Source: Salisapilia sapeloensis CBS 127946 (lineage: Eukaryota; Protista; Oomycota). Taken from it: a stretch of 64,000 bases of DNA. The position numbers were made by a program, and so were the translations under genes. The notes beneath the pieces were generated by a model that had not been told where the DNA came from, searched no databases, and saw only the letters and a list, made by a program, of their open reading frames with translations. The stretch is taken from positions 62,001-126,000 of the forward strand of contig JAADVB010000003.1 of assembly GCA_023334545.1 (NCBI GenBank), given 5' to 3'. Positions 1-64,000 of this stretch are shown here, piece after piece; the stretch's first letter is position 1; the number at the start of each line of letters is the position of its first letter.

Positions 1-1103
1 CCTTCTTGTAGCAAGAGCTCCTTGCCAACGCTCACGTCCCACAGTCGCCATGTATGGTCGAAACTGGTGGTGCCAACGTAATCCCCTGATGGGTGGAAGG
101 CGACTTTACCCAATCGAGCTTGATGGCCTTGTAGCACGGCCACGGCTTCCTTCTCTCCACTCTTCCATAGTCGAGCAGTGTAGTCGGCGGATCCACTGCA
201 TAGACAGATGCCTTGATTTTGCTCCTGCATGTCCGCGTAGACGTTGGAAGGGTGCCATGCGACGCCAGTGATGCGGTCTTCATGGCCACTGAGCGTCTGT
301 GCTAGCTCTGCGTCCTCTGTATTCCACACTTTAACCATACCACTCCATGATCCTGTCGCGACATGCTTCCCGTCACTTGAATAACGGACGCTAGCGACTG
401 GACGTACGTCTGCGTTCTGACTCATGACGTTGACCATGTCTGAGGTCGCTTTATACGCTTCGAGGGCGATGCTGTCTACCATCTTTTCCGTCTCCTCTAC
501 ACTTAACGCTTTTTCATACCTCTCTTTCGCTAATCTACTTTCTGCCCTAGTGCGTGAAAAGTCTAGAATATGACTACGAGCTTTCTTTAACAAGTCTTCC
601 TTGATCGGGATGTAGAAGAGTTCGTCCTCTAGTTTCTTTTCTCTTTCGAATGAGGATTTCTGCTCATTCCCGTCGGTTGATTGGAGACCTAGTTCTTCCC
701 CTTCAATCTCTCGACGACCGAGGATCTGCCGTAGACGCTCACGCCGGTCGGCAGGACGCTCACCGAATAGTGTCGCTGGTTCATTCAGTGCTCGTAGACG
801 CTGGATAACATCCTCAGCACTTGTCGGTACTGTGATATTCCGAGCTCGTCTCTCGGCTTCTGCACGACGTAGCAGCTGTGCATGCTTTTCCTGCGCAATG
901 CGACTGGTTTCCGACAGTTCGAGTACTTCTGTCTCGGCGTTGGCTGCAGCAATATTCACGTTCCCACCACGACTCGTACCGTCCATTCTGACATCCGAGG
1001 CGCCATTCGAACTAGCTGAACCTTGATCTCGTTTCACATGCGAAGGTACGAGGTCCGTCGTGCCTGCAATTGTGCCAAAGTAGATACCCTTCCGGTCGCC
1101 CAT
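1..1103 (-). CDS. PRPF4: U4/U6 snRNP protein Prp4 (PRP4 motif + WD40 repeats); 3' part runs off the left edge
   Basis: Hand translation from ATG 1103 is open to position 1: PATLFGERPADRRERLRQIL (PRP4 motif), then RPVASVRYSSDGKHVATGSWSGMVKVW, LSGHEDRITGVAWHP, LQGHQARLGKVAFHPSGDYVGTTSFDHTWRLWDV...GKELLLQEG. Absent from the ORF track because no stop lies inside the window. Confidence 0.92.
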   Translation of the reverse strand, partial: MGDRKGIYFGTIAGTTDLVPSHVKRDQGSASSNGASDVRMDGTSRGGNVNIAAANAETEVLELSETSRIAQEKHAQLLRRAEAERRARNITVPTSAEDVIQRLRALNEPATLFGERPADRRERLRQILGRREIEGEELGLQSTDGNEQKSSFEREKKLEDELFYIPIKEDLLKKARSHILDFSRTRAESRLAKERYEKALSVEETEKMVDSIALEAYKATSDMVNVMSQNADVRPVASVRYSSDGKHVATGSWSGMVKVWNTEDAELAQTLSGHEDRITGVAWHPSNVYADMQEQNQGICLCSGSADYTARLWKSGEKEAVAVLQGHQARLGKVAFHPSGDYVGTTSFDHTWRLWDVSVGKELLLQE

Positions 1104-1221
1104 ATTCGACTGCTTTGATGTGGTGTCTTGTAAAAGCTATACAATGCCACTTTTAGATGTCTACTAAAACGTTGGAATTAAACGCATAATTCGTTATTCA
1201 AGTACACGGGACATCGGACGC

Positions 1222-3191
1222 ATGGGAGCTTTTGAGGGAGACGACGCATGGGTTGCAACGCAATTGCAAGAAGCTCAAGCACGTAAAAGACGGCAAGAGC
1301 AAGATGCTCAGAAACTCATTGTAACATTTGATCGCAATGCGTTTACGAAACGTGTGCAGGTAGATGGTGTATTCTTTTGTGTCATACTTGCTATTCTCCT
1401 TGGCATGTATCCATTCTTACGTGACGAGTGTATCTGATATTGTTACATGACTAGTCTCTACTAGAGAATGACGTGAGCGATGGATTCGTCATCGGGTTAA
1501 AGCATCGGCAGGAGTTTGCTCGTCAATTATGTCATGAATACCCACTCTTTACCGAGCAGCAAAAACTCGACTTGATCCTAGCACTCGCCATCGACCTAGG
1601 GCTACAGGACCTTAACGTTATGGTCAAGACCCTGCCTCCAGTCGACCGCTCTCGCCTCGTACTGAGCGTGCTAGCCGCGACGCTAGGTTTCCATCCTCGA
1701 CACGACCCGAGTCTATCGAAGAACATCAAGCGAGGCCTCGTACCTGTCGCCGAGCGCTTTTTCCACCTCGTATCTCCTGTGCCAGAAGGCCCCGAGTTCC
1801 TCATGACCTTACGTAAAGATATCCAAAGCATCTTACGAAAACATCGCACCAAGTTCGAGAACAAGACCGTGAGGGCGCTAGAGTTTATGGATATGGTCAT
1901 GAAGATGCTATTCGCGACACAAGCGGGGATGAAAGTCCGTCGGATCGAACTATCTAGTCCTGAACTATCCTCCTTTGTCTTGTTGCACGAACGTGTGCAT
2001 CCGATCAGGACGTGGACGGATTTGAAACAGCGTGTAGAAGGCACGAATCGATACGCCTATGGTCTCTTCCACTCGCACATGCCGACGAAACCTCTCGTGT
2101 TCATCGAGCTCATGCTATCAGATCACCTGTGCAATAACTTGGATGAAGTCATGCGTCCAGATGACATACCACTCTCCAACCCCTCTCACATCCTCTTCTA
2201 CTCCATTTCCAATTCGAACACAGGTCTACGAGGTCTCAACGTAGCGTCCCACCTTCTATTCCAAACGATTGAGCTCATGAGCAAACGTTTTCCATCATGC
2301 AGTTTCTCCGCGACGTTGTCTCCTGTTCCTGGTTTTGCCAAGTGGTTACAACAAGCTCTCTTATCGATTGAATCCAGCTACGCTTTCACGAAAGCTCAGG
2401 CACAACCACTACTAGATTCCTATGGTGTCTCGCATCAACTACTAGGCAAATGGCTTTTGAAAAGATTGAAAGAAGCGAATTGGCAACGAGATCTAGACTT
2501 TGCTTCTGCCCTGCGGACAGTCTTGACCGTCGCATGTGCTCGATATGTGCTCTTTGCTAGGTCGGAGAATGGAAAAATACAAGATCCTGTGGCACACTTC
2601 CATCTACAGAATGGAGCACAAGTGGAACAAGTCAACTTCCTCGCGAATACGTCGGAGGGGGCGATGGAAAATAGCTATGGGATGATGGTCAACTACCGCT
2701 ACTGTCTACCGTCTATCCACGCCACGTCCGTCTCGTACAAGCGACAGTCGAGTGCTGCTGTCGCCCCGAGTATCGTGCGTATGCTATGGCATGGCTCAAG
2801 CGTCGTGCTGGATGAAATCGAGCGCCTGGCATCAACTCGGAACATTCCTCTCTACGCACGAACGTGTGAACGTGGAACAGTATTGTGTACGAGAGGAGAG
2901 AAGCCTTCTGCCATGTACTTCATCAGCGCTGGCAGCGTAAAAGTGAGCATGAGCTCATCGACCATGCTCGAGGCTGGAGCGAGTATCTATGACAGGGAGA
3001 TCATCGGCGGAGAACCTGTTCCATACACACTTACAACGCAATCTACGACGCATCTATTCGCTCTACCGGCAGCAGATCTACTAACGCTCCTGTCATCATC
3101 TCCTCGTCTTCAGAAGATGATCTCGTTACGACCACAGGCTGCGTCTCGTCAAGGTCATCTCCTACCGTCGTTCCTCGAGAGTAAACTGTAA
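1222..3191 (+). CDS. MLYCD: Malonyl-CoA decarboxylase fused to a C-terminal cNMP-binding-like domain, ending in PTS1 (SKL)
   Basis: MCD motifs: PLVFIELML, ILFYSISNS, TLSPVPGFAKWL, DPVAHFHLQNGA, SYGMMVNYRY. C-terminal RGTVLCTRGEKPSAMYFISAGSVKV is CNBD-like; the protein ends ESKL*. First exon inferred from ATG 1222 with an intron at ~1360-1466 (the track's 1473 start is GTG); exact 5' structure uncertain. Confidence 0.88.
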
Positions 3192-3253
3192 CAAGGAGCT
3201 TTGATTGCAAACGAAAAAGAAAATAGATTACGAACGACTTGGACGTGCCTTGC

Positions 3254-3951
3254 TCATTTCTCTGGCTTGGCAGCCTTGTTCGGAACGTCTTCAAAATTCA
3301 ATGTACCGTCCTTTAGCGCCTGGATTTCGTCTCGCGTGAGGAATCGACCGCCAGGACCACGAGGTCGACGCATGGCATGGCGATGCCGAGAGTGGTGAAG
3401 GTACGCTTTTCGTTGCTTGGGACCACCGAGCTTGGCATCGAGTTTCGCTCGTTGCTGTCGACGGATCATGATGCGATGATACTGCTTCGCGTTCACGTAC
3501 ACGGGCTCTTCATCTCCCGAAGCCTCTGTTCCGGTGGCCACGTGTGAATTCCCTTGAGATGTCATACGTTGTAGTAACGCTGGGTTCATCTACTTTCAAA
3601 TGAGTATTTTATCCATGTATTGATAAGAACCAAGGACGTACCATGAGCTGCGGCATCATCATCATGGGGTTCGAGAAAAACTGTCGACGCTGCTCTTCCG
3701 TGAGCTGACCCATCTGACCGGCTTGTCCTTGCTGAGCTTGCTACAGTCCACGTATGAGTTCCACGTCATATTTATTCTACAATTAAAAAGCATACGAGTT
3801 GCTGCATGAACTGTTGCTGTTGCTGTTGATAGAGTGCAAGTTGCGACTGCAAGTCGTTGACATTGGTCGGTGCCGTCGCCTGGGACGTCGACGTGTCGTC
3901 GGAAGAAGCTTGTGGTTGGTTCTGCATCTGCAGTTGATCGGTCGACTCCAT
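3254..3951 (-). CDS. NFYA: Nuclear transcription factor Y subunit A (HAP2/CBF-B), 3 exons, Q-rich N-terminus
   Basis: [21 protein letters not shown] and [25 protein letters not shown]. Upstream exons [12 protein letters not shown]...[11 protein letters not shown] and QAQQGQAGQ...MMMMPQLM join in frame through two GT-AG introns. Confidence 0.93.
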
Positions 3952-4047
3952 CTTGACGTTCTACTCGTCGAAGTACTCGTCACCTCGTAAGGTATCTCCT
4001 AGGTTGAAGCGTACTGGGCTCGAAAGGTAATCGTCCAAAAGTCGGCG

Positions 4048-4198
4048 CCAATTGGTCACGGCGTCGGCGTTTCTCGTTGGAGCGTTTTCGCGAATGAGAG
4101 GCCTTCCTGCTTTTGGTTGGCGCGCACTTGATAGACTAGAAGTTTGTATACAGAGGAGAGGATGTCGATTGGTGTAAATATTTAAATTTATAGCCAAT
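4048..4198. promoter_or_regulatory. CCAAT-box cluster in the bidirectional NF-YA / methyltransferase promoter
   Basis: CCAATTGG at 4048-4055 (CCAAT on both strands), ATTGG at 4168-4172 and AGCCAATGA at 4192-4200, all within the ~290-bp head-to-head interval. Confidence 0.5.
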
Positions 4199-4242
4199 GA
4201 GGTATGGGATACAGATAATAAAACAAGGGAAGGCCGGTAAGG

Positions 4243-5130
4243 ATGGAGGCTATAGGTGTATTTGAGCGTGAGGACGAAGACCGAGTGTCCGTGACGTCCA
4301 GCAAGAGTGAGAATGAAGCGGATTGGAGAAATGAGGTGGAATATGGTACCAAGATTGTCCATGTTGGAGAGTATGAAGTGCAAGTGGTACAAATGGATGA
4401 GCTGCCAGTCGCTGCGTCTCTCTTCATGCTCGCAGAGATGAATGAAAACACAAGCGAGATCTCTGGAACGCGTCTGTGGTCTGGATCCTACTGTCTTGCA
4501 AGGGTATGCCGCGATTAATGTATTTAATATGGCTTTATAACCATTATTATCCTTCCTTTCTAGTACCTAGAAATGCATCAAGAAGTAGTCAAGGGGAAGA
4601 ACACGCTAGAGTTAGGAGCTGGTACTGGTCTTTGCAGTATCATGTCGAAAAAATTGGGATCAAGCACGAGTATCGCGACGGATGGCGACGAAGAAGTGGT
4701 GGACCTCTTGCGTCAGAACATGAAGGCCAACGACGTCGACGTCCATGCCCACTCTTTATTCTGGGGTGATGCCACTGCCACTACATTCTTCTTAGACAAA
4801 TTCCCTGCAGCCTATAAGACCACAAACATTATTCTTGCGGGAGATGTCTTGTACAAACAAGAGTTACTGCCACTCTTCTTCTCGACAGTCCGTGACGTCA
4901 TGAAACAATCTGATGAATGCACACTACTACTGTGCCACATTCCACGAGCAGACGTATCGCATCAAAATGTACAAGACAAGATGACGGACGTTGGGCTCCA
5001 TTTCGTAGAGCTAGACTTACCATCGATTCCTGCCAATTCCGTGAAACCAACGCCAGACGATAGAGAACTAGAGGAGTGTCCTGTAGAGGACATGTCACGA
5101 GCAAAGCTGTACAAGGCTACTCTTCAATAG
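4243..5130 (+). CDS. METTL21/EEF1A-KMT-like (family 16) protein lysine methyltransferase, 2 exons
   Basis: SGTRLWSGSYCLAR|YL (intron 4504-4563), motif I LELGAGTGLCS, IATDGDEEVV, IILAGDVLY. Confidence 0.85.
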
Positions 5131-5166
5131 ATCGCACATTTGTCCATCTCTTCTATGCTGCTACAC

Positions 5167-8100
5167 CTATCCACACCATGGTCTTTCGGTCGAAAAGGAG
5201 GATCGTCGACGGAGATTTATCTGCATCTTGTTCATAACTTTATTCGACTGCATTCCCACGCTGCTATTCGATGACAAGGACATGCCATCGATCATGCAGC
5301 CGTAGTCTTCCGCGGCCGTCAAGAAATCGTCCAGTGAGAATTCAAACTTGCGCAAATGCTGCATCACGCACCCCAAAGCTTTCCGCTTTCCTCGATCGCC
5401 TCCACCATAGATATTCATGATCCGTGCCATAGTTTGCTCCAAATCGTTCAGTTCTTTATGAAGTTCCGACAAGCTACCTTTCGCTTTCTCTCCGGCCGGA
5501 TGAATCTGTGAGAACTGTCCATGTGACTCTGTTGAGCTCCTTTGACTTGTTGGCAATAATACATGCGTCGACTTTTGTTTGATCATCTTTATCTTCTTTC
5601 GGAATTCCTCTAGTAACTGGTTCGCCACCTCTGGGTAATGCAAACTCATCCTGTCGAGGCCAGTGCGACTGAGCACCAGCAAGTTGACATACGTCTTAGC
5701 TCGAATACTCGCAGCTCGCTTGGATCGCGTCAGCATAGCTATTTCGCCAAAGTAACTGCCTTCCTTGAGTCTTGAAACGACGACTTCTTTGCTCATATTC
5801 GCATTATATATAACTTCGGCAGTACCTCGTACGAGGAAGTACATGTGTCGTCCAGCTTGACCTTCCTTAAAGACATATTCATCTGGCGGGCAGAACTCGG
5901 GGTCTAAAATGCCCATGAGGTAGCTTACACAAGCATCGTCTTGGGAAGAAAAGAATGAAATTTTGCTGACTACATCTCGATTCAAATGCAAAACGAGTTG
6001 GCTGCGAAGGTTATTGGAAAGAGCCATTAGAATCGTTGCCTCCTGCTCATCATCTTTCCTTGCCAAGTAGTACTCATAGTACCGACGTAGTCGAGCTGCT
6101 AGAGGTTTAGACACATTCCTTTCACGCAAATATGCTTTTAGCCGATCCATTCGCTCTCGATTATCGTACCATGTCATGTAAACTTCATCAACGATGCTGG
6201 CAAGCGTACTGATAATGTAGGTAAAAGTTGACGCTCCGATGAGGACGCCACAGGTTACGTATAATACTTCTGCTGTGTTTCTCGGCGGAGTATCACCGTA
6301 ACCAACTGTCGTCATGGTTGATACGGCCCATGAAATGCAGATAACATACTTGCCCACATTGGTTTCGTATTCTAAATGATCATCCAAGACGCTTACTTTA
6401 TACACTTCGTGCGACAAGACGCTTGTGTAGTGATATCCACATGCGAGGAGATGCGCAATGAAGACTACGTTCATTGTTAGCCGAAGTAGTCTCCAGATAG
6501 TATGATGGGTATCTGCTACAGCCTGCATTCGGAGCATCGCTCGCGCAATCTTCAGTAACCTGGACAGCTTTATCAAACGTATAACACGCACAAATTGGAG
6601 TGTGCGAGCATCGGTAAGGTATGAATGAAAGATAGATGCTAAAGGCAGTGTGGAGACGAGGTCAATCCAGAACCAAAAGCGTAAGTAGGACATTGCAATT
6701 TTCTTCGAACTTGTGATCGTCAATTGGTCATTTCGATAATCCACGAGAGCTGTGCGAAAGGTTAGGACGATATCGATAGCAAAGGAAGCAATGACAACTT
6801 TCTCCATCAACTGAAGTCCCCACATCGTTTCCACTTCATCTTCGAGAAAAGTAACTTCGTATGGCACTTCAACGACCGAGTAAATGAGTAGAAGGCCAAC
6901 GTAGAAATCCCATCGGCCCTTCCAGACATTTCCAGGTAGAATGGGCTGAAGGAGGTTGCGTCGAGCCCATTGAATGGCTCCACCTTTAGGCTTTTGAGCC
7001 AAGATCTCGATCATTTTATTCTTCTCCGTGACCGAGTTGAAAACGGAGACGCCCATGGAAATTTCGAGTGACATGCGCTCGAGGACGTAAATTGGCAACG
7101 TACGATAGGAGCACAATGCACCATCAAGCAGAACGGAAAGTGTAGGATATACATTTTCAATGCCGACGACGTCTGAAACAGGGTCATTTACACGTGAATC
7201 AAGGAAAACATGGTACCGAGCAAGTGTTTGCTGGTACACACGCTCGTATAATGCATTGCGTTCGATATGGTAATTTTGCAGTGACTGCTCTGCATCTGGA
7301 AACTCTTCAATTAGTTTATCAAAGTCTTCCTTGGGCAACGTGTACAAGTCACATGTGTCTTTCGCGACATATGAGCTCGTATGGAGCGTATAGTTGAGCA
7401 ATGAAGATTCCCCAAAGATACTACGCTCTGTCAGTATTTCCATGACAATGATCCATCCACCATTTTCTGCCGTACGTTTCACTTCTACGAGTCCTTTATT
7501 TAAAATAAACATCTCTGTACCGATGCTACCTTCTCTCGCAAGTTCATCACCTGCAATAGCAATCAATGGTTTGATGTACATTGCCATATCCATGACAAAT
7601 TCATGATTGAGTCGTTGAAATGCAGGTATCCGAAAAAAAGTATGCTCGTACGTCTGATGCAACACTTCTCCTCGTAGCGATAGCGAGAACTCACATAACA
7701 GTTCTCGTTCATCAAATGCACTAGTCTTGGCAATGTAGTGTCGAAAGTAACGCATGATACTTCTCTTTAATGTCTTTGGAATCGCTTTCCGCTTAATAAA
7801 TTGCTGTACTTCCGCTAGTTTCCGTGTCCGAATCGTCTCCTCTCGGTTCCAGTTCTCCAAAATCTTCGTAATGCTGCCAATAACCAGTCCGAAGCCACCT
7901 GTACCTACAATCTCCGCGACAATCGAATAGATTCGTTCCTCCGTATTAGTTGCAACGATATCACCAAAACCGACGCCTGTGATGGTCACAATGACCCAAT
8001 AGAAGCTATAGATATATCTAGTACTCGAACCGGAGTCGACAATGTTTGCTTGTTGAATCCAGGATGTAGGTGCATCGGCTTCAAGCTCAGCATTTCCAAT

Positions 8101-8901
8101 CCAATGCCAGAAGCAAGCAAGGACATGGGCGACGAGTAGCACTTGGAAGATCAGTTGTGTCATCCGTACAACGACGACATCCAGATCCAGTAGATCTTCG
8201 AACTTCATGACGAATTCTCGAAGTTTTAGGAGTCGACCGAGCTTGGCTACTTTGAGCAAGCGCATAGCTCGAGCAAGTTTCAACGATGTGACGGATTGAT
8301 TGTGGGCAGTCGGGACAGCGAGGATGATCGGAGTTGGTAAGAGCGAGATAACATCGAAAAAGAACCACTTGGTTAAGTATCGTTTCGCAATTTTCCATCG
8401 GTCAACTACCAAGACTTCATCATCACTAGCGTAATACCCGACGAAGAAATTTTGAATGATATCGAAGACGAAGAGTATGTCTGCAAAGTTGGAAAGCCTA
8501 GTCGTTGTAAGGTTAAGATCGAGCTCTGGGAAGCCGACTTCCAATGGCACCATGATAGCACTATAGAGCACGACGATCATGATGAGCAAGTCCCATGACA
8601 ACTTTCCATTGTGCCGGGGATCAAGAACTGAAAAAAATAAAATCCTTCGCTGTTTCGTGTAGAATTTGCTCCAACGTAACTTCATCCGGTCTAGTAGACC
8701 TTGATCTTCAGCTAATACACATACAGACGATCGTTGCTGTTGAAATGAATGCCGTCGTCCATCGCTTCGGGCAGAAGTCGTTCGTGCGTCTGGTTTGGGA
8801 GGTGACGAATCCTCTTCTAGTATAGCGCTACTTCGGAGAGGGTTGCTTCGTGGGCCATTAGTATCGCCAGGACGGATTTGGTTCTTCTTGGTCATCGACA
8901 T
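5167..8901 (-). CDS. Tandem two-repeat (2 x 6TM-pore-CNBD) cyclic-nucleotide-binding-domain K+ channel, KCNH/CNGK-like, 1244 aa, intronless
   Basis: Two S1 starts (WDLLIMIVVLYSAIMVP; WDFYVGLLLIYSVVEVP), two S4 segments (ARAMRLLKVAKLGRLLK; VRVIRLIKLSRLLKIAR), two pores (TITGVGFGD; TMTTVGYGD), two C-linkers and two CNBDs. Confidence 0.92.
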   Translation of the reverse strand: MSMTKKNQIRPGDTNGPRSNPLRSSAILEEDSSPPKPDARTTSARSDGRRHSFQQQRSSVCVLAEDQGLLDRMKLRWSKFYTKQRRILFFSVLDPRHNGKLSWDLLIMIVVLYSAIMVPLEVGFPELDLNLTTTRLSNFADILFVFDIIQNFFVGYYASDDEVLVVDRWKIAKRYLTKWFFFDVISLLPTPIILAVPTAHNQSVTSLKLARAMRLLKVAKLGRLLKLREFVMKFEDLLDLDVVVVRMTQLIFQVLLVAHVLACFWHWIGNAELEADAPTSWIQQANIVDSGSSTRYIYSFYWVIVTITGVGFGDIVATNTEERIYSIVAEIVGTGGFGLVIGSITKILENWNREETIRTRKLAEVQQFIKRKAIPKTLKRSIMRYFRHYIAKTSAFDERELLCEFSLSLRGEVLHQTYEHTFFRIPAFQRLNHEFVMDMAMYIKPLIAIAGDELAREGSIGTEMFILNKGLVEVKRTAENGGWIIVMEILTERSIFGESSLLNYTLHTSSYVAKDTCDLYTLPKEDFDKLIEEFPDAEQSLQNYHIERNALYERVYQQTLARYHVFLDSRVNDPVSDVVGIENVYPTLSVLLDGALCSYRTLPIYVLERMSLEISMGVSVFNSVTEKNKMIEILAQKPKGGAIQWARRNLLQPILPGNVWKGRWDFYVGLLLIYSVVEVPYEVTFLEDEVETMWGLQLMEKVVIASFAIDIVLTFRTALVDYRNDQLTITSSKKIAMSYLRFWFWIDLVSTLPLASIFHSYLTDARTLQFVRVIRLIKLSRLLKIARAMLRMQAVADTHHTIWRLLRLTMNVVFIAHLLACGYHYTSVLSHEVYKVSVLDDHLEYETNVGKYVICISWAVSTMTTVGYGDTPPRNTAEVLYVTCGVLIGASTFTYIISTLASIVDEVYMTWYDNRERMDRLKAYLRERNVSKPLAARLRRYYEYYLARKDDEQEATILMALSNNLRSQLVLHLNRDVVSKISFFSSQDDACVSYLMGILDPEFCPPDEYVFKEGQAGRHMYFLVRGTAEVIYNANMSKEVVVSRLKEGSYFGEIAMLTRSKRAASIRAKTYVNLLVLSRTGLDRMSLHYPEVANQLLEEFRKKIKMIKQKSTHVLLPTSQRSSTESHGQFSQIHPAGEKAKGSLSELHKELNDLEQTMARIMNIYGGGDRGKRKALGCVMQHLRKFEFSLDDFLTAAEDYGCMIDGMSLSSNSSVGMQSNKVMNKMQINLRRRSSFSTERPWCG

Positions 8902-10650
8902 CGGACGATAGAGCCGATGTGAAGATCAAGATGTCGTGATAAGCAAAGTAGAAAGACTTGTGGTCCCTTCAATGCGTTTCTCTCTTTTGATTTTATTCAT
9001 GTCTGGATTGAAACGACTTCTTCCGTGCAAGATAAAATTAGTTTGTGTAGCAAGAAAGTCATGTCCATGGTTTCGACTCGTAAATGAATATCAAATCAGA
9101 CAGAAGACGCCATCAAAAGAAAAAAATAATTTGTTCCATGCTTCATTGACGGTTAGAGTCGTCGGTAGCGATGGATCACAAGCTCAGCGGTCATTTCTAC
9201 TAAATTTGGATCGGCCGTGGCTTGGAAGTTTCATTCGACTCGGTGCTGGCGGCACAGGTGGGACGGCAGCATTTTCAGCATACGACTGCACCTTACTTTC
9301 GTACCCAGTCCAGACTTGACAAGCTAGTCCGACTTGTTCACGAATGGCATCCGTTTGCTAGGAGCAAGATGAGGACTTAACAGAGTGACTAGACGCTAGC
9401 AAGCTACCTCAAGCTGATAGTTAATATCCTTCACAACTTCGCCCAATCGAAATAAGGAGCCGTTGATGCGTTGGAGGAGAACCTGTTGGCACATTCGTCA
9501 TCAAGGATGCGTTGCATATGAAGGATGAAGGTATACCTTGTGCTTCTCTTCATGTGGATCTACCGCGAACGTTAGAAGATATGCGATGCGTAAAGACAGG
9601 TAGACGTACTCTGCATCTTGGAGCTGGTCGATGATTTCGACTGGTAGCGTGTGATTTACTGGCGATGATTGGTTGAATTTACACCCGCTGACGCACGTTG
9701 ATTGGTGGCGGCGTGTCCCAGTCTCGCGTATCTTGTGAAACGGCCGTCCCTCTCTTCCGACCCGATCCGGGCTATGCCACTACTGCCCTTTCAATCTGGC
9801 AGGTACTGCTTCCCGTATGTGAAGAGACGCTGCAGGAAAACGTTTTTCGCATCCCAAAATCATAGCGCTGCCGTCTACCAGCAAGCAAGCAGCTGAGGGG
9901 ATCAGATGAAGCGGTACTACGGGACAAAAAATGTGCGGCGCGGCCATCCTCATATGGGTTCAATCGCTTCGTGCAACTTTCGACGTTTTCGCCCGGAAGA
10001 TTCGCGCACGGGTAGAGAAAAGAAGTTCAAGGCGGCGCTTGGCGCAGCCTGACTTGCTTGGTGCGAAGAGTGGCTATATCACTCCCTCTACTTACGTGTC
10101 TCTTCGATACCGCAACTTTGATGTTCGAGAGCCAAAGGCAGGAAGGAAGGAGTGAAGGAAACACAGAGGCGGATGTCGCGCAAAGAGGATGTGCCTGCAC
10201 TTGACGGCAAAACGCACGAAGTGACAGAAACGCCAGTAGAAAAAAAGTGTTCAGCAATGGGCGGCGTGTTGTAGAGCAATTGAAAGAGGGAGGCAGTTGC
10301 TGCGGGAAGTCCCAGTCTCACACGCATGGCGCTTCTAAGGGAAATTAAACCTCGGATCACGCGAAAAAAACCTTCAACCAGTAAAAAAGCCACATAAAAC
10401 CGCTTTTTCCATTTTTCTATGAAATCAACTGGTTCCATTTTTACGAGCTAAAAAAGTATCTTGCGCAAGGTGCTGCACACCACCTTGTCCAGCTCGCCTC
10501 TACATTTCCGTCATCTCCTCGCCTTGCAACCGAGACAACGAGCCGTTGATACTTGCTCTATCAACCCTTGAAATGGAACCAGTATTTCCTTCCACATTCG
10601 AATTAAACCGCTGAAGACTGCGTGCCGGAGACGAGACGAGCGTAGCGTTT

Positions 10651-10664
10651 TCATTCGCGCATTT
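10651..10664 (+). promoter_or_regulatory. Oomycete INR/FPR-like core promoter upstream of the MYB gene
   Basis: TCATTCGCGCATTT fits the TCATTYBNNNWTTY consensus, ~170 nt upstream of the MYB ATG. Confidence 0.5.
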
Positions 10665-10834
10665 CATTGGCAAATATCCGTCGTGGCGGCACGGCATTGG
10701 ATAAAAAACGGACACACAAAGAAAGAGCTTCAATCAAAAGCACGTTTGCTTTTCATTTTCCTTTTTGCGGTCGCCAACGCACCCATAAACCCACGGTTCT
10801 TCGGCCTTCCTTCGCCAAAGTCAACATCGAGGAA

Positions 10835-11983
10835 ATGGACTCGGACATGAATCTGCGCGTGCCATCCACGCCGTCGGCGTACGCTTCCCTCGCCGGCCAC
10901 TCGGGAAATACGGCTCTCTCCGCCGCCCTCTCGCCACGCGATCCGTCAGCCAAAATCGCGACGAATCACCCATCGATGCTCTCCTCCTCGACGTCGCACA
11001 TGGTGACGCGCTACAATGGACATGCGCCGGCTGCGAACACGACCCGTCGTGCGCCACCGAGCCCCACGCCGACCCCGACGGATGCCCCGGTGAAAGCCAA
11101 CACTGGACGATGGACGGAAGCCGAACATAAGCTCTTCCTTCAGGGTCTCGAAACGTTCCCGTACCGAGCATGGAAGAAGATTGCGACCCTCATCAAGACT
11201 CGAACCGTCGTGCAGATCCGTACCCACGCCCAAAAGTATTATCAAAAGCTCGAGAAGGAACAGGCCCGTTTGCGTGAACGACAAGAACAAGGCGGCGAGA
11301 CCGAGTCAGACGTGTCCTCGCTTCCCCGTAAGAAGCACATGATGCGCAAGCGGAAGACTCCAACGGATGCGGAATCCGAGAACCCATATGCCAAGCGTGT
11401 TACGGCGAAGCGATCCACGCGCAAGTCTGGCATGGAAATCCCTGAATCTGCTCGTTCGAGCAACTTCCCGCGACCGTACAATCCGATTGAACCCGTGCCA
11501 GAGAGCATGGTGCTCGACTTTGAGGAAAAGCCGCTGCTAGACTACCCGTTGCCGATGGATGACAGTGTCGACCACTCCCTCCAAGGCATCGACAGCGAAG
11601 AGCTTCTTCAACTTACGGACGAAGATACGCTCGACTGGTTGTCGTCTTCAACCCCTATCAGCTCTGCGAACATGAAGCCGGAGAAGATGGATGTGGAACC
11701 CACGCCTCTTGAACTCCCCATGCAAGCAAACATGGCCATGTCCTTTGGCTCGTGCGCCCCTCTGTGCGACTCTCCCGTGTCCCCGTCGCTTACGACCGAC
11801 TTTGGCTCGACGTTTGTCGACTGTTTCGAGCCGACGTCTGAGAATGAGCTGGATACGGCGGCTTTGTTGAACAACGCTGATTACGGCGCCGACTTTGTGC
11901 TGAACGAAGACGACGACTTTGTGTTGGATCCGGAAAAGTTCCTGTCGAGCTACTTGAGCCCGACGGCGAGCACGCCATGCTAG
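10835..11983 (+). CDS. Single-repeat MYB-related (SHAQKYF-class) transcription factor
   Basis: GRWTEAEHKLFLQGLETFPYRAWKKIATLIKTRTVVQIRTHAQKYYQKL. First in-frame ATG at 10835 (the track start 10667 is TTG). Acidic C-terminal region. Confidence 0.9.
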   Translation: MDSDMNLRVPSTPSAYASLAGHSGNTALSAALSPRDPSAKIATNHPSMLSSSTSHMVTRYNGHAPAANTTRRAPPSPTPTPTDAPVKANTGRWTEAEHKLFLQGLETFPYRAWKKIATLIKTRTVVQIRTHAQKYYQKLEKEQARLRERQEQGGETESDVSSLPRKKHMMRKRKTPTDAESENPYAKRVTAKRSTRKSGMEIPESARSSNFPRPYNPIEPVPESMVLDFEEKPLLDYPLPMDDSVDHSLQGIDSEELLQLTDEDTLDWLSSSTPISSANMKPEKMDVEPTPLELPMQANMAMSFGSCAPLCDSPVSPSLTTDFGSTFVDCFEPTSENELDTAALLNNADYGADFVLNEDDDFVLDPEKFLSSYLSPTASTPC

Positions 11984-12406
11984 GCTGCTGGTCGCTTTTC
12001 CAAAGCCTTTGGCTCCAACACCTCACGAAAAAACCTAGAAAAAAAAGGAGAGAGGTAATCTTTCACGACCGGTGGACGGTCGCTAGTGAGACGAAAGGTT
12101 GAGCTCGATGTGGATGACCATTTCCCATCGGCTACACTAGAGGATACCGGCGCCTCGACCCCTTCGATGTCCTTGATCGTATCTCTGCCGATTCCAACTT
12201 TAAATTTAGACTTTCATTTTTGCATATCCCGACCCGCCCCCGCCGATGGCTCCATCCCCCTCGTGACGTGCTCGAGCCTCGACCTATACACCTGGCTTGG
12301 CGTCCTCCCCCGGACGTGAAAGCTCCTCTCTCCGAAATGCCCCCTCCGCCAGTTCCAAGACCATAAATAAACAGCCTTACAATTTATCAACTAGACGTGT
12401 ATTCTC

Positions 12407-13015
12407 TTAAGCTTTTACTTGGTACACTAGTACGGACTCATCTGGATACACTACGGCTACTTTCGCCGGCCCATCGACAGTCTCGACCATACGTCGCAGC
12501 TCTCTCGGACCAGGATAGCTGTCATATCCGTTGAAAACGAAGACTGTGAACGCTCGAGCCCATCGCTTGACCTTTCGCTTCCTGCTCTTGCCTTGAACAT
12601 CGTCATAGATGGTTTGTGTCTGCAACGCTTCTACGTCCATCACGACCGCATCATGCAGTACGTCGGATCTCTTCGGATGGAGCTGATGGCTCTTGAACCA
12701 ATCGTACGCGACAATCCTCGCTGTCGACTCTCGTCCATCACTGACGGAAGCACGTAGCTCTTCTGCTGTTACAATGCGATCTGATCCGAGTATACAGACT
12801 GCAAGCGCTCTTCGACGCATGAGATAGAGAGCTTCTTCGAGGTATAAAGATTGGTTCTTGTAGCTCCCAGTCTGCAGCGATTTCGTGGCTGCCTTCGAGT
12901 CGTGCGTACCCATGCGGAAGAGCAGCTTCCCTCGTTGCAGCGTAAGATGCACGAGCCCCGTGTCGAGGTCGTACTCGCCAATGGACGCATTTTTCCATGT
13001 ATCAGGTAGATGCAT
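12407..13015 (-). CDS. tRNA-splicing endonuclease Sen54-like protein (N-terminal Sen54 domain)
   Basis: GLVHLTLQRGKLLFRMG...SLYLEEALYLMRRRAL resembles the Sen54 N-terminal motif. ATG 13015 lies just downstream of the JmjC gene stop. Confidence 0.6.
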   Translation of the reverse strand: MHLPDTWKNASIGEYDLDTGLVHLTLQRGKLLFRMGTHDSKAATKSLQTGSYKNQSLYLEEALYLMRRRALAVCILGSDRIVTAEELRASVSDGRESTARIVAYDWFKSHQLHPKRSDVLHDAVVMDVEALQTQTIYDDVQGKSRKRKVKRWARAFTVFVFNGYDSYPGPRELRRMVETVDGPAKVAVVYPDESVLVYQVKA

Positions 13016-13070
13016 ACTACGAATAAACAAGTGACAAATCTTGGAAAGCTTCCATTCTCTCATTCGATAT

Positions 13071-14966
13071 CTACACAGTCGATGCACGTCCACCATGCTT
13101 GGTCGGTGGAGGCGTCACTTTGATCAATCGCTCTTTCAATTCCTTCGATCCGGCCTTTACCCACTCATCTTCATCCACCGAGCATCCTTTATAATGCACT
13201 CGAATATACTCGCCATCGACTGCTGCAACTTTGCCCTGTATCATGTACTTTAAGCAGGATGGAAAGAAAGATAAATGGACGATAGACATGTACTTGAGTG
13301 TCTTCAAAATGCAGCGTCGAATTCTTCTGAAGTAAATCTCGGCGTTTGACTTTTTCTTTCGGAATCGACCGCGGCGGATCCGTCGACAAGATCTTACTTT
13401 TCTTTGGCGAAGGAAGGACACTTGATGGGTTCTTCAGACTAGCATTACTCGATGTCCGTCGCCTCCTACGTCCACTCTTTGGTGTGGCGTTAGGACTTGA
13501 CAACGTGCTCCCGCCGCCACATCGATGACATAGCAATGACTCTGGCAGCTCTCCCTACGTCTTCGACGGTCATACAAAGCAATGAAAGAGAAAGAAAAGA
13601 TAAAGTTACGGTTCGGTGGACGAGCTCTGGATAGATACATCGTAGATGCAGCCAGATCTGGCAACTGGAGCATTCGAACCACTCTTCCTACAGCATACGA
13701 TATCAATACGCAAGACAGGAGAAGATGTAGATCGGAGATTACATCAACGTCTCCTTCGGATTCATCACTGCACACTGCTTTGCCACATCTGCAAGCAAAT
13801 AGCCACGGGTCTTCTCCTAGTACATTCTTATTCTGTTCCTCATCTTCAAAGAGCTTTGGTAAGAAGGTATCCATGTCGATGCGGACACTATCCGGAGAGC
13901 ATTTACACACTTTTGCTTTCAATCCGTGTGAAATCCATCGCATCGTCGCAAAATTCACGGCTTCAGCAATGTTAAAGCCTAGATTAAAGCCTTGATGGTA
14001 GGTCGATGGGAACGTAATGACAAATTCTCCTTCCTTTTGATATGCTTTGTAGTACGGAATGTCGAATTCATCCAGACGAGAAGGAGAGATGAGAGAGGTT
14101 TTGTGGCGCATGAACTGTTGACAAGCATGATGTTTCTCTGGAAACATGGCTTGTGCAGCACGCTCTAGTTGAGATGCAGCGGATGGTGGGATGCCGTACC
14201 AGAACTTGGAAGCGCCGTGGTGGATGTAGTTGATGCTGTAGAGGTTCATGTCCTCCGTGTGGAACGCGAACATGGCTCGCCACATGCCAAAGTAGAGCAT
14301 GGAACGTGTGATGCCGGGAAGATCGATGCGACTGAGGATCGTCTCCAGGTGGTTTAAATTCCATGAACACGCTTCTGCATCTCCAAACAGCGATGCCTAC
14401 CTCCCATTCGATTTACAACTAGCTCTATGAAATGGGGTAGAAGTGAACTTACGGTGATGTCGGCTCCGTAGACGGGAGCTTCCATCGTCGGTCTTAGACC
14501 TTTCCAGAACTGTCGCTCGATCGCATCAATATCGTCCTCTACATATCTCTTTTTAATCTTCTATGCATGTATATATGGAGATTGGAATGTACCAGTAGGT
14601 GCGTTCTCTCCTCCGAGTTGTTGTGTGAGTTTGTAGAACTCTGGTGCTGACATGGACTTGCGTTCCACTAGATCGACATTGAAAATGCCTTTTTTACCAG
14701 CTACATGCTGACTCACAGGTCTCGAGACGCCACACTCTAGTGTCTCGAGGTCGTATGATCGAATGAACCATCCTTGTGGCGGCACAATCTATCCGAAAGC
14801 GTTAGAAAAAGGGTCACTATCATCCTACCAAGTGTCTACGAACCTTGCAAATGCCAATATGCGCACATTGTGGCTCGACAACGGTTCGAATATATTGTGC
14901 AAAGGACGAGAACTCTGTTTTAGTCGGGTGAAACACCGGACACCACTCCATTTCGTCGTCTTCCAT
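13071..14966 (-). CDS. KDM4/JMJD2-like histone demethylase: JmjN-JmjC-PHD-Tudor/chromo-barrel-like, multi-exon
   Basis: JmjN CPVFHPTKTEFSSFAQYI...GICK|IVPPQGW. JmjC LYFGMWRAMFAFHTEDMNLYSINYIH and STYHQGFNLGFNIAEAVNFA (H-x-E...H). Spliced PHD ACRCG...WFECSSCQIWLHLRCI...LCHRC. Last exon GEYIRVHYKGCSVDEDEWV. Confidence 0.88.
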
Positions 14967-15302
14967 AGCTATACACTGGAATGCAATCGCGTTTTGGATC
15001 CTAGTGTCACAATGTAAATGCCAATATCAGTAAAGTGTATATCTATCTAATCTAGACACACTACTCGACTACTTTTGAACAATAGACAGTCGTAGATAAG
15101 ACCTGTCGGGACGTATAGAAGGAGAGAAGCGAAGCGTCCGACCTTAGTTACTGTCAATTTCGTTTCTTTGCGTGGTGGTTTTCTTCGATCAAGTACGATA
15201 CGACTTGAAGTTTATCCATTATTTCTTTTCTTTTGACTGGATTAAAGTATGCGATCAACTAGTGATTTATTTTTTGTTTCTTTATCTTTATTGATGCAAA
15301 AC

Positions 15303-18300
15303 TTAGGCTGTCATGGCAGTTGGAGCGACGACTTGGATCGGATACGTCACGTTCATGAACATGTACGTTTCATCTTGTAAAGTTAAGCGTAGGTGATTCA
15401 AGTCGTACATGCCAGACTGGAAGAAACAAGCGTGGACTTGGAATGAGATGTGATCTCGAGGTGCTAGCTCCGTAATATGTTTCTTCGTCGGTCCGACCCA
15501 TATAAACGACGGTGTGACTTTAGGCATTGCTTTTGGAGGTAGCATCTCGACTGTCAAATCGACTGGAGATGAAGACAGTGGACTTGTGTTGGCGATTGTA
15601 ACGACTACATGAGCTTGTGCCACGGACGTCGTATCCATTTCGATACATGGTTCATAGTGGAGAGATACAGCTACCGGACACTCGTCACGTATGTATACGA
15701 ACGGAAGGTTCGATTGACCATGCACCCAACTGCCATCAGCCGCCTGCGCCGTCCACATCAGGCTCAAGTGCGCGTCCAAGTCGGTCATGGACATCAATGC
15801 CTCGGAGCTCATAGGTTGCGGATATTCCTCCTGGACAGTCGGCTGCATTGCCTTGTTATCTCGACGCACGCTTTGGATAGATCGCATGCCTCCAACAGAC
15901 GACTGCGGCTGGTGCTCAAGTAGTTTCGTTGCAATATCCAGACGTAGAAATTGATGCCATGGATACATCCGTTGCTCGTCTTCCGAGAGTGAAATCCAAC
16001 TCTCTTGATGCTCCTTGGAGCGTAGAATGAAATACAAGGTACTAGCTTCCCAGCTATCTAGATAAATCGCACTCTTGGCATCATCTACATGCGTTCCGAA
16101 GCGTTCAAGTGTCCATTGACGACTCACCCAAAGCACTTGATCTAGTTGCAATGCAGACGCATACTCCTTTCGATTTACCACGTGCAAGGCAAAGAGGTAT
16201 TCTCCAGCTTGACAACGTGATGGTCGAATCGAGTAGCTTATATCCATGGAAGGAGAGACAAGGATGTCATACTTGAGACGTACGTGTCGATATACTTTTC
16301 CATACACATCGGTGTATCGAAAGACCATCCGGATAGGATACTCTCCAGCTTGTGGTTTCAAATACAACCTCACTTGCTTCCGATCCCCTGGAGCCAACTG
16401 AACGTTTCTTAAATCTACTACTTGTCCGTTGCTGCCAATGTACCCGACTTGTTCCTCATCAACGTACACTGCTGCCTTAACGTTCCCATCGACACATAGC
16501 TCTAGACCTGATAAAAGTGTCTTGCCACCATTCGAGAGCTCGACTTGGGTCTCGAACACTTCTCCTTCCATCAATATTTGTGGCTCCATCTCGAGAGAAA
16601 CACCGAGCCATGGCATGTCGCCCACGATTCTCGCCATCAGCTTTGGATTCTCGGCTCGAGCACGAGACTCTTTATGCGCGCGTGTGTCCTGCAGGAGTGG
16701 GCCAGGGATGTCAAACAAGTGTTCGCCTACGACGTCTCCATCGCAGATGCTCCATGACACACCTTCTAGCTTGAGTAATCCACTTGCTCGTGGCAAAATG
16801 GACAACTGGACGCGCTCTTCACTGCATGGAGGCAGGAGCAGATCGACTTGTTGCACTTGAATCACGTCGGACGATAGTTCCTCTAGTCGAGTACCGTCAA
16901 AGTGACCGATTAGCTGCATCTCTTGCACCTGCACGGCACACATGAGTGCATTTTTCACGACAAACTCGACGTAGATAGCTTCGTCGACGGCATATTCCGG
17001 CGGCTGATGTGCTTTTATACTCCTTAATCGCGTTTTTAATAGAGGAGGCGTCTCTAGCCACTTGTTACCACTACTTGATTCTCTACTATGTGCATACTTG
17101 TCTACTTCATTCTGTCTTTCAAAGACACGCATCATCTCACGCCATTCTTCATCCAAGTCGACTCCTTCATTCGTCTTGGAAGCGTTCCGGACAGCATAGA
17201 CAAATGTCGATTGATCATCTAGCTCTGGCATGTCCATATCCTTTACTAACAATCTCTTTCGTCCACTTCGAATCGTACTAGATAACGCCGGTCCCGTACT
17301 AAAACTCTGAATTGAATCATGCGATTCAACGAGAAAGTCTTTTACAAGTGCTCCAAACTCTTGTAAGAGTATTTCTTGATGGCTAGCAGAGTTCCGACCG
17401 GATGTTAAGAGACTTAGGAACAAGGAGATGGGCACGAGCGGATCACTTAGACGCTGTGCTTTACTCACAAGCGTCGAATGGATGTGGTCTTCAATGAGAA
17501 TCCAACCACTTGAGTAGTATACTGAACGTGCAATTGCATAGCAGCGAGCTCCATGCGCTTGCAGACCTAGTGACAGGTAGATGTATCCTGCTAAAACCAG
17601 ACGAAAGCCAGCTTTCCGGAACTTGGGAATGCGTGCTTGCAGGTCGCAATAGGCAGCTCGTTCCGTTAATACTGCGCAGCAGATGCCTTGTTCTGCTGTA
17701 GAGCCACGCATGAGTGCTGCTGATGCGTTGTCCATGTAGTCTGTGAGCAGACCAGAGTGAGATAGCTTATGGAACACTTCTCCAGCTAAGAGACTGGAGC
17801 GAACAGTGTGTCGAGGAGGTGCGTTGGCTTTCTGATAGGCGTTAATAGCAGCGTCAAGGGAGTGAGTCATTTGCATGGGAGAGCCACGGAGCTGGAGGAG
17901 ACAGAGAGCAATCATGTGGTTCGTGTCAGCAAAGTGGAGGAGAGACTTGTCTGCCTTGTAGTCCTCTCGCACGAGTCTATACGTCTGCAATGCCAAGTCA
18001 TAGTCATGTAGAGAGAACGCAATGTCTGCTAAGAGACGTGTCTGGGCTTCAATCGTGTCGTAGCGATAGGTCGTTGTCTTTCCTTGATCCGACCCGCTGG
18101 TCATCGTGTCTCGAGGCTTTCGCCACCAGGATTTAAAGACATTCTTCACTCCTTTCTTCGTAGCAGACACGACATCGTTCAATTGATGCAGTCGTGTTTC
18201 TAAATAGGGTAGAACGATACGTAACGAGATGTTTGTACTCAATTTCTCTAATGCCTGTAGATCTTGTGACGACAGGAGACCACCGGCATGGTCGGTTCGT

Positions 18301-19100
18301 ACCTCGTACTGTGGTTCGCTAAAGAAACGAATGGTTGGACGTGGAGAAGAGAACGAGTACCATAGTCCAGAGTTATTCGCCGTCGCTTCTTCTGGAGGTA
18401 AAGAGTTGATTGATAGGACGGTAGAAGAGGATGGATCGAGCTCGAGGTCTTGTAGAATCTGCCATCCGTCTATCTCTGTACCTCTTGTTTCGCCAACGTC
18501 ATGCACGACGATATAGTACTTGGGGATGTTCGGGTCATATAGACCTTGGCCAAATGCGGGAGGAAGGTTGTGAGGACTATTAAGCTCGCTGAGAGCATAC
18601 CGAGGATTGCTTTCGGTAGATGCGACAGCGATTACGATTGCTGCTGGTTGATCCATCATGGAGTATTCTTCACAACGGAAGCTTGCGAGTAGTGTCCGTC
18701 TAAATTCGGCATACCATGGTAAGACAGCATCACTGGATGCATCCTGTGCATCTAGTGCGTGAAGTAGATTCGGCACATCATCGACGGATTTGACGGACGG
18801 TAGATTCAGATCGACTGCTTTATGAGGTTGTAATTTGGCTATCGATTCACTTAGTAGCTTTGTTGCATCTTGTGGAGAAGGTGTGGCGAATTGCGATGAA
18901 GGGATGAAGCGGATTTGAAAGTCTTCCTGATGGAGCTGCTGGGAGACGGATCGTATAGTCACGTTGGCTTCCGAAATGTTGGCGTAGGCGTTTAATAAAT
19001 CGGCAAAACCGAGGGTATTCTTATGTGCGATTCGTTCCACCTCGGGACTTGCACACGTGAGTACCACCGGCGCATAGCTGGAAGGCATCCACCGCTCCAT
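15303..19100 (-). CDS. TRAPPC8: TRAPP III subunit Trs85/TRAPPC8, 1265 aa, intronless
   Basis: N-terminal YAPVVLTCASPEVE...LGFADLL; LPYLETRLHQLNDVVSATKKGVKNVFKSWW; IEAQTRLLADIAFSLHDYDLA; RKAGFRLVLAG; C-terminal FFQSGMYDLN. Confidence 0.88.
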   Translation of the reverse strand: MERWMPSSYAPVVLTCASPEVERIAHKNTLGFADLLNAYANISEANVTIRSVSQQLHQEDFQIRFIPSSQFATPSPQDATKLLSESIAKLQPHKAVDLNLPSVKSVDDVPNLLHALDAQDASSDAVLPWYAEFRRTLLASFRCEEYSMMDQPAAIVIAVASTESNPRYALSELNSPHNLPPAFGQGLYDPNIPKYYIVVHDVGETRGTEIDGWQILQDLELDPSSSTVLSINSLPPEEATANNSGLWYSFSSPRPTIRFFSEPQYEVRTDHAGGLLSSQDLQALEKLSTNISLRIVLPYLETRLHQLNDVVSATKKGVKNVFKSWWRKPRDTMTSGSDQGKTTTYRYDTIEAQTRLLADIAFSLHDYDLALQTYRLVREDYKADKSLLHFADTNHMIALCLLQLRGSPMQMTHSLDAAINAYQKANAPPRHTVRSSLLAGEVFHKLSHSGLLTDYMDNASAALMRGSTAEQGICCAVLTERAAYCDLQARIPKFRKAGFRLVLAGYIYLSLGLQAHGARCYAIARSVYYSSGWILIEDHIHSTLVSKAQRLSDPLVPISLFLSLLTSGRNSASHQEILLQEFGALVKDFLVESHDSIQSFSTGPALSSTIRSGRKRLLVKDMDMPELDDQSTFVYAVRNASKTNEGVDLDEEWREMMRVFERQNEVDKYAHSRESSSGNKWLETPPLLKTRLRSIKAHQPPEYAVDEAIYVEFVVKNALMCAVQVQEMQLIGHFDGTRLEELSSDVIQVQQVDLLLPPCSEERVQLSILPRASGLLKLEGVSWSICDGDVVGEHLFDIPGPLLQDTRAHKESRARAENPKLMARIVGDMPWLGVSLEMEPQILMEGEVFETQVELSNGGKTLLSGLELCVDGNVKAAVYVDEEQVGYIGSNGQVVDLRNVQLAPGDRKQVRLYLKPQAGEYPIRMVFRYTDVYGKVYRHVRLKYDILVSPSMDISYSIRPSRCQAGEYLFALHVVNRKEYASALQLDQVLWVSRQWTLERFGTHVDDAKSAIYLDSWEASTLYFILRSKEHQESWISLSEDEQRMYPWHQFLRLDIATKLLEHQPQSSVGGMRSIQSVRRDNKAMQPTVQEEYPQPMSSEALMSMTDLDAHLSLMWTAQAADGSWVHGQSNLPFVYIRDECPVAVSLHYEPCIEMDTTSVAQAHVVVTIANTSPLSSSPVDLTVEMLPPKAMPKVTPSFIWVGPTKKHITELAPRDHISFQVHACFFQSGMYDLNHLRLTLQDETYMFMNVTYPIQVVAPTAMTA

Positions 19101-19852
19101 CTTCCTCTTCCTCGTGTAGGATCAAGTAGGTAGTGTCCGTAATGATCGCTCTGAGTAAACTACTTGCTTTTTTTATAATATGGTCATAAAACATGCGTCT
19201 ATTTCGATGATTTAATTGAACAGAAAGACTTCAATAAAGTATGGTCGACCCGTCTCAGATGTGGTGAATGAAGAGCGAGAGTGCGATGGACAGCCAAGTT
19301 TCCATAGCAATCTAAGCGCGAATATACTCGACTATAGGTGATATGGTAGTGCTCCCTTCTTATATGTACATATAAACGGTTCCCAAAGTTGTAAATTGCG
19401 AAAGATTGATATGCAACTGTTGATTTATTAGGTTGAGGAGATACTCATTGACCTCACGACGCTTGCTTCTTCCTGTATACCTGGAAGTTCGCTTGTCACT
19501 AGTACATACATGTAGTAGCATTTTTGTTCCTTTGCTATCCTTCTGGCCTCGTCTATAGCTTGTATTTGTCGCGATATACAACATTACTTGGGCTTATTGA
19601 AACGATGTGGATGCATTACTATAGTAGCGTTTCTTGATCCGGATTAAAAATCCAGCAGTGTCCTCCTCTTCAAACAAAAACAAAAGCATTGCAGACCTAC
19701 TGTGCTAATCATACCTTCGCATTCAGATGAACCAAAGACTTTTCATTTTGAAACTTGTATGCTTTCAATCAAGTTCTTGCTATCATCACAGTTGAGCTGT
19801 GATTATCAGGATCCGTAGGAAGTATCACAATCCAAAAGAGTTTTCATTACAT

Positions 19853-20820
19853 TTAAATATACGCTAAAAGATAATGAATAGGCCAGAAAAGAAAAGAATT
19901 TGGCGTACGTGAAGTTCGTGTTCGGGATCCTCGACTAAGGTAATACAACTTAGACCGCAACTGCATCCTTTGTCGGTGCAATGAAATCCGCAAAACTATG
20001 GCTTGCAAAAGCTTGAACATCTCTAGGTTCAAGCAACTTTGTCTATGCTGCCTTGTTAGACTTCGGATCACGACAGCTACCAGGGATAGTTGATCAGATA
20101 CTTGAATACAGTTATATCTGATAGATTTTTGCTTTAAGCATGTCATGTAGCTCCACCAGCGCAAGAAAGTCTGGCACAAACAAACACTTCTCGTGTTTTT
20201 CGCATGGCTCTTAGCAATTTTCATCACTGACTAAAGGAGCGGAATCATTTTCCATAAAATCTTTGCGAGATATCAGGTTGAAGTTCCGGAAACGAATATG
20301 GGTTCTACTTGAAGCAAAGCTATCCAAAACGGTCGAAGGATAAAGATGGGGAGGAGTGATGCCATCCAAAGCTGTGTAAAAGACAGCTATCCTGTTGCCA
20401 TTTGGAATTTATCAAATATGATGGACTTGGCGCAGTGGAATTACAGGCATGAAAGTCCACGAAAGGTTTAAATTGTTGGTTGTTTCTTATGTATTAAGCG
20501 TTGTTGATAATGAGATAGCATGATCCATGATACGCGTGCAACAGCTTGTCTTGTAGAGGCGTAGATTCCATCCAATTCTATTCTGCTCAAGCAAAGATTG
20601 AGTGGTAATCGACAAAATTTTACCACTATATTGATAAATATTGCGTTTAATGTTTGGTATCGATTCCATGGCGGCATGCTTCCGGACCTTTTCTATCCGC
20701 ATGAGTCGAACGAACGCGTAGGTTCCATCAGACTGATTGACCATTTCTTATGGAGCTAAATGCCTGAAGAGATACGGAAGGTTGCCAGGCTACCACCTGC
20801 CAATCATAGATTGCTTCCGA
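19853..20820 (-). pseudogene. Possible decayed reading frame of unknown identity inside an AT-rich gap
   Basis: One minus-strand frame (track ORF 20487..20744 continued by hand to ~19860) reads as protein-like with about 9 stops in ~300 codons; no family recognised. Confidence 0.25.
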
Positions 20821-21546
20821 TAGCAATATGAACATGAAATGGTTCTTGAATGGCTCTAACTTGCTGCATCGGAGATGATCTTAATCAGCATCGATGCCAT
20901 GAATTAACTGCAGTGAATCATTTCAATTATATCTTCGTTCAAGATTTACCGCAAGTCATTCCTTCATCTGTTGAAAATTCACACACAGACCAACGTCCGA
21001 TCGAAACATATCTGAAAGATGTAGCAAAAGACGATCGTGGCATTCGTCACACGGTCAACACAAGGGATCGCAAAAACAGTAGACACGTAAATATACAAAC
21101 AAGAGGGCTAAATCGCTCCAGGCTGAACTTTGCGCACGAAGCGAGTAACTACATTCGCAAGACCAATGTGCCTAACAACATATAAAACGCAGCGCAGACC
21201 CAAATTTTCAGTGGAGTATATGCATATGTGTCGAGGATGATCATGATGAGAATGAAAATGTTGAAGTTCGTAGAAACAATCCAGAAAGGAATGACGACCG
21301 CATTTTCGAGTTAAGCAAGTATCTCCCACCTCGGCAAATCCTACAGCACCTTCCGTTCAAGCTATCCGAAACAAGTCCAAGCCAAGTAAACATACCTGCT
21401 TACGTAGCATGCTTGCTCCACTTCCTCTACAAATCCTACGAATATCTCATTTAAAGTATGGAAGAAATTGACGGTGACAAAGTATGGACGCTTCTGCCTA
21501 CCAATTTTCTATCAAAATCAGAGTCTACGAGAAATAAACAAGCGCA

Positions 21547-22098
21547 ATGAGTAGCCGAATGAAGACGCCGGATAATGTGAGCGTCGAGCTTAACAAGAAT
21601 GTGAGCTGGATGGACGCGCGAGGGTTCTGGACCTTTTACGCGCTGCTCCTCGGCCTGCTCTACCTGACGATGCCTGTCATCCTCCCGCCGTCGCACACGA
21701 TGACCGGTGTCAACGTCGTCCATGGCGTCGTACGTTCAGTTTTCTTATATGGTATAAGAATAGTACACGAACTTGTTATGTAGGTGACGTTCATTATCAT
21801 GCACTGGGTGAAGGGTTCTCCGGACATGGGAGACTATCAGGAGCTGACGTTCTACGAGCAGATTGAGCAGGGCCATCCATGGACTGGCACGAAGAAATTC
21901 CTCATGGTCGTCCCGACGGTCCTCTTCCTCATGGCTTCCGTCCAGACGGATTACGACGCGACGCACTTGTGCATCAACTTCCCCATTTGGCTTACGCTGA
22001 TTCTTGCGAAATTGCCGGCTCTCGATCGTGTTCGTATTTTCGGCATTAACTCGACCGTCGGCATTGACCAAGCGATTCATGAGCCAAAGCGCCAGTAA
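21547..22098 (+). CDS. ORMDL: ORMDL/Orm1 family sphingolipid-synthesis regulator, 2 exons
   Basis: NKNVSWMDARGFW...TGVNVVHGVV|TFIIMHWVKGSP...LTFYEQIEQGHPWTGTKKFLMVVPTVLF...LAKLP; intron at ~21732-21783. Confidence 0.9.
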
Positions 22099-22297
22099 TT
22101 CGTTGAATCCCATCTACTTTCGTACGCAAGACGATTGGATTGCTTTGAAATAAACGTCTTTTATATCCATTTCGACTTGTAATGAGCGAGAGAGAAAGAA
22201 AAAAAAGAAGTCAAATACGAATTATTACGATGTTCCGATCCTTTGGCGTCTCGTTCTCCTCCACACGTCCATCTGCAGTCCAAATCGAATGCTCAGC

Positions 22298-23082
22298 TCA
22301 ACAGCATCCGCTCTTCGACTTGGTCGTCGACGGTGGTTTAATTGGGAAAGTCTCTTTCTCCGCTTGCGGTGGATCCTTTGGCAGTTTCTTCGCGATCGCG
22401 ACGAACAGATCCTGGACGTTCACAGCCGTCTTGGCTGAGGTTTCCATGTGCAAAATACCATTGTCTTCAGCGTACTGATGGGCTTCTTCAAAGTCGACCT
22501 TGCGCCGGTCTTCCAAGTCCGCTTTATTCCCTGCCAGAGCGATGACAACGTTCGGATCACCTCGACGCTGTAATTCCTTGACCCACGATTTCGCGCCCGT
22601 GAACGAATCCTGCAATCGGAATTAGGTAAGGAAGATAGGGAGAAGGTGAGAGCTAGATACCTTGTTCGTGACGTCGTATACGACGACAGCAGCGGCTGCA
22701 CCACGATAATACATGGGCGCGAGACTCCGGTATCGTTCTATTCAGCCAATTTCATGAGTATCCTGACCAGCGATAAAGATAGGAGGCATGGTACCTTGTC
22801 CAGCGGTATCCCAGATCTCGAATTTGACCGTAAGACTGTCTTCGAGATTGACTGTCTGGGTCAAGAACGCAGCTACTCGTACGTATCTCGCGTTAGATAT
22901 GATTTATTCTGTATAGACGAGTAGGAGCAAGGGGGATCATTGCTATCTACTGTACCGCCAATCGTCGGTTCTTGGAACTCGTAAAATTCATCTCGTACGA
23001 AGCGTACGACGAGGCAGGACTTGCCGACGGCCGTGTCGCCAAGGAGCACGAGTTTGAAATGACATGTCTTGCGTTGCGCCAT
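22298..23082 (-). CDS. RAB5: Rab5/RabF small GTPase, multi-exon
   Basis: [25 protein letters not shown]|[15 protein letters not shown]|[28 protein letters not shown], terminal GCC prenylation motif. Confidence 0.95.
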
Positions 23083-23354
23083 TCTTGTCGATTCAAAGGT
23101 CAACGATGCAAATAAACTCGAGCAATCGAGCCGACTAGAGAGATACTGTGTACGTAAAGGGGGCAGCTGCCAGGACACGACGTCGCGGCAGAGTTCAGAT
23201 AAAATGTACTCGTGTCTTCTCTCCGGATCGATGTGGGCAGGAACCCAGTAATTCATCCAATCACGAGACAGATAAGGGGGAAATAAGAAACACTGTGAAA
23301 GGTTGGAAGCGGATGCGAACGGAAAAAAAGACGATTTAAAGCACCTACTCTTTC

Positions 23355-24098
23355 CTACGGAATCGGCTTGACCTAGAAAGAGAAAGTTAGATCAAGGATG
23401 GAGGGTGGAGCATATGTGGAATGTACCTTGAAGTGCAATGTGATCATCGAAAGGACAATGCATTTCAAGTCTTGCACGACATAATAGAAAACACGAAGTC
23501 CTTCCGGGTCTTTGCTTTGCTGGACGTCGAGGAGAGAGCCGATTTTCGCACACTAGTCTTATAATGAGTACTGGGATGTACATGGGAGAATAGTATAAGC
23601 TTACAGTGAAGGAAATATGCTTGCCATCTACAATGATTTCCAGCTCTTGCTTGCCAACTCGATCCGGTTCAGGCCATTCCGAGTCATCCTCTCTATACAG
23701 CGATTGGTATCAACATTGCATTCAGTAGATATCGTCGCGTATAGGATCGTACTCGATGATTTCGCTGTCTCGAATGATACGCTTGAGCTCTTCGATGACC
23801 GACTCGGTCACTGTCACTATATTTCATCTTATGATTAATAAATACATTTCGCAGATTCCTTGCATGAACTACAAACCTTGTTTCCGGATGAGATGGTCAT
23901 TCTTGTAATTAGAGTTGTTCGAATAGCGCAAGGTCCCGTCCGCTTTTACTTCGAATTCCATGAACTCATGACCGAACTTTCCCTTGTGACCCACACTATA
24001 TCAACAATAGTACGTTAGCTACATGTAGACACCTTTATAAAGTTGAGAAAAGCAATGACGTACTAGTAGCGGAGGTAGAAGTCGCTATCTCTGGCCAT
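23355..24098 (-). CDS. MAGOH: Mago nashi (exon junction complex), 6 exons
   Basis: Spliced: [11 protein letters not shown]|[17 protein letters not shown]...[10 protein letters not shown]...[31 protein letters not shown]...[18 protein letters not shown]...HFK|VKPIP*. Not in the ORF track. Confidence 0.96.
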
Positions 24099-24505
24099 CT
24101 TCGCTACCAGCAAACGACGCAAAAGTGTGTGAAAGAGTTTTATCCAATTGCTGTCTCGATTGTATAGACCATGCGATCGGATTGGCTTAAAATAGGAGAC
24201 AACAACTTGACAAAAGAGCTCGAGCTGGCCCATTTCTTGCCTGGATCATCAGCTTCCGGTGCCGAGTACGTGCTTCTGGGGCTATTAAGGACGATCGTAG
24301 CATGCCGAAAGAAGACAAAGATGCTGTACAAACGCCTACGAAAAGACGGAGGACGAATAGTACTAGAAAGACAGCAGGAGCGTCGAAAACCCACGCCACT
24401 CGCCGTGATTTGACCTCGTTTGATATTGAAGAGAAGGAAAGCGGACCCCCAGGTAGATGATATAGCTTGATTTGATCTTGAAGCATATTTTAAATTAAAT
24501 ACACT

Positions 24506-25586
24506 ATGCTCGGCAATTGTGCAGGCGGTTTGACGACGCCAACCAAGCATGGAAAGAGTGCTTCCAGAGTCCAAGACACGGACTTTGCTGATTTAATGCG
24601 GTCGTCTGGCATGGAAAAAATGGCAAGTGCAACTGGTATAATGCCTGAACCTACAGTGGGGACTTCATCTCAGACCAATACCTTGGCAACGCCATCCTCC
24701 GCAGTGAAGACAGAAACCAAAGCGCCTGCACCTGCAGCCACGACACCGAGTCAATGGACACCTGCCTCTGTCGCCTCACCGTACGTACCACATATTCATA
24801 TATACTGCGTATCAAGTATAATTGAGACGATGGGTATAGTCTATCGGGGAAGAAGAGCCGAATGGGTGGCAAAGGCAGCAAAGGCTTACGACATTTTAGT
24901 ATGAAAGTGTGTCAGAAAGTAGAAGAGAAGAACATGACGACGTACAATGAAGTGGCAGATGATCTCGTGAATGAATTTGTCACCATGCGTCCAAATGATG
25001 CTGTACAGCTCCTCATTGCAATCCAAACGTCCGTGTATTAATAGCTTGGAGATAGGTGTACGATGAAAAGAACATCCGTCGACGTGTATATGACGCGTTG
25101 AATGTTCTCGGTGCTCTTGATATTATTGAGAAAGAAAAGAAAGACATTCGATGGAAAGGTTTGCCATCGAATCTCCAACACGATACCGAAGTTCTACTGG
25201 CCGAGCGGGAAGAGAGACAGAGACGGATTGAAGAGAAGAAGATGCAAGTGCAGGAACTAGCTGTGCGTCAAGTGCTCGTAGCTAATCTGATCCGACGGAA
25301 TAAAGAGAATGAGCGCAAAGGACTCGAACAAGAGGATACACGCATCCATCTTCCGTTTCTAGCTGTTGCAACTCGAAACGATACGAGGGTCCAAGTGGAA
25401 GTTTTGGATGATCGACATGATGCATTTATCAATTGCAACGATACGTTCACAGCGCATGAAGACGGAGCGATCTTGAAGAGTATGGGTCTGCATCGATGTT
25501 CCAAGGCACGTGTGCAAGAGATTCTACCTGCGCATCTCGTACCTTACTTTCCATCGGAATTTTATACAGACCAGTTGGAAAGTTAA
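24506..25586 (+). CDS. TFDP: E2F dimerisation partner DP transcription factor, 3 exons
   Basis: [30 protein letters not shown]; [36 protein letters not shown]; IHLPFLAV. Start could be 24506 or a downstream ATG. Confidence 0.92.
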
Positions 25587-25729
25587 TGAGCAACAAAGGA
25601 AAACTTTTTTATTTCTTTTGGCGAGAATACGGCATCCGAGCATGATGTTTGATGTCGTGATGATGGAGCTTATGCATGTACGCAGAGATGAAGTTGGTAA
25701 AGTAGGTAGCTTCTGAAGAGCTTGGTTGC

Positions 25730-25969
25730 TTAAGAGCTTTGGTAAGACTCTCGGTCTTCCGAGATAGTAGAGGAATGCATCTTAGCAGGGTCCCACCCTC
25801 GCACAACGTCTGCGTAGGTTCGTGTCGATGCCTTTTGGCCGATGTTTTCAGGTAAAAAGACCCATTCTTCGGACTCCGAAGTAGATCTAGAGGTCGTCTT
25901 TGTTGTAGTCACCTTGGTAAAGTAGCTCGCAATCGCGCCGAGCATCGAGGGAGTCGTTGTCGCGTGCAT
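25730..25969 (-). CDS. Candidate 79-aa disordered microprotein with a LIR/AIM-like motif
   Basis: ATG-initiated ORF occupying the DP-GCN5 interval; contains SESEEWVFL and TYADVV; no family recognised. Confidence 0.4.
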   Translation of the reverse strand: MHATTTPSMLGAIASYFTKVTTTKTTSRSTSESEEWVFLPENIGQKASTRTYADVVRGWDPAKMHSSTISEDRESYQSS

Positions 25970-26182
25970 CGTGTGCTTGTAGGTAGCTGGAAGAAGCCGT
26001 TATGTTATGTGCGGGAGATTCGTGACCTTTCACATACAAAGTTCAGTACTTTTCGTTGAAGTAAGAACTGATCGTTGATTCGTTGAAATTTGGCCTGAGA
26101 AGAACGGAATCCCAATCAAAATTTCAGTTCGGGAATGGTTTAAAACGACATGTTGGATACATGTCGAATTCTCAACACATAA

Positions 26183-28367
26183 ATGTTGGAAACTCCGAGG
26201 AAGCGTGGTGAGGCGATGGACGTGTCTGGTGAGCAGGAGGACAAGTTTGATGTGAAAATGGATGAGACGGGTAGTCAGGAGACGAAGGACGGTGGTGAGG
26301 ATTTTCGGATGGAGGAAAACGATCAGGAACAGGAGAAGGACGAGGTAGTAGAAGACGCAGATACTGGTGGTAAGACAATGCCAGTATCGGACGAAGCCAA
26401 AGACGAAAGCGACCTGAAAGAGAATGAAGTGGATGGTGAAGAGAAGAAAGAGGAGGATGTTAGCATGGAAGGTAAAGACCAGGAAGGGACAAAGGAGGCA
26501 ACTGAAGATGCAGATACTGCTGACAAGACCGTGTCATTATCCGTTAAGCAGGAGCAGGAAAGCCAGGTAGAAGCGACTGTACAAGACAGCGATGGCAAGA
26601 AGGAAGTATCTACTGAAGAGGCACCCAAGGTTGATGCAGAAATGCCAGTATCTAGTAGAAAAGAGCCAGAAGCCCAAGTAGAAGAGAATGGAGTCGATCG
26701 TGATGACACCGAGACAGAAGATAAAGACACGAATATGGAAGCCAAGGAGGAAAAAGAGACAAAAGAAGAGTCAGTTAAAGATACAGATAGCCATGTCAAT
26801 GAGTCCTCTGACGCTCCAAAGGAAGATGCAGAAGCTGTCGCCATGAATGGAACGATTGAAGAGCATGCAAAGGAATCCAATGGTTTAGCTATAGTTGAGG
26901 AAGCCAAGGAAGATGTTGAAATGGCGACTAGGCAAGAAACTGTCCAGTTTGATGCAAAAGACAATGGAGAACCAGCGACAAAGAAGCAGAAAACGCAAGA
27001 CACTACTTCATCTACCCCCGAAGGTTTTTATATATAGCATTCTCTACCTACCATTTAATTAATCTCTTCTCGATAGACAATCCGGTATTAATTCCTGCAT
27101 CGGCTATGATGTCTCGAGACGAGATGGCGAAAGCAGAAGAAGATGGAGGTGGCTTAAAGTTCGATGTGATCACGAACGACGGACAGGATGAGCATTTGAT
27201 CCAACTGATGACACTCAAGAACATCTTTGCGAAGCAACTTCCAAAGATGCCAAAGGAGTATATCGTCCGCCTAGTCTTTGATCGCAACCATCGATCGATG
27301 GTCATTCTCAAGAACGGTCAGCATGTCATTGGAGGCATTTGCTATCGTCCGTTTTACGATAACCATTTTGCTGAAATCGCTTTCTGTGCTATTAATGCTG
27401 CGGATCAAGTGAAAGGATATGGCACGCGCTTGATGAACCACTTGAAAGAGTATGTGAAGCAGCATCAGATTTCGCATTTCCTCACGTACGCCGATAACTA
27501 TGCAATTGGGTACTTTAAGAAACAAGGATTTGCTAAAGTCGTTTCAATGCCACGAGCCAATTGGTTTGGGTATATCAAGGACTATGACGGAGGTACCTTG
27601 ATGGAGTGTGTGATTCATCATCAGATCGATTACCTTCGTCTTACATCGATGCTCCACCAGCAACGAAAAGTAGATATAATTGTACATATTGAGAGGTGTA
27701 TTGGATATTTATATGTGAGTTGTAGGCTATTCAGAAGAAGATTGAGGAGAGATCAAAGGAGCGTATCGTCTACTCTGGCTTGAAAGAGTTTATGGACGCT
27801 CGGCAGTTAGATGTGCATAAGATCCCTGGCGTCAGTACGTCTATCTTCCTTTTCATTATGGTGATAAGAGACTAATAGAGACATGTAGAGGAAGCTGGAT
27901 GGTCTCAAGCGACGATTCGGAATAATCGCTTTGGGTAAGGACACTGATAAAATAGGTATGGACGTAAGGGCTTATGTGGTGGTGGATATAGAACACGAGA
28001 TCAAGGTAACTTCCGGACGCAGTTGATGCAGCTGTGGCGACTGGTGAATAACCATCGGAGCTCGTGGCCGTTCCATGAGCCAGTGGATGTGACGGTAGTC
28101 GTGGACTACTTGACGTATATCAAGGAGCCGATTGATCTGTCGCTTATCCAGCGGCGCATTGAGAATGGACATTATACGACGAAAGCAGGGTTTAAAGCCG
28201 ATTTGGACAAGATGCTGGACAATTGCCTCTACTACAATGGACCGGAGACTAACTACTACAAGTACGTTTCATGTTGATAGAGATGGTGATGCGATGGTAA
28301 CGTTGTATGTGACAGAGCGGCGGAGGATTTGAAGGAGTTTGTCAACGCGAGAATCCACGTGCGATAA
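26183..28367 (+). CDS. GCN5: GCN5/KAT2 histone acetyltransferase (long acidic N-terminus, GNAT domain, bromodomain), multi-exon
   Basis: LKNIFAKQLPKMPKEYIVRLVFDR, FAEIAFCAI, QVKGYGTRLMNHLK, FLTYADNYAIGYFKKQGF, YIKDYDGGTLMEC; bromodomain SWPFHEPVD...YIKEPIDL...NCLYYNG. Confidence 0.96.
26351..26700 (+). repeat. Degenerate tandem coding repeats in the GCN5 acidic N-terminus
   Basis: GAAGAYGCAGATACTG at 26351 and 26504 (153 nt apart); GATGCAGAAATGCCAGTATC at 26633. Peptides EDADTGGKTMPVS / EDADTADKTVSLS / DAEMPVS. Confidence 0.55.
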
Positions 28368-28528
28368 GAGCCCTATGTTGGTCTTTAATATCGTGAACAT
28401 CTTTTCTTATCCGCAAATCTTGTTGTATACTTTGTCGACTTTCCTATGTAAGATAGTCTCGAGTGGATAGAATGGACTTTGGACCTGAATGATGAGCTCA
28501 ATTTTATTTCTATTCTGCCAATACATTC

Positions 28529-29754
28529 CTATTGTTGTGGCTGGATATGTGCAATGTCCCAAGGTCCAAGGATCTCCCTATATCAAAGTATTGTTAGGAT
28601 GATGGAGTTGGATAGTAGGGACAGGTGAAACGTACGTTTTGTGTTCTTGTACATGCATGAACCAGAGGGGGCAGACAAACGTGACGAAAGGAGTAAAGAC
28701 GCTATGTACTGCACAAAGAGCTGGCGTCGCATGGTAGGATAGGCATATGGAGAGGGTGAACATGATCACTACGGTGACAACATGGGCGCCTTCCGATTCT
28801 CTCTATCGAAACCTTTCATTCTAAAAAGTACTTTGATTGCTGTGTATGCAGAACGTACCTTTAACTCCCTTTGGAACATGGGTAGGAGAGCAAATAATTC
28901 GATTGCAAAGAGCATAAAAGCAAAGACTTGATCGTTCGAGGCTAAGCGAGAAGCTAGCAGTACGGCGGTAAAGATGGCTGCATTTAACGACACTGTTCCA
29001 CCAAATACATGACCACTTTCACTTGGTACGTAGCAGTAGTCATGGCTGATCAAGTGCAATAGAGATAGCGAGTACGTGAGTGCCCATATCGTATCGTCTG
29101 CGTAGGACTCGGTCAGTGTCCGCAATACTGGAGATAGAATCGATAGCGTCGCTAAGAAGAGGAGACAAGAGCTCAACACTTGAGACTTTCCTGCATAATA
29201 AAATCGTTGGTACTGTAGAAGCAAGCGTAAATAATATAGGAAATATCATACCAAAGGAGATTCCTAAAGCAAAGCGGTAAATACAATATCCCAAGATCGC
29301 CACGCCGACATTGATGCTTCCGAGGGATATGACCGACAAGAGATTTTCGTTGGAGTATTCAAACACTGCCTACGTATGCGTAGAGTTCACTTTATGATCT
29401 GTTCTGAATACACATGCAGAGGGAAGAATGATTCGTACGTAAAAGATAAGGACGGAACTCGTTTGGAGAGTGATTGCAGCAGTAGACGCTACCATTCCCC
29501 AGTAGTTATGCTCCTGTACATGCTCTATCAAGGTAGAGGACATATTACTCATTGTGCATCATATCGTGGTGATGGCTTGATGTACCGTTAGTACGGAGCT
29601 GCTCGAGGAAAGTGGGAGGGACGTAGTTATCTTCAAAGGGCTGCTCCTCGTACAACACCTTTTGCCATGTAGCCTACACACACATCCAGGTAATATCAGC
29701 ATGCAAACACGACCGCATGCGAGTATGGAGGTAGCTCAGAATCCAAATTACCAT
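28529..29754 (-). CDS. PIGC: GPI-GlcNAc transferase subunit PIG-C/GPI2, multi-exon
   Basis: M|[23 protein letters not shown]; [19 protein letters not shown]; [17 protein letters not shown]; [10 protein letters not shown]; terminal EILGPWDIA. First coding exon inferred to be ATG only. Confidence 0.88.
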
Positions 29755-29969
29755 CTTCCGGTCGTTTTCGGGGTTTGTTGTCACAAAATGGTGTCGAATA
29801 ATATCAGTTATAGCCATCTAAACTATTATATTTTTGAAATGATCCTGAATAGTCCCATGATGTAGCCTAATTTCCAGGTTTCTACATGACAAGAGTACTC
29901 TCTCCTCCTTGCATTCGACTTGAACTGAAAGATATGCTTCTGCAATAGTAAAGTTGAAATGGAATTCGA

Positions 29970-32900
29970 TCAGTAGTTTATCTTTTGGGGTGCAACGCAC
30001 CACGGGCAAGTTCCAAAGTGGCCAACCCACTTGTTCCAGACTTCGCGGTCAGCAATCACTTTGCAAGTAGCACAATGTGCCGTTGCTTTCGCGAGGACTG
30101 GGAATCCAGTGATGATGCACGCTTCATCAGCGTGATGACAGTGAGGACAAATTAGTGCAGCTTCATAGATTGCCGCTTGGCATTGATTGCAGTTGCGTTC
30201 AGGCAACTTCTCTTGTACTTGTTGGTCCATGGAGATTGTCAATACCCAATCTCGTACTTCCTCTCGCACGCTTTCATCCGCAACGAATTGTGACTCTGGA
30301 AGTGGAGTATCTGTTGGAGGCGGGATATCTGTATCGACAAAGTCCGTATCGTCCAAGTTACTAGCGTCGCCATCCTCCAACGCTTCGCTCAAATCCAAGT
30401 AGTGGTTGTAAAAGACAAAAGCAGCACTCAGCTTTTTCGCTTTCTTCGACGTCGAACCAGCGAGGAAGAACATCTTGTCTCTTGGCAAGACTTCTCCGAC
30501 GAATCGTAGAAGCGACATACTGACTCGAGCAGCAATCTCGTCCAGATTAGCTCTCGTCGCCTGGTGGCTGATACTCACGTAGTGCGTGATCAACAGAAGT
30601 CTGTCAAAGTTTGCAATATCCTCAGGTGTGGCAGCCGAATGCCCATTGCGAAGCTGCTTGATAAGCTGTCGCAGGCATTGCGCCAATTTCTTGACGGCAG
30701 ATTGATGCGTTTCACCGGTTTCTATCTCTTGTGGAACCTGCAGAGATTTCTTCACAATTGTTTCTACAATTTCTAATGCTTCTAACTCTAGTGGAACACC
30801 GTACTGTGCGATAGTCTTGACCGCGGTATCCACGTCATTATGCTCACAAAGGCGTGAGCACCGGAGGACGAGGTATCTGGACAACATCGCTGGAGACTGT
30901 TTAGCTGCTGAAGAGAGCACCTTGTCCCATTCGCCTTTCATCATCCACGCGTCCAACACGTTACCTTCTGCCTGGTTTCCAATGTCACCATCAGCATTGG
31001 ACGAATGAGGCATCTTGGTTTCTTTCGCTCCCATCGCTCGAATCCCTTTTGCATCGTTCGACGATGGCATATATGCATCAGTAGTCTTGGCTTCAGCTGC
31101 ACCGGAGCCAAAGGCACTGGCTTGTTGAGCTCTCTCAAGCCGAGGAAGTAGCTCTGGTGCATGCTGCTCACAAAGTCGTTGAGCTCCTTCCCAGTTGTTC
31201 ACACGAAGGTAGCAATCAAGTGCTTCATTCATTTTGTCGATCAGCTTGAAATAGTCGGCTGCAGCTTCAAAGCGAGACATGCCTAGCAATCTCGAGGCTA
31301 CTTCCTCCACCACCGACTTGTATCGACCGCGATCGTACTTACCAGCCAAGTCAACGGCTTTGGCCCAGAATTCTTCCAGTGCTTCGGGATCATTGGACAC
31401 GTGATCCAAAGATATAGTCAAGTACGCATCAATCGCTTGCACATACTGCTGCGAGTAGACCCACATTTCACATGCTTCAATCAGCTCTTCCTTGCTTTTT
31501 GGACCTCCAGAGAATACCGCTCGTTGATGTGCCATATTCACCTCTCCAAGCTTGTGAGGCAAGTACCGCTTAGCAAGACGAAGTGCGTCTTGCCACAGCC
31601 CATTCTCAACATACGCCGAGAGCGCCAAATCTGGTTTGCCACCACTTACAAAGAACCCTTCTGCACGTTGGAACTCCTTTCGCTCCACCCAAAGTTGCGC
31701 TTGGGCTACGTACACATCACTAACAGCCGCCGGGTCATTCGTTTCAGCCACACGCATTGCATTCTGCCAGTCTTGCTGATGAATGTACATATCGAGCGCC
31801 TCTCTTGGCTTACTAGCTTTAATGAACTCTTCTTCAGCTTCTTTAAAGCGTTCCTCGTCCTCCAGGTAAAGTGCATGCTTAAGATGAACTTCAGGGAGTT
31901 TCTTAGGAGCGCAGTTATTGGCAAGTTCAAACGCGTGGTCGAATGCACCACTTTCGACGGCGTAATCGATAGCTGGCTCAATCAATCCAAGTCTTGTCAG
32001 TAACTTGGCACCCTGATCTCCACCCAGCTCCATCGCCCACGCGTAAGCGACACGCTTGGATGCGTTAATCCCGCCGTGAAACTTGGCAACACGAATGGCT
32101 TCATCCCACATATCGTTCGTCCGATACATATTGACCGCCGTTTGCCATTCACCAGCCTCACTAAAGTGATGCTCGGCTTGCTTATAGTTTCCTTCATGCT
32201 CTAGTTGTTGCGCAAGGAATAAATGCGTGTCCTTGAGTAGATCCTTTCGGTACTTGGTTACAAGACGAATCATTTGCTCATAATTCTGCTGATTTTTGTA
32301 CATGTTAATGGCCAAGTCGGGCTCATTCACAGTCAAGAACAGTTTCTCGGCTTCTTTAAATTTACCCTGGCGTTCCATACGATGAGCTTGGTCAACATAC
32401 AGTCTCTCCGTTTCGTACTTGTCTAGATGATTCATTGCTACTTGGTACGCTAGATCCCACTTATTCACACGAGTATACATTTCAACGGCATCTCTCGCAG
32501 CATCGGCTTTAATAAAGCATCTCTCTGCTTCGACATAGTTCTGAGCATCTTGGTAGTGTCGAGCTAAACGACGATAGAACGGCATGGCTGTCTCCTCATC
32601 CAAGTTTTCGACCAACTGACCAGCTTTTGCCCATTGACGAGAATTGAGTGCAGCTTCCACTGCCTTTGTCGGCACATTACCTTCAATGTAGTGGCTAATA
32701 GCCATATCCATTTGCTTCTGAGATACGAGGCAGTCACCCCAAGCTTCTTCCAAACGGAGTACCTTGTCTGGAAAGTGACGACGAGCAAGTTCCACCGCTT
32801 GACGAAATGCGTTCGCCTTGATGTAGGCAGCAAGTGCACGACTCTCTTGCTCGAGCTTTTCATATTGCTCCCCCGCCTTGTCGAACAATCCTGCATTGTA

Positions 32901-35345
32901 TAACGCTTCGGCCACGGTTTCCACCAAATGCTTATGATCTCGACCGACGTTGCGTTGGTTCAGTAGATGCGCAGCCTTGGCCGGTAAACCACCTTTCAGA
33001 TACAAACCAACTGCAGCAGCATAGTCGTTCTCCTTGACTTTAAGTTCCGCAGCTTTATCTTCTTGACGAGATTCGACAAGATATTCGTAGTAGTTGCGCT
33101 TCATGCCGTCTGTATTAGGATGACTCTTCGATTCAGCGACTCGAATGGCGTCTTCCCACTTGTGCAGGTGCTGGTACATTTCAATCGCAGCATCTAGTTG
33201 ACCTTGAGAAAGTAGTACATGCTCAGCAGCTCGATAGTCATTCTTAAGCAAACAAAGCTGCGTGCGCACCCTCCAGTGCGTCATACCTTCGCCAAGTTTC
33301 CCGCTCTCCATCCAATCGATTTTGTTCATACGTCGTAAGAACCGCGTTCTCGCAACATCTCCAAGAGCTGCAGCACAACGCTCGGCTATACGATGGTCAT
33401 TACTAGCCAGCGCTTCTTCCGAAAGTTGTTTCCACATTGCAAGTGCTTCCGGTGCTAATGGTAGCGGTTCCAGTATCGCCATCGCCTGCGGGAGTTGTTT
33501 ATAATCCACGGCCGTTCCAAAAGCTATGAGAGCTTCATCAAGCTGGTAAGATGCGGTGTTCATACCCTCGTCGACAATGACTTCTGTTCGTCCATTTGCT
33601 CGCTCAATGCGCTCTACTTCACCCTTCACTTGATACATGGTTGCACGATCTGGGGAGCGAATGTTGTACCAAACAGACAGGTTCGAACGATTTTGAGCGA
33701 CTACGACATCCGATTCGGGGACCCATTGGACATAGTTGCAGAAGTTGAGCAAGGTCATGCGTTGCTGTGTTGCCATGTCAAATAAGTGGAGCTGTCGTCT
33801 CTTATCTCGGAAGAGAAGTAGGTTTCCGCGCATGTTAAGTTCCATCCAGTCGATGCGAACATCGTGGTTGATGACGGAAGTTGAGTGCATATGTAGATCT
33901 TTGATGGAGATTGTTTGCAAGTCCAGTAGGAACGCCACTTTCTTATGATTTTCTTCATTTTCAGGATTGATAGATGCTTGTTGAAGGCCAGCGATGTTAA
34001 TCGTAGGCTTTTCATTCACACGAACGCTTAGCAAATGGGTCGTAAAGTGCTCTGTACGGACAGATCCAAGAATTTCATTCTGGCCGTACTCGATCAGTGT
34101 CAGCTCGCCAGCTTGGAAGACGACGCACACATTTTCATTATCAAACATATACTTTTCATTGCCTGTGCTTTGCCATGGGACTTCACTGAGCTTGCCAAAC
34201 TCCAGATCTCCAACGAGCAAGGTGTTGGACGTATTGCAAATAATGAAGCGATCTTGGAAGATATTAATCTTGGTTATTTCACACCCGAAGGTAGATCGCA
34301 CGACCACTCTCGCGCCGTTCGATAACTGCTTGACGATTACCTGGCTTAAGGATACGTACGTAAACTCGAATTTGCCCCGATATCGATAACGTCGAACACA
34401 AGCATCAAAGAGATCTAATGCACCACAGACAGATCCAAGCGCAAGACGACTGCCATCATGTTTCCAAGCAAGCGCAGTCACTGAATATAGGTTGGCAATT
34501 CGTTTCGGTGGAAGTGCTTCCCACACATTTGTCTTAGCCTGAAGACTGTAGATGTAGAAACTATCAAAGTTTCCAACGACGACCGAGTCTCCAGTCGGGT
34601 TCGTCACACTGCATGTAAACTCTCCACAATCTTCATCGCCGCTGTAGTCAAATGTTCGTTGTACACCGCCATCTTGGTCGTAGAATACAACTTTGCGATC
34701 GTTTCCAGCTGCAACAACGCTCTCACCCCATGAAAGAGCATACGGGATGCATGAATGAACTGCTATCTTGGCATGTGAATGACCTCCATTGACGTCGTCA
34801 AAGATGAAGCGATAGATTGCACCATCATAGTGTGCTGAGAGAATTGCCGTTCCGTCAATGTTGCTACAAACTGTCGAGACATACGAGCCCGTACTATACA
34901 GTGTTGCTGGTTTGTTGTTACGAAGTTGGCCGATTTTCACTTTTCCGTCTGCAATCCCAAAGACGAGTTCATTCGGGTGCGAGCTCGGCCATGTTAGCGA
35001 TGTAATGCTCGATTGCTGCGGAAACTTGTTGCAAATACTTTTCTTGTCACCCCACTCCAAACCGATCTTGTAGACGAAGACAATGTTGTCACTCTGGGCC
35101 ACTGCGAGCTTTGTTGAATCCGGCGAAAACTCAAGCGCACGAACGACGTAGCTCTTATCTCCTTTCTCGGAAGGTTTGGTGGAAAACTTGTCTTTCCGTT
35201 CACCGGACTGAGCGTCAAAGAGATGGACGACTCGATCGACAGTGACGACAGCAAGACGCTTGTTGTTTGGTGACCACGCAATAGCAGTAACCTTGTTTAT
35301 ACCTTCCGTTGCTTGAAGCAACGACGTTAGATGCCGAAGTTGCAT
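29970..35345 (-). CDS. IFT172: Intraflagellar transport protein 172 (WD40 + TPR-like repeats + C-terminal Cys finger), intronless
   Basis: Starts [10 protein letters not shown]...[13 protein letters not shown]...[53 protein letters not shown]; C-terminal CIITGFPV...WNKWV..CPWC. Confidence 0.97.
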   Translation of the reverse strand: [1791 protein letters not shown]

Positions 35346-36002
35346 CGTCCACGACCTTGTCGCTACAACAAGATGCGGCAAGAAACGAAGTGGGAAGGAA
35401 GGACTTCCAAAGGACCGTTCACATTACAAGTCGTCCGTTATCCGACGGCGCAAGAGTCACATTCAAAAGATGAAACTCTCGTTCCGTCGTATCTTCGGAT
35501 CTTTAGTCGCTAGTCTAGACTAGACTAAATATGTGTATTGGCATGTAGCAATGATAGTAGGATTCATAACATAGAAGTTAGATACCCGCCACCATGTCTG
35601 ATCTTACAATCCAGGCAATTACCCTCATTGCGCATCATATTTCGTTGCTAAGCTGTTGTTGACAACGTGGTAACCTAGCCGACTTTTGACAAATCACACA
35701 AAATACTTTGGCGCCAAACATATCCACATTTCAACAATTTCATCATCAACTTCCCACACTCTTCCAAAGACCCATTCCACTTCACCCTTCACAGCTATCA
35801 CCCACATCTTCGTACGCTTACAATCCACATTACCACTTGGACTCCACCATGACACTCGATATCTTATAGAAGACTCACGTCTTAATTTCCTGACGTGAGA
35901 TTTAATAATCCAAGACAGCGCCAAAATTCCGGACATGCCTATCTCTCCCTCTGAAAGCCGACGCGTCTCATCAGTTTTCGATCTTCTGCGACCTCGGTAG
36001 CC

Positions 36003-37361
36003 ATGCTCCACCTCCGCACGCCCGCTCGGTCGGTTCTACGCCAACAAACTCGTTCCTTTAGCGCAGCTTGGGGTTCAGGCAGTAAGCCTGACAGACGTGT
36101 CGTCGTAGTCGACGGCGTCCGCACTCCTTTCGCCAAGTCCGGCACGATCTACAAGGACGTGATCGCCTACGACCTTTTACGAGACGCTTTTAAAGGTGTC
36201 CTCGTCAAGACTGCACTGGACCCCAATGTCATTGACTATGTCAGTGCCGGTACTGTCATCCAGGAAGTCCGTACATCCAACATTGCTCGAGAAGCTGCGC
36301 TCGGTGCTGGGATCCCGCGGGGTATCCCAGCCAACACGGTGACCATGGCGTGTATTTCGTCTAACCAGGCGATCGTCGCTGGTACGGAAAAGATTCTAGC
36401 TGGACATGCTGACGTCGTCTTGGCTGGAGGTGTCGAAACCTTTTCGGACGTTCCGATCCGATTCTCCAAGCCGTTGCGAGAGCGCCTTCTGGCTGCACAA
36501 AAGGCCATGAAGAAGGGTCCGCTAGCAGTCCTCAAGTTGCTACAAGGTCTAAAGATGAAGGATTTTGCACCGGAAGCGCCTGCCATCCAAAACTTCCACA
36601 CGATGGAGGTCATGGGGTCTTCTTCGGACCGACTATCGGCACGATTCGGTGTCACCCGACAGGAGATGGACGAGTACACGGTGGAAGCTCATCGGAAGGC
36701 TGCTAAGGCACACGCTGATGGCAAGTACAAGGGAGAAATCCTTCCTTACAAGGGATCGACCGAAGAGAATGGAGTGAATGCCGAGACATCGATGGACAAG
36801 ATCTCGAAGCTCAAGCCTGCATTCATCAAGCCGCATGGAACGCACACTGCAGCTAATTCGTCCTTTTTGACGGACGGTGCTGCCGCGACGTTGATCATGT
36901 CGGAGGAAAAGGCCAAGGAGCTTGGATACACCCCTAAGAGTGTGCTGAAAGACTGGATGTTTGTGGGTGTGGATCCGTTTGAAGAGCTGCTGCTTGGTCC
37001 AGCTTATGGCATCCAGAAGATGCTGGCGAAACACAACTTTACGCTCGATGACATTGACTACTTTGAGATCCATGAAGCCTTTGCTGGCCAAGTGTTGTCA
37101 AACTTGAACGCTTTGGCTGAACCGAAGTTCTGTAAGGAGCTGTTTGGCATGGATAAACCGGTTGGACGTGTCCCGATGAGTAAGTTGAACACGTGGGGCG
37201 GATCGCTCTCACTTGGTCATCCGTTCGGTGCCACCGGTAGTCGTCTTGTGAACACGGCGTCGAATAAGTTGCAAAAGGAAGGAGGCAAGTATGCACTCCT
37301 TGCTGCCTGTGCCGATAGTGGACTCGCGTACGTTGGTTTGGTGGAAAAGTACGATGGATAG
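36003..37361 (+). CDS. HADHB: 3-ketoacyl-CoA thiolase, trifunctional-enzyme beta-subunit type, mitochondrial
   Basis: Arg-rich presequence; VVVDGVRTPF, TVTMACISSNQA (nucleophile Cys), NSSFLTDGAAA, EIHEAFAGQ, GGSLSLGHPFGATG. Confidence 0.9.
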   Translation: MLHLRTPARSVLRQQTRSFSAAWGSGSKPDRRVVVVDGVRTPFAKSGTIYKDVIAYDLLRDAFKGVLVKTALDPNVIDYVSAGTVIQEVRTSNIAREAALGAGIPRGIPANTVTMACISSNQAIVAGTEKILAGHADVVLAGGVETFSDVPIRFSKPLRERLLAAQKAMKKGPLAVLKLLQGLKMKDFAPEAPAIQNFHTMEVMGSSSDRLSARFGVTRQEMDEYTVEAHRKAAKAHADGKYKGEILPYKGSTEENGVNAETSMDKISKLKPAFIKPHGTHTAANSSFLTDGAAATLIMSEEKAKELGYTPKSVLKDWMFVGVDPFEELLLGPAYGIQKMLAKHNFTLDDIDYFEIHEAFAGQVLSNLNALAEPKFCKELFGMDKPVGRVPMSKLNTWGGSLSLGHPFGATGSRLVNTASNKLQKEGGKYALLAACADSGLAYVGLVEKYDG

Positions 37362-38502
37362 GAGCTGGAAGGCGTTTGCGATTGCATTAAACACAACGGA
37401 ATAAATTCGTCTTGATCTTGTTATGTTATTTCTTGATCTGCTCAAGTGGAAAGACCTCTTTCGTATCTTGTGGGTCAGCAGGAAACCTGGTTGTAGGAGC
37501 ATTGATAATAGCCGGTTAAAGCTTACTCTGGTGGACGCTTTGGCACTTTGAAGCAGACGACTTGTTGAGTATAACACTGGAGCAGCTTGGATCTTAGCGA
37601 TCTTATATGCAAAGTGTAGTTTAAGGGCTTCATCCACATTTTAATAGCGATAAAGATCTTGAGGACAAGTAATTAGTATTGTGTAGGACAATTAACATTG
37701 AGCATATAAATGCAGTGCAAGATATAGAGTTTGATTCAGATGCTGTGTTCTGATTGTTGATTGTTATGCTGCAGTATAAATTAGATTCTTATTTAACTAG
37801 CGGCAAGCCATTCTATATGCTCTTGGGTATAGTGAACTTGAACGCAGCTATAATGTAAATGCTTGTGACGGAATACACATATAAAGCTTTGTCGAGGCTT
37901 CGTGAAGCAAGCCAACGAAAGGATGGCCAAGAATAGTTGCTTGTGGATCGACTTACTGTTTGACAATCTATTGATCTTCATGAATATTTTTATGCTACTT
38001 TATCGGCTCAAGGAACATATACTTGACTTGTTGAGCTTGTTGAATGGCGGAACAGAAGCGCGTGGCAGCTTACATTACTATAGCTTCCACCCTTAATCAT
38101 TTGTAGCTATCTGCAGCAATGGATACATCAAAAGTCAATTCAAGTAACCAAACAAAGACCTATTCTGCTATAGTTCCACTTCTTCCATTTACTACTACAA
38201 AGTATATTTGATTCCTCTACCGAACGATTACCAAATATACCTCAGATACCTTCTGCTATCTAAAAGGTTAAAGCATCTTCCATGTTCAAATTGCCCATCA
38301 ATCCATAAAACCGCTACCTAAATCGTTTCTTTAAGTACCAGAACAACATCAAGGTTGACAAAAGCGATCACATCTACTTCCAAGACTGCACCGCCTAACT
38401 TGACCTCTCCTGTCCAAGTTACTTGTCCAATAAATTACCGAAATGTATCGAATATGTCAAGTAAATTACGAAGATAAAACACAATTAGGAGCACAAATAA
38501 AA

Positions 38503-38842
38503 ATGAAAGTGAGTGCGCTAGTAGCTGGCCTCGCTGCAGGCGGTCTGCAGTATGGATTGGTGAAATTCAACCTATTCGAACGAGAGAATGTCTTCCACTA
38601 CTCGACGGACTACGTCAAGAACCATTTCGCCGGCAAGAAAACGGTATGCTCCTACATTATCGTATGACGTCGTCCACATCTCATTCGTTTTGAATCGATA
38701 GAAAATGAATGCGGTGGATGAGCGATACGCAGCTATGCCGAACCGAGAGCACGAGTACTATACGTACGTGAGGGAAAAGTGGAACAAGAACGTCTTTGCC
38801 GTGCGTGACTGGATCTTCGAAGACAAACCGTCCACCAACTAA
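38503..38842 (+). CDS. 93-aa MIC12/MIC13(QIL1)-like small membrane protein, 2 exons (38503-38643, 38702-38842)
   Basis: In-frame splice GTATGC...GATAG gives MKVSALVAGLAAGGLQYGLV...YVREKWNKNVFAVRDWIFEDKPSTN*, with an N-terminal GxxxG TM segment and a WN motif. Confidence 0.6.
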
Positions 38843-38885
38843 ATGCCAAACACGAAAGCTGTCCATGCAACAAGGTCTTAACGAG

Positions 38886-41276
38886 TTAAATCTGAATCGA
38901 ATTATGCAGCATCTGCTCCTGAGTCCGTTGTGCTTGCACTACTAGTTGCTGCATCTGCCGCTTATAGAACGCTACATTCGGTTGCACATACCCATCACGC
39001 ACGTCTTCCTCTACACTTTCCCTGCGACTGGTTTGACGCCTAGATATCAGTTCCTTTAATTCTTCCTCTTCCTTTGCTCGTTCATCCATCGCAGTCATAG
39101 TCGCAAAGGCCATCGACTTGAGCGTCGACAAGAGCGGTTCGTCCATACTATCGACATGCGATACGATAGTGTCGAAAACACATAGAGCGCCAATTGTCCG
39201 TCCACTATCGTCTCGCAACGGTACTCCGGCGTAGAAAGCAGCTTGTTGTGGTCCTCTCACGACCGGAAGTTTGGTAAAATCAAAGGGCGATGTCGTACTT
39301 TGTGCGTTTCGCGTGAGAATCGGATGCTGGAGTGCTAGTACAGGTTCACAGCAACGCATATTCGCTGCGATCTGCGTGAGTTTCTTGTTTCCTGCCACTT
39401 GTAAATAATGCACATCTTCACCATTGTCCATGTGAAGAGCTAGAGCTGCAAATTTGCAGTCGAGAAGGGCTGTTGCTTGGTCACACAGATCCACAAGAAT
39501 GTCTTCATAGGGCTGGACGGAAGACAAGTAGCGTTTATCCAACGGATTACTGTCCTCATTATTCTTTCCTCCGTCCTCCACGTTTGTCATATCAAAAGTT
39601 ACATGCAGCTCTTTTAGACGATCTGTGGATGCACGTAGCATTTGCGCGTTCTCAGACTTGCGACGGAGGTATCTAGCCGAGCTAGGGTCTGCCGTGCGTT
39701 GATTGCTCTTAACTACCTTCTTGTCATCGCTCTTACTATCACTGCATTGGAGTTTCTTATCTGCCCACAGGGCATAGCTAGAATGCTTGGCTGTCGGTGT
39801 CAAAGCTTTCTTCACACCAGGCAGCACACCCTTCAGGCGTGAAGAGGATAGAGGAGACTCGGGAGCGTTCGCCAAGACACTCCATTTACTCACAGTGTGC
39901 TTCCCTTCACCGAGTTGATTTTCTACTGGTTTGGGACAACTCGCAACGGTCTGTCCTCTTGATCTAGTCGCCCGGGTTCTTTGTATCGGCGATGCTTCAT
40001 TCGCTTGCTGAGGTTCGGGCGACATTGCTACTGTTTGACTCGTCGACTTACTCTCCACTTCACACACGGTGCACACGCGTATGTTCATTGAACCGACTGT
40101 CGGCATCTCCGTGTGCTTGTAGACTGAGCATTTTCGACAGATGATGTCTCCACATAATCGACAATGGTGACGGCGCCGAGCAAGGGCATGGAAGCGCCTA
40201 CTGCAAACGGCACACTCTTTCCTATCCGTATTCGCGACCCACCTCGTTGCGTGCAGTGCATCCATACGTTGACTCATGGCGTAGGCATCCACCGCCTTGT
40301 TCAGCTTTCCCATGCCTCGTGCCATTTGTTGGATGACGCGCTGTACCGCTCGGAACTGACGATCGCAGTCACTCCCGGGAGGTGACAATGTCGCTGAGGT
40401 CGATACGATCGACATGTAGAACACTACATCCGTTCGTTCATGATTGTCCGTCTGGTACAGCATGATGCCAGAGAGAGGTACACAAGCTCGCATGACGTGA
40501 TGGGTGTCCATGAGGTCTGGGCATCGACGTGTCTCCGTCGACCACTGAAGCTTGTACGCGTCTGGCAGGATGGTTTCGTCTTTTAATCCCGTCCGTCGAT
40601 GCTTTGGACTGGCCGTTTCCTGGTTTGGGTGATAGCAGCTGCGTGGGTTACCACGACTCTGACTGTCCGTCGCTGGTGTGATGATGTTCTTGTCATCTAT
40701 CGTGGAAGCCTTGGTATAGTCCATAAGGCAAAAGTCACAGTCCATGACCATGGCACCAGTGCATCGGCAGTAGAGCCATCGGACAGCCAAGGAGGTGTGA
40801 TGCGATAGATCGTTGTGGTACAGAGCGCATGCATCCGCAACGGTTTCGTCGTATAGGATCTTGGACAGCGACTTGAAAGAAGAGGAAGAAGAGCCTTCCA
40901 AGACTTTAAGTAATGTCTCGACCGAGGAGCGTACTGTCGTCGTACTTCGCACGGCATACGTCCAAGCCGTACGCTCCGCCGGGTTTGTCGTCGACCGCGT
41001 ACGACTTGGTTCATTCGTCTCTAGACCTGTGATGGGATTCATATACGCACCCTTCTCCCACATCTTCACGCCGGACGTTTTGCTCGTTTTAATACATTTC
41101 CATTTGTCATTCTTCCGACTAGAGTTTCCAGCACTGCATTCCCTTCGAATGTGAAGCAATCGATTCTCAGCATACTCTTGCTGCGCAGTTTCTTCCTCGG
41201 CACTAAGTGCCAAGGGTTCAATCGCCGCTGTGTGAGCAGGAGGGGCTGATGTCCTTCGACCTGTTGGAGCCTCCAT
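38886..41276 (-). CDS. START-like + FYVE + GAF domain protein (oomycete-type), intronless
   Basis: N-terminal START-like region (WKCIKT..GVKMWE...LAVRWL); FYVE WVANTDRKECAVCSRRF...RRHHCRLCGDIICRKC...RVCTVC; GAF FYAGVPLRDDSGRTIGALCVFD. Confidence 0.85.
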   Translation of the reverse strand: MEAPTGRRTSAPPAHTAAIEPLALSAEEETAQQEYAENRLLHIRRECSAGNSSRKNDKWKCIKTSKTSGVKMWEKGAYMNPITGLETNEPSRTRSTTNPAERTAWTYAVRSTTTVRSSVETLLKVLEGSSSSSFKSLSKILYDETVADACALYHNDLSHHTSLAVRWLYCRCTGAMVMDCDFCLMDYTKASTIDDKNIITPATDSQSRGNPRSCYHPNQETASPKHRRTGLKDETILPDAYKLQWSTETRRCPDLMDTHHVMRACVPLSGIMLYQTDNHERTDVVFYMSIVSTSATLSPPGSDCDRQFRAVQRVIQQMARGMGKLNKAVDAYAMSQRMDALHATRWVANTDRKECAVCSRRFHALARRRHHCRLCGDIICRKCSVYKHTEMPTVGSMNIRVCTVCEVESKSTSQTVAMSPEPQQANEASPIQRTRATRSRGQTVASCPKPVENQLGEGKHTVSKWSVLANAPESPLSSSRLKGVLPGVKKALTPTAKHSSYALWADKKLQCSDSKSDDKKVVKSNQRTADPSSARYLRRKSENAQMLRASTDRLKELHVTFDMTNVEDGGKNNEDSNPLDKRYLSSVQPYEDILVDLCDQATALLDCKFAALALHMDNGEDVHYLQVAGNKKLTQIAANMRCCEPVLALQHPILTRNAQSTTSPFDFTKLPVVRGPQQAAFYAGVPLRDDSGRTIGALCVFDTIVSHVDSMDEPLLSTLKSMAFATMTAMDERAKEEEELKELISRRQTSRRESVEEDVRDGYVQPNVAFYKRQMQQLVVQAQRTQEQMLHNSIQI

Positions 41277-41877
41277 TTAACTACTTATGTACTACGCTGC
41301 TGAATGGACAGTGATGTGTGTGTTCAGGGTGTCAGGCAACCGTTTGTAAAAGACCGTTCTCGTCTAGAGGCTGGTACTGCGGATGCTGTGTATTAAATTC
41401 GACTGGGAGTGGTATCTGGGTGCCGGAATAAAACGAAAGATAGAAGACTGACGTCGGTGCCACGAATGGAAGCTTTCGTGGAAACTTGGCTGTCCAGGTG
41501 ATAATGGGGATGGCACGAGCAGTCGTGAGCAAGGTCCAGTGCAATGTCTTCCACAAACGTTCTCGTAAACCCCAGTGACTTCGCCAGGCGAGCTACTTAT
41601 TGAAACGGTTGCAGGTCAGATGCGTACGGTAGCTCCAACGGTCGTGCCCTTTCCCACGACGCTTTGAAGATGCAACGGAACAAGACTCGTCATGGGCGTG
41701 ATCTTGAATTCAACAATTTATCTATTACCCCATCTAGTCTCTTCCTTCCATGCAAAAAGAACGACGTTATGGACTCGGGTGTCCACGGCCAACGCACGCA
41801 GTCATCTAAAAATGAAAAATCAAAAGAAAAGAAAAAGAAACACCATCGGTGTCTCGAACTGGACTCGGCCAGTCGCT

Positions 41878-43834
41878 CTACTTAGCTTCCTCTTTCTTCC
41901 CTGGCACCACTTGTTGCAACCAGATACGCGTCTTGTAGATCGCAAACAAGTCACGCACTAATTCGCGGAAATCAATGCGTCTACAACATACATGAGCACT
42001 TGTCCATCAACTACATCCTATAGGAAAAAGCGTACCTTTCTGCTTCAAAGAAAAAGGTGAGTTTATGTCGATCGAACTGATACTCGGCGTCAATGACGTT
42101 CATCGGGAGCAGACGCTGGCGCACCTTGCTCTTGCACACTTCAAACACCTCCTGCTCCTCTCGACGCTGTTCCTTGAGCACCTCTCGTTCCCTCGACGAC
42201 GCCTGTGCCACCACTCTCTTCGTCGGCAATTCCATCCTCTTCCCGCGATTCTCTTCCTCCATGCTCCGAATATCCACGCGTTCCACCAGTCGTCCAATAT
42301 CTTCACCTCGATCTGCCTCCACCTTGACGAATGCACCAGGCGTAAATCCTGCTCGTCCAGCAAACATCTCCTGTCGTCCACGTTTGAACTCGACTTGGTA
42401 GTAGGCTTCTGGACTCGAACTCGAGTACCGATGTCGAGAGGAGGATCGGACGTCTGGAGGGAGTGGAGGTGCCGGTGGGATGTCTCGTTGAGACCAATTG
42501 TACTGGTCACGATAGAGCAAAGGACCTTCCATCGACTGACTACGGACTTGGCGACTAGAGTCCATGCCAAAGTCCGTGCTGTACGATCTAAAGTTTCGAC
42601 TGCCTTCCGGTTCTTCGTCGAATGGGGAGCTATATGCATCCGTCGAGTACCTGCGGTACATGTGCGGAGGACCATACTGTTGGTAGGACGGATAGCTCTG
42701 CTCAGGAGGGAAGTTCATCGGATGACTGCGATTCGATGAATAATTCCGCATCGTATAGTCTGGAGACGGAGGATGGGAAGGATAAGGAGGAATGGCGTGC
42801 TGGTATGCGGTGGAAGTTGAAAACGAACGAGCGCGTAGACGTAGTGGTTCTTGCGATGGAGGGAGTGGAGGATTTCTCTCTGGCTGGTCGTTCGTAAAGT
42901 CCAAGGACGAGGCTCGGGCATCTTTCATTCTGTAGAGAGTGTGAGCTAGAGATTATAGACATGGAAGATATGTCTCGTACCTCGATCGAGAGAGACGTTC
43001 CCGAGGACTATTCGTTCTATAGCAAGATTTTAGTTAAAATACGATGTAAGGAGGTATGAAGGAGGTGGCGTACTCGGATAAGAGACCCATGGCACTGCTA
43101 AAGGGATCTTTTTCATGGAAAGAACCACTAAAGGATGAGTTCGAGAGCTCTTCATCTTGCATTTGCCACGTCTGCGACTCTTTTCTCGTGCTTAAGAGCG
43201 GAGATTTCGCATGACCGAGACTATGCGCGCGATCGAGCGTCGGGGCATCGTATCCTTGGCTGTCCAAGGACGTTAGCACCGGCAGACAAGCTTCGGCATA
43301 GGATGGGTCGACATCCAAGTGACTCAATCGTCGCTCCCTCGACGTCAAGTGCCTCGGATCATACTCATCTTCACTCGAATTGGACGAATTGGAGTCGTAA
43401 AAGGACGATTCCGAGCTAGACATGCGCGAGTGTGGGAACTCCCGGAAGCTGTTGGTCTGCCGCAGCTTTTGCGGATGACCAGAGTGGCCGTACTGGAGTG
43501 CACTGGAGGGACGAGGAAGGCGATCGAACTGGTTGGACGAGAACGTCGGGGTCGTGACTCGACGACCGAGTGGACGCCAAGTCGACGCAGGGGACGAGCC
43601 TGTGGAAGACGTGAGGGAATCTTCCATGGATCCACCTCGGGGTTTGTTACCGGATTCGAAACGACTAGTGTACGAGTGCATGTAGCCGTGGGACTTGTCT
43701 GCATCTTGGGCATGCGGTGGTACGTCGTCATCTGTGGTTAGTGCGAGCATACCGCGAGATAGGAATTCAGGCCAGTCGCTTTCGCCCAGTTGATTGCCGA
43801 CGTCATCTAGACTGGCGTGGCGTGTGCGATGCAT
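41878..43834 (-). CDS. PSP1 C-terminal domain protein with a long Ser/Arg-rich disordered N-terminus, 4 exons
   Basis: YQVEFKRGRQ, FVKVEADRGEDIG, MNVIDAEYQFDRHKLTFFFEAER|RIDFRELVRDLFAIYKTRIWL. Track ORFs 43034.. and 42011.. join through a 36-nt exon with phase-2 introns. Confidence 0.85.
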
Positions 43835-44587
43835 GCTACTTGCAAGCGTTCACGACGCGACAGGGTGTCTATAGACGGGAATAGAAGAAGGGAAGCACGT
43901 CGAGCGCAATGAACAAGCTCCACCGCAGTGCTCTCCGAAGCTCAAATGGGTTTGTCTTTTCTTTCTGCGTGTACGCTTGTCGCCCCCTTCACTTGCTTTT
44001 TGTATGTTCGATTCGAATCGAGCGATAAGAACGATCTTCAACCAACGTTCGTTACGACTAGTGCCACCGATGCCGTCAAGGATTTGGTATGTCACACGTG
44101 CGCTATCTATCTCCTATCGCCTGTGTTTGTACGAGTTGAAAGACAGAGACTGTGATTGTGGATGAGAAACAGAATCGGGCATAGAGGATCCCGAGACGTG
44201 TAACTAGTCAGCGCTACTTTTACATCCAAAGTTGACAAGTTAATCGGTAGCGTTACGGGAAACGTAGCCACCTTGTACTGTGTGCAGAAAACGTACAATT
44301 GGACTGGCGTGCCTTGTTCGACAAAATCCGATTGCCACGACAAATCCATCCTCGCCGAGAGTGTACTCCCGACGAGGGCAAAAGCGATGATATGCATATC
44401 TTTCTTCCACCATTGTCGTTCATCTCATCAATCTGAGTTCAATTCGCCATCGAAGCAAATCAGATCGAAGACAAACTGCAACGTGCGTTGACACTTCAAC
44501 TTTAACCAAATCTAAATATAGCCATCTATTTCGAGATCTTCCACAGGCGCATACTCGTTATAAATCCACTAGCTCCTCCATCTACAC

Positions 44588-46114
44588 ATGGCCTCCACTT
44601 CAGTCTTGCAGCACTTTGAAGTGTACCAGAAAGCTCGGGTCACGTTCGTCCAAGCCGTCGCCGAAGCGGCAACGCGGCCGCAGAACATTGAAGTCATGCA
44701 AAACGCAGGTGTGATGCAGCTCTTGCGGCCGTTACTACTGGACAATGTCCCGAGCATTCAACAATCCGCCGCACTGGCGCTCGGCCGACTCGCGAACTAC
44801 AGCGACGATCTGGCCGAATCAGTCGTCGGGAATGAAATTCTACCGCAACTCGTTTATAGCCTGACGGAACAAAATCGGTTTTACAAGAAAGCAGCTGCTT
44901 TCGTCCTTCGCGCCGTGGCGAAGCATTCACCAGAACTGGCGCAAGCTGTCGTCGATTCCGGCGCATTGGAAGCTCTTGTGCCGTGTCTTGAAGAGTTTGA
45001 TCCGACAGTCAAAGAAGCAGCAGCCTGGGCTGTCGGATACATTGCACAGCACACGGGTGAGTTAGCTCAGCATTGCGTCGATGCTGGAGCTGTGCCTCTG
45101 CTGGTACTGTGTCTCCAAGAACCTGAGATTGCGCTGAAACGAGTGGCGGCATCTGCGTTGAGTGATATCTCGAAGCACTCTCCGGAGTTAGCACAAGCTG
45201 TCGTAGACCCTGGGACCGTCTCGTACTTGGCACCACTGCTGCAGCATCCGGATGCGAAGTTGAAACGCCAGGTCGATAGCTGTTTAGCTCAGATCGCCAA
45301 GCACAGTGTCGATTTGGCGGAGATTGTTGTTGAGGCAGAAATCTTTCCTAATATTCTGTACAATCTGAAGGACACGGATCATGTCGTCCGGAAGAATGCT
45401 GCGACTTGTGTGCGTGAAGTCGGGAAGCATACCCCAGAGCTAGCGAAATTAATTGTGAATGCCGGTGGCGCAGCTGCCCTCGTGGACTACATTGCTGAAG
45501 CTTCTGGGAATGACAAACTCCCGGGAATTATGGCGTTAGGATACTTGGCTGCCTTCTCCGAAACACTAGCGCTCGCGGTAATCTCGTCTCGCGGTATCAC
45601 ACCCGTGAAGAACGCGTTGGTGAGTGAGCCAGAAGATCATTTGAAAGCAGCGAGTGCATGGACACTCGGCCAAATTGGCCGACACACACCAGAGCATGCT
45701 CGTGCTGTGGCCGAGGCAGACGCTTTACGACATCTCCTCGCATGCATGCTCCATCAGCAGAGCTCGGAAGACTTGCGTCTAAAGTCGAAACGAGCGTTGA
45801 AAAGTGTGGTAGCCAAGTGTCAACATCTCCAGGCATTGGAACCGTTGCTAAAAGATGCACCACCAAAGGTGCAAAAGTACATTCTACGCCAATTCGCTCA
45901 CTTACTACCGCATGACTTGGAAGCTCGACGCTCCTTTGTGCAAAGTGGCGGTCTAGAATACCTGCAACAAATTTCCGACAGTAGTGGCAAAGTGGCGGAC
46001 TATATTCTCGAGATCAATAACTGCTACCCGCCAGAGATTGTCGAGTACTACTCACCACATTATAGCAAGGCACTGTTGGAGAAATTGGATGACTTCCAAC
46101 CGCAGGTGCAGTAA
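44588..46114 (+). CDS. SPAG6: Axonemal central-pair armadillo protein PF16/SPAG6, intronless
   Basis: VLQHFEVYQKARVTFVQAVAEAATRPQNIE...LLRPLLLDNVPSIQQSAALALGRLANYS; EQNRFYKKAAAFVLRAVAKHSPELAQ; ends NCYPPEIVEYYSP. Confidence 0.97.
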   Translation: MASTSVLQHFEVYQKARVTFVQAVAEAATRPQNIEVMQNAGVMQLLRPLLLDNVPSIQQSAALALGRLANYSDDLAESVVGNEILPQLVYSLTEQNRFYKKAAAFVLRAVAKHSPELAQAVVDSGALEALVPCLEEFDPTVKEAAAWAVGYIAQHTGELAQHCVDAGAVPLLVLCLQEPEIALKRVAASALSDISKHSPELAQAVVDPGTVSYLAPLLQHPDAKLKRQVDSCLAQIAKHSVDLAEIVVEAEIFPNILYNLKDTDHVVRKNAATCVREVGKHTPELAKLIVNAGGAAALVDYIAEASGNDKLPGIMALGYLAAFSETLALAVISSRGITPVKNALVSEPEDHLKAASAWTLGQIGRHTPEHARAVAEADALRHLLACMLHQQSSEDLRLKSKRALKSVVAKCQHLQALEPLLKDAPPKVQKYILRQFAHLLPHDLEARRSFVQSGGLEYLQQISDSSGKVADYILEINNCYPPEIVEYYSPHYSKALLEKLDDFQPQVQ

Positions 46115-46228
46115 AAATGTAGTAACATCGGATGGAAAGGATAGATATCGAATATATTTCGAATAAAATACAAAATTTAAAATTCTTTTTATTTCATGTA
46201 AATAAATTGCTGGACACTGCGAGCGCTA

Positions 46229-47174
46229 ATGCTATCTCGACGAGTGCGAGGGCTGGTAAGGCCATTTTCGCTGCGCGCAAGCAGTCGGTCCTACTCTGCA
46301 GATGACGGAATGATCCGGTTAGCAAAGCTCATGGCGCAGAAAGGTAATTTAGAGCTGTTTTATGTCTTGTAATTGTGTACTTAACGATAATGACCAGGTT
46401 TGTGCTCGCGTCGAGAGGCTGAGAACTATATTCAAGCTGGCGCTGTCCTTGTCAACGGCAAAAAGGTACATGCATTGCTATAGAGCTTAAAGTATTTAAT
46501 TAACAACGTCATGACAGGTCGAAGGAGACTGGATGATGGTGGCGAAAGACAGTGATGTCCGACTCGACCGAGTTGCGCAGCATCATCAGCGACACAAAGC
46601 AACTATTCTGCTAAATAAACCGCTAGGATACGTGTCGTCGCAGCCAGAGGACAATCATACGCCAGCAATTAAGCTTCTGACGACTGAGAATGAGTTCTAT
46701 GATGAAAAGCGTCGACAGAAGCCGAATCCGAACCAAACCGCTCCAATCAATTTACCCAAGATGGCTGTTTGTGGTCGACTTGACGTAAATTCCACTGGAT
46801 TGCTCATCTTTACCCAAGACGGGACGCTAGCAAAACAAATTTTAGACCCGAATGGCGGGATTGAAAAGGAGTATCTAGTTCGAGTGGATGTGGATTTAAC
46901 CAAAGTGAGCAATCGACTGCAGAAACAACTAGATCGATTGCGAGATGGCATTACGGTCGATGATATCCATTACCGAGCGAAAGAGGTCGAAGTGCTGAAT
47001 GCGAATCAGCTTCGATTTATATTGACGGAAGGCAAGAATCGGCATATTCGACGCATGTGTGAAGCAGTTGGGATACAAGTACGCGCTTTGAAGCGAGTAC
47101 GGATTGGAGATATCAAACTGGGAAAACTTCCGGTTGGGGAATGGAGATATTTGAACCATAAAGAAACAATATAA
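46229..47174 (+). CDS. RsuA/RluB/RluF-family pseudouridine synthase with S4 domain and probable mitochondrial presequence, 3 exons
   Basis: MLSRRVRGLVRPFSLR presequence; IRLAKLMAQK|GLCSRREAENYI; LNKPLGYVS; GRLDVNSTGLLIFTQDG (catalytic Asp); LTEGKNRHIRRMCEAVG...LKRVRIG. Confidence 0.9.
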
Positions 47175-47192
47175 CAGTGGAACTTGATCGCA

Positions 47193-47857
47193 TTAAAAGG
47201 CATGCATACAAGTCGCTTTCACCTATAGTAACTTTAGCAAAAGAAGGTAAGACGAACACTACGCCAAGTACTTTGTGGTTGTCGTCAAACTCGACACCTT
47301 CTTCCCTCAACATTCGCCGCTTCTTGATAATATTCGGCGATGCTTCTCCAGTCGAACCTAAGCATTGGTATAAGCACATACGACGAACATTAGAAAAGAG
47401 CAGGTAGTTACCACTGAAACCACCGATGGCACCAGTTGCAGCAACGATACGGTGGCAGGGCACTTCTGGTGCAAACGGATTGCGCTACATGATGTAAGTC
47501 CAAGTGTCTTGCAAAAGGATAAAGAGAGGTGCCTACTCGCAAAGCATTTCCAACGCTACGAGGTGCCGATTGAAGCTGTTTGGCAACATCTCCATACGTA
47601 CTCACTCTACCCTTTGGAATCTACAAGCAAGTGTAAGACAATGCAATTGCAATGCATTCTACCGACAACTACTGTCGAAATAAGCTCATAAACGCTCTTC
47701 TCTAATTTATCATTTGAGTGTCATGAATCATGAGAATTGAATATATGATAGTACCAAAGGCTGTAATCTTTTTGCCTCGCCATTCGATATGTTTTGTAGC
47801 TTTACGCACATGCGTCTTGTTCACACCAGACTTCATCGTACTTGTTCGTGTCTTCAT
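47193..47857 (-). CDS. MGMT: O6-methylguanine-DNA methyltransferase (Ogt C-terminal domain only), multi-exon
   Basis: Spliced TAF|EKSVYELIST|IPKGRVSTYGDVAK...APRSVGNALR|RNPFAPEVPCHRIV (PCHR intact)...GGFS|G...KKRRMLREEG. Last exon inferred. Confidence 0.85.
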
Positions 47858-48043
47858 CTCTCGTATTTCGTATCAAAAGAAAAAGTTGGCAGTCGAGTTG
47901 TATACGAAATCCAAGTACAACGTGTGTGAAAAGAAAATTGTCTTTCTTATTCGAAAACAAAAGTCTTTTGCAATTGGAAACCCATCTATCGTCGTTCCAC
48001 TAGAACCGAAAGCTTCACCTCCTTCTTTTTCGATGGTCCGGCC

Positions 48044-48771
48044 TTAGAGCTTTCTTCCTCTTCAACCTCAGAAGGTGTTTCTTCAGCCACTTCATTCTCG
48101 ATCTCGTCATCCACACGCACGCGCACCGTATGCGTTCCAAGCGTCTAGAATCAAGTGAGCTATTGGATACGACGATATTAAACGATGCAATTATACGTTA
48201 ATCGGGGTTGGGATGTTGATACGGGCGACTCCTACGATCAAGTTGTGCTGCTTTTCCAACATATCCGCAATGTTCTCCGCACTAGACAGAAGGTATCGTC
48301 ATTAATGCTAATAAGAGATATTTGTTTGGTAGAAACCTACGTGACTTGGTTGTGTAGCTTGCGTTCCGTCTTGGAAGCCGTGTGACGCTTGAAGACGACT
48401 TCAGCGTCCGACAGACGGTCCATAATGCGCTTCAGCTCTCGCTGCTTGGTCGCCTCGGCCTCATCCACGGACTCTTTATCGACCTTATAAGCCTCTCGGT
48501 TGGCGTCCGTCGCATAGACAGCCAGCTTTTGCGGGTACAAGAAGTTTCGTGCGTATCCGGCCTTAACACTGACTTCATCACCTCGGTTGCCGAGCTTCTC
48601 TACATCCTCTTTGAGCACCATATCCACTCGATGGCTACAATCATATTCTTCAGTCACTTTTGCAATTTAATAATGACCAGGTAAATCGTACGCAAAGGAT
48701 CGGGAGAGTTGCTTGGCCGTAGAAGGCTTGACAGCCGACGCTGAGAGCAGCTTAAAGGTACGAGCAAGCAT
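48044..48771 (-). CDS. MRPL9: Mitochondrial ribosomal protein bL9m, multi-exon
   Basis: Presequence MLARTFKLLSASAVK; VDMVLKEDVEKLGNRGDEVSVKAGYARNFLYPQKLAVYAT; later exon TLGTHTVRVRV. Confidence 0.88.
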
Positions 48772-48874
48772 GGCGGTCCTTGTGCGCTAGTGTTGGGCCA
48801 GTAAATGTGTCTCTATGATATGCCACGGTGGCTGTCTGTGGAAAACCGATAAATGGCTACAAAAGCTATTGGTG

Positions 48875-50667
48875 ATGGCGGAGCCGATGGACGACGCGGT
48901 AGCCTCCGGCGAGGCATCCAATGTGCCAGCAGAAGAGATGCCGTTCACGGAAGAAGAGCTCCAAACATGCTACAAGGTATGCAGATGAAATTCTACTTTT
49001 ATTACTACACAAGTTACTAAGTATGCATGCCGTACAGATACTGGGAACGTTAGCTGGGAACACGGCGTTATTGGAACAGAGCAATATGCGTGACTTTCGA
49101 AAGAAGTTAGCACCAGTCTCCGAGTTCATGGAGAGCCGCAAGTTTGGTGGTAAAGGTCGGAAGAAGTATTTGGAGGATAAACAATTGAAAGAGGAGAAAC
49201 GAGCAAGGGTGAATAAGCGCAAGTTACTAGACAAGAAACACGTGAATAGCTCCAAATTACGTCGCGAACGGATCGAAAAGTTGAATTCACTCATGGCACA
49301 AGGCAGTGAGGATCAGTCGTTGCCGCTCATTGCAGACGGTGCGGCTGAATCGACTCCCATGGCCATTGAAAACGACGTGCAGGAGACACCAAAGCTGCAG
49401 TCATTCCGATCTTGCTATACTTGCAAAACTCGTTTTGATGCGTTGCATCACTTTTACGACCAGCTTTGTCCTACGTGTGCTGCTCTTAACTACACGAAAC
49501 GCTTCCAGTCATCCGATTTGCATGGAAAGGTGGCGCTGATCACAGGAGCTCGAGTGAAGATTGGCTTCCAGGCAGCTATCAAACTGCTCCAAGCTGGAGC
49601 TGCCGTTATTGTTACGACGAGGTTCCCTGCCGATGCAGCGGAGAGGTTTGCAGCCCATGCAGACTACGCTACGTTCCAGGATCGCCTGCAGATCTACGGC
49701 ATCGACTTCCGGGATCTCGTCCACTTGGAACAATTCTTGGACTACGTTCTCCACAAGTATGTATAGTGCTTTTCTATTTCGTATAACGTACTAATGGACG
49801 TATAGCTACTCCCGACTAGATATGGTTGTCCACAATGCCTGCCAGACCGTGCGTCGACCTCCGAAGTACTATGAACACTTGGTGAAGAAAGAAGGATTGG
49901 CGTTGGAGCAGCGTGATGCAGGTATCCAGAAGATGTTGCAGCATCAGCAACAGTTTCAGGCACACGTCTCGTCTATAGCGATTGAAGGTGGAGAGCAGAA
50001 GGATCACGGTGGCAGTGTGACGTCTGCGATGAAGTCTCAAGTACCGATGTTAACGACGGATGGGGAAGGCGAAGAACATTTCCCGGAAGGGATGGTTGAT
50101 GTGAATGGCCAGCAGTTGGATCTCAGGTCGCAGAACTCGTGGTTGTTGAAACTTGGCCAAGTCGCGACACCGGAAGTAGCGGAAGTCTTTGCCATCAATA
50201 CTTTGGCACCGTTCATCATGAACAACAAGCTAGTGCATTTGATGGCAAAGGACGTACAGGTGCACAAGTTTATTGTGAATGTCAGTGCGATGGAGGGCAA
50301 ATTCTACCGGTATGTATTCCCTAATTATCATCTAGTTGACGAGTAATTCAATCTGTGATGTAGACACAAGACCGCCAACCACCCTCATACGAACATGGCA
50401 AAGGCTAGTCTTAACATGATGACTCGAACTTGTGCAGAGGATCTTGCCAAGCAAAACATCTACATGACGAGTGTGGACACTGGCTGGATCAACGATGAAA
50501 ATCCGTTGGAAAAAGCGCATGCTCATGCCGAACGAGCGAATTTCCAGACACCGATCGATGAAGTAGATGCAGCAGCAAGAGTGTTGGACCCCATCTTCGA
50601 TGGCTACAACTCCGGTAAGCCAGTGTGTGGTGTCTTCCTCAAGGATTACCATGTCACGGAGTGGTAA
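48875..50667 (+). CDS. Atypical SDR-family oxidoreductase with a Cys/His zinc-finger-like N-terminal module, multi-exon
   Basis: CYTCKTRF...[12 protein letters not shown]; [12 protein letters not shown]; IVTTRFP; FAINTLAPF; [13 protein letters not shown]|..[17 protein letters not shown]; [10 protein letters not shown]. Confidence 0.85.
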
Positions 50668-50810
50668 GCCGGCTAAAGACACTTCAAGATACTTCAATTT
50701 GCCAAGCTTTTCGATTGGTTATTATTCTGTGTGATGTATAGTATTGGTTGAAAAGGGTTTATCAGATGTGTCAATCGTATCATTTTTTTTACATTTGCAC
50801 ATCTAAAAAA

Positions 50811-51794
50811 ATGAAAGGAGATACTCGAGTGGATAACGCTGAATATGGTCTGCCGGAAGGGAGCCGCGTGTGGTGCGCGTCGCACCCGGTCCTGCAGCAC
50901 AAGATGACCAAGCTGCGTGATGAGAACACTGACAGCAACGTCTTCCGTCACGTGCTCCGTGAAATCACGTTTTACCTCGGGTCCACTCATATTGGTTCAG
51001 AATTTTGTCGATCGAGGCTAACTAGAGTATGGCTTATACATAGATATGAAGCTACGCAGGATTTGACCACCAAGACCAAGTTGATCAAGGTACGGCATGC
51101 AAAAGGATAGATTGGAGCATTGTATTTATGATGTCGATATAGACTCCGGTGGGCGAGCATGAAGGTGCTGAACTATCTGACAACGTCGCTATTGTCCCCA
51201 TCCTTCGTGCTGGTCTCGGCATGGTACGGAGAATCCTTCAATATACTTGTGCGAGCAGTGGAGCTGAAAGTGGGAATAGGTGGACCCCATGTTGGATCTC
51301 ATGCCGAATGCTGTCGTGTACCACTTGGGCATGTACAGAAGCGAGGAATCCCTCTTGCCGGTGCAGTACTACAATAAGCTGCCAAAGGAATGCCACACGG
51401 ACGTTGCCATCGTCACGGAGCCCATGATCGCCACGGGTACCACTTGTACCTGAAATGTACCTTTTAATGGTCTAATGTGCGTTTGGCAGCGGGATCGATT
51501 AGTGCGGCTGTCGCGATTCTCAAGACGTGGGGTGTCCCTCGTATCAAGATCGTCACGACTATCGCGTCCAAGCAAGGTACTTGCTTTTACAACAATTTTG
51601 CTGTTTTGATACTAAAAATTGTATGAACAGGACTTCAAGAAATGCTGAGCAAGCACCCGGAAGTGGAAATTTATGTTGGCGCGATCGACAATGATCTGAC
51701 GGACCACGGGTACATTTTCCCTGGTTTGGGCGATGCTGGTGACCGTCAATTTGCGACGCACGATCATGGCGTGAAGAAGCAGCGAACGAGCTAA
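50811..51794 (+). CDS. UPRT: Uracil phosphoribosyltransferase (upp-type), 6 exons
   Basis: [13 protein letters not shown]...FRHVLREI; [10 protein letters not shown]; YYNKLP; EPMIAT|AGS; [13 protein letters not shown]. Confidence 0.93.
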
Positions 51795-51859
51795 TCGTTC
51801 AAAAAACATGCTACCTTTCGGTTTACAATATTATGCGTATTCGATCCAAAGAAAAGAAA

Positions 51860-52263
51860 ATGATGCACGCCGAGGAGCGCAAGCCGCAGCAGCTTGTCGA
51901 TCCGTTAGATAGTTCCTGGCGATGTTATATGACTGGGGGAGAGTGGGTCCCAGATATGAACGCCACGAACTGCATGCTTTGTAACGTAGAGTTCACGTGG
52001 TGGACGCGTCGCCATCATTGCCGTCGATGTGGTGCCATGGCATGTGATAGCTGCAGCAACCATCGGACCAAGTTCATTTATCGAGTACGTTTACTACCAT
52101 CTTCTCTCTTATCCATTACTTATAAAGAATCACGTAGGAAATATCTCCATTTAAAGTCGCGCAAGAAGAACAACGTGCGTGTGATGCATGCATCGCGTAT
52201 ATCGAGACCAAGTTGGCGAAGTCGTTCCAAAAGCGCTTCCAAAGAAAAGACACATCTGTGTAA
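51860..52263 (+). CDS. Small FYVE-only zinc-finger protein (~115 aa), 2 exons
   Basis: WVPDMNATNCMLCNVEFTWWTRRHHCRRCGAMACDSCS; splicing GTACGT...CGTAG supplies the final RACDAC. Confidence 0.8.
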
Positions 52264-52521
52264 TATATTTTCTTTCGTCGTCGACTCGTGGTCGTGTGTT
52301 CCTCGTGCCAGGATGTGACCTCTTGGTTGTCGTATTCGGCAGGACTTGGAAAGCCGGCTAAAGCAGACGAAGCTCGTTCTCCCATCGTCCGACTTGGCCC
52401 CGCATCCCTCGGCGGACCATCGATTAAGCTTATAAAGACCTGTACAAGCCTTTGTAGACTAGTTCTTGTACTATCCAAACCACTAGCAAAGACGTTTGTT
52501 TGTATTGGCATATAAATCAGA

Positions 52522-55500
52522 ATGGATGAAGAACTCCTTCGTGCTGTGGACAGTGCTGTTGATCATGTCGACGACGAGTACGTTACCGATGAGGAGCTTG
52601 AGCTGCAAGATCTCGAGCCTGATCGTCGCCATTCTGTCGCATCGTCCGCTTCGTCTTCACAACGTGCTGGTCGTCCGAGCGTAGCAGATCGTCCAACGTC
52701 TTCAGCCCAGATGAAGCACCGAGGCAGCGTTACGGAAGGAAAGTCGTCTCGTCGAGCCAGTATGATCGACTCAAGCTCGAGAAAAAGTTCACAAAGTCGT
52801 TTATTAGCCGGAACAGCAGCTTCCGACCTCAAGCGCAAGTCGAGTATGTCGGAGAATGAGCCTCCGAATCGTTCTCAAGCTACAAACCCATCTCGTCGTC
52901 TCGGTACGACATCTACGCGTCGTCCAGCCACTGCCAAGAGCAAGCCTGTCTCGGCTGCAGAAGCTCGACGCGCCTATGATCAGTCCTTACGCCAGCGTCT
53001 CGAAGGCGATCGACCTCGATCAAATAACGCCACGTCTCGCATTCGTTCTCAACCGAGCAATCGTCGTGCGAGCTTAGCGTCATCTACTTGCTCGACCGAG
53101 TCGAATTCCTCTACTTCATCGATCTTCCCATCGTCTTTGCCGTCGAAAGGCGGTCGATACGCCCAAGCTCGTCGTGCATCTGTCGCACCTGAAGAGCGTA
53201 GTAGTCATTCAATACAGGATATGAGTCCAGAGGCTGTGAAGCAGCGGCATTCGTTAACGACGCAAGAAGTACAGGAAGCGATTGCACGTGCCCAACGCGC
53301 CAAATCATCGACGAATCCGCGTGTACAGGAGCGAGCGACGGAGCGTGTGCAAGGTCTTGTGCAGGAGATGGCTGACAGTGGTTCTGCTCTCGTATCTGCT
53401 TTTGACAGTCTCCAGACGCGTAGTCAGCGTCTGGAAGAGGAGCTAGGCGAGTCTTCCACGACGTTGGAGAATCTCCGTAGGTCGGTGAAGGACAGAGATG
53501 AAGAGATTCGTCGATTGAGGGAAGAAAAACGACAGGAGAAGGTTGCATCGAGTGCCAAGATGGCGGAAGAAGCCGTGCAGGAAGTGGATTCATCTGCTTC
53601 TGACCTGAAAGAGATGGTTTTAAAAGCTTCCGAACGGATTGAAGAGAAGTGGAAGGCTCGCGTTGCGAAGATGAAGGAAGATTTTGAAACGCAGTTGACG
53701 AAAGAACGGGAGAAAACGTCTGAATCCGTTCTCTCGACCTCGCGACTAGTTACCGAGACGAAACAGGAGAAGGAGGATGCTCTCCAGTCGTATAAAGAAG
53801 AGAACTCGACGCTTTTGAATCAAAAGAAACAACTGGAGATTGATCTCGGTGCCGCGAATCGCGAACTGGAGTTCGTCCGATCGCAATTGAGTAGTGATGA
53901 TGCTGCTCGAAGTGATGATGCGCATAGCTTTTGGCAGCGTACGACGGACTTGGAGCGTAAGAATCGAGAGCTGAATGAAGAAGTGACGCGATTGACGCAG
54001 CAAGTGACGAAGTTGACGCAGCACGAGAGTGCGATGCGGAAGGCTGCGCAGGAGCTACGTCAGGAGACTGCAGAGAAGATTAGAGCTGCCAAGGAGAAAG
54101 AGGCGGAGAGGCTGGCGATGCAAGAAAAGTTGAGCAAGGTCGAGCAGGAGGTGAGTGTCGAGAAGGACAAGACGCAGCAGTTGGAAGTATCGAATGAGCA
54201 GCTCACAGCGGAGAATACGGCTTTGTATGCGCAGATGGTAGCGCAGCAGACTGCGCATGAGAAGGAGTTGGAGGACGAGAAGAAGAGATCGGAGCGTCGG
54301 CAGTTGGAGCTAAACGATGAAGTGAGGTTGTTGGAGCAACATAATCGCGTGATTAAAGAGTCTAGTCACGTCCCGACGAGTGACACTGCGTCTATCGCGA
54401 CTGACATGTCAGATAACGTTAGCGCTAGTGACTGTAATGAGCCGAATGTCGAGTTGCAGGAGGTGACGACGGAGCTACTGCAGGCGAGACGTCAGTTGTC
54501 GGAGAAGAGTCATCAGATCACGAGTCTCGAGCAACAGATTGCCGAGAATGAAAAGGTGCGACGCAAGTTGCATAATACGATCCAAGAGATGAAGGGTAAT
54601 ATCCGTGTGAATGTTCGTCTACGTCCGTTCTTGCCTGGCGATGGCGAAGCGACAACGCCTTCAATCATGTGTGATCCGATCGGATCGACCTTGTCGACTC
54701 GAACTGAGACGCCACATACGTTTGCATTTGATAAAGTGTTTGGTCAGAGTCATGACCAGCAGCATGTCTTTGATGAAGTGAAAGACTTTATCCAATCTGC
54801 GCTGGATGGGTATAACGTTTGTATCTTTGCATACGGACAAACCGGATCGGGGAAGACACATACGATGCAAGGGAGTGGGAAGAATCAGATGCGTGGAATC
54901 ATCCCTCGATCCATCCAACAGATTATTGAGAACTGTCGGGAGCTCGAGGAACAAGGATGGACGTATACGCTTCACGCGTCTTTCTATGAGATTTATAACG
55001 AAACGATTCGAGACTTGTTGACGTCGGAGCAGGATCAAAAGTATGCCATTCGAACGGATGCCAAGGGCCGGAATTATGTCGACGGATTGGTGCGACAAGA
55101 GATTAATCTCGAGGATGCACAGCAAGAGGTGGAGAACGTCATGGGCACGGCGGCGAGAAATCGGTCGGTCCAGAAGACTGATATGAATGCCCATTCGTCC
55201 CGTAGTCATAGTATCTTTTTGTTGTCGATTCATGGCGTGAATGACGTTCAAGGGACGGAGATGGAGGGAACGTTGAATCTCGTGGACTTGGCCGGGAGTG
55301 AACGACTCGGTCGGTCGAAAGCGACGGGCGATCGACTTAAGGAGACACAGGCGATTAATAAAAGTTTGAGTAACTTGGCGAATGTCTTCCAGGCGCTCGT
55401 GAAGAAGACGACGCATGTGCCGTATAGGAATTCCAAGCTCACGTATGCACTCCAGCCAGCTTTATCAGGCGACGGGAAGACGTTGATGATGGTGAATCTC

Positions 55501-55653
55501 TCGCCGACGGAATCGTCGATTGAAGAGAGCTTGTGTTCACTCCGGTTTGCCCAGAATGTGAGTCAATGTGAATTGGGGACACCTACGAGGCAGATTAAGA
55601 TGCAGTCGAACGGATCGGCTGCGTCGAGGATGCGAGGGTCAAGAGTGCGTTAA
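52522..55653 (+). CDS. Kinesin-14 (C-terminal motor, minus-end type), 1043 aa, intronless
   Basis: RRKLHNTIQEMKGNIRV neck; IFAYGQTGSGKTHTM; NAHSSRSH; LVDLAGSER; HVPYRNSKLT; long coiled coil and basic Ser/Arg-rich N-terminal tail. Confidence 0.96.
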   Translation: MDEELLRAVDSAVDHVDDEYVTDEELELQDLEPDRRHSVASSASSSQRAGRPSVADRPTSSAQMKHRGSVTEGKSSRRASMIDSSSRKSSQSRLLAGTAASDLKRKSSMSENEPPNRSQATNPSRRLGTTSTRRPATAKSKPVSAAEARRAYDQSLRQRLEGDRPRSNNATSRIRSQPSNRRASLASSTCSTESNSSTSSIFPSSLPSKGGRYAQARRASVAPEERSSHSIQDMSPEAVKQRHSLTTQEVQEAIARAQRAKSSTNPRVQERATERVQGLVQEMADSGSALVSAFDSLQTRSQRLEEELGESSTTLENLRRSVKDRDEEIRRLREEKRQEKVASSAKMAEEAVQEVDSSASDLKEMVLKASERIEEKWKARVAKMKEDFETQLTKEREKTSESVLSTSRLVTETKQEKEDALQSYKEENSTLLNQKKQLEIDLGAANRELEFVRSQLSSDDAARSDDAHSFWQRTTDLERKNRELNEEVTRLTQQVTKLTQHESAMRKAAQELRQETAEKIRAAKEKEAERLAMQEKLSKVEQEVSVEKDKTQQLEVSNEQLTAENTALYAQMVAQQTAHEKELEDEKKRSERRQLELNDEVRLLEQHNRVIKESSHVPTSDTASIATDMSDNVSASDCNEPNVELQEVTTELLQARRQLSEKSHQITSLEQQIAENEKVRRKLHNTIQEMKGNIRVNVRLRPFLPGDGEATTPSIMCDPIGSTLSTRTETPHTFAFDKVFGQSHDQQHVFDEVKDFIQSALDGYNVCIFAYGQTGSGKTHTMQGSGKNQMRGIIPRSIQQIIENCRELEEQGWTYTLHASFYEIYNETIRDLLTSEQDQKYAIRTDAKGRNYVDGLVRQEINLEDAQQEVENVMGTAARNRSVQKTDMNAHSSRSHSIFLLSIHGVNDVQGTEMEGTLNLVDLAGSERLGRSKATGDRLKETQAINKSLSNLANVFQALVKKTTHVPYRNSKLTYALQPALSGDGKTLMMVNLSPTESSIEESLCSLRFAQNVSQCELGTPTRQIKMQSNGSAASRMRGSRVR

Positions 55654-55734
55654 GATGAAGAGATCGTTGGCAAGTCTTTTTGAAAATTCTGGATGAAAAA
55701 ATAGTTTGCTACATGCATATCGTTTTTCTTATGT

Positions 55735-55998
55735 CTATTCGTCCGTGCATTTGAGGTAAAGGATCATGCGCGTAAAGTAGGTGAGCGTGCAGATGGCGCA
55801 GATGACGAGCGTGATGATGAACGCACCGGAGCCTTCGGGTCCAGACGGTATCGCACCTTTGCTGTCGTACTTGTCGTTCGAGTAGCCATAGTCCAAGGCT
55901 AGCGGGAGTCCAATGGCCCAGAAGAGCGCGTGCGTCGCGATGAGGTTGAATGTCCAGCCGTAGTTGTCGTTGAGGTAGCCACCTAGTGTCTTTGTCAT
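55735..55998 (-). CDS. Hypothetical 87-aa protein with two hydrophobic segments
   Basis: ATG-initiated ORF between the PSMA6 stop and the kinesin stop; hydrophobic [19 protein letters not shown] and [17 protein letters not shown]; INR/FPR-like motif just upstream. Confidence 0.55.
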
Positions 55999-56006
55999 GC
56001 TGTCTA

Positions 56007-56020
56007 GAATGAAGGAATGA
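56007..56020 (-). promoter_or_regulatory. INR/FPR-like motif upstream of the 87-aa membrane ORF
   Basis: Minus strand TCATTCCTTCATTC fits TCATTYBNNNWTTY; it could alternatively be a pyrimidine tract before a CTAG acceptor. Confidence 0.45.
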
Positions 56021-56089
56021 ACAAAGAGACGGAAGTGTGGGTTTTGAAACGTCTTTCAAGGCCGTTTCTATTGAGATTGGAGGTTGGAT

Positions 56090-57050
56090 CTAGTCTCGTT
56101 CACTGATAGCAGTCAAGTGGCCTTCCACCTCTTGCTCGCTCAACTTTCGGAACCTAGCACATGGATTAGATGCATGTGGTCTATAGATAATACGGAAGAT
56201 AATACCTCTGTCCTTGGGAGATGACGCCGACTTCGACTTCATCCGGACGGAAATCGGCGGATAGAACGGATTGGAGACACGTGATGGCCGTGTGGAGCGT
56301 TGTTTCATCGTCCATGGCCGGGTCGGCCTTGATCTTCTTCTCGAGGTAGTTCTGCGCCTCCTGCTCTTTCGATCCAGCCGACGTGGCCTTGTAGCCCCAG
56401 AAGTGGCCGGCCGGATCGATCTTGTACAGCTGAGGTCCCTTTTCGTCGTCGTAGCTGATGAGCATCGTGATGACGCCAAAGGCACGCATGGACGCGTGCT
56501 GCGTGTACACTTGTGCGACGTCAGCAATACGCTTGGCGAGGACGTGGCACGGCATTTTGTATCCGTATTTGAACTCGAACTCGTGCGCTTCGTGACGAAG
56601 ACGCTGGACTTGCGCTTTCGAGTCAGCTAATAAGGACGAAATAGACCGTTAGGATTGATATAGAGTAGATTGAGAGATGATAGCGTACCGTATAGGCCAG
56701 TCATGAGGCATCCGATCTCGGGCGTGATGGAAAAAATGTTCGTGACGGACTCCGGGTCGATCAATTTGTCCTAACGCATGCAGTGAGCATGTAGATCCAT
56801 TGATATCTTGCCTATGAGTATGGTACCTGCACTTTTTTCTGCGTGACAAAGGCGCAGCTCGTTTTCCCACGAACAGCGACGGACGTCAGGCCACTCTCCT
56901 TGGCAGCCTTGAACGCGTATTCTGTCCATTCAAACTTTACTTGAGACGATGTATATTGCTAAGACGACGTCTGTCGAACGTACCGATCTGATAGAGTCTC
57001 CCCTCAGGTGAGAAGATAGTAATATGTCGGTCATATCCTTCCGCCGCCAT
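56090..57050 (-). CDS. PSMA6: 20S proteasome subunit alpha type-6 (alpha1), multi-exon
   Basis: [22 protein letters not shown]; [22 protein letters not shown]; [34 protein letters not shown]. Confidence 0.96.
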
Positions 57051-57238
57051 GACAATTTAAGCTGCTTCTTCCGTTCTTAAGATCTTCGTCTTACGAAATG
57101 GACTTGTCTTTTTAAACTAAAACGTTACAATTAGGAACGAATTAACCATTCTAGGCTACAATTCGAAAAAATACTTTGAAAGGCTACATATCGATAGAAG
57201 ACAAGTCTATTCGTTCGAATGGAGAAAAACGACTAAAC

Positions 57239-58915
57239 TTAGTGGTTGATGAAAAAGGCTTGGAGCAGACCGATGAGTAGGCCGAGGACACCACCCATGA
57301 GTACCAACTTCCACTCGTCTTCTTGAAAGACTGGATGTAAAAGCTGCTCAAACTCTTCGGAACTGATGCCCTTCATCTTTTCTCGTAAAGTCGTCTCGAG
57401 ATCCAAAGCTTCCGTCGCATAGTCCTCAATCTGTCGAAGACTGTCTGGGAATTTATCCACAATATGATTCGTCACGTCGTCCTTGATGTTCATGTACGTA
57501 TCTTCTCCGATGCTCATGTTCATAATACGCTCCGTCGTCCTCGCACTGTCGTTGACAGCGTCCTGGACATTGTCGTACACGAGTTCAAACAGGCGATCTG
57601 AGTACGGACCTTTGAGGATGGCTTCGATGATATTATGCGACGTCAAGACCTCCGACGCGACCATTCGACCGTAGACGTACGACACTTCATTCTGTCGACG
57701 TAAGAAGAGACCTTGCATGGTGATACCACAGATACGCTTCGGGTTCACGGGGTTGAAGATCATCTTTAACGCCAACCAGTTCGTCAGTGTCCCGACGACG
57801 AGACCGACGACGGGGAAGACGACCATGCGGTCGGTGTAAACGAACCAGAGACCCATCTGCATCAGACCAAAGAGCAGACCCATGTACGCACCAGCGTTTC
57901 GGATAAACGACAGCTCCTTGTAGCCACAGACGAGGAACATGTTCACGAGAAGTTGCGGGTCTCGCATCATGTTGTGCACGACCATGTCTTCGAGGTCAAA
58001 GACGTCTTCGATATTATTCCGGATTTCATTCATCAGCGCTTCGATGTGTGCCGGAGCTTCTTCCTTGACTTTCTGAATGATCTCGTCTTTCACGCGGGAC
58101 GGTAGGACGTTCCAAAGGTCCGGATTGTACTTGAGGGCCATGTCTTCAATGATATCTTGGATCGTATTGAAGAGAATGGGCTCGAGCACTTCCACCACAC
58201 GACCTGGTTCGACGCGCGAGAAGACTTCCTTGATGCTCAAGAGCTTCTGCGTCATGATCTGACACGTCTGTCGAGCCATCTTCTCTCCTTTAAACGGCAC
58301 AATGCCTTGCCAACCGAGACCGGTGTTTGTGCCTGGAATCTGGAGAACACCGAGGTAGTTGAGAGGGTAAAAGGTCATCCAGAGCGCGAGCCAGATGTGG
58401 ATGTACGTGAAGGCAACGCAGACGAGCGGGATAGACCCGTACTTGATCAATTGCTCGGACGAGATACCAGCGTCTTCTAGTGGATCTTTCAAGGCAGTAA
58501 AGCATAGGATAGCAACGATAATGAATAGAACGAGTAGGATGCCGATAGGTATCGTCGGAAGTTCAATCACCGGTGGGAACTTGGCGGCTTTACTCTTGCC
58601 ATCCTTTTTTTTACTATCGCTCTGATTTTTATCCGTTAGCGGGACAAAGTCCGTCACGATACCAGGAGACGATAAACCTTCTTCTGTCGCGACTTGTGCC
58701 ATACCTAAGAGAGTAAATCGACAACTTGTCGCGAGTTCCTGTGGTTCGATCTGCGCCCATCGTGCCGGAGCAAAGTGAATCACTTCGTCCCCAGAGAAAT
58801 GCCGCAATTGTGGTGCAAGAGGAGCAAAGCGTCCGTTCTCGAACTTGCGTAGCCAGTCCTCGAGCTGCGCAGCGCCCCAATTCGCTGGATTTACCAGCGC
58901 TTCTTGCTTGGCCAT
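57239..58915 (-). CDS. DUF445 (UPF0754)-family membrane protein with an N-terminal SAM-like domain, intronless
   Basis: YIHIWLALWMTFYP, GWQGIVPFKGEKMA, GTLTNWLALKMIFNP, QGLFLRRQNEVS, EFEQLLHPVFQEDEWKLVLMGGVLGLLIG; N-terminal PANWGAAQLEDWL...RF...FSG. Confidence 0.82.
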   Translation of the reverse strand: MAKQEALVNPANWGAAQLEDWLRKFENGRFAPLAPQLRHFSGDEVIHFAPARWAQIEPQELATSCRFTLLGMAQVATEEGLSSPGIVTDFVPLTDKNQSDSKKKDGKSKAAKFPPVIELPTIPIGILLVLFIIVAILCFTALKDPLEDAGISSEQLIKYGSIPLVCVAFTYIHIWLALWMTFYPLNYLGVLQIPGTNTGLGWQGIVPFKGEKMARQTCQIMTQKLLSIKEVFSRVEPGRVVEVLEPILFNTIQDIIEDMALKYNPDLWNVLPSRVKDEIIQKVKEEAPAHIEALMNEIRNNIEDVFDLEDMVVHNMMRDPQLLVNMFLVCGYKELSFIRNAGAYMGLLFGLMQMGLWFVYTDRMVVFPVVGLVVGTLTNWLALKMIFNPVNPKRICGITMQGLFLRRQNEVSYVYGRMVASEVLTSHNIIEAILKGPYSDRLFELVYDNVQDAVNDSARTTERIMNMSIGEDTYMNIKDDVTNHIVDKFPDSLRQIEDYATEALDLETTLREKMKGISSEEFEQLLHPVFQEDEWKLVLMGGVLGLLIGLLQAFFINH

Positions 58916-59147
58916 GACGAAGAATGCTGACTATCGCGTCCGAAACGGTTGATGTCAACTACCTATACAAACATCAAGTGACTTGTGCTGGACAGTCTAT
59001 CTTTCATGGGTAGTGGCTACTTGTAGCATTTCGTAATCTTTATCATTTGTAATTGTCGAAAGTGGCTATTTGAAAGTCGAAAGGAGGCTAGATCGGAAAG
59101 ATTCGAGAAGACGGACACTTGGAAAAACACGTTGTGAGAGAAGAAGC

Positions 59148-60685
59148 ATGGGCGTCGTCAAGGTGAATGGAGAGAGTGAATGGAACTCCCAGTTGACGAA
59201 TGCAGGTGGGAAATTGGTCGTAGTCGACTTTTCAGCTACTTGGTACGTGCTTCTAGTACAAAAGCCATTGGAACGTGTATACTTATAAGATGTAGGTGTG
59301 GGCCGTGCCAAATGATTAAACCGGTTGTGGAGCAATTGAGTAACCAATACACGGATGTTCTCTTTCTAGAAGTGGATGAAGGATCCAATCGGTCTCTCAT
59401 CAGTGCACTTGGTGTAAGAGGCTTCCCAACCTTCCACTTTTACGTCAGTCAGAGCAAGGTTGATGAGCTCGTGGGAGCCGACCAGAACGCTTTGCGTCAG
59501 AAGATCGAGCAATGGCGTCAATCGGCTTTTAACCCCTTCGCCTCCACTGGCACAGCTCTTGGTGGTGGTTCTTCCATCCAGGACGCACGAGAAGCTCGTC
59601 TTCGTCGATTAGCAAATCTGGAAGCTTCTCAAGCGAAAGAGACTCAGAATCAGCCGAAAGATATTCAGCAGACGGAATCGAAAGCGTCCGAGGACCAGGA
59701 GATGGTTTGTGATATGGAAACCGGTGTCTGTCATGTCCCGGAGCCTGCGTCTAACAAGTCCGTTCCGTCGGACTCGACACCAGAAGTGAATCCGGAACTG
59801 ATGAGTCAGCTACAAGAGATGGGTTTCCCAGAGATTCGATGCAAGAAGGCCCTCTTGGCGACCAATGGGCAGGGTCTTGAGGATGCTGTGAACTGGATTG
59901 GTGAGCATCAGGATGACGCGGACATTGATGCGCCCATCCAGTACCTGGATATGGCGCAACACGCGAAGAAACCATTGACGGCAGAGGAGAAGGAAAAGAA
60001 AATTGAAGAACTAAAAGCCAAGATGAAGGCGAAACGAGCGGAGCGTCAGGAGAACGAAAAAGTGGAATTGACTGAAAGCGAGATCAAGAGGCGACAGACG
60101 GGAAAAGGGATGCAAGAGGCACAGGCTGAGCATGAATCTTTGCGTCGGAAGCGAGATATTGAGATGCGTAAAAAAGAAAAGGAAGATGCGAAGAGAGAGC
60201 GTGAACGTCTGCGTCGAGAACTGGAACGTGACAAGATGGAGCGCAAGGCTCGTGGTGGACGTCTCGGTGGTCCTCCGATCGATCTCCCGAATACCGACGG
60301 CGATAACCTTCCGCTTGAAGCAAAAGAAAAGAAAGAAAAGAAAGAGAAGGAGGTCTTGTCTCCGGAAGAGCAGATGGATAAGAGCTTGGACAAGTTGAAG
60401 AGGTACCGTGTCGCGGGAGACGGACATGCTGCCGTCAAGACACTCGGTGTGTACGTCAAGAACCTGTTGGAGAAACCAGACGAGGAAAAGTTCCGTTCGA
60501 TCAACCTCGAGAATGCAGCATTCAAGAAGCGTGTGGGTGGTCTTGTCGGTGGCATCTCTTTCCTCAAGGCACTTGGCTACGAAAAGGACGGCACGACGTT
60601 GGTTTTAAGTCTGGAGAAACGAGATGAAGCGTTGCTAAAGACAGCACAGGAAAAATTGTCGACAGCGTTAACGGAACTGGCTTAA
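59148..60685 (+). CDS. Thioredoxin (WCGPC) - SHP-like - UBA - coiled coil - PUB domain protein, 2 exons
   Basis: VVVDFSATW|CGPC (intron within the Trp codon), VRGFPTFHFY; PFASTGTALGGG; LQEMGFPEIRCKKALLATNGQGLEDAVNWI (UBA); KTLGVYVKNLLEKPDEEKFRSINLENAAFKKRVG...FLKALGY (PUB). Confidence 0.88.
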
Positions 60686-60712
60686 CAAGACTCTTTTTTT
60701 TCTACTGGCATG

Positions 60713-62077
60713 TTATATCGAAAAGAAACGACTGAAGAAACCTTTGGACGGTGTCGGTTTTGTCTCAGGTTCCGTCTCGACTGGTTCTTCCTCTGATTCT
60801 TCTTCCATTAGAGGTTGGAATGGACGTGTCGGGATAGGCGGAGACACGACGTCTGTCTGGATACCACTCACAATGATCGATACGTGGACAGTACCGGTAC
60901 TCGTCGGATCGTACGTCGTGCCGAAGATAATGTTCGCGTCTTCCGATACTTTGTTTCGAATCGTGTCCATCACTTTGTCCACTTCAAATAGTGTCATGTC
61001 CTCACCGCCTCGAATCGTCACGAGGAGCCCGACAGCAGATTCCGTTGGTAGGTCGCCTAGAAGAGGGTTCACAAGCGCCTTTTCCGCTGCCTTGAGCGCT
61101 CGGTCTTCAGCATCATCCGAGCTGCCGGATCCCATGAGCGCTCGCCCGGCGTTCGATAAGATGGTCTTGATGTCTGCGAAATCGAGATTGATTAACCCAG
61201 GTCGTATGATGAGGTCCGTCACGCCTCGAACACCTTCTAATAGCACTTCATCTGCGTATCGGAAGGCCTCTAGCATTGTCGTACGCTTACTCGCGAGCGC
61301 GAGGAGGTTCTGATTCGGAACGATAATCAAAGTGTCGACGTGTTTCGCGAGCTCCTGGACACCAGCATTGGCAAGACGTGTGCGGTTAGGACCTTCCGAC
61401 CGAAATGGCGTGCTGACGACGCCGACAGTGAGGATCCCGAGCTCCCTCGCTGTCGCTGCGACAACAGGAGCTGCTCCTGTGCAAGTTCCGCCACCCATAC
61501 CTCCTGTAATAAAGAGCATGTTACTATCCGACAGAGCTTGTTTAATCTCTTCTTTCTGTTGCTCGGCAGACTTTTGTCCTAACGCAGGCTTGGATCCGGC
61601 ACCAAGACCTTTCGTAACGTCCTCTCCAAGTGTGATTTTATGTGGTGCAAGGGAACGAGCAAGTGCTTGACAGTCTGTATTGGCCACGACAAACTCTACG
61701 CCATCCAGTTGAGCGGACACCATGTTATTAACCGCGTTGCTGCCGGCACCACCGAGTCCCATGACTGTAATCAGCGGTCGGCCGTGCTTGTAAGCGGATA
61801 AGAGAGGAGAGGATCGTTTCGATGTTTCCACCACTTCTGGAGTAGATGTAGCTGTTGTTTCTTGTTTCCGGGGACGAGAAGTATTCGTACGCTTGGTACT
61901 AGCAGCTTTCTTACTTCGTGTGCGACTAGACCGAGGTGGCGAGACATCGTCTTGAGCGCCATTAATTTTGCTCGTACTACTTTCCGTGTGCACTCCATGA
62001 GCTAGGAATGGAGAGCATCGACTCTTTCCGATGTACGTAAGACGTCTCGTAGCAAAAGTACGCGTACAGACGCTCAT
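60713..62077 (-). CDS. ftsZ: Mitochondrial-type FtsZ with N-terminal presequence, intronless
   Basis: MSVCTRTFATRRL presequence; ITVMGLGGAGSNAVNNM, VANTDCQAL, GLGAGSKP, GGMGGGTCTGAAP, TPFRSEGPNR, PGLINLDFADIK. Confidence 0.96.
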   Translation of the reverse strand: MSVCTRTFATRRLTYIGKSRCSPFLAHGVHTESSTSKINGAQDDVSPPRSSRTRSKKAASTKRTNTSRPRKQETTATSTPEVVETSKRSSPLLSAYKHGRPLITVMGLGGAGSNAVNNMVSAQLDGVEFVVANTDCQALARSLAPHKITLGEDVTKGLGAGSKPALGQKSAEQQKEEIKQALSDSNMLFITGGMGGGTCTGAAPVVAATARELGILTVGVVSTPFRSEGPNRTRLANAGVQELAKHVDTLIIVPNQNLLALASKRTTMLEAFRYADEVLLEGVRGVTDLIIRPGLINLDFADIKTILSNAGRALMGSGSSDDAEDRALKAAEKALVNPLLGDLPTESAVGLLVTIRGGEDMTLFEVDKVMDTIRNKVSEDANIIFGTTYDPTSTGTVHVSIIVSGIQTDVVSPPIPTRPFQPLMEEESEEEPVETEPETKPTPSKGFFSRFFSI

Positions 62078-62254
62078 GTAGACTAGAAGAGAGGAGATAC
62101 AGGAATCGATCAGAGCCGTTCGAGTCTGATGCGTATGTCTTAAAATTATAAATTGCCACTGTTCTTGTATTTTGAATAAAATGTATAGGACGATCACTTA
62201 GGATCGTGGCGAGGCTTGCTGGATGCCATGTTGGAGAGCTTGGATCTATTGGGA

Positions 62255-63855
62255 TCATTGGTATTTGATGGTGGTAGTTGGATGGATGGTTGGTACGAGT
62301 TGCTGGGAATGGAGAGGCATGGTCATTTCTTTCGTTGTCAGACGTTGCTGCGTTTGCTTGGATGTAGTCTCATCAGACGAAACTATCGACTCGTTGATAC
62401 CTAGAGACGCATCGTTGGGTTGCCGAATTTCTTCCACGAGCTCATCATCTACCTTTCTTGATGCATCGTCTTCCAGCCATTGTTTCATACTACCAACTTG
62501 CACTTCTTCTTTGGGATGTAAGAGCGCGAACTTGCCGACGACACCGATACCCAAGACCTTTTCAGGAATGAAATCTCCGCAAGACTAGTAAAACATACAT
62601 TAGACGTTGTGGCAAACAGAAATCGAGTAGGTTACCACATAGTTCTGTACCAGTAACTTGGTACAGGGATTTCCATTATGCTCTTGCAGGATCTTGATCG
62701 CTTCTGTGAACGGACGATTATCGATGCGTCCGTCATTCACGGCGACAATGCAGTTATTAGACTGCACCTGAACCCAATCAATGTCTCCAGTCGCGTCATC
62801 GACCTTACCAATTCGTTTAAGCATGATACTTGGCTGGTCTATAAAGTCACATTCCGCTGTGCTCTCTACTTCCACTAGTCGCTCATACAGGTATAGTTCG
62901 AACTGGAAGATCTCTCCGACAGAGTCCTGGATCATAGCATTACACCCACTCGCGACCACTTGTCGACGCATAGCATTTATATCTAAGTTTTATAAGATAA
63001 AAGTATCGTCTATCAAGATATAGCGCTGGACGTACCGCTTTGGACGTAGACAAAGTGGATAAACGTATCACTCGGAATGTCATGAGAGTCGATCGTAATC
63101 TGGCTGTGACTACCTTTAGGTACGGCGTAGTAAGAAGTGGTTTGGAGCTCAGTCGAATCGTCTTCTGAAAAAATGAGTTGGATATAATCTCGATTTGAAT
63201 GGTTTTCTGGCGCTGTTACGTCAATTGTAAGCTTCGCTCCGCGTTGCACTTGTGCTCCAAGGTCCAGTTGGATGATACCACTCGGTCGGAAGGCTAGTAG
63301 TTGAATGGAATAATCTGAGGAAGGCGTTCGACGTTGGAGACTGTATCGTATTCCTTCTACTAGATCGACGTGTTCCAAGAGATGACCTCTATTGAGCAGG
63401 TCTTGTGGCAACAGTCCGACATGATTCCGCACTGGTTCCGCGTTATATTCCAACAAAAGGTTTACGAGAGGGAAGCATGACGCATGACATGCATAATGAA
63501 GAGCTGTCCATCCTTTATCATCTTGATGGTGGACATTCGCATTATACGACAAAAGTAGTGATAGGATTTCCATGCGTCGAGATACAGACGCATCGATCCG
63601 GCTTGAATCACCTTCATCACTATCATCGTCACTACCACCCTCCTTCATCGTACTAGCCTTTTCCAATTCAGCATACCATTCATCATCTATTTCTTCTACT
63701 GGCGACATGCAATGAGCAATCGTCATGACCAGCGGCGTCCGTCCATTCTCATCCTCTTCTTCTACCTGTGCAGCCGTGCTGGACTTGAGCAGCAGTCGAA
63801 TGACATCAATGTCACCTCGTGCACAAGCACTGTGCAGCGTCATGCTGTTCCCCAT
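62255..63855 (-). CDS. Ankyrin-repeat protein with a beta-rich middle domain and a PDZ-like segment, 3 exons
   Basis: LHSACARGDIDVIRLLL, DENGRTPL, DDKGWTALHYACHAS; exon 2 CIVAVNDGRIDNRPFTEAIKILQE (PDZ alphaB-like); splices VQS|DINAM and QNY(V)|SCGDF join track ORFs 63013.., 62600.. and 62255.. Confidence 0.72.
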
Positions 63856-64000
63856 CGTCGTCAGGATATTGAGGGGAACGTCACTTGAGCGACTATTACG
63901 GATGGACGGTTTCGAAATGGCTACACGATGCTCTAATTTTATTGAATAATATATTTATCTATTCGATGTGATTGGGTGAAAAGAGCTTCAAGTACTATCC

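What the first reader, a model, noticed from the sequence alone, without database searches (positions are those of the whole stretch)
60716..60760. Mitochondrial FtsZ ends in a MinD-like amphipathic membrane-targeting helix instead of the usual C-terminal core
Seen: after a Pro/Glu-rich linker the protein ends KPTPSKGFFSRFFSI*, with no DIPxFL-type conserved C-terminal peptide. Established: bacterial FtsZ is tethered through FtsA/ZipA/SepF binding that peptide; the E. coli MinD membrane-targeting sequence is KKGFLKRLFGG; mitochondrial FtsZ systems are not known to retain FtsA/ZipA. Inference: this FtsZ may anchor itself to the inner membrane, like engineered FtsZ-MTS fusions, which would explain how a mitochondrial Z-ring attaches without bacterial tethers.
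Basis: partly seen in the sequence, partly recalled or inferred. Interest (0 to 1): 0.72.

Follow-up and report, generated by a model that had tools for sequence, protein, structure and literature searches.

The report
Conserved hydrophobic tail on mitochondrial FtsZ
An oomycete's mitochondrial division protein FtsZ really does end in a short, conserved, greasy and positively charged peptide in place of the usual partner-binding end; the peptide appears to be inherited from a little-noticed motif in alpha-proteobacterial FtsZ and may let the protein hold on to the inner membrane by itself, which has not been tested.

Summary
The minus-strand gene at 60713-62077 encodes a 454-aa FtsZ that ends KGFFSRFFSI*. 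Transcript contigs cover it unspliced and without differences.

The tail, [KR]-G-[LFI]-F-[GS]-[RK]-[FL]-F-S-[LF], closes every full-length oomycete FtsZ retrieved, after an unalignable acidic/proline linker. Similar tails end intron-bearing FtsZ genes of other eukaryotes, including Mantamonas. No DIPxFLRR peptide is present or lies downstream.

The new point concerns origin. The tail is probably not a de novo or MinD-derived replacement. It matches a conserved island, about P-S-L-F-E-R-V-T-G, in the C-terminal linker of most alpha-proteobacterial FtsZ, 30-100 residues before their canonical end. Position matrices built from either side find the other. The oomycete protein therefore looks like an alpha-type FtsZ cut off just after this motif, which has become more hydrophobic.

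Direct membrane anchoring is plausible but unproven. Supporting it are high hydrophobicity, net charge +2, a terminal position on a flexible linker, 5/10 identity to the E. coli MinD tail, and tested precedents in chloroplast FtsZ1 and Mycoplasma FtsZ. Against it, the hydrophobic moment does not discriminate and AlphaFold2 predicts coil. A partner-binding peptide is the main rival.

Verdict: a new variant of a known kind.

The parts
60713..62077 (-). FtsZ coding sequence (454 codons plus the stop at 60713-60715); no introns
   Evidence: ORF; Pfam Tubulin and FtsZ_C; unspliced, identical transcript contigs; first ATG of the transcript
62078..62129 (-). 5' untranslated leader; transcript contigs end at 62119-62129
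   Evidence: table 8; no ATG in this stretch
61793..62077 (-). N-terminal extension of about 95 residues, absent from bacterial FtsZ. It is Arg/Ser/Thr-rich and the first acidic residue is at position 32, so it is a presumed mitochondrial presequence plus a variable spacer.
   Evidence: Sequence; poorly conserved (0.39) in the oomycete alignment. Targeting is inferred, not tested.
61295..61771 (-). Tubulin/FtsZ GTPase domain, with GGGTCTG in place of GGGTGTG
   Evidence: Pfam PF00091, E=2e-41; the Cys is invariant in 32 oomycete sequences
60857..61147 (-). FtsZ C-terminal globular domain
   Evidence: Pfam PF12327, E=3e-26
60746..60856 (-). Pro/Glu-rich flexible linker (residues 408-444), unalignable between oomycetes beyond its first few residues
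   Evidence: Alignments A1 and A2; conservation 0.39; mean net charge -2.2 over the 30 residues before the tail
60716..60745 (-). Conserved C-terminal tail KGFFSRFFSI (residues 445-454); candidate membrane anchor or docking peptide

Best explanation
This is the nuclear gene for the mitochondrial, alpha-proteobacterial-derived FtsZ of an oomycete. The polypeptide stops immediately after a 9-10-residue basic, aromatic-rich peptide with consensus [KR]-G-[LF]-F-[SG]-R-[FL]-F-S-[LF]-COOH. This peptide corresponds to a conserved island in the disordered C-terminal linker of alpha-proteobacterial FtsZ, about [PRG]-S-L-F-x-R-[VMI]-T-G. The sequence that follows that island in bacteria, including the FtsA/ZipA/MinC-binding end DIPAFLRRQAN, has been lost, and the retained motif has gained extra Phe/Leu. 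Shown here: the gene, its expression, the tail, its conservation, the loss of the canonical peptide, and the match to the bacterial linker motif. Inferred: on the end of its acidic flexible linker, the tail inserts its Phe/Leu side chains into the matrix face of the anionic, cardiolipin-rich inner membrane, with Lys/Arg at the interface. Each tail would bind weakly, but a polymer presents many tails, so filaments rather than monomers become membrane-bound. That would tether a mitochondrial Z-ring without FtsA, ZipA or SepF, as in engineered FtsZ-MTS fusions and in natural chloroplast FtsZ1 and Mycoplasma FtsZ.
For: Identity and origin: Pfam domains. The best non-oomycete hits are all alpha-proteobacteria at 52-60% identity. 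In two trees the oomycete FtsZ lies inside a 100*-supported alpha-proteobacterial group and apart from 18 other bacteria.

Expression and true end.

Conservation.

Spread beyond oomycetes: a profile of the oomycete C-terminal 79 positions, searched against 1.84 billion representatives, found last exons of intron-bearing eukaryotic FtsZ genes ending GGLFSRFFSL, RTLFSRLFSL, SGLFSRFFG, GGFFSKFKIF, ILGRFFAF and KWSQFFSF, and Mantamonas ending GWRKFFKDNW. A stop codon follows directly and there is no downstream canonical exon. In the tree these group with the oomycetes (SH-aLRT 91).

Link to the bacterial linker motif: 57 of 72 alpha-proteobacterial hits carry it in one aligned block. A matrix built from oomycete tails scores 15 of 74 alpha linkers above the 99th percentile of shuffles (0.7 expected) and 30 of 74 above the 95th percentile (3.7 expected). 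A matrix built only from the bacterial motif picks the extreme C-terminus as best hit in 48 of 53 eukaryote-type C-terminal regions, 42 of them at p<=0.05. Bacterial intermediates that keep both motifs include SRKGFFSRLHDL (P0135), EKRGLFSKLFGGG (Niveispirillum, P0111) and SKGGFLSRFFGRKN (P0056). The motif is absent from the 18 loci labelled non-alpha, apart from the alpha-like locus L035, labelled Acidimicrobiia.

Membrane-anchor reading: mean hydrophobicity of the last nine residues is 0.85 against -0.05 for the linker. Tail charge is about +1.8 against -2.2 for the linker. The tail resembles the MinD tail. Ten-residue FtsZ1 tails ending RKGFL or RR/KLFF bind membranes experimentally (An et al. 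2024, PMC11285052). C- or N-terminal amphipathic helices tether Mycoplasma FtsZ and Odinarchaeota FtsZ1.
Against: There is no direct evidence of membrane binding.

The hydrophobic moment (0.54) is not significant against shuffles (p about 0.14) and equals that of the canonical partner-binding peptide (0.51). HeliQuest-style discriminant values (0.3-1.6, mostly about 0.7-1.3) fall in the 'possible' band, not the 'lipid-binding' band.

AlphaFold2 predicts coil at pLDDT about 50-61 for the tail in both models. The models are poor, and membrane-induced helices are often missed.

Aphanomyces tails lack the helical periodicity.

The bacterial counterpart PSLFERVTG is only mildly hydrophobic (H about 0.4, charge 0) and coexists with the FtsA-binding end. 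That fits a docking motif as well as a lipid anchor.

The 53 eukaryote-type sequences in the reciprocal test are mostly close relatives. Matches between motifs this short cannot prove homology.

Unchecked scan notes say the same genome encodes MinC, MinD, MinE and a second 'tail-less' FtsZ, so protein partners for the tail may exist.
Confidence: 0.5

Rival explanations
1. The tail is a short docking peptide for a protein partner kept from the alpha-proteobacterial ancestor, for example MinC, a ZapA/ZED-like protein or another inner-membrane protein. Membrane attachment, if any, would be indirect.
For: The tail matches a linker motif that in bacteria coexists with the FtsA-binding end and is only mildly hydrophobic. 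Position-specific conservation of Gly446, Phe448 and Phe452 (0.91-1.0) is typical of a binding interface. The canonical FtsZ end, a proven docking peptide, has the same hydrophobic moment. Unchecked scan notes report MinC, MinD and MinE genes in this genome. When an alpha-proteobacterial FtsZ was expressed in human mitochondria, its localisation to the inner membrane and to fission sites depended on its C-terminus (bioRxiv 10.1101/2020.01.24.917146).
Against: No partner is identified. Hydrophobic residues are freely exchanged for one another (L/F/I/M/W) and K for R, and Aphanomyces shows register changes. This looks more like a physico-chemical constraint than a shaped interface. The eukaryotic versions gained hydrophobicity over the bacterial motif (H 0.5-0.85 against about 0.4), which is what a shift to lipid binding would produce.
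Confidence: 0.3
2. The tail serves both roles: a weak lipid anchor and a regulator docking site, as reported for cyanobacterial FtsZ, red-algal FtsZA and green-algal FtsZ ends.
For: An et al. 2024 report C-terminal 10-mers with both membrane-binding and ARC6-binding activity. All the evidence listed under the two explanations above is compatible with this.
Against: It is not separately testable in silico and adds an assumption.
Confidence: 0.12
3. The hydrophobic C-terminus is a degradation signal for a matrix AAA+ protease (ClpXP or Lon) that controls FtsZ level. It is neither an anchor nor a docking site.
For: From general knowledge only: bacterial ClpXP recognises FtsZ through its linker and C-terminus, and non-polar C-termini are common degrons. 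No tool result bears on this.
Against: The conserved part extends ten residues and includes Gly and basic residues. Degrons rarely show such a fixed spacing. The bacterial counterpart is internal, not terminal.
Confidence: 0.05

Closest known systems
Chloroplast FtsZ1 C-terminal motif (Z1C; RR/KLFF in angiosperms, RKGFL in moss). Liu et al. 2022; An et al. 2024, PMC11285052.
   Same: A roughly 10-residue basic plus Phe/Leu peptide at the very end of an organellar FtsZ that has lost binding to the usual tether. Membrane binding has been shown experimentally, by liposome pelleting and by spiral formation in E. coli.
   Different: It is of cyanobacterial rather than alpha-proteobacterial lineage, so its origin is independent. 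It is described as an amphiphilic beta-strand with weak binding. The oomycete tail is longer, has four or five large hydrophobic residues, and is untested.
MinD C-terminal membrane-targeting sequence (E. coli ...EEEKKGFLKRLFGG)
   Same: C-terminal position and the pattern K-G-F-Phi-x-R-Phi-F (5/10 identical). The expected logic is also the same: weak binding per copy, strong binding on oligomerisation.
   Different: It sits on a different protein family. There is no evidence of common descent, because the FtsZ tail traces to FtsZ's own linker motif. The MinD tail carries more charge (+4 against +2) and is less hydrophobic.
Canonical FtsZ conserved C-terminal peptide (D-I-P-x-F-L-R-R), which binds FtsA, ZipA, SepF, MinC and others
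   Same: A short conserved peptide at the end of a disordered linker that connects the polymer to the membrane machinery.
   Different: It is absent here. The alpha-proteobacterial relatives carry both this peptide and the upstream SLFxR motif, so the oomycete tail is not a diverged copy of it.
Mycoplasma genitalium/pneumoniae FtsZ C-terminal amphipathic helix and Odinarchaeota FtsZ1 N-terminal amphipathic helix (bioRxiv 10.1101/2023.08.29.555414; PMC12583498)
   Same: Natural FtsZ proteins lacking a canonical end that bind liposomes directly through a terminal amphipathic segment.
   Different: They are unrelated lineages with unrelated sequences. Those cases were tested in vitro and this one was not.
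Mitochondrial FtsZ paralogues lacking the C-terminal core (Miyagishima et al. 2004; Leger et al. 2015). Recalled from memory; neither paper could be opened here.
   Same: Mitochondrial FtsZ forms without the canonical end are already on record.
   Different: As far as I recall, and as far as eight library searches show, a conserved basic-aromatic terminal peptide and its link to an alpha-proteobacterial linker motif have not been described.

Membership tests
FtsZ (tubulin/FtsZ superfamily) | Tubulin/FtsZ GTPase domain followed by the FtsZ C-terminal domain | tested here: met
   PF00091 at 142.7 bits and PF12327 at 92.1 bits, both far above their cut-offs
Mitochondrial (alpha-proteobacterial-derived) FtsZ | Groups with alpha-proteobacterial FtsZ rather than with other bacteria | tested here: met
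   Inside a 100*-supported alpha clade in two quick ML trees; the best bacterial hits are all alpha-proteobacteria. No cyanobacterial or plastid FtsZ was included in the trees.
Mitochondrial (alpha-proteobacterial-derived) FtsZ | Nuclear eukaryotic gene with an N-terminal targeting extension | tested here: inconclusive
   The neighbouring genes are spliced in the same transcript contigs, so this is nuclear eukaryotic DNA. There is a 95-residue Arg-rich extension with the first acidic residue at position 32. No targeting predictor was available.
Mitochondrial (alpha-proteobacterial-derived) FtsZ | Localises to the mitochondrial matrix or division site | not testable with these tools
   Needs microscopy or fractionation
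Canonical FtsZ C-terminal peptide | [DE]-[IVL]-P-x-[FY]-[LM]-[RK]-[RK] at or near the C-terminus | tested here: not met
   Absent from the protein and from all oomycete homologues. No such peptide in any frame within 3 kb downstream in the window or in loci L003, L004, L005 and L007.
MinD-type membrane-targeting sequence | C-terminal basic-hydrophobic peptide with i, i+1, i+4, i+5 hydrophobic spacing | tested here: met
   KGFFSRFFSI against KGFLKRLFGG. The spacing holds in Peronosporales, Pythiales, Albugo and Saprolegnia but not in Aphanomyces.
MinD-type membrane-targeting sequence | Forms an amphipathic helix | tested here: inconclusive
   Hydrophobic moment 0.54, but reached by 14% of shuffles. 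AlphaFold2 predicts coil at pLDDT 50-61 in two low-quality models.
MinD-type membrane-targeting sequence | Binds anionic membranes and is needed for localisation | not testable with these tools
   Needs liposome co-sedimentation and GFP fusions
MinD-type membrane-targeting sequence | Descent from a MinD tail | tested here: not met
   The tail matches a motif internal to alpha-proteobacterial FtsZ linkers. Nothing points to MinD as donor. The oomycete MinD sequence itself could not be fetched.
Alpha-proteobacterial FtsZ linker motif ([PRG]-S-L-F-x-R-[VMI]-T-G; defined here) | Core G/S-Phi-Phi-x-[RK]-Phi after a disordered linker and downstream of the FtsZ_C domain | tested here: met
   A bacterial-only matrix scores the window tail KGFFSRFFS at 7.4 bits, as the best site in the C-terminal region, p=0.01 against shuffles. 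The best site is terminal in 48 of 53 eukaryote-type sequences.
Alpha-proteobacterial FtsZ linker motif ([PRG]-S-L-F-x-R-[VMI]-T-G; defined here) | Followed by 30-100 further residues and the canonical end | tested here: not met
   One residue and the stop codon follow the matched nine residues. This is the difference that defines the eukaryotic form.

The most novel reading that the evidence does not exclude
Alpha-proteobacterial FtsZ carries an unrecognised intrinsic membrane-binding element in its linker, the basic-flanked SLFxR-Phi-TG island. The mitochondrial ancestor already had it. Loss of FtsA/ZipA-type tethers during organelle evolution was tolerated because this element, strengthened and moved to the very end by truncation, became the sole anchor of the mitochondrial Z-ring in oomycetes, Mantamonas and other protists. 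That would answer how mitochondrial Z-rings attach, and would reveal a second, FtsA-independent tether in a major bacterial class.
Probability: 0.3. Interest if true: 0.8.

Novelty: new variant of a known kind. Interest (0 to 1): 0.62.

Why it matters
How the FtsZ ring of mitochondria that still divide the bacterial way is fixed to the inner membrane is not known, because FtsA, ZipA and SepF have not been reported there. A 10-residue peptide conserved across oomycetes, and present in other protists, gives a concrete and cheap test: tail on or off, on liposomes and in cells.

The link to a conserved island in alpha-proteobacterial FtsZ linkers matters for a second reason. The field usually treats that region as sequence-independent disorder. 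The link suggests the same element may act in bacteria such as Caulobacter, Agrobacterium or Sphingomonas.

If the tail proves to be a docking site instead, it marks a conserved but unknown partner of mitochondrial and alpha-proteobacterial FtsZ.

Tried and rejected
1. Hydrophobic-moment analysis as a discriminator. It is uninformative for peptides this short: 14% of shuffles reach the observed value, and the canonical peptide scores the same.

2. AlphaFold2 on the full protein with 32 oomycete sequences (mean pLDDT 57) and on the C-terminal 73 residues (mean pLDDT 63). The tail is coil in both. Neither model is good enough to argue for or against a helix, so no fold search was run.

3. A word search restricted to residues 382-454 returned only oomycetes, from 38 candidates. 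A word search with the L007 exon, meant to name that eukaryote, was swamped by alpha-proteobacterial fragments. As a result, named non-oomycete mitochondrial FtsZ sequences (Dictyostelium, red algae, ochrophytes, jakobids) were not sampled.

4. Leger et al. 2015 could not be opened by DOI or PMC id. Statements about mitochondrial FtsZ paralogue types and Min distribution therefore rest on memory and on citing papers.

5. Eight library searches found no paper describing this tail or the alpha-proteobacterial linker motif. That covers this library only.

6. The oomycete MinD sequence could not be fetched, so FtsZ and MinD tails of the same organism were not compared.

7. The second 'tail-less' FtsZ noted by the scan on another piece of this genome could not be read. 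The sequence look-up was blank.

8. Readings considered and rejected for the tail: a peroxisomal PTS1, a CaaX box, a KDEL-type signal, or a transmembrane anchor. The end -FSI/-FSL fits none of the first three, and nine residues are too short to span a membrane.

9. A hidden downstream exon carrying the canonical peptide was rejected.

Full report
WHAT IS THERE

The finding lies at the 3' end of a minus-strand ORF, 60713..62197.

The listed ORF starts at a GTG, but the real start is the ATG at 62077. Transcript contigs end at 62119-62129, and no ATG lies between there and 62077. The protein therefore has 454 residues:
- an N-terminal extension of about 95 residues, rich in Arg/Ser/Thr and with its first acidic residue at position 32, which is presequence-like;
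- the GTPase core and the FtsZ_C domain;
- a Pro/Glu-rich linker (residues 408-444);
- the ten-residue tail KGFFSRFFSI.

IS THE C-TERMINUS REAL?

Four public runs hold the stretch at 95-99% of sampled words. When their contigs are laid on 58900-63000, they skip GT..AG introns of the neighbouring genes at 59241/59295 on the plus strand and at 62245/62297 and 62584/62636 on the minus strand. They also stop at gene borders. They are therefore transcripts, although the runs are not labelled as RNA.

One contig per run covers about 59117-62129 with no joint, no indel and no base difference. The FtsZ message is unspliced and carries the tail and its stop codon. The contig merges FtsZ with the convergent thioredoxin-UBA-PUB gene, so the 3' end of the mRNA cannot be placed.

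No canonical FtsZ end ([DE]-[IVL]-P-x-[FY]-[LM]-[RK]) occurs in any frame within 3 kb downstream.

WHOSE GENE IS IT?

The best homologues are FtsZ proteins of Phytophthora, Nothophytophthora, Pythium, Globisporangium, Peronospora, Plasmopara, Hyaloperonospora, Albugo, Saprolegnia, Thraustotheca and Aphanomyces (59-76% identity). Alpha-proteobacteria follow at 52-60%.

In two quick maximum-likelihood trees the oomycete sequences lie inside a group of alpha-proteobacterial FtsZ supported at 100 (SH-aLRT) and apart from 18 other bacteria. No cyanobacterial or plastid FtsZ was in those trees. Oomycetes have no plastid, which is established knowledge. Together with the N-terminal extension, this makes 'mitochondrial FtsZ' the sound reading. 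Localisation itself is inferred.

CONSERVATION OF THE TAIL

Every full-length oomycete sequence ends in [KR]-G-[LFI]-F-[GS]-[RK]-[FL]-F-S-[LF]. Saprolegniales show the variants GLLSKFFRL, GFLSKFFQL, GGFFGLFKL and GLFGFFKL.

In a 32-sequence alignment, the mean share of the commonest residue per column is 0.89 in the core, 0.39 in the linker and 0.77 in the tail. Gly446, Phe448 and Phe452 reach 0.91-1.0. An island of conservation at the end of an unalignable linker, held across the whole oomycete radiation, shows selection on the peptide. The criterion 'the tail is not conserved' is not met either.

BEYOND OOMYCETES

I built a profile from the C-terminal 79 positions of 24 oomycete sequences (A1) and searched it against 1.84 billion representative proteins. 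There were 33 hits at E<=0.001.

Many hits are short products, which are the last exons of intron-bearing genes on eukaryotic contigs. Their ends are GGLFSRFFSL, RTLFSRLFSL, SGLFSRFFG, SSLFSRFFG, GGFFSKFKIF, GSFFSQFKIF, ILGRFFAF, KWSQFFSF and AWKHLFRL. One hit is a Mantamonas plastica transcript (EukProt) ending GWRKFFKDNW.

The contigs behind three of these (L003, L005, L007) carry eukaryotic neighbours such as Nup85, DHHC, RING and an SK channel, plus further FtsZ exons upstream. A stop codon follows the tail directly and there is no canonical exon downstream. L005 also keeps a DUF445 gene next to FtsZ, as the window does.

In the second tree these sequences form one group with the oomycetes (SH-aLRT 91). 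The branches are long, so the grouping is tentative.

THE KEY NEW OBSERVATION: A MATCHING MOTIF INSIDE BACTERIAL FtsZ LINKERS

While inspecting the bacterial hits I saw tail-like peptides inside their C-terminal linkers, upstream of the canonical end:
- KRSLFSRMAGSMF (P0045)
- SKGGFLSRFFGRKN (P0056)
- EKRGLFSKLFGGG (Niveispirillum, P0111)
- SRKGFFSRLHDL (P0135), and others.

Aligning the last 95 residues of 72 alpha-proteobacterial hits shows one conserved island besides the canonical end. It reads about [PRG]-S-L-F-[ESQ]-R-[VMI]-T-G, is usually flanked by Arg/Lys, and lies 30-100 residues before the C-terminus. It is present in 57 of 72 sequences.

In 80 named bacterial genomes the motif occurs in:
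- Sphingomonadales (TLFERMSN)
- Parvibaculaceae (PSFFERLTG)
- Micavibrio
- Acetobacteraceae
- Azospirillaceae
- other Rhodospirillales
- Hyphomicrobiales (LLRRLA)
- Rhodobacterales (LIGRMTG)

It does not occur in the 18 loci labelled non-alpha, apart from locus L035. That locus is labelled Acidimicrobiia but ends DIPAFLRRQAN and groups with alpha-proteobacteria in the tree, so it looks mis-binned.

Two reciprocal tests tie the motif to the eukaryotic tail.
- A matrix built only from oomycete tails scores 15 of 74 alpha linkers above the 99th percentile of shuffled linkers (0.7 expected). It scores 30 of 74 above the 95th percentile (3.7 expected).
- A matrix built only from the bacterial motif picks the extreme C-terminus as best site in 48 of 53 eukaryote-type C-terminal regions, 42 of them at p<=0.05. 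The window itself scores KGFFSRFFS with p=0.01.

The 53 sequences are mostly close relatives, and the motifs are short. I therefore put descent of the tail from the linker motif at about 0.7, not higher.

On this reading the oomycete protein is an alpha-type FtsZ that stops right after the linker motif. The canonical end is gone, and the motif has gained Phe/Leu (mean hydrophobicity 0.5-0.85 against about 0.4).

HOW IT MOST LIKELY WORKS

Shown: the peptide is terminal and sits on an acidic flexible linker. It is strongly hydrophobic (last nine residues 0.85 against -0.05 for the linker) and carries about +1.8 charge against -2.2 for the linker. Large hydrophobic residues sit at i, i+1, i+4, i+5 and i+8. 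It shares 5 of 10 residues with the E. coli MinD end, which I read from the genome as EEEKKGFLKRLFGG.

Established by others:
- Ten-residue ends of chloroplast FtsZ1 (RKGFL, RR/KLFF) bind liposomes and bacterial membranes (An et al. 2024).
- Mycoplasma FtsZ binds membranes through terminal amphipathic helices.
- Odinarchaeota FtsZ1 binds membranes through an N-terminal amphipathic helix.

Inferred: the tail inserts into the matrix face of the anionic inner membrane. Polymerisation multiplies weak single-tail affinity, so filaments are tethered without FtsA or ZipA. I give this about 0.5.

Evidence that weakens it:
- The hydrophobic moment (0.54) is reached by 14% of shuffles and matched by the canonical docking peptide (0.51).
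- AlphaFold2 predicts coil for the tail in two poor models.
- Aphanomyces variants lose the helical periodicity.
- The bacterial counterpart is mild and coexists with the FtsA-binding end.

The main rival, at about 0.3, is that the peptide docks a conserved protein. Unchecked notes of this scan say the same genome encodes MinC, MinD and MinE, and a second 'tail-less' FtsZ. I could not read those sequences. A dual role and a degron role are lesser rivals.

COMPARISON WITH WHAT IS KNOWN

The protein is a member of the FtsZ family and of the mitochondrial FtsZ lineage. It is not a bearer of the canonical C-terminal peptide; that feature was tested and not met.

Its tail works, if the inference holds, like a MinD membrane-targeting sequence and like the chloroplast FtsZ1 end. 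It is not derived from either.

Mitochondrial FtsZ forms without the C-terminal core have been reported (Miyagishima 2004 and Leger 2015, from memory; neither could be opened). In eight searches of the paper library I found no description of this conserved tail or of the alpha-proteobacterial linker island. Reviews of Caulobacter FtsZ describe the linker as poorly conserved in length and sequence.

NOVELTY AND SCORE

Self-anchoring FtsZ is a known kind. This would be an independent, untested mitochondrial variant with an unexpected bacterial antecedent.

It would moderately surprise a specialist. It also makes the question of how a mitochondrial Z-ring is attached directly testable with a ten-residue deletion. 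Interest: 0.62.

LIMITS
- Named non-oomycete mitochondrial FtsZ sequences were not sampled, apart from Mantamonas.
- The trees are quick searches with long eukaryotic branches.
- Membrane binding, helix formation and localisation are untested.

Noticed in passing
Bacterial proteins P0045-P0120, P0135, P0138, P0139, P0148, P0152; loci L008-L077: Most alpha-proteobacterial FtsZ proteins carry a conserved island, about [PRG]-S-L-F-[ESQ]-R-[VMI]-T-G, in the supposedly unconserved C-terminal linker. It is flanked by Arg/Lys and lies 30-100 residues before the DIPAFLRRQAN end. It is present in 57 of 72 hits and across Sphingomonadales, Rhodospirillales, Acetobacteraceae, Parvibaculaceae, Hyphomicrobiales and Rhodobacterales. 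It is absent from the loci labelled non-alpha, apart from the alpha-like locus L035. I found no paper on it.
   Followed up: partly
L056, L082, L086 (Nitrospinota and Nitrospirota FtsZ): A second peptide resembling the canonical end, DRP[TA]F[MLI]RR, lies about 25-30 residues upstream of the real C-terminal peptide. It looks like a duplicated docking motif.
   Followed up: no
window 61475-61495 (minus strand): The tubulin-signature loop reads GGGTCTG instead of GGGTGTG. The Cys is invariant in all 32 aligned oomycete FtsZ sequences, and NTDCQAL likewise replaces NTDAQAL. These are lineage-wide substitutions, not an error.
   Followed up: partly
window 59124-60685 (+) and 60713-62129 (-): The thioredoxin-UBA-PUB gene (Pfam Thioredoxin, UBA and PUB domains; 53-nt GT..AG intron at 59242-59294) and FtsZ converge, with 27 nt between their stop codons. 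Transcript contigs of the two genes merge, so their 3' ends probably overlap.
   Followed up: partly
window 57239-58915 (-) and L005 2538-4373: A DUF445 membrane-protein gene lies near FtsZ both in the window and on a metagenomic eukaryotic contig whose intron-bearing FtsZ ends KWSQFFSF. The contig's FtsZ groups with the oomycetes at 99*, so it is probably an uncultured relative of the oomycetes.
   Followed up: no
P0144 (352 aa, metagenomic): An AT-rich FtsZ fragment ends ...NNGLFSKIFNKKD with no canonical peptide. It is either a bacterial endosymbiont or another eukaryote with a tail-type end. Its long branch makes its place in the tree unreliable.
   Followed up: no
window 62245-62297 and 62584-62636 (minus strand): Two 51-nt introns (CT..AC on the plus strand, so GT..AG on the minus strand) in the gene upstream of FtsZ are confirmed by transcript contigs from four runs.
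   Followed up: no
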